DNA from: an uncultured virus (IMG/VR IMGVR_UViG_3300031733_000001) | Taxonomy: Duplodnaviria; Heunggongvirae; Uroviricota; Caudoviricetes | Strand: one strand, 5' to 3' | DNA: 20,000 nt | IMG/VR virus record: IMGVR_UViG_3300031733_000001 | Shown here: piece by piece, positions 1 to 20,000 of the stretch | Layout: each line of letters starts with the position of its first letter | Numbering within the stretch: position 1 is the stretch's first letter | Translations under genes and position numbers: made by a program | Notes under the pieces: model-generated | The model's input: only the letters and a program-made list of their open reading frames with translations | The model's database searches: none | Told to the model about the DNA's origin: nothing

Positions 1-145
1 AACGTGTTGGGGCAAAAGAAAACTGTCTGTCTCCCGCACCGACAGTTCTCTTGTTCACGCCTGATCTCCCACGCCTTTATAGAGGTGCAACCCTCACTTC
101 CAGCGCCGATCCCTCTCTCCAACCAGACCGCTAGCACTCCCTAAA

Positions 146-337
146 CTACAGGGAGGCCAGGCGCGCCTGGACCTCAGAGATCTGCTCCTCCAGGCGAGCA
201 GCCTGGTCGAGCAGTCCCTCCGCCCAATGGGTCTCCCCATCGACGGCCAGCACCCACTCGAAACGAGACCAGGTCTCGTCGAGCTGTGTCTGGAGGTCCT
301 CCAGCCGAGCCGACAGAACGAACTGTTGCTTGGTCAT
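146..337 (-). CDS. hypothetical coiled-coil protein (63 aa)
   Basis: ATG at 337 preceded by AGGAG; helical heptad-like sequence; AT-rich promoter-like region at about 400-460 upstream. Confidence 0.7.
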   Translation of the reverse strand: MTKQQFVLSARLEDLQTQLDETWSRFEWVLAVDGETHWAEGLLDQAARLEEQISEVQARLASL

Positions 338-498
338 GGAATCTCCTAGGAAATTCACCGGCTTAGCAGACCGGCTAGGTTCACCCGCCCAAAGGACAGA
401 TGTACTTCTTTCCCATCAAAATAGTTATATACACAAAATCATTATGTTTTTCACTTTGGACAGGTTTAATCACAGGAACGCATGTTCAGGAGTAAGGA

Positions 499-532
499 AG
501 GACCCTACGGGTCCTGGTGGCCCGGCCGGGCC
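499..532. terminator. GC-rich hairpins downstream of ORF 532..756
   Basis: AGGACCC-tac-GGGTCCT (499-515) and palindrome GGCCCGGCCGGGCC (519-532); no clear U-tract. Confidence 0.4.
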
Positions 533-756
533 TAGTTGGTGGGAGCCGTGAGGCGCTCTAGGAGCGCCCGTGCGGCCTCGGCCTCTCTAGATATCTCGGA
601 GATCCTGGGCAGCATTTCGGCGGCCTCTCTGGCCGCCTCCTTTGCCCTGGCGGGCTCTCTGAGCGCGAGCCGCCGTAGCTCATCGTTGCGGCGGAAGAGC
701 GTCTGCAGCTCGCAGGTCAAGATCTTGATGTGCTCTGACAGCTGGTCAGTGTCCAT
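532..756 (-). CDS. hypothetical coiled-coil protein (74 aa)
   Basis: ATG at 756 immediately after the upstream stop (758-760); MDTDQLSEHIK... Confidence 0.65.
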   Translation of the reverse strand: MDTDQLSEHIKILTCELQTLFRRNDELRRLALREPARAKEAAREAAEMLPRISEISREAEAARALLERLTAPTN

Positions 757-757
757 G

Positions 758-1330
758 TCAGTCAGAGACGACACAGTGCCCCGACCAGAAGTCGAAGGAT
801 TCTTTGGCTTTGGCACGGATTTCGTCCGAGCCCCAGACCATGGCCTCCTTGTTGCCGCCGGCAAGGTTGGCCACGAGCCGCCAAGGGGTCAGCGGCTCCA
901 TCTTCACGTGGCTGGCCAGGATGGCCACGATGACGTGGGTGCAGCTCATCTCCTCGATCCTGCGGGCCTCCCCCTCGTCGTTCTCCGCCTCCCTGCAGTC
1001 GGTGATGTACGCCTCCTTCGTGTAGACGATGGCAGCCAAAGTGACTGGCCGGAGAGCATGCCGGCGCTTGAGGAAGGGAACCACCCGCTCACGGTGGGCC
1101 CTCAGGACATAGTCGCTGGTGTCCAGGGTGCGCTTCCCTACCCCACCAGCCACGTAGGGGATGGCCTCGTCCAGGAAGATGAGGTGCTGCCCCTGAGCGC
1201 GGTCGTGGGTAGTGTCGTGTGCCTCGACCGCCTTGGCCAAGACGCCGAGAAAGCCCTCCGGCTCGACCACCTTGGTGCCGATGGTCTGAGCCTGGAAGGC
1301 TGAGCACACTTTGCTGATCGCAAACTTCAT
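758..1330 (-). CDS. hypothetical protein, possibly distantly DUF3228-like (190 aa)
   Basis: AAGGAGG RBS; C-terminal pattern PLTPWRLVANLAGGN...ESFDFWSGHCVV recalls DUF3228 (family call weak). Confidence 0.75.
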   Translation of the reverse strand: MKFAISKVCSAFQAQTIGTKVVEPEGFLGVLAKAVEAHDTTHDRAQGQHLIFLDEAIPYVAGGVGKRTLDTSDYVLRAHRERVVPFLKRRHALRPVTLAAIVYTKEAYITDCREAENDEGEARRIEEMSCTHVIVAILASHVKMEPLTPWRLVANLAGGNKEAMVWGSDEIRAKAKESFDFWSGHCVVSD

Positions 1331-1357
1331 TCAAGCCTCCTTTTCTGGTTCAGGGTT

Positions 1358-1382
1358 CTTATACCTGATCAAGGAGGTCTTT
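1358..1382 (-). promoter_or_regulatory. putative phage promoter AAA-N14-GGTATAAG
   Basis: CTTATACC at 1358-1365 and TTT at 1380-1382 on + strand; upstream of the RBS of 758..1330. Confidence 0.7.
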
Positions 1383-1593
1383 AGTCGCGTTTCCTCCTCC
1401 GCTTCTTGTGGTTGCCGTTGCCGCGGCCATTCCCCTTGGCCTCCTTCTCCGCCTTCTTCTTGGCGCGGCAGGGCTTGCACCGCTTGGGAGGGGAGAAGTC
1501 GTTGCCGAACTTCTCCTGGAAGAACTTCTGCTCGCCCTCGGTGAAGGTGAACTCGTCGCCGCAGTCGACGCACTTGATCTGCTCGTCAGGCAT
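1381..1593 (-). CDS. zinc-ribbon domain protein (zf-trcl-like, 70 aa)
   Basis: IKCVDCGDEFTFTEGEQKFF...PPKRCKPCR is the characteristic zf-trcl pattern; basic C-terminal tail. Confidence 0.9.
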   Translation of the reverse strand: MPDEQIKCVDCGDEFTFTEGEQKFFQEKFGNDFSPPKRCKPCRAKKKAEKEAKGNGRGNGNHKKRRRKRD

Positions 1594-1828
1594 CTCTCTT
1601 CTTCTCCTCGACCACTACCGTCACAGGTGTGGAGTACTTGTGGGCCATGTCGACCATGGCACGGTGAAGCTCAGATATGATCATGGGCAGCAGCTCGACG
1701 GAGACAGCTTTCGCCACAGCGTCGAGCTTGGCGTTGTTGATGAGTGGCCCTCCTATCCTCCCCATGCCCAGGTACTTGTGGAGGATGGCGCGGGTGGATT
1801 CGTACAGCGCATCGACGATGTGGAACAT
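1586..1828 (-). CDS. hypothetical protein (80 aa)
   Basis: ATG at 1828 overlaps the upstream TGA (TGATG coupling). Confidence 0.65.
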   Translation of the reverse strand: MFHIVDALYESTRAILHKYLGMGRIGGPLINNAKLDAVAKAVSVELLPMIISELHRAMVDMAHKYSTPVTVVVEEKKRDA

Positions 1829-2181
1829 CAGACCAGACCCTTCTGCTCCGCGATCCACTGGGTCATGATGATCGTGCCCTCGTCTCCTTTCCCGGAGTCG
1901 GGGGTGACGTCGCCGCCGTGTCGGATCTGACTGAGGGGGATCCAGTACTCGTCTCCTTCGATCTCGCACAGCAGTGCCTTGTTGGTGGCTTGCTTCACGA
2001 ACGCCTCGGCCTCATACGTTTCGTCGTCCACCTTTCCTCCTTTCTTCACTGGCGTCGGCTTGGGCGCCAGTGGGGAATCGGGGGAGATGGGCCTGCCGTT
2101 CTTGATCAGCCCCTCCTCCCACAGTTCATCGAATTTGCGCTCCATCGCCTCCTCGTACCCATCGTCAGAACGGAATGTCAT
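1828..2181 (-). CDS. hypothetical phage protein; alternative in-frame GTG start at 2031
   Basis: ATG 2181 follows GAGGAAG; internal AAAGGAGG-aaag-GTG at 2031 precedes a TNKALL...WIPLSQI domain. Confidence 0.65.
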   Translation of the reverse strand: MTFRSDDGYEEAMERKFDELWEEGLIKNGRPISPDSPLAPKPTPVKKGGKVDDETYEAEAFVKQATNKALLCEIEGDEYWIPLSQIRHGGDVTPDSGKGDEGTIIMTQWIAEQKGLV

Positions 2182-2407
2182 CGTCTTCCTCATCGTACTG
2201 TGGTGCTACTTTACCTTGCGGATCTTCGACCGGGTAGAGGCTGAGGTAGTGGTCGTGACAGTCACGGTGACTGATGACTGCCCCTGGGCTGAGCTTGATC
2301 GAGATCCACCCTTGGGCGTTTTGCCAGCCGACCCCGACTTTCGTTTTGCTCTTCGTGTTGCCTTTTTCCGCGAGGACGAGGCGGTGCGTTGGGAGCGAAC
2401 CTGCCAC
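2165..2407 (-). CDS. small protein with SSB-type acidic C-terminal tail (80 aa), candidate ssDNA-binding protein
   Basis: AAAGGAG RBS and GTG at 2407; beta-rich core KVGVGWQNAQGWISIKL; ends DEEDDDIPF. Confidence 0.75.
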   Translation of the reverse strand: MAGSLPTHRLVLAEKGNTKSKTKVGVGWQNAQGWISIKLSPGAVISHRDCHDHYLSLYPVEDPQGKVAPQYDEEDDDIPF

Positions 2408-2793
2408 GTGTCTTCTCCTTTCTCCAGAAAGTGATTCCACCGTCGGAGGAACTCGTCCCACTTGGGTGAAACCCGGTAGAGCTGCTGGTGGGCCGTATCC
2501 TTGTCGGTGTAGGACCAGTTGGTCTTGCCGTTCACGCGCATGTCATGGTTGGCCTCGGGCAGCCCCTTCGAGTAGCCCTGCTTCTCGTAGATCTTCTTCT
2601 TGTTCCAGAGGTGGTACACCTTCTCGATGTACCCCTCGTTGTACAGCATGGTGAGGATGCGGGAGACCGTGCCGTAGGGGATGTTGATCATCAAGGCCAA
2701 TCCCAGACGATCGAAGTGGCTCATCATGTGGACGTGCCTGATCACAGCCCTGAAGTTTGCCGATGCGCTAAGTCGGAGTGGTGTCGCGCCCAT
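2206..2793 (-). CDS. winged-helix-like DNA-binding protein with basic low-complexity tail (195 aa)
   Basis: AAGGAGG RBS, ATG at 2793; LALMINIPYGTVSRILTMLYNEGYIEK is a wHTH-like pattern. Confidence 0.7.
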   Translation of the reverse strand: MGATPLRLSASANFRAVIRHVHMMSHFDRLGLALMINIPYGTVSRILTMLYNEGYIEKVYHLWNKKKIYEKQGYSKGLPEANHDMRVNGKTNWSYTDKDTAHQQLYRVSPKWDEFLRRWNHFLEKGEDTWQVRSQRTASSSRKKATRRAKRKSGSAGKTPKGGSRSSSAQGQSSVTVTVTTTTSASTRSKIRKVK

Positions 2794-3058
2794 GTCTTGT
2801 TGCCTCCTTGCCCTCCTCGTAGGCCTGTTCTGCAAGATCGAAGCAGGTGTCGCACTCACCTGCCTTGTGCCCGTGTGGGCACCTCTGTGCGGTGTAGATG
2901 TGCTCGCCGCTGTCGAGGTACAGGGCGAACTCCTTGTCGAACTTGGGGTCTTTGCCTCGGACGAAGGATTGGAGGGCACGGAAGGAGAAGCTGTTGGAGC
3001 CTCCTCTCTTCCAGCCCATCAGGCCTTCTATCCTTGCCCTGATGATGTCTTCGGTCAT
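2768..3058 (-). CDS. hypothetical protein with Cys/His motif (96 aa)
   Basis: AAGGAGG upstream; CPHGHKAGECDTC motif. Confidence 0.7.
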   Translation of the reverse strand: MTEDIIRARIEGLMGWKRGGSNSFSFRALQSFVRGKDPKFDKEFALYLDSGEHIYTAQRCPHGHKAGECDTCFDLAEQAYEEGKEATRHGRDTTPT

Positions 3059-3099
3059 TGGGTGTGGGCTACCTCCTTCCCTTGATCACTAGTGAAACT

Positions 3100-3124
3100 C
3101 TTATACCAGCGAAGGAGATCGTTT
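3100..3124 (-). promoter_or_regulatory. putative phage promoter AAA-N14-GGTATAAG
   Basis: CTTATACC 3100-3107, TTT 3122-3124; intergenic, upstream of an RBS. Confidence 0.7.
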
Positions 3125-3163
3125 GTGGGGTAGAGAAATGCCGGATGGAGGGGTTGGCTCCGG

Positions 3164-3616
3164 CTACCGATTGGCGAGGGCGTTAGCGATGCGAGAGTAG
3201 AGCCACCAGCTGAAATGCCCGTCGTGCTTGGGATCCCAGCCGTCTTCTCTCGCCGAAGCGACGAGGTCTGCCCAGGCGTCTAGACTCGACACCTGCCTCA
3301 CCCTTGCGGTGAAGTCGCAGACCCTTCGCATGAGGTCGTTGTTCTCGTCCTCGAGCTTGTCGCTCTTGGCCGGGTCCGTTGACTCATCCATCGCCGCATC
3401 CTCGCGGTAGAGGTAGTCCCCCCAGCTCATCGCCGGGAGGACCGGGGTGACCTCCACGGGGATGACGATCTCGATGTCCTGGTCCACGTCCAGGTCCACA
3501 AGACCGTAGTCATCCCCGCGGATGGGGCCGAGTCCATCCTGCAGTGCCCGGACAAGCTTCCATCCCTTGACGGGCTGGCAGACTTCCCGGGCACTGCAGA
3601 CGCACTGGTCACACAC
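3164..3616 (-). CDS. hypothetical protein (150 aa)
   Basis: AAGGAGG before GTG at 3616; overlaps the upstream stop; followed by a GCCGGA...TCCGGC hairpin. Confidence 0.75.
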   Translation of the reverse strand: MCDQCVCSAREVCQPVKGWKLVRALQDGLGPIRGDDYGLVDLDVDQDIEIVIPVEVTPVLPAMSWGDYLYREDAAMDESTDPAKSDKLEDENNDLMRRVCDFTARVRQVSSLDAWADLVASAREDGWDPKHDGHFSWWLYSRIANALANR

Positions 3617-4163
3617 GTTCCACCTCCTTGAAGAAGCCCGCGACCTTCTTCCAGTTCACCGTGACCTGAGTCGTGAGGTGCGGGCTCACGAACTCAAAAC
3701 GGGCAGTGTCGAGCCCGTCGTGTGGGTGGACGTCGAGAATGATCTCGGACTTGTAGGATAGCGCATCGGCCACGATCTTCTCCAGCGAGTGGAGAATGTC
3801 GTGGCGGTTGTCGTAGACACTCTGGAGGGAGATGAAGATGTTCGGCATCTCCTCCACCACATCCTCCATCTCCACCAGCAGGTCTGGTCCGACGGTGTGG
3901 ATGTAGAGGTGAGGCACAAAGGCCCCATCCTTGTCCCGGTGGATGACGATGCTGAAGCTCACATCCAGATCTGCGTCGGGGATGTAGGTCTTCTCCATGT
4001 CGTTCGACCGGATGGTGATCTTCGGGATGTTGTTCTCCACCCCGTGATCTGCTCCGTAGTGGTAGCAGTGACCCGGCTTGGTCAGCTGCCTATCGAAGAG
4101 GTTGATCGTGTAGACGGCTTTGTGGCCGTCCGACTCCTGCAGCTGCCAGTTGTAAAGTGGCAT
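3609..4163 (-). CDS. hypothetical protein (184 aa)
   Basis: AAAGGAG RBS and ATG at 4163 (MPLYNWQ...); the longer ORF-track start runs through the promoter region. Confidence 0.75.
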   Translation of the reverse strand: MPLYNWQLQESDGHKAVYTINLFDRQLTKPGHCYHYGADHGVENNIPKITIRSNDMEKTYIPDADLDVSFSIVIHRDKDGAFVPHLYIHTVGPDLLVEMEDVVEEMPNIFISLQSVYDNRHDILHSLEKIVADALSYKSEIILDVHPHDGLDTARFEFVSPHLTTQVTVNWKKVAGFFKEVERV

Positions 4164-4214
4164 GCTCGCTCCTTTCCGGGGAGAAAGAGGACTCTCATTT
4201 CCATCCTCACAATA

Positions 4215-4254
4215 CTTATCCCCCCTTCCAGGACGCTTTTTCGTCTGGTACCCT
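4215..4254. promoter_or_regulatory. divergent promoter pair: minus AAA-N14-GGGATAAG and plus TTCCAG-N17-TACCCT
   Basis: CTTATCCC 4215-4222 with T-run 4237-4241; TTCCAG 4226-4231 and TACCCT 4249-4254. Confidence 0.55.
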
Positions 4255-4260
4255 GGCAGT

Positions 4261-4452
4261 GTGAATGCGGTGCAGAAACTGGAGCAATTCAAGGCCTTGC
4301 GGGCCAGACAGAAGTGCCCGGTCTGTGGTAAGCTGATCGCACAGCACTGCATACAGGGCTATCTTCGGTGCCAGAACGTGCTGGAGAACAACGTGCGGCT
4401 AGAATGCCGGAACGGAGGAGATGATGGCCACGGGAATGGTCACGTTCAATGA
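4261..4452 (+). CDS. small Cys-containing hypothetical protein (63 aa), possibly leaderless
   Basis: GTG at 4261 lies 7 nt after the putative -10; CPVC...HC...C motif; no RBS. Confidence 0.5.
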   Translation: MNAVQKLEQFKALRARQKCPVCGKLIAQHCIQGYLRCQNVLENNVRLECRNGGDDGHGNGHVQ

Positions 4453-4705
4453 AGACAAGGACGCTGACACCTACCAGGTCCTTTATGAGAGCGGCTCGAA
4501 GAGCGAGTATGCCAAGAAGCACCTGCTGGAGATCGTGATCGCCTCGGCAGCCAGCGCCGGTGTTCCGATCGCCGCCACGCTCAACGTCCCGGATGGTGTC
4601 CCCGCCGACATCGTGGACAGTGCCGACGAGTTCGAGTTCTCGATGCGTGACGACAACCGCGGAGGCTACCACCGGTATCTCGGCGGCAGTGCGGTCGTGG
4701 ACTAA
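4421..4705 (+). CDS. acidic hypothetical protein (94 aa)
   Basis: GGAGGAG RBS at about 4413; GC3-biased codons; followed by a hairpin. Confidence 0.75.
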   Translation: MMATGMVTFNEDKDADTYQVLYESGSKSEYAKKHLLEIVIASAASAGVPIAATLNVPDGVPADIVDSADEFEFSMRDDNRGGYHRYLGGSAVVD

Positions 4706-4724
4706 AGAAGGGCCAAGCCCTTCT
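4706..4724. terminator. hairpin between convergent genes
   Basis: AGAAGGGC-caa-GCCCTTCT between the stops at 4705 (+) and 4723 (-). Confidence 0.6.
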
Positions 4725-5118
4725 AGAAGAGATTCTGCTGGCCGGTAGGCTCAATCCACCTGAACAAGATCGGGGCGTGATCTGTGAAGGCAACTCTGCC
4801 CTCCATGCAGAGGTCCCAGAGCGCCGTTTCGATCTTCGTCCCGCCGAGTAGGTCTGCGGTCTTGTCCCACAGCTCCACTCCGATGCGGTTGAACGTGCGG
4901 GGCTCCCCGTCGCTCAGGTGGTTGATGATGATCCTCTTGATTCTGAGGATGTCCATCTTGGCTATGGTGTGGTGGGGCGCCATATCCGGCTGGCGCCCGT
5001 TGGGATGGGCTTCGCGTGGCATGCGCTCCGGATCGTCCTCGCCACGGATCATGATAGTGTACTTCGCCATCGGGTGGGCATCGTAGTTGGGTCTACACTT
5101 CGTCCACCATTCCATCAC
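4723..5118 (-). CDS. hypothetical protein with C-terminal wHTH-like segment (131 aa)
   Basis: GGAGGA RBS, GTGA overlap; IINHLSDGEPRTFNRIG...ALWDLCMEGRV pattern. Confidence 0.7.
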   Translation of the reverse strand: MMEWWTKCRPNYDAHPMAKYTIMIRGEDDPERMPREAHPNGRQPDMAPHHTIAKMDILRIKRIIINHLSDGEPRTFNRIGVELWDKTADLLGGTKIETALWDLCMEGRVAFTDHAPILFRWIEPTGQQNLF

Positions 5119-5756
5119 TCCTCCAGCTTGACGGAGAGTCCGACCTTCACCTCCTTCAGCTCCACCTTGAACACCTTGATGTCCCCAAGTGGGACACCCT
5201 CTTGGATCTTGGTGAGGATCTCTCCGTGCACCTCATGCTTGCCCAACCACTTCTCCTTGGTGCCATCGCCGTTCTTCCAGCGCATGAGCAGCTTGGAGGT
5301 GTCCTGGTGGATGGGCTCAGGTTCGGGCTCCTTCCTGGGAACAGTGGGCACCTGCTTCAATGCCTCCGCCCCCGGGACATCAGCCATGCTGCCCAGCCTC
5401 TGTCCGACGTTCCACTTATCGAACATGCTCTTGTCGAAGACGGTATGTACCAGGTACTTGTACTTCCCATCGGCTGCACCCTCCTCGATGAGAGCCCAAA
5501 CCGGCTCCAGTCCCTCTCCGGCTACACGGATCACGAATTCCGTGTCCGGGTCTCCCTTGCTCTTCGTGTTGGGGTAAATCTGTTCACCACCTCGTAGAGC
5601 CACGCAGATCTCCCGCCGCAAGTCTTCTAGCGCCCTCTCCAGTGGGTAGGAGGGAGGCAAACCTGCACGCTCTTTGTACTGCCCAGCTGCGTGAGGCATC
5701 TTGATGAATATTCGATCTTCCAGTCCGGGTGGCCAGTATCGTCTACTCCGGCTCAT
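5115..5756 (-). CDS. hypothetical protein (213 aa)
   Basis: GAGGAGG RBS at suitable spacing to ATG 5756. Confidence 0.75.
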   Translation of the reverse strand: MSRSRRYWPPGLEDRIFIKMPHAAGQYKERAGLPPSYPLERALEDLRREICVALRGGEQIYPNTKSKGDPDTEFVIRVAGEGLEPVWALIEEGAADGKYKYLVHTVFDKSMFDKWNVGQRLGSMADVPGAEALKQVPTVPRKEPEPEPIHQDTSKLLMRWKNGDGTKEKWLGKHEVHGEILTKIQEGVPLGDIKVFKVELKEVKVGLSVKLEE

Positions 5757-6009
5757 TGCGTGCATCCTCCTCGTTGTCCAGGAAAGCCCTCACGTCCTGG
5801 ATGTTATTCTTGACCCCGACCAGCTCGGGGCGGCTGTCGGGACCTGGGTGCTCCAGGATGACATACGCCTGGTTCACCGGGCTCCACAACACCTCGAACC
5901 CCATGTCCCGAGCACGAACGATGACCCCTTCGGGTCCGCGCCCGGCCTCCTTGCAGGGACCACACAGAATGCCAAACGTCCCTCGACCACACACACGACA
6001 CTTGGGCAT
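5743..6009 (-). CDS. small zinc-finger protein (88 aa)
   Basis: AAAGGAG RBS; CRVC-x8-CGPC at the N-terminus. Confidence 0.75.
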   Translation of the reverse strand: MPKCRVCGRGTFGILCGPCKEAGRGPEGVIVRARDMGFEVLWSPVNQAYVILEHPGPDSRPELVGVKNNIQDVRAFLDNEEDARNEPE

Positions 6010-6038
6010 GAGCTACATCTCCTTTCTCCTGTATTGCT

Positions 6039-6046
6039 CTTATACC
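6039..6046 (-). promoter_or_regulatory. putative phage promoter core GGTATAAG
   Basis: CTTATACC 6039-6046, intergenic, upstream of an RBS; lacks the upstream AAA at the usual spacing. Confidence 0.65.
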
Positions 6047-6083
6047 GTTGTTTGTGAGCTAAGGAATGGAGGTGATCAGCCTC

Positions 6084-6596
6084 CTAGTAGAGCGCGCAGG
6101 AGCTGTCGTCGTGTGGGTAGTGGCCCATCACGAGATCGCCCTTGCGGTTGATGATCCCCGTGATCCAGCCGCCCCAGCGACTCTCACGGTGGAACATGAT
6201 CTTCTCCCCGGTGGGGAGCGTGGCGATGAAGTCTCTGTACTCGTTGGCGTCTCGATTGGGCACGACCTTCGTGCCCTCCGGCAGCACGATGTCGCAGACG
6301 TGGGTCTTGCTGCGCCCATCGAACGCCTCCCAGAGGTCACCCTCCCCCTCGTATCGGGCACCGATTCTGGTGAGGTAGGACTTCTCTCTGGTGTCGAACT
6401 CCATGCTCCACAGCTCGTTGTCACAGGGCTTGATCCACTCCAGGTTGCACCAGTAGAGGAACAGCTCTGTGTCATCACTGCTGCGGATCACGGATACTCC
6501 ACGATCACAGGCGCCATCGAAGATGCCTGTTTCCGGTAGCAGCTCGTCCTCGAGCTTCCACCGGAGCTGCCGTGCCTTGATGTTCACAGGATCCAT
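6084..6596 (-). CDS. hypothetical protein (170 aa)
   Basis: AAAGGAG RBS, ATG at 6596. Confidence 0.8.
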   Translation of the reverse strand: MDPVNIKARQLRWKLEDELLPETGIFDGACDRGVSVIRSSDDTELFLYWCNLEWIKPCDNELWSMEFDTREKSYLTRIGARYEGEGDLWEAFDGRSKTHVCDIVLPEGTKVVPNRDANEYRDFIATLPTGEKIMFHRESRWGGWITGIINRKGDLVMGHYPHDDSSCALY

Positions 6597-6617
6597 AATG
6601 TCTCCTTTCCTACTATT

Positions 6618-6678
6618 CTTATGCCCCGAGGACCCTACGATTTTCGATCTTGACAGCAGTGATCATCGCTGAGATGGT
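6618..6678. promoter_or_regulatory. divergent promoter pair: minus AAAA-N15-GGCATAAG and plus TTGACA-N17-GATGGT
   Basis: CTTATGCC 6618-6625, TTTT 6641-6644; TTGACA 6650-6655, GATGGT 6673-6678. Confidence 0.6.
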
Positions 6679-6701
6679 AGCAGCACAACGTGGAGGATCA
6701 A

Positions 6702-7163
6702 ATGATCACAGAGGCCGACATCAACAACTGGTTCGAGTACCACAAACCGAGTGAGAGTCAGCTCCCTCTCTACTCCAAGCTGCGGGAGGCAGCCAAGTCA
6801 TTCGCCCAAGTGGTGATGGAATGCACGCCACCCAGCCCAGATCAGACCACCGCCATCCGCAAGATCCGCGAGGCGGTCATGACCGCCAACGCCGCCATCG
6901 CCTGTGACCAGCTGCGCATCGACATCGAGGAAGTCGCTGGCGTGGTCACCTTCAGGTCCTACTGGCGCACATCCGAGCAGGACAACATGATCGGCAAGTA
7001 CGATCTCTCCAAGATGGAGATTATGGCGGTGGGCAACGTGCGGAAGCTGCTGCACACCTTCGTGAAGCAGACGGTGGGCATCATCGACAACCACCAGGTG
7101 CGGGAGGAGCGTGTGTGGAAGGCGGTCGAGCAGGCGTGTCACTCCAAGAGCCTTTCCTGGTGA
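6702..7163 (+). CDS. Acb2/Tad1-like hairpin-domain protein (candidate immune-signal sponge) with C-terminal extension (153 aa)
   Basis: GGAGG RBS then ATG 6702; NNWFEYHKP...Y..LREAAK.FA......PPSPDQTTAIRKIREAVMTANAAIA matches the family pattern F.YH.P...R....A...P.S....A..k..ea.m.ANaaIA as recalled. Confidence 0.65.
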   Translation: MITEADINNWFEYHKPSESQLPLYSKLREAAKSFAQVVMECTPPSPDQTTAIRKIREAVMTANAAIACDQLRIDIEEVAGVVTFRSYWRTSEQDNMIGKYDLSKMEIMAVGNVRKLLHTFVKQTVGIIDNHQVREERVWKAVEQACHSKSLSW

Positions 7164-7339
7164 GTAAGTACTACTACATGAGTCTCACGGACGATGAGCT
7201 GGAGGAGCGCAAGAAGTTGGAGGAGCGCCGTTCCGTCAGAGCTATCCGTCCACAAGATCGAGCCATCGCCGCCAAGAACGTCGAGGCCATCATCGCAGAG
7301 CAGGCCAGGCGCTTCGAGGAGAAGCATGGGCTAAAGTAA
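7160..7339 (+). CDS. small charged helical protein (59 aa)
   Basis: GTG 7160 overlaps the upstream TGA (GTGA). Confidence 0.6.
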   Translation: MSKYYYMSLTDDELEERKKLEERRSVRAIRPQDRAIAAKNVEAIIAEQARRFEEKHGLK

Positions 7340-7364
7340 GGGGACCAGGTGCACCTGGTCCCCT
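7339..7364. terminator. perfect 26-bp palindrome at a convergent junction
   Basis: AGGGGACCAGGTGCACCTGGTCCCCT is its own reverse complement. Confidence 0.65.
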
Positions 7365-7484
7365 ACTCTCCCGCTCACCTCCTTGAGGGGTTGTCGGTTG
7401 GGGCGCTCATTCATAGGAGGTCGCCCAGGCTCCTCAGCCGATCCACTGGTGGGTTAGCCAGCCTCCTTGTTTTGGTCCAGGGTA

Positions 7485-7492
7485 CTTATACC
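7485..7492 (-). promoter_or_regulatory. putative phage promoter core GGTATAAG with no clear downstream gene
   Basis: CTTATACC 7485-7492 overlaps the TAA of the upstream ORF; followed by AAGGAGG without a well-spaced start codon. Confidence 0.5.
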
Positions 7493-7782
7493 TCGATCCT
7501 CCCTGTCCCTTCACACCTGGAGCAGCAACGGTCGCCCACGAAGCCACCCTTGCAGCTCTTGCACTTCACGTACTTCCTGGGTGGCTCCACGCGCACCTCG
7601 CGCTTCTCCCACGGCATGACGCACAACAGCTTGATGAACTCGACTTGATCTGGAGCCATGGACTTGGCGATCTTCTCAGCCTCCTCAGCCGTCTTGAAGG
7701 GGCCTGACCACCGGTCGGCGGCCCGGCCTTCGTTGAACCACCACCCGACCGGCATACCCTGGATGATGTGGGGCTCACCCAT
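7486..7782 (-). CDS. hypothetical protein with C-terminal DnaJ-type zinc-finger repeats (98 aa)
   Basis: ATG 7782 overlaps the thyX end; CKSCKGG...CSRCEGTG. Confidence 0.75.
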   Translation of the reverse strand: MGEPHIIQGMPVGWWFNEGRAADRWSGPFKTAEEAEKIAKSMAPDQVEFIKLLCVMPWEKREVRVEPPRKYVKCKSCKGGFVGDRCCSRCEGTGRIEV

Positions 7783-9595
7783 CGACGATCGTCCTTTCGA
7801 GCTGAGGGAGCGTAGACAGCTTCTTGATGATTTGGTCAAGCAGCTCGCTGTCGATCGCTGCCGCGGGCTCCGTCTCACCACGCATGGCACCGCGCACGCC
7901 GTTCAAGATAGACCACACCGCGTGGCGCTCCTTGTTGGAGAGCGTGGCGGCGTAGAGACGGTGCTCCTCGAACGCCTTGAAGGCCATCGGAGCCACGTCC
8001 TTGGCCAGCTCGTACATCTTGTTGGCGTACTGCCTGATCTCCCACTGGGCGTGGGGGTGGAGGCGCAGGCCGCAGAAGTGGAAGAAGTTGTGCAGATCGA
8101 TCTTCCAGAACCACTCCGTGTAGGCAGCAAGCGGGAGGTTGAGCCGGGCGAGCTCGTTGGCCAGGCCAGTGTCGGCGAGCCAGGCGTAGTCGTCCCAGGC
8201 CACCCGCTGACCCTCCTCGAACCGCTTCTGGATCAACTCCTTCAGCTCGATCTCGAGGCCGCCCTCGGTGCCCTGCTTGTTGCTCTTGCCCTTGCCACCC
8301 ATGCGCCCGTAGCCGGGCACGTAGCTCTCACTCGGGAGAAGGCGGTAGCGTCCGCTCATCTCGTTGAGCGAGGCCGTGCGGTGGCGCACCCACTGGCGGG
8401 CCACGAAGATGGGCATGCGCGCCCGAAACACCAGCTCCACCTGCTCGAATGGGCTCGTGTTCCCACAGACGAAGGCGAACTTGTCCGCTCCGCCACGCAC
8501 CATCAGCAGCCCAGTGGAGCTGGTAGCACAGTAGACCTTGCCCTTGTAGTACCTCTTGCTGAAGTACTCCTTCCTCGCCTCCAGAGACGTACGCTCACCG
8601 TGATAAGCGGTGGACCCAATCGATGTCCGGTGAGCGTCCGTCCCCAGCAGAGCGGAAAGCACCTCAAACAGATCGAGGAGCTTCTCAGAGGAACTGGAGA
8701 ACTGCGTCTGCGGCCGGTCATCTTTCTCCGAACCATCCGAATTGATCAGGCCGTCGTACAGCCCGATGACCTCTCCGTGGTCCAGCAGATGGACAGTATC
8801 CAGAGGGAAGTTCTTGTCCTTCGCGCGGAGGGTGACGTCGATGTACCCCTTCATCCATTCGGGGGTCCTGATGGTGAAGACGACCGCGTCCGAGTAGGTG
8901 GAAGATTGTCGTTCATCCCACTTCGCCTCCACCTTCTTGAGCAGATCCCTGAGATAGACTTTCTTCCGCTCCTTCCGGATGTGGAAAGTGATCGTATTCA
9001 GGCTGCCGTAGCTCCCATCCCCCAGGTAGAAGCCGATGAACTGCATCTTCGGGTCAGTCTTCGTGTCAAACTGCACCCAGTGATAGCCCTTCAGAGGATC
9101 GAAGTGACCCCACTTCGACATGTTGTGCGCTCTGAAGATGTCGAACTCGGACTGTCCACGGGGCCTGAACCACATCCGATGGTCATCAGTCACGCAAAAG
9201 GACATCCTCTGGTTCTCGTAGGCAATCATCTCCTCATCCGCGTCGAATACCTCGAGCTGAAGCAGCTCACGTTTGAGGGTCCGGTTCTTCGGGTCTGGTA
9301 CCAGGAAAACCTCCTCCCCCTCGCACTCGTCCCACTGCTTCCAGCCCTTGATCGTCAGGACCTGCATTGTGGGGTGGTAGCAATGGCGGTTGGCCATCAT
9401 GTAGTTGATGATCCGCTTGATCCCCTTCTTGGTCTTCTTCTCCGCCTCGACCTCGTCGATGCTGGAAACCCAAGCCGCCTCGGCGATGCGCTGGTCCCCA
9501 CCCATGTAGTCGACCAGGCAGACGAAGCCGTGATCAAGTACCTGGTGTTTGACTCCCAGGTTGCTGTCAGCCCTCTTGTTGGTGGTGTGTCCCAT
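7775..9595 (-). CDS. thyX: flavin-dependent thymidylate synthase ThyX, intein-containing precursor (606 aa; 298 aa after splicing)
   Basis: AAGGAG RBS and ATG 9595; VLDHGFVCLVDYMGGD, H|TSPFE, MPIFVARQWVRHRTASLNEMSGRY (RHRx7S motif), ELARLNLP, LRLHPHAQWEIR. Confidence 0.97.
   Translation of the reverse strand: MGHTTNKRADSNLGVKHQVLDHGFVCLVDYMGGDQRIAEAAWVSSIDEVEAEKKTKKGIKRIINYMMANRHCYHPTMQVLTIKGWKQWDECEGEEVFLVPDPKNRTLKRELLQLEVFDADEEMIAYENQRMSFCVTDDHRMWFRPRGQSEFDIFRAHNMSKWGHFDPLKGYHWVQFDTKTDPKMQFIGFYLGDGSYGSLNTITFHIRKERKKVYLRDLLKKVEAKWDERQSSTYSDAVVFTIRTPEWMKGYIDVTLRAKDKNFPLDTVHLLDHGEVIGLYDGLINSDGSEKDDRPQTQFSSSSEKLLDLFEVLSALLGTDAHRTSIGSTAYHGERTSLEARKEYFSKRYYKGKVYCATSSTGLLMVRGGADKFAFVCGNTSPFEQVELVFRARMPIFVARQWVRHRTASLNEMSGRYRLLPSESYVPGYGRMGGKGKSNKQGTEGGLEIELKELIQKRFEEGQRVAWDDYAWLADTGLANELARLNLPLAAYTEWFWKIDLHNFFHFCGLRLHPHAQWEIRQYANKMYELAKDVAPMAFKAFEEHRLYAATLSNKERHAVWSILNGVRGAMRGETEPAAAIDSELLDQIIKKLSTLPQLERTIVDG
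8459..9382 (-). mobile_element. intein with LAGLIDADG homing endonuclease (308 aa) in thyX
   Basis: Begins CYHP (Cys1); block B VTDDH; LAGLIDADG motifs FIGFYLGDGS and YDGLINSDGS; block F YKGKVYC; ends VCGN followed by Thr+1; removal restores NRH-TSPFE. Confidence 0.95.
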
Positions 9596-9944
9596 ATAGC
9601 TTCTCCTTCTCGTCCAGGAACTGGTTTCTCGCTTCGTCCGTTCGTAGGAGGATCCTGAGACCTTCTGTACAGGCGCCGTCCGGTTGTGCGCAGATCTCAC
9701 AACCAGCCAGGTGGGAACGCCACTTCATGCCCCACCGATTCCACCTGCGGAACTTGCGCAGATACGGGATCTTCCTCCCTCGCTTGAGGGCCTCTTTCAA
9801 GGTGGTGTCCCGGATGTTGCCCAGGATGAACACCTCTGGGTGGTCTCTCGCCGCATCCTTGCACGCTGGACAGGGGATGATGTCGCCAGTCGGCAAGACC
9901 TCCAGCTTGGTCACGCCGGCGTTGCAGATGTGTTCGTCCCCCAT
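9567..9944 (-). CDS. stand-alone SPASM/twitch-like Fe-S binding domain protein (125 aa)
   Basis: ATG 9944 overlaps the radical SAM TGA; CNAG...LPTGDIIPC (Cx12Gx4C), ILGNIRDTTLKE, later CEIC-x6-C. Confidence 0.8.
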   Translation of the reverse strand: MGDEHICNAGVTKLEVLPTGDIIPCPACKDAARDHPEVFILGNIRDTTLKEALKRGRKIPYLRKFRRWNRWGMKWRSHLAGCEICAQPDGACTEGLRILLRTDEARNQFLDEKEKLYGTHHQQEG

Positions 9945-10753
9945 CAGATGTCGAGTCCGGCTTCTGTGGGCACCTCGATGCCCACGATCTTCTTGATGCT
10001 CTCCTTCCACTTGACCAGGGAATGGTCCTTCAGCCGTCGATACAGCTCGTGGATGGCGTCATCGTTCCAGGCCCCCTCGAGGAAGTTGGCGGCGTTGATG
10101 GCCGCCGGGGGAGCCTTGTTGATCTTCAACCTCGCCGCAGCATGGTTCATCTTCCCGATCCAGATGGCGTCGGTGATGTAGGGGTAGAAGGTGTCCACCG
10201 CCTGGATGGTGCTGGGGATGTCTGGGCAGAGCAGGGGCTCCATGCTCACGCTGGTCTTGAAGCCGGCGCGCTCGGCATAGACCAGACAGAAGATGCGCTC
10301 GGCGACCGTGGGAGCGAAGGGCTCCCACATACCCAGCACGCTGGGATCGATGCTGCCGATAGTGAACCGGAACAAGATCTGATCCTCATAGCCCTCCACC
10401 GCCCTGGTGAGCTGCTCGATCACCTCCGGGTGCGGCTTGGACACCACCAGCACCCTGTTCCCCACCCTCAGCAGGCTCTGGAGCACGGCGATGGTGTACT
10501 TCATGTTGCCGGGCGTGAGATCGTGCTGGGTGGGGAACATCACGGTCCCCTCTCGCTTGCCGAACCGCTTGTGGATCTTGTCCGGAATGGGCTTATCGTT
10601 CGTCCAGTCCTCGGTGTCCTTGGTCTTGGTGCGGCCGGAGGCTGTGGCACGTGCGTAGCAGTACCAGCAGCCATTGGAGCAGCCGCTCATGCAGTTGACG
10701 GACGAGTGGGACCACTCCCTGGTCCCGCTCACCCCTTTCTTCGTCTCAGCCAT
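9944..10753 (-). CDS. radical SAM protein, SPL-like/DUF5131-like (269 aa)
   Basis: GGAGG RBS, ATG 10753; NCMSGCSNGCWYCYA (CxxxCxxC), VLVVSKP, FRFTIGS, SMEPLL. Confidence 0.88.
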   Translation of the reverse strand: MAETKKGVSGTREWSHSSVNCMSGCSNGCWYCYARATASGRTKTKDTEDWTNDKPIPDKIHKRFGKREGTVMFPTQHDLTPGNMKYTIAVLQSLLRVGNRVLVVSKPHPEVIEQLTRAVEGYEDQILFRFTIGSIDPSVLGMWEPFAPTVAERIFCLVYAERAGFKTSVSMEPLLCPDIPSTIQAVDTFYPYITDAIWIGKMNHAAARLKINKAPPAAINAANFLEGAWNDDAIHELYRRLKDHSLVKWKESIKKIVGIEVPTEAGLDI

Positions 10754-10754
10754 T

Positions 10755-11045
10755 TCAGTCCTCCGGTAGTCTGTTGATGTGAACCCCCAAGCACTCGTGG
10801 ACCATCGTGTCGAGATCACCGATGCATCTGCAGCCGTAGTCCTCCCTGATCTGCTCACACTCCTTGCAGTTCTTCACGGTGAACCATGATCCGTCGCACC
10901 GGCCCGTGTGGACATGATAGTGATCCCCCCTCTTGATGTCAGCCCCACACTCGTCGCACTTGTGGCCCTTGCGCGCCTTGCGGATCTTGGTCCTGTGGAC
11001 GGTGATCGGCTCGAGATCTAGATCACAGGGGCAGCTAGCTTCCAT
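10755..11045 (-). CDS. phage zinc-finger protein (96 aa)
   Basis: GGAGG RBS; KARKGHKCDECGADIKRGDHY...CKEC. Confidence 0.8.
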   Translation of the reverse strand: MEASCPCDLDLEPITVHRTKIRKARKGHKCDECGADIKRGDHYHVHTGRCDGSWFTVKNCKECEQIREDYGCRCIGDLDTMVHECLGVHINRLPED

Positions 11046-11301
11046 ATGGTGCCTCCGTGTACTTGTGGAGAGACTGTGGGTGCTGGTAGCGGTGCATGGA
11101 GTTGAGCCCCTTCAGGTCCTCCTCCGTCACACCATCCATGTCCGACAGGCCCACCCACACCCATGCTTGAACGTACACACCGTCATCCGGGGGCTCCCCG
11201 ACGCTGGGCATGGCGTTGTCGTCGATCTCGATGAAGCCCTCGTTCTGGTAGGTAGCGCGTGCGGCTTCGATCACACACTCCATCGTCTCCTTCTTAGTCA
11301 C
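11035..11301 (-). CDS. acidic hypothetical protein (88 aa)
   Basis: Overlaps both neighbours in operon fashion; GVYVQAWVWV. Confidence 0.7.
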   Translation of the reverse strand: MTKKETMECVIEAARATYQNEGFIEIDDNAMPSVGEPPDDGVYVQAWVWVGLSDMDGVTEEDLKGLNSMHRYQHPQSLHKYTEAPYGS

Positions 11302-11506
11302 GGATGACCCTCACAGTCCCAACGGTGTTGCCGTTGATGTCGAGCAGTTTGTCGTCACTCTCCAGGGCCTCACAGATGCAACGCCCATCCCGCTCGAGCT
11401 GAGCATAGACCTTTCCCAGCGCGGTCGTTAAGATACGGGGTAGCTCGACCTCCAGATTGTCATGCAAAGCCGCATCGTCGCAGTTGATCTCGATCTTGAT
11501 CTTCAT
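11294..11506 (-). CDS. hypothetical phage protein (70 aa)
   Basis: GGAGG RBS, ATGA overlap; LLDINGNTVGTV C-terminus. Confidence 0.8.
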   Translation of the reverse strand: MKIKIEINCDDAALHDNLEVELPRILTTALGKVYAQLERDGRCICEALESDDKLLDINGNTVGTVRVIRD

Positions 11507-11787
11507 TCGATGTCCTCCACTACAGCTGATGCTACATAGCGGTCGGTGATGCGTACAGTCTTCTTCCTGCTCAGAGAGCCTCTGAGCAGCTTCATCAGAT
11601 CTGCGTCTTCCATCTCTTCCAGCATGCTCTGCGCCTGATCGCTGGTATCAATGGGGCCGATGTGAACTAGATAGTCGGTCTCGACCGTCTCGGTGATGGT
11701 CACACGCACAGGGCTGAGCACGTAGTCCTCCGCCCTCAGACCCCTTGCAGGGTCCAGCTCATTCGACGGAACGATCTTTGTCTTCAT
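11503..11787 (-). CDS. hypothetical protein (94 aa)
   Basis: AAAGGAG RBS, ATG 11787. Confidence 0.75.
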   Translation of the reverse strand: MKTKIVPSNELDPARGLRAEDYVLSPVRVTITETVETDYLVHIGPIDTSDQAQSMLEEMEDADLMKLLRGSLSRKKTVRITDRYVASAVVEDIE

Positions 11788-11923
11788 CCGCCTGCTCCTT
11801 TACCCGCCTCTTGTACTCGTCGCTCGTGCAGTACGGAACGGCGTCCTGGTGCGAAGCCCAGCAGTTGTCGCACGCCTTCTCGTCCCCCTCATGCGGGCAG
11901 GGCACGGGCCAGTTTTGATCCAT
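11759..11923 (-). CDS. small Cys-rich protein (54 aa) absent from the ORF track
   Basis: AAGGGAG then ATG 11923; MDQNWPVPCPHEGDEKACDNCWASHQDAVPYC...; fills the gap between 11787 and 11889. Confidence 0.55.
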   Translation of the reverse strand: MDQNWPVPCPHEGDEKACDNCWASHQDAVPYCTSDEYKRRVKEQADEDKDRSVE

Positions 11924-12299
11924 CTCTCAAAGACTCCCTTCTGTACCAGCGTTCGACGCGCTCGTTGTCCATGCCGGAGTTGTAGGTCACTTCGATCACG
12001 TTGTTGTGCGGGAACATGGTGCGGAGATACTTGTCCACGGGGAGGGCCTCCTCCAGGTAGGCGTCGTGGACCAGCCCATCCATGAATAGGACGGCATGGC
12101 ACCTCCACCCGACCACCTGGACGCATGAGGGGTGGAGATCACCCAGGTAGGGCACGTCCATGTACATGATCTCCGCCCGTGCTTCCCTCTCGGGCCCGAG
12201 CCACTTCAGGATGTCGTCCACCAGCTCGAGACAGTAGCCATCGTAGTCTTCCAGATCCTCGCCCTTCTCTTCGAGAAACTTTCGGGCTAGGTTAACCAT
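11889..12299 (-). CDS. hypothetical protein (136 aa)
   Basis: AAAGGAG RBS; GYC...W.CHAV....VHD arrangement faintly like a Cys-His-Asp triad (unverified). Confidence 0.75.
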   Translation of the reverse strand: MVNLARKFLEEKGEDLEDYDGYCLELVDDILKWLGPEREARAEIMYMDVPYLGDLHPSCVQVVGWRCHAVLFMDGLVHDAYLEEALPVDKYLRTMFPHNNVIEVTYNSGMDNERVERWYRRESLRDGSKLARALPA

Positions 12300-12313
12300 T
12301 CTACGTCTCCTTT

Positions 12314-12940
12314 CTATGGATCAATCGGCAGATTCGGTTCGTAGAAGTAGGGGCTCCCCGGTAGTTTGGCCCTCCCACGCTTCAGGACTCCTGCGTCAGT
12401 CAAATAGTCAAGGATGCCCTTCAATTCATTGCGGCTGAGTCGTGCATTCCATGAAGCACGCATCTGATCTAATACCCCGTTGATCGTATGTCCCTCTCCT
12501 ACGTACTCATAGATGACAGATTCTAATTCTCCTAGCCTGTACCCGTTCACAATGAGTGTGCCCGACTCCAACAAGTGCGGAAATTCTTCCAGCAGACGAT
12601 CAACAAAGACCAAGAACTCATTGGGATCAAGCACAGCTGCAGAAATGAACTTTAGATGGGTTCCCGAACTGGAAGTCAGCAACTCCAAGCTCTTGGATAT
12701 CCTCGCTAGTTGTGTCCTGATGTCCGGTGCGGCTCTGTGAGAGCGTCTCACCTTGAGTTCTAGTGGTATTTCGACATCAATTTCTCGGCCCTCTAAGATC
12801 TTGATGATGTCTTGGCTCTTCATCCTCGAGACAGCCCGATTAGTGGGTCGGTCCTCGAGAGGACCGGTCTGGAGTATGAGCCATCGAAGCTCAAGCCGGG
12901 TGCAACCTTCCAGATATCCTCTCGTCAGCTTGCTACCCAT
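12314..12940 (-). CDS. hypothetical protein with lower GC and possible C-terminal wHTH (208 aa)
   Basis: ATG 12940 overlaps the upstream gene end; LSRNELKGILDYLTDAGVLKR. Confidence 0.7.
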   Translation of the reverse strand: MGSKLTRGYLEGCTRLELRWLILQTGPLEDRPTNRAVSRMKSQDIIKILEGREIDVEIPLELKVRRSHRAAPDIRTQLARISKSLELLTSSSGTHLKFISAAVLDPNEFLVFVDRLLEEFPHLLESGTLIVNGYRLGELESVIYEYVGEGHTINGVLDQMRASWNARLSRNELKGILDYLTDAGVLKRGRAKLPGSPYFYEPNLPIDP

Positions 12941-13172
12941 CCCACACCTCTTGGATCGCCCTGTAGATGTGCCAGCCACGCTGGGTGAGGCGCAGGTTGG
13001 TCTTCCTCTTGCCGATGAACCCGGCCCGGTGCAGGCCCTCCAGGGCCTGGTTGAGGAAGCCGAACTTGATGTCAGGCAGACACTCCTCCAGGTCGGAGAA
13101 GTTCATGCGAGAGCCCTTGCCGTTGGTGTTACGCGCCACCACCAGCAGGATCTTGATCTGGTTAGGGGTCAT
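12933..13172 (-). CDS. small winged-helix DNA-binding protein (79 aa)
   Basis: GGAGG RBS; TPNQIKILL...MNFSDL...LNQALEGLHRAGFI...LRLTQRG is a MarR/HxlR-like pattern. Confidence 0.75.
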   Translation of the reverse strand: MTPNQIKILLVVARNTNGKGSRMNFSDLEECLPDIKFGFLNQALEGLHRAGFIGKRKTNLRLTQRGWHIYRAIQEVWDG

Positions 13173-13404
13173 CGGTCCTCCGATCTTCCACGGCTGGGAT
13201 CACGAAATGCTGCTTCAGATCTTCCAAGATGGCGTCCTCAGTCTCGCCCCAGATGATGGTGAAGGACATCGGCAGGTGCGTGTCCTCTGGCCCCTTGAAG
13301 ACAGGTCGGCCTTTCTTCAGCTCCTCGATGTTCTTGTTGGTCAGGCCGATGACCAGGAGAGGGATCCCTCCTCTGCTAGTGGTATGTGCCAAGATCATGT
13401 TCAC
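13162..13404 (-). CDS. hypothetical protein (80 aa)
   Basis: AGGAG near start; LLVIGLTNKNIEELKKGRP. Confidence 0.75.
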   Translation of the reverse strand: MNMILAHTTSRGGIPLLVIGLTNKNIEELKKGRPVFKGPEDTHLPMSFTIIWGETEDAILEDLKQHFVIPAVEDRRTDDP

Positions 13405-13406
13405 TC

Positions 13407-13850
13407 CTAGGGCAGATCTTCGAGGATGGCTCGGCGCTCCTCCTCGACTTTCTGCAGATCGATCTCGAAGTACTCGGCCAACAGCTGCTCGTGAGAGAAG
13501 TGCACAGGCATCAACTCACCGTTGCGTAGCCCGCAGACCATCTCCACGTCCCCCTCCTCGTCCCCCTCGAAGCGGGCCACCCGCTCGAGACAGCCGTCAT
13601 CATGCTCGTGCTCTTCACAGAACACCCAGCCCTTCACCTCCCTGAGCCAGTCGATGAATCGGCCGATCTCTTGGCTCTTGTCCTTAGCCTTGGCCATCTT
13701 CGCCAACTCGGGCAGCCCGTCGATGGTTGCCAGGCAGGCGGCACAGGTCACGTTGTCAGCGTTCCTGGTAGAGTCACCATCCTCGTAGTCCCTGCCGCAA
13801 CCCAGTTTCTCGCTCTTGTAGGGATCCCACCAGTGCATCTTCCTACTCAT
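13407..13850 (-). CDS. hypothetical protein with N-terminal His/Cys zinc motif (147 aa)
   Basis: GGAGG RBS; H...CG...VTCAAC. Confidence 0.8.
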   Translation of the reverse strand: MSRKMHWWDPYKSEKLGCGRDYEDGDSTRNADNVTCAACLATIDGLPELAKMAKAKDKSQEIGRFIDWLREVKGWVFCEEHEHDDGCLERVARFEGDEEGDVEMVCGLRNGELMPVHFSHEQLLAEYFEIDLQKVEEERRAILEDLP

Positions 13851-14061
13851 CGTTCACCTCCCTTGCGATCACCTCGACGTTGCGGTGGATGAAGTTGTCC
13901 TCGTCGCGCATGAGCTGCGCAGAGAACATGGTTTCGCTGTAGTCCTCCGGCAGGGTGTACTCGTGGTCCTGCTCGATCAGCACGCCAGGTGCGAAACCCT
14001 CCTTGAACACCTTGTCGCAGTCCTTGAGCTTGAGGACCATCCGAATCGTCTTTTTGATCAT
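13843..14061 (-). CDS. hypothetical protein (72 aa)
   Basis: AAGGAG RBS, ATG 14061 in ATGA overlap. Confidence 0.75.
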   Translation of the reverse strand: MIKKTIRMVLKLKDCDKVFKEGFAPGVLIEQDHEYTLPEDYSETMFSAQLMRDEDNFIHRNVEVIAREVNDE

Positions 14062-14441
14062 CGGCTCTCCTTCACGTGTTGCCAACAGAGGTGCCTGGGA
14101 CCGGTGGTGGCTTTGTGGATCACTTTCCCACAGGTGATACACTCCACGTGGTAACGAATTCTCCCACTGTGGACTCCTCGCGCGGGTGTGGGCCACACCC
14201 GCAGAGCATGGCCTCTCAGACTGAACGTGACCTCATCTTCTGGCCCATCGTTTCCGTATACGTTCTTGGCGACTGGCCAGGGGATTCCCTCGAACTCGGC
14301 GGCCTTCACTGGTGAGGGAGTCTCTTGTTGCAGCAGGATGGCTGCTTGTCTGAGGCAATCCCTATCATGATTGCGGAACATCTGGTCCGCCTCGCTGGCG
14401 TACTTGCGCACCACTGCGATGATCTCTTTCCTGGTCTTCAC
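14058..14441 (-). CDS. hypothetical protein with C-terminal CxxC/His motif (127 aa)
   Basis: Start overlaps the upstream stop; RYHVECITCGKVIH...H. Confidence 0.75.
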   Translation of the reverse strand: MKTRKEIIAVVRKYASEADQMFRNHDRDCLRQAAILLQQETPSPVKAAEFEGIPWPVAKNVYGNDGPEDEVTFSLRGHALRVWPTPARGVHSGRIRYHVECITCGKVIHKATTGPRHLCWQHVKESR

Positions 14442-14671
14442 TAGATCACCTTCACTTTCTTGCCGTAGCTGGTGATCTCCAGCATGTTGCAGATGTTCCG
14501 TGGCTTGCCGTCGATGTAGGCCACTGCATCGTCTCCCACCACCATCTCTTCACCCACCCCCATGAACGATACGATCTGCCCGTCCACATGGAACTTGCCG
14601 TCCGGGTCTTGATCGACACCGAAGGTACGGAGGACGTGCATCAGCTCGCTGTTGCTACCGATCCAGCCCAT
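14441..14671 (-). CDS. hypothetical protein (76 aa)
   Basis: GAGGAGG RBS, ATG 14671. Confidence 0.75.
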   Translation of the reverse strand: MGWIGSNSELMHVLRTFGVDQDPDGKFHVDGQIVSFMGVGEEMVVGDDAVAYIDGKPRNICNMLEITSYGKKVKVI

Positions 14672-14854
14672 CTAGTCCTCCTCTCTGAGTCTGATCTTCT
14701 GGATGTAGCGGATACGCTCATCGAGTTCCCGCAGATTCTCGCACACGCAGTCCATGCTACGTCCCCGCTCCTTCCACTCCACCAAGTAGCCTGTCCAACG
14801 TGTGACCTTGATCTGCGATCCCTCGGCCTTCTTCTTCAGACGCTTGAAACTCAT
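14672..14854 (-). CDS. small basic hypothetical protein (60 aa)
   Basis: GGAGG RBS, TGATG coupling. Confidence 0.7.
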   Translation of the reverse strand: MSFKRLKKKAEGSQIKVTRWTGYLVEWKERGRSMDCVCENLRELDERIRYIQKIRLREED

Positions 14855-15375
14855 CAGTCCTCCACTATCACCAGGGGTTCGTCACCCGTGGCCTTGCCGT
14901 GGTCTATCCAACCGATGTCCACCCACTGCTTCTGCTCCCCATCGATTTCCACGGGCTGGGGCAGGTGGTCGACGTGGTCGGCGAAGTTCGGCAGGTTGCT
15001 GCGCCTGATCTGCAAGCGGCCGTCGAGGCGCAGCTCCATGCGCTTGCGGAGCCAGGGCTCCATCTCCTTGAGCAGCTTCTCGCTCCTCTCCTTTGCCCCG
15101 TTCGAGGCCCTCTCCGGTTTCCTCTTGGTGCGCTTCACGAGCTTGAGGGCCTCCCTGATGTGCTTGATGCGACTGGGGTGCAACAGCTTGCGAGTGCCCC
15201 TGTACTCGAGCTGTCGAGCGCGCTCTGGCCCCACCGGGGGGTCGAGACCTGCGCCCGCTTGCTTCAGAGTGCCCCCGCAGAGCCGACTGATAATCACAGC
15301 TCGTTCTCTAGGGCTGATGGTTGAGAGGGCCTGTCGCAGGCCCTCCAGCAGCTTCTTCGTATCGATGTCGATCAT
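14854..15375 (-). CDS. stand-alone sigma70 region 4 HTH protein with unrelated C-terminal domain (173 aa)
   Basis: ALSTISPRERAVIISR...TLKQAG...VGPERARQLEYRGTRKLLHPSR aligns with RpoD region 4 ([22 protein letters not shown]); no region 2. Confidence 0.85.
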   Translation of the reverse strand: MIDIDTKKLLEGLRQALSTISPRERAVIISRLCGGTLKQAGAGLDPPVGPERARQLEYRGTRKLLHPSRIKHIREALKLVKRTKRKPERASNGAKERSEKLLKEMEPWLRKRMELRLDGRLQIRRSNLPNFADHVDHLPQPVEIDGEQKQWVDIGWIDHGKATGDEPLVIVED

Positions 15376-15384
15376 CGCTCGCTC

Positions 15385-16017
15385 CTACTGGATGTCGCTG
15401 CACTCACTGCAGCAGGGGCAGTGCTTGGGGATGGGGGTCGTGCAGCCGTAGACCCCGCAGGGCTTCATGTCCAGCTTGTCCAAGATCTGCCCGATCTCGT
15501 GGATGTGGTCGTGGATGTCGTCGCTCTTGTAGTTCTTCTGGCAGATGGAGCAGGTACCGTGCGTGCCGTAGTCGTGAGGCTCGAATCCGGCCTTCTTGAG
15601 GCACTCCGTGCACACGTGCCCACTCCTGGCCGGTGGGATGTCCTGGTCACCCTGCTTACGCTTGCGCGGTGGACCCTCGAACTTGCGCTTGAGCTTCCGG
15701 TAGAGCTCGTATTCAGGATCTTTCATCTGTGCCAGCTTGATCTGGAGCCCCCTCCACTCCCTAGGCGTGAGCTTGTAGTAGCCGTGCAGCCACATCTCCA
15801 CAGCCCTCACCGTCCTCGAGGCTCCTCTGTCCCCCGTCTGCTCACCGGCGTAGGCGGCGCTCTCGGCCGTCTTGGCCGCCTGCTTGAGCACGTGGTAGAG
15901 TAGCTCAGCCACGTCGCTGGGCAGCTCCTTCATCTTCTCGAACATCAGGTCCGCCACCTCGAGGGTGTTGCGGACCCACTGGATGTCCTCTTGGGACATC
16001 ACCTCTTCGGGAATCAT
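15385..16017 (-). CDS. hypothetical protein with Cys/His-rich C-terminus (210 aa)
   Basis: AGGAGG RBS and ATG 16017 (MIPEEV); CTEC, CSIC, HDHIH, HCPCCSEC. Confidence 0.75.
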   Translation of the reverse strand: MIPEEVMSQEDIQWVRNTLEVADLMFEKMKELPSDVAELLYHVLKQAAKTAESAAYAGEQTGDRGASRTVRAVEMWLHGYYKLTPREWRGLQIKLAQMKDPEYELYRKLKRKFEGPPRKRKQGDQDIPPARSGHVCTECLKKAGFEPHDYGTHGTCSICQKNYKSDDIHDHIHEIGQILDKLDMKPCGVYGCTTPIPKHCPCCSECSDIQ

Positions 16018-16039
16018 CGTAAGCCTCCTGTTGATCATC

Positions 16040-16069
16040 TTGACTTCCTTATACCCCAAGAGGCAAAGT
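16040..16069. promoter_or_regulatory. overlapping divergent promoters: minus GGTATAAG and plus TTGACT-N18-CAAAGT
   Basis: CTTATACC 16048-16055 lies in the spacer between TTGACT 16040-16045 and CAAAGT 16064-16069. Confidence 0.55.
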
Positions 16070-16091
16070 TGTTCAGCCAAGGAGGGAGATC

Positions 16092-16292
16092 ATGGATGAC
16101 GTGACCGAGGCCAAGTTCGAGCAGATCATAGTGGATGCGATCGTCAGGGCAGAGACCATCGACCCCGACATGCCCTTCACCGACTTCTTCCAGGGCCTGT
16201 GCGTGATGAAGCGCAAGCTGGATGAGCGGCTGGACGAGGCTCGGGCGGATGCTGGAGTAGAGCCCCCGGACTTCAGGGGGTTCACGTTCTAG
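16092..16292 (+). CDS. small acidic hypothetical protein (66 aa)
   Basis: AAGGAGG RBS, GC3-biased codons, hairpin downstream. Confidence 0.75.
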   Translation: MDDVTEAKFEQIIVDAIVRAETIDPDMPFTDFFQGLCVMKRKLDERLDEARADAGVEPPDFRGFTF

Positions 16293-16295
16293 GGC

Positions 16296-16318
16296 AAAAG
16301 AGAGCCCGAAGGCTCTCT
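16296..16318 (-). terminator. intrinsic terminator with C(UUCG)G tetraloop at a convergent junction
   Basis: Minus strand AGAGAGCC-TTCG-GGCTCTCT followed by TTT. Confidence 0.75.
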
Positions 16319-16336
16319 GCCTCTCCAACCCCCAGC

Positions 16337-17572
16337 TCACTTCATCCGACGCCGGTGGTCCTGAACCATCTTGTAGTAGGTGGTCCAGATCTTCCCGGAG
16401 TCCGTCTTGAACGTGTCTGACGCTTTCTTGTTGCCTTCCTGTGTCACGTCATCTGCGAACTGCACCATCTTCGGGCCCACACGCTTCCACACCCGGACCA
16501 CACGCTCGAACGGTATCTCCCAGGAGTACTTGCCGCTGGGTGTGACCACCAGGAACTGGCGGAATGCGGACATCATCGCGAAAGCCGGTCCCTTGGCCAA
16601 CTTTGTAGACCCGGTAGTCCCCAGGATGGGGAACTTGTACACCTTGGGCCTCCTCTTGACCGGATTGCCGTTGCGGTCATGGACACCCGGCCCTTTGGCC
16701 CACGTCGCATTGTCAGCCGAGGTACTGGCATTGATCATGCCGTAGCCATCCATGGAGATCTGCTCGAAGAGGCGCCAGAAATCCGGGAGCAGATGGAGCA
16801 TCCCGGCGAAGTTGGACCGCTTGGCCTCATGTCCGTAGGCGGCGATGATCGAACCGACCGAACCTACCGAGTGCGTGGGATGACGCGTACCGTCCGGGTA
16901 GTCGTGACGGTTGAACGCCTCCATCAGCACGACGTTCTCGCCGATCTCGTATTCCAGCTTCTTCACCTTCTTCTCGTTCCCCAGGCAGCCGAAGTGCTGG
17001 AGGATGTCGGCTTTCTCCAGCACCACCTTGATGCTGTCGAATACCCCGAGGTTGTTGAGAAGTGCCGCGTTGGTGACTTGCACGTTGGTGTTCAAGGCCT
17101 TTGCCACAGTGTGGATGAGGTACCGCTTCATGTTGACGATAGCGTGGAAAGGCATGTACTGATCGATCGGTTCTCCATCCTCGATCATCCTCAGAATCTT
17201 CTCTTTGTTCTCGAGGGCCGCCCTGTACTGGTGTGCGCCATTCGGTATGCCCCAGTTGCCCCCGTTGAGGAACGACACCTCCGTGGCTTTTCTCGCCTTG
17301 TTCGCCTGGAGATCCGTGGTGATGATCGTGATGCCCCCACTCCCAAGGTTGTAGGAGTTCTGGAGTTTTGGCTCGAGCCCAATGTTCAGCTGAGCATCGC
17401 TAATACTCCGGTAGACCGGCGAGCTTGTATCCTGCACGCGCACATTCGGCCTCAGGTTGATACCCTCTGGTATCTCATGGATGGGTGTGTACCACTGGTA
17501 ATGCGCGATTCTCTCCCGCACTGGATCGTTCCAGCTCACCAGCTCTACACATGGAACAGTGATTCTCTTCAT
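16337..17572 (-). CDS. divergent AIPR-family (ParB/DndB-like fold) protein (411 aa)
   Basis: PNVR...VYRSI, GGITII, GIPNGAHQY, ALNTNVQV occur in the order of AIPR motifs (NVR, NNGIT, I.NG.QT/DGGHT, N.q..V). Confidence 0.75.
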   Translation of the reverse strand: MKRITVPCVELVSWNDPVRERIAHYQWYTPIHEIPEGINLRPNVRVQDTSSPVYRSISDAQLNIGLEPKLQNSYNLGSGGITIITTDLQANKARKATEVSFLNGGNWGIPNGAHQYRAALENKEKILRMIEDGEPIDQYMPFHAIVNMKRYLIHTVAKALNTNVQVTNAALLNNLGVFDSIKVVLEKADILQHFGCLGNEKKVKKLEYEIGENVVLMEAFNRHDYPDGTRHPTHSVGSVGSIIAAYGHEAKRSNFAGMLHLLPDFWRLFEQISMDGYGMINASTSADNATWAKGPGVHDRNGNPVKRRPKVYKFPILGTTGSTKLAKGPAFAMMSAFRQFLVVTPSGKYSWEIPFERVVRVWKRVGPKMVQFADDVTQEGNKKASDTFKTDSGKIWTTYYKMVQDHRRRMK

Positions 17573-18639
17573 CTTCGTTTTCGCCTCCTTTTCACATGGA
17601 CTTCATATCCCAGCGAATTGGCCCAACGCTTGAACCAATCGCTGGCATTGGTGAACACAGCATCTAACTCGCCGCTGATCTCCTCATCGCTTATTCGCAT
17701 CACCTCTGGGATGCTTAGGCTGCCCGCACCCACTCGCTCCTTGAGGTAGTAGAACGATCGATAGAACACCCTCGACCAGGCCGAGAGGTTGCTCGTGTGC
17801 GCCTGCGTCATGCTGAAGAGCTTCCGCAGCACATCCTTGGTGTCCTCTGGCGCATCCGGGAAGAGGCCCCACGTCTCGTCTAGGCGCCGGTAGACAGCGA
17901 AGCTGAAGGTACGGATCAAATCATGGAGCTTGGCCGCCTCTATCCCATCATGCGCCAGGTCGGTGGCGATGCGGTAACCCACACCGGCCTGGTTCTGCCA
18001 GTGCTTGTTGTAGACGTTGTTCAAGATCTGTTTCATCAGGACCAGGTGAGCTCCCCAGGTGTAGCCTGTGTCCTCCACGATCTTGTGCATCACGTCCAGA
18101 GGGAAGTAGTTGTGGGGGAAGAGGTGGGCCCCTTCGGTGACATCCACCTGTTCCCACCACAACAGCGCGTTGGCCAAAGCCATTGACCCGGGAAATGTCC
18201 GCCTTCTGCTGTAGCGTGCATAGAGGCGCTCGTTGATCGGGGGGAATTCTCTCGTGGCAGCGCCGGAGAAGCGTCTCTTTCTGGCTTCCCGCCATCTGCT
18301 CCCCACTCTCCCCGACTTCTCTTCTCGTTCCTTGCGCGCGCACCCAACGCATAGCTTGGCCCGGCCGTCTGGTTGGTTCTCGTCGGCGGGGAAGTCCTCG
18401 ATCGCTTTGTCCCCACCGCACCCCGGACAGAACTTCTCAGTGAGGTGAGTCGCGGTGAACTCGATGTGACGCAGGATGCCTTCGTAGGTGTGTTGATCGG
18501 GGAGGAGCCACTCATCACCGTGAAGAATCGCCCCGCACGTACGCAGACGCTCCACGAGGTGGGTGGTGTTGAATGATGAGATGACCCACCTGTTCTTCCT
18601 ACGCCTTTTGATCTCCTTTGCCAGTTCCTCTGGTGTCAT
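17569..18639 (-). CDS. hypothetical protein with treble-clef-like zinc finger (356 aa)
   Basis: AGGAGG upstream; KFCPGCGGDKAIEDF...PDGRAKLCVGC; ATGA overlap with the AIPR-like gene. Confidence 0.8.
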   Translation of the reverse strand: MTPEELAKEIKRRRKNRWVISSFNTTHLVERLRTCGAILHGDEWLLPDQHTYEGILRHIEFTATHLTEKFCPGCGGDKAIEDFPADENQPDGRAKLCVGCARKEREEKSGRVGSRWREARKRRFSGAATREFPPINERLYARYSRRRTFPGSMALANALLWWEQVDVTEGAHLFPHNYFPLDVMHKIVEDTGYTWGAHLVLMKQILNNVYNKHWQNQAGVGYRIATDLAHDGIEAAKLHDLIRTFSFAVYRRLDETWGLFPDAPEDTKDVLRKLFSMTQAHTSNLSAWSRVFYRSFYYLKERVGAGSLSIPEVMRISDEEISGELDAVFTNASDWFKRWANSLGYEVHVKRRRKRR

Positions 18640-18648
18640 GTGAGCCTC

Positions 18649-19365
18649 CTACACTGCGATGAACAATTGGGGGAGATCGAGCACGAGTTGGTAGAAGACG
18701 TCGTAGTTCTCCTTGATTCCATCGATCTTGTTGCGGCACTTCTGCACGAACATGGCGATCTGATCGTCGTCACCCACAGCCTCGCCCTCCAACAGCTCCT
18801 CCCGGAAACGAAAGCTATTGGAGATCTCGGTTCGGGCCTCGGCTAGTCTTTGCTTCTGCCAGTCTGTCTGGTCATCCATCTCCAGGGCCTCGAGAATTGT
18901 GTCGATGTGTCGTGTGTCTTCCGTGTTCACGCTGCACGACCAGCCGGGGAAACTGAAAAGGAACCGCTCGTCTGGTCTCTTCACGTTGGTGGGGTCGTGC
19001 AGCACCCGCCGGAATAGAGCGAGCTGCACAGCATTGCCGATGAAGTCCTCCTGGACACGGATGGCGTTGGCCCGTTCTCTGCAGCGGTCGGGAGGATAGA
19101 TACAGCATCGGCGTAGCTCATCACCCAGCTGCCAGATCAAGTGCAGGTGCTCGACCTGTCCATTCCAGTGGGTGCTACAGCCCTTCCAGAAGTAGTTCAC
19201 AGTACCCCATAGATCTCCACGTAGCTCTTCCTTCTCGTAGTCGACCGGATGCTCCGGTCGTAGTTGCCGGAAGACGGATTGAGTCATCTGTTTGTGCCCG
19301 ACCCGTAGTGCATGGACATCCACTTGCACGGTCTCTAGCTGGGCCTGGCGCACGGTGATCGTCAT
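18649..19365 (-). CDS. hypothetical phage protein (238 aa)
   Basis: AAAGGAGG RBS and ATG 19365 (MTITVRQ); the ORF-track extension to 19728 is antisense to plus genes. Confidence 0.8.
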   Translation of the reverse strand: MTITVRQAQLETVQVDVHALRVGHKQMTQSVFRQLRPEHPVDYEKEELRGDLWGTVNYFWKGCSTHWNGQVEHLHLIWQLGDELRRCCIYPPDRCRERANAIRVQEDFIGNAVQLALFRRVLHDPTNVKRPDERFLFSFPGWSCSVNTEDTRHIDTILEALEMDDQTDWQKQRLAEARTEISNSFRFREELLEGEAVGDDDQIAMFVQKCRNKIDGIKENYDVFYQLVLDLPQLFIAV

Positions 19366-19390
19366 GTAAAAGCCTCCTTTCATTAAGACT

Positions 19391-19428
19391 CTTATACCCT
19401 TGACATCGCTTCTTTGATTGATCATCAT
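19391..19428. promoter_or_regulatory. overlapping divergent promoters: minus AAA-N14-GGTATAAG and plus TTGACA-N17-CATCAT
   Basis: CTTATACC 19391-19398, TTT 19413-19415; TTGACA 19400-19405, CATCAT 19423-19428. Confidence 0.7.
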
Positions 19429-19434
19429 GCAGAC

Positions 19435-19680
19435 GTGGAGGACACCAAGATCACCCTCCGCAAGATCAGACTCAAGGCCCAGATGGCCGAGATGGGCTGC
19501 ACCGAGCGAGATCTTGAGGATCGGAAGGCCGCCGCTGTCCAGGCTCTGGACGAGTGGATCACAGTGACCGGGGTTCTCATCTCTGGGGACACCTACCATT
19601 GGGAGCTGAAGAGCATCGTTGAGGATGCCGTAGAGATCGGCATGCTGGGTGAGACATTGGAGGAGCCCGATGCGGACTGA
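19435..19680 (+). CDS. acidic hypothetical protein (81 aa), possibly leaderless
   Basis: In-frame GTG at 19435 lies 7 nt after the -10 hexamer; start uncertain. Confidence 0.6.
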   Translation: MEDTKITLRKIRLKAQMAEMGCTERDLEDRKAAAVQALDEWITVTGVLISGDTYHWELKSIVEDAVEIGMLGETLEEPDAD

Positions 19681-19903
19681 AGAACAGCAGGCCCTCTTCG
19701 AGCGTTCTGGTGCGCAGATCACACACAACAGGCTGGTCTCATTCCTCTACGAGCTGATGCGAGACCACACCCCACCTGGGGTGGTAGAGGGGCTTGTGAA
19801 CAGCAGTCAGAAGCTCCCCTGCACCATGACCAACGGCTGGCTCGCAGCATATGCTGAGGATGTGGCCAAGCGTCTGGAGGAACCCGATGGGGAAGCGTCG
19901 TAA
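19670..19903 (+). CDS. hypothetical protein (77 aa)
   Basis: GGAGGAG RBS, ATG 19670; LVSFLYELMRDH...TNGWLAAYA. Confidence 0.75.
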   Translation: MRTEEQQALFERSGAQITHNRLVSFLYELMRDHTPPGVVEGLVNSSQKLPCTMTNGWLAAYAEDVAKRLEEPDGEAS

Positions 19904-20000
19904 ATCGAAGGAGATCAAGTGGTTCGCCAGGGGTGGTGGCATCGCCAAGTGCGGCCCGTTCGACACCCAGCTCGAGGCGACAAATGCGATGCGTCTTGTC
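19887..20000 (+). CDS. hypothetical protein, truncated at window end
   Basis: GGAGG RBS, ATG 19887; MGKRRKSKEIKWFARGGGIAKCGPFDTQLEA..., open to the end. Confidence 0.6.
   Translation, partial: MGKRRKSKEIKWFARGGGIAKCGPFDTQLEATNAMRLV

Follow-up and report, generated by a model that had tools for sequence, protein, structure and literature searches.

Does the 153-aa protein encoded at 6702-7163 of the window, i.e., of the whole 20,000-nt stretch of DNA that was analysed, belong to the phage proteins that capture immune signals of the host, and what may the residues following its N-terminal hairpin and an overlapping 59-aa gene add to such a function? Acb2 and Tad1 are small helical oligomers that sequester the cyclic oligonucleotides of CBASS, and Tad1 additionally sequesters the Thoeris signal gcADPR. 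Sponges of the Acb2 family are a main means by which phages overcome immune systems that rely on signalling, such as CBASS and Thoeris. As described below, the architecture found here is new and the family is known: the 153-aa protein is a member of the Acb2 family of sponges that is already catalogued, and it carries a rare extra domain.

Genomic context of the cassette

The G+C content of the window is about 59%, and its long open reading frames (ORFs), among which family matches are scarce, are located nearly all on the minus strand. Two plus-strand ORFs, 6702-7163 and 7160-7339, are flanked by the minus-strand genes 6084-6596 and 7486-7890 and are referred to as the cassette (Table 1). The source is probably a large uncultured phage. 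Megablast of positions 6000-8000 against isolated phages gave no match, i.e., there is no close isolated phage at the DNA level, and tblastn with two neighbouring proteins returned one weak match for one of them and none for the other. The nearest virus record has 63% of the sampled words in common with the window, and the cassette is identical in it letter for letter. Contigs from four further public runs, originating from four studies, carry the cassette DNA with 0 differences and no variants, showing that the cassette is not an assembly artefact. Identical DNA covering 6400-7700 was moreover observed in several metagenome runs of different studies labelled rhizosphere, so that this phage is encountered repeatedly in separate data sets. 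In a profile search of the six-frame translated window, 6702-7163 was the sole match and a second copy of the hairpin gene was not found.

Table 1. Features of the cassette and of selected genes in the 20,000-nt window.
Feature	Position	Strand	Details
Candidate -35 box TTGACA	6650-6655	+	in 105-nt divergent intergenic region 6597-6701
Shine-Dalgarno sequence GGAGG	6692-6696	+	5 nt upstream of ATG 6702
Acb2-family gene, 153 aa	6702-7163	+	ATG 6702 to TGA 7161-7163, stop included
Acb2/Tad1 hairpin domain, residues 1-68	6702-6905	+	Y13, H14, R28; helices 4-11, 21-41, 46-67
C-terminal domain, residues 69-153 (85 aa)	6906-7160	+	three antiparallel strands, then helices
Companion gene, 59 aa	7160-7339	+	GTG start, TAA 7337-7339; GTGA overlap with stop of the main gene
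Exact palindrome GGGGACCAGG-TGCA-CCTGGTCCCC	7340-7363		10-bp stem, between convergent genes
134-aa ORF, convergent with the cassette	7486-7890	-	C-terminal CxxC...CxxC cluster, zinc-ribbon-like
ThyX thymidylate synthase, 641 aa	7775-9700	-	Thy1 Pfam match only from residue 413 on
Two overlapping ORFs, radical-SAM/SPASM pair	9567-10858	-	SPASM 29.2 bits; radical SAM 21.5 bits against cut-off of 29.5
Sigma-70 region-4-like gene	14854-15375	-	below Pfam cut-off; PHROG 351 sigma-factor match
411-aa protein, borderline AIPR (abortive-infection phage-resistance)	16337-17572	-	24.7 bits against cut-off of 25

The minus-strand genes of the window show some peculiarities of their own. The ThyX protein is interrupted by an insert of roughly 290 aa, which has no Pfam family and contains the LAGLIDADG-like string GFYLGDGS. 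On account of this string, the insert is likely an intein carrying a homing endonuclease. The radical-SAM/SPASM pair may represent a single radical-SAM enzyme that is split by a frameshift or by a mis-set start. The AIPR match of the 411-aa protein is unusual for a phage genome, and for the zinc-ribbon-like 134-aa ORF no family match was obtained.

Gene structure and expression signals

The start codon assigned to the main gene corresponds to the same starting residue in ten full-length homologs. The G+C content at the third codon position amounts to 0.86 in the main gene and 0.75 in the 59-aa gene, the neighbouring genes ranging from 0.73 to 0.83. Since both genes of the cassette are encoded on the plus strand and the genes around them on the minus strand, the cassette needs a promoter of its own. 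The first-pass annotation had assigned a TTGACA promoter to the unit. The hexamer is present in the divergent intergenic region (3 copies in the window versus 8.75 expected) and this part of the assignment stands; a -10 partner of the form TANNNT was not found 16-18 nt downstream, and the promoter scan has no entry for this region. In view of the sigma-70 region-4-like protein encoded at 14854-15375, promoter recognition may be under the control of the phage itself, and this could be the reason why no host-type -10 box precedes the cassette.

The palindrome that had been described at the end of the unit was recovered as an exact one. The 61-nt stretch containing it folds with -29.7 kcal/mol (z -4.1), a stability that none of 200 shuffled sequences reached. 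It is not followed by a T-run on the plus strand, and it is likely a two-way transcription stop. Taken together, the 153-aa gene and the overlapping 59-aa gene form a small unit on the opposite strand to their surroundings, which has a ribosome-binding site of its own, probably also a promoter, and ends in a hairpin.

The N-terminal hairpin domain belongs to the Acb2 family

The N-terminal motif and the about 85 extra residues following it, on which the first-pass annotation had built its proposal, are both present in the 153-aa ORF, the motif residues being F11, Y13, H14, P16, Y24 and L27-R28, then A51 to A67. A search with the Acb2/Tad1 hairpin profile, suggested from the outset as a check, was positive: Pfam family PF24729 matches residues 13-68 with 47.3 bits at a cut-off of 27, spanning profile positions 2-58 of 58, and residues 1-68 alone reach 49.7 bits, the bona fide Acb2 of JBD67 scoring 59.6 bits with the same model. 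Furthermore, phrog_1454 matches the 153-aa protein at 9.7e-17. In a search over 5.8 billion proteins, which covers proteins of at least 84 aa, PF24729 was present in all relatives found (129/129). Four relatives of the 153-aa protein show 84-68% identity to it.

The full-length AlphaFold2 model, calculated from an alignment of 108 sequences, has a pLDDT of 92.3 and consists in its N-terminal part of a short helix followed by two long antiparallel helices. This helix layout of residues 1-68 is that of the Acb2 protomer (PMC12043709). Among 48,161 chains compared by VIA-align, the top match was 9ptq_A (Z 7.1, rmsd 1.2 Å over 59 residues, model residues 11-69), which is Acb2_43 in complex with 3'cADPR and, of the matches with low rmsd, the only one whose alignment extends to the segment preceding helix 1. 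Other matches were T4 Vs.4 (Z 6.3) and PaMx33 Acb2 (8h2j, Z 5.8). The VIA-align result is consistent with the profile match without being a proof, as a Z of 7.1 lies in a range that is common for helical hairpins. A Foldseek search of the PDB with the full model gave nothing at E<=0.001, the weak rows being reverse transcriptases and COMMD proteins. In sequence searches of the PDB, neither the protein itself nor the 108-sequence profile retrieved a solved chain at E<=10, and the hhalign comparison of this profile with JBD67 Acb2 was not significant (probability 0.09%). Homology to the classical Acb2 proteins thus rests on the Pfam model. The assignment of the 153-aa protein to the Acb2 family can be regarded as firm. 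The prediction of a two-copy complex of the protein scored 0.38 against a mark of 0.42, with controls at 0.15, 0.00 and 0.00, and speaks neither for nor against such a complex.

Hadary et al. (2025; 10.1101/2025.08.24.671296) list the identical 153-aa protein among the Acb2 homologs in their Table S1 (sheet homologs_Acb2, row 521). In the same table the string MTANAAIA occurs 126 times and thus represents the consensus shared by a large subfamily. The second helix had been regarded as altered in the first-pass annotation; as its sequence corresponds to this subfamily consensus, this view has to be abandoned.

Residues of the putative ligand pocket

In PaMx33 Acb2, the cyclic dinucleotide is held by stacking of Tyr11 on its base and by salt bridges with Lys26, and each of the exchanges Y11A and K26A abolishes binding (PMC10312549). 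In Pfam coordinates, Tyr13 of the 153-aa protein and Tyr11 of JBD67 Acb2 both occupy profile position 2, and Arg28 and Lys26, respectively, both follow 15 residues later, the lysine being replaced by arginine in the 153-aa protein. The non-significant hhalign alignment with JBD67 Acb2 pairs the same residues, Tyr13 with Tyr11 and Arg28 with Lys26. For Acb2_43, the preprint names Thr4, His5, Leu6, Val7, Lys19 and Lys55 as ligand contacts (10.1101/2025.08.24.671296). In the ungapped VIA mapping, in which the number of the model residue equals that of the chain residue plus 9, His5 corresponds to His14 and Lys19 to Arg28, and two of the four side-chain contacts are not kept (Thr4 to Tyr13, Lys55 to Ala64). 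Phe11, Tyr13, His14, Pro16 and Arg28 are invariant across 11 full-length relatives. A pocket for cyclic trinucleotides like that formed with Arg67 and Thr74 of Acb2 was considered as well and was rejected, as the alignment with JBD67 Acb2 made by eye places no Arg/Thr pair there.

The C-terminal domain

The first-pass annotation had described the hairpin as fused to an extra domain, and the fusion is borne out by the models and searches: the additional part is confidently folded, has no Pfam family and shows no clear structural relative. Folded alone by AlphaFold2 with 11 relatives, it reaches a pLDDT of 90.7, with three antiparallel strands preceding helices. The Pfam search with this domain gave no family at E<=1, and a single weak PHROG match was returned. 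Foldseek searches against PDB and BFVD yielded nothing at E<=0.001, and the ESM Atlas returned no usable match. In the VIA wide search the best match was 3hrd_G with a Z of 5.7, which is below the noise range of the tool, and the ribosomal, LOV and COMM-like rows were all within noise.

The domain has a narrow distribution. A phmmer search of 1.84 billion representatives with this domain retrieved only 2 proteins at E<=0.001. Among the 120 relatives listed for the 153-aa protein, 24 have a length of at least 140 aa, and the C-terminal domain is covered only by P0001-P0011, corresponding to about 11 protein clusters. Two further loci were rejected: L082, because the locus ends inside the gene, and L121, because the match spans two separate ORFs of which the second part is unlike the C-terminal domain.

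In the C-terminal domain, conservation is confined to a small number of positions, most of them hydrophobic (A79, F120, A141, A145), and the domain therefore looks structural rather than catalytic. This pattern of conservation suggests that it acts as a structural or binding module and not as an enzyme. Concerning its location, PaMx33 Acb2 was described to have a ligand-touching C-terminal tail (Pro90) after helix 2, and Acb2_43 to have the strand beta-2 at this place (10.1101/2025.08.24.671296). As the C-terminal domain starts right after helix 2, i.e., in the place of the PaMx33 tail and of beta-2 of Acb2_43, it would, by analogy, most likely be located at the vertices of the pocket, either covering the pocket like a lid or providing a further contact within the oligomer.

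The companion gene

A partner gene of 59 aa had been described as coupled to the main gene by a GTGA overlap, and this description was upheld: the GTGA overlap is present, and the gene appears to be co-conserved. An alternative start at ATG 7178 would result in a protein of 53 aa. Five relatives of the companion protein were retrieved from the protein collection, with the C-terminal half being nearly invariant. Two of its homologs, with 87% and 81% identity, are encoded on contigs of 2341 and 2688 bases. As these two homologs and the two closest homologs of the main protein share their sources and the lengths of their contigs, the two genes probably co-occur, and the companion appears to be co-conserved with the main gene in two related contigs. 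In a tblastn search over 161 loci, the companion was found only in two copies of the same phage, the other loci being those of short-form relatives. Neither a Pfam family nor a function was found for the companion protein; one PHROG match has an E-value of 0.088, and the Atlas matches are at 0.82 or less.

Related architectures and homologs tested previously

The hairpin occurs in further architectures. In three jumbo-phage contigs of 235-350 kb (L024, L025 and L027, 2992-3900, plus strand), a 302-aa protein starts with the FxYHxP...MTANAA hairpin, which is followed by a different extension of 235 aa without a Pfam family. Other fusions within the hairpin subfamily are those with an N-terminal HTH_3/HTH_31 domain (P0062), with a C-terminal RyR domain (P0095) and with an N-terminal part giving a weak Bro-N match (P0045). 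Fusion of the hairpin to HTH, RyR, Bro-N-like and 235-aa parts makes wider roles possible, such as ligand sensing or oligomerisation in proteins that are not plain sponges.

Experimental data on homologs are provided by Hadary et al. (2025; 10.1101/2025.08.24.671296), the counts given here referring to rows 1-62 of their Table S2, of which rows 1-44 are Acb2. Ten of the tested Acb2 homologs in that table, numbers 4, 14, 17, 20, 27, 33, 35, 37, 38 and 44, possess the x-Y/H/F-H motif before helix 1. In plaque assays, seven of these ten inhibit at least one CBASS system, and the other three were inactive in all seven systems (10.1101/2025.08.24.671296). In these rows, number 37 (147 aa), one of the inactive proteins, is the sole motif-sharing homolog with a long C-terminal extension (10.1101/2025.08.24.671296); this extension differs from the C-terminal domain of the 153-aa protein. 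In the main text of the study the terms "fused", "extension" and "additional domain" are absent, and fusions or extensions are not discussed. Among the papers listed by a literature search on Acb2 proteins with a fused C-terminal domain, none dealt with fusions of this kind.

Proposed function and alternative explanations

The 153-aa protein is probably, by analogy with the solved members of the family and with appreciable room for doubt, an oligomeric sponge of the Acb2 type for cyclic-nucleotide immune signals, to which a clade-specific C-terminal module has been added. It would assemble into a homo-oligomer, probably a hexamer as in the solved family members, and the immune signals would be held in pockets that form where paired protomers meet with their N-terminal segments. 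The likeliest ligands would be cyclic dinucleotides of CBASS, and possibly 3'cADPR of Thoeris. Sequestration of the signal would keep the effector of the host switched off, and the C-terminal domain at the vertices of the pocket would serve as a lid or as an added oligomer contact. A bolder version, which we consider speculative and unlikely, regards the C-terminal domain as a new accessory module that reshapes or caps the pocket or adds a second one, so that a signal beyond the known range of Acb2 is captured, with the 59-aa protein as a possible partner. If true, the accessory domain and the 59-aa partner would constitute a two-component sponge that has not been described so far.

Three other explanations have to be weighed against the Acb2-type sponge. 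The hairpin might be an oligomerising scaffold only, with the activity residing in the C-terminal domain, alone or together with the 59-aa protein, for instance by blocking a host protein. The occurrence of the hairpin in the HTH, RyR and Bro-N-like fusions and with the 235-aa extension fits such a role, as do the confident folding of the C-terminal domain on its own, its retention over about 11 clusters and the outcome for the extended homolog number 37, which inhibited none of the seven signalling systems (0/7). However, a mere scaffold would not need Tyr13, His14 and Arg28, which are invariant in the full-length clade, and the few, mostly hydrophobic conserved positions of the C-terminal domain and the failure of the searches to find any similarity to a known binding or enzyme domain argue against an activity located there; we regard this explanation as unlikely, though as one to be taken seriously. 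It is rather improbable that the protein is a family member devoid of counter-defence activity, either as a decayed copy or with another role in the phage. The three inactive proteins among the ten motif-sharing homologs in rows 1-62 of Table S2 illustrate that such members may exist, but inactivity in seven systems does not show inactivity against others, and decay is at odds with the 84-68% identity retained in four relatives, the invariant motif residues, the high third-position GC and the DNA that is identical across several independent data sets.

A Tad1-type sponge, i.e., a gcADPR-binding hexamer of dimers, is very improbable for this locus. PF24729 covers both families and the model contains a beta-sheet besides the hairpin, but the order of the domains is reversed, the protein starts like Acb2 with a short helix before the hairpin, and the exact protein was filed by Hadary et al. 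under Acb2 and not under Tad1.

Returning to the Acb2-type sponge, the value of the 153-aa protein is that of a candidate for experiment, from a small clade of uncultured phages.

Comparison with known systems

Tad1 shares with the 153-aa protein the helical hairpin covered by PF24729, and it is a sponge. The Tad1 protomer consists of an N-terminal four-stranded antiparallel sheet followed by two long C-terminal helices (PMC12043709). Unlike Tad1, the AlphaFold2 model of the 153-aa protein has the helices first (21-67) and three strands after them (71-103). As Tad1 has the sheet first and the helices last, the protein is of the Acb2 type and not of the Tad1 type. No Tad1 entry was among the 50 VIA matches listed for either the full-length or the C-terminal model. 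Hadary et al. treat Tad1 homologs as a set separate from Acb2 (10.1101/2025.08.24.671296). The original proposal of an Acb2/Tad1-type sponge can thereby be narrowed: the Acb2 half is retained on account of PF24729, the fold and the entry in Table S1, and the Tad1 half is dropped because of the opposite domain order.

The anti-CBASS sponge Acb2 of the Pseudomonas phages PaMx33 and JBD67 (PDB 8H2J) and the 153-aa protein have in common the Pfam family, the short helix preceding two long antiparallel helices, and an aromatic and a basic residue at a distance of 15 at the positions of Tyr11 and Lys26. In contrast to these proteins, the 153-aa protein has arginine instead of lysine, shows no significant pairwise or profile-to-sequence similarity to them, and carries an 85-aa alpha/beta domain in place of the short C-terminal helix and tail. 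Furthermore, Arg67 and Thr74 of the cA3 pocket of PaMx33 Acb2 are without a clear counterpart in the alignment made by eye.

Among the tested homologs, number 27 (76 aa; Hadary et al., 2025) resembles the 153-aa protein in the F-x-Y-H-x-P motif and in the REAVMTANAAIA helix, with 30 of 63 residues being identical as aligned by eye. In the plaque assays reported there it inhibits type I Thoeris and the CBASS of Y. aleksiciae, and it failed against the CBASS of E. albertii (10.1101/2025.08.24.671296). Number 27 is a single-domain protein, in contrast to the 153-aa protein with its C-terminal domain.

Acb2_43 (PDB 9PTQ), the best structural match, is a 3'cADPR-binding protein of 75 aa with inhibitory activity against type I Thoeris (10.1101/2025.08.24.671296). 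The 153-aa protein resembles it in the ligand contacts His5 and Lys19, to which His14 and Arg28 correspond, and differs from it in sequence (19% identity) and in the loss of the contacts Thr4 and Lys55. After helix 2, Acb2_43 as described there has just the short beta-2 strand, whereas the 85-aa domain follows in the protein described here. Small structural additions change the signal that is captured, as illustrated by Acb2_43, in which strands at the N- and C-terminus accompany the switch from CBASS signals to 3'cADPR. As a whole extra domain sits at the position of the C-terminal Acb2_43 strand, the 153-aa protein is a natural test case for how a sponge scaffold gains new specificities or partners.
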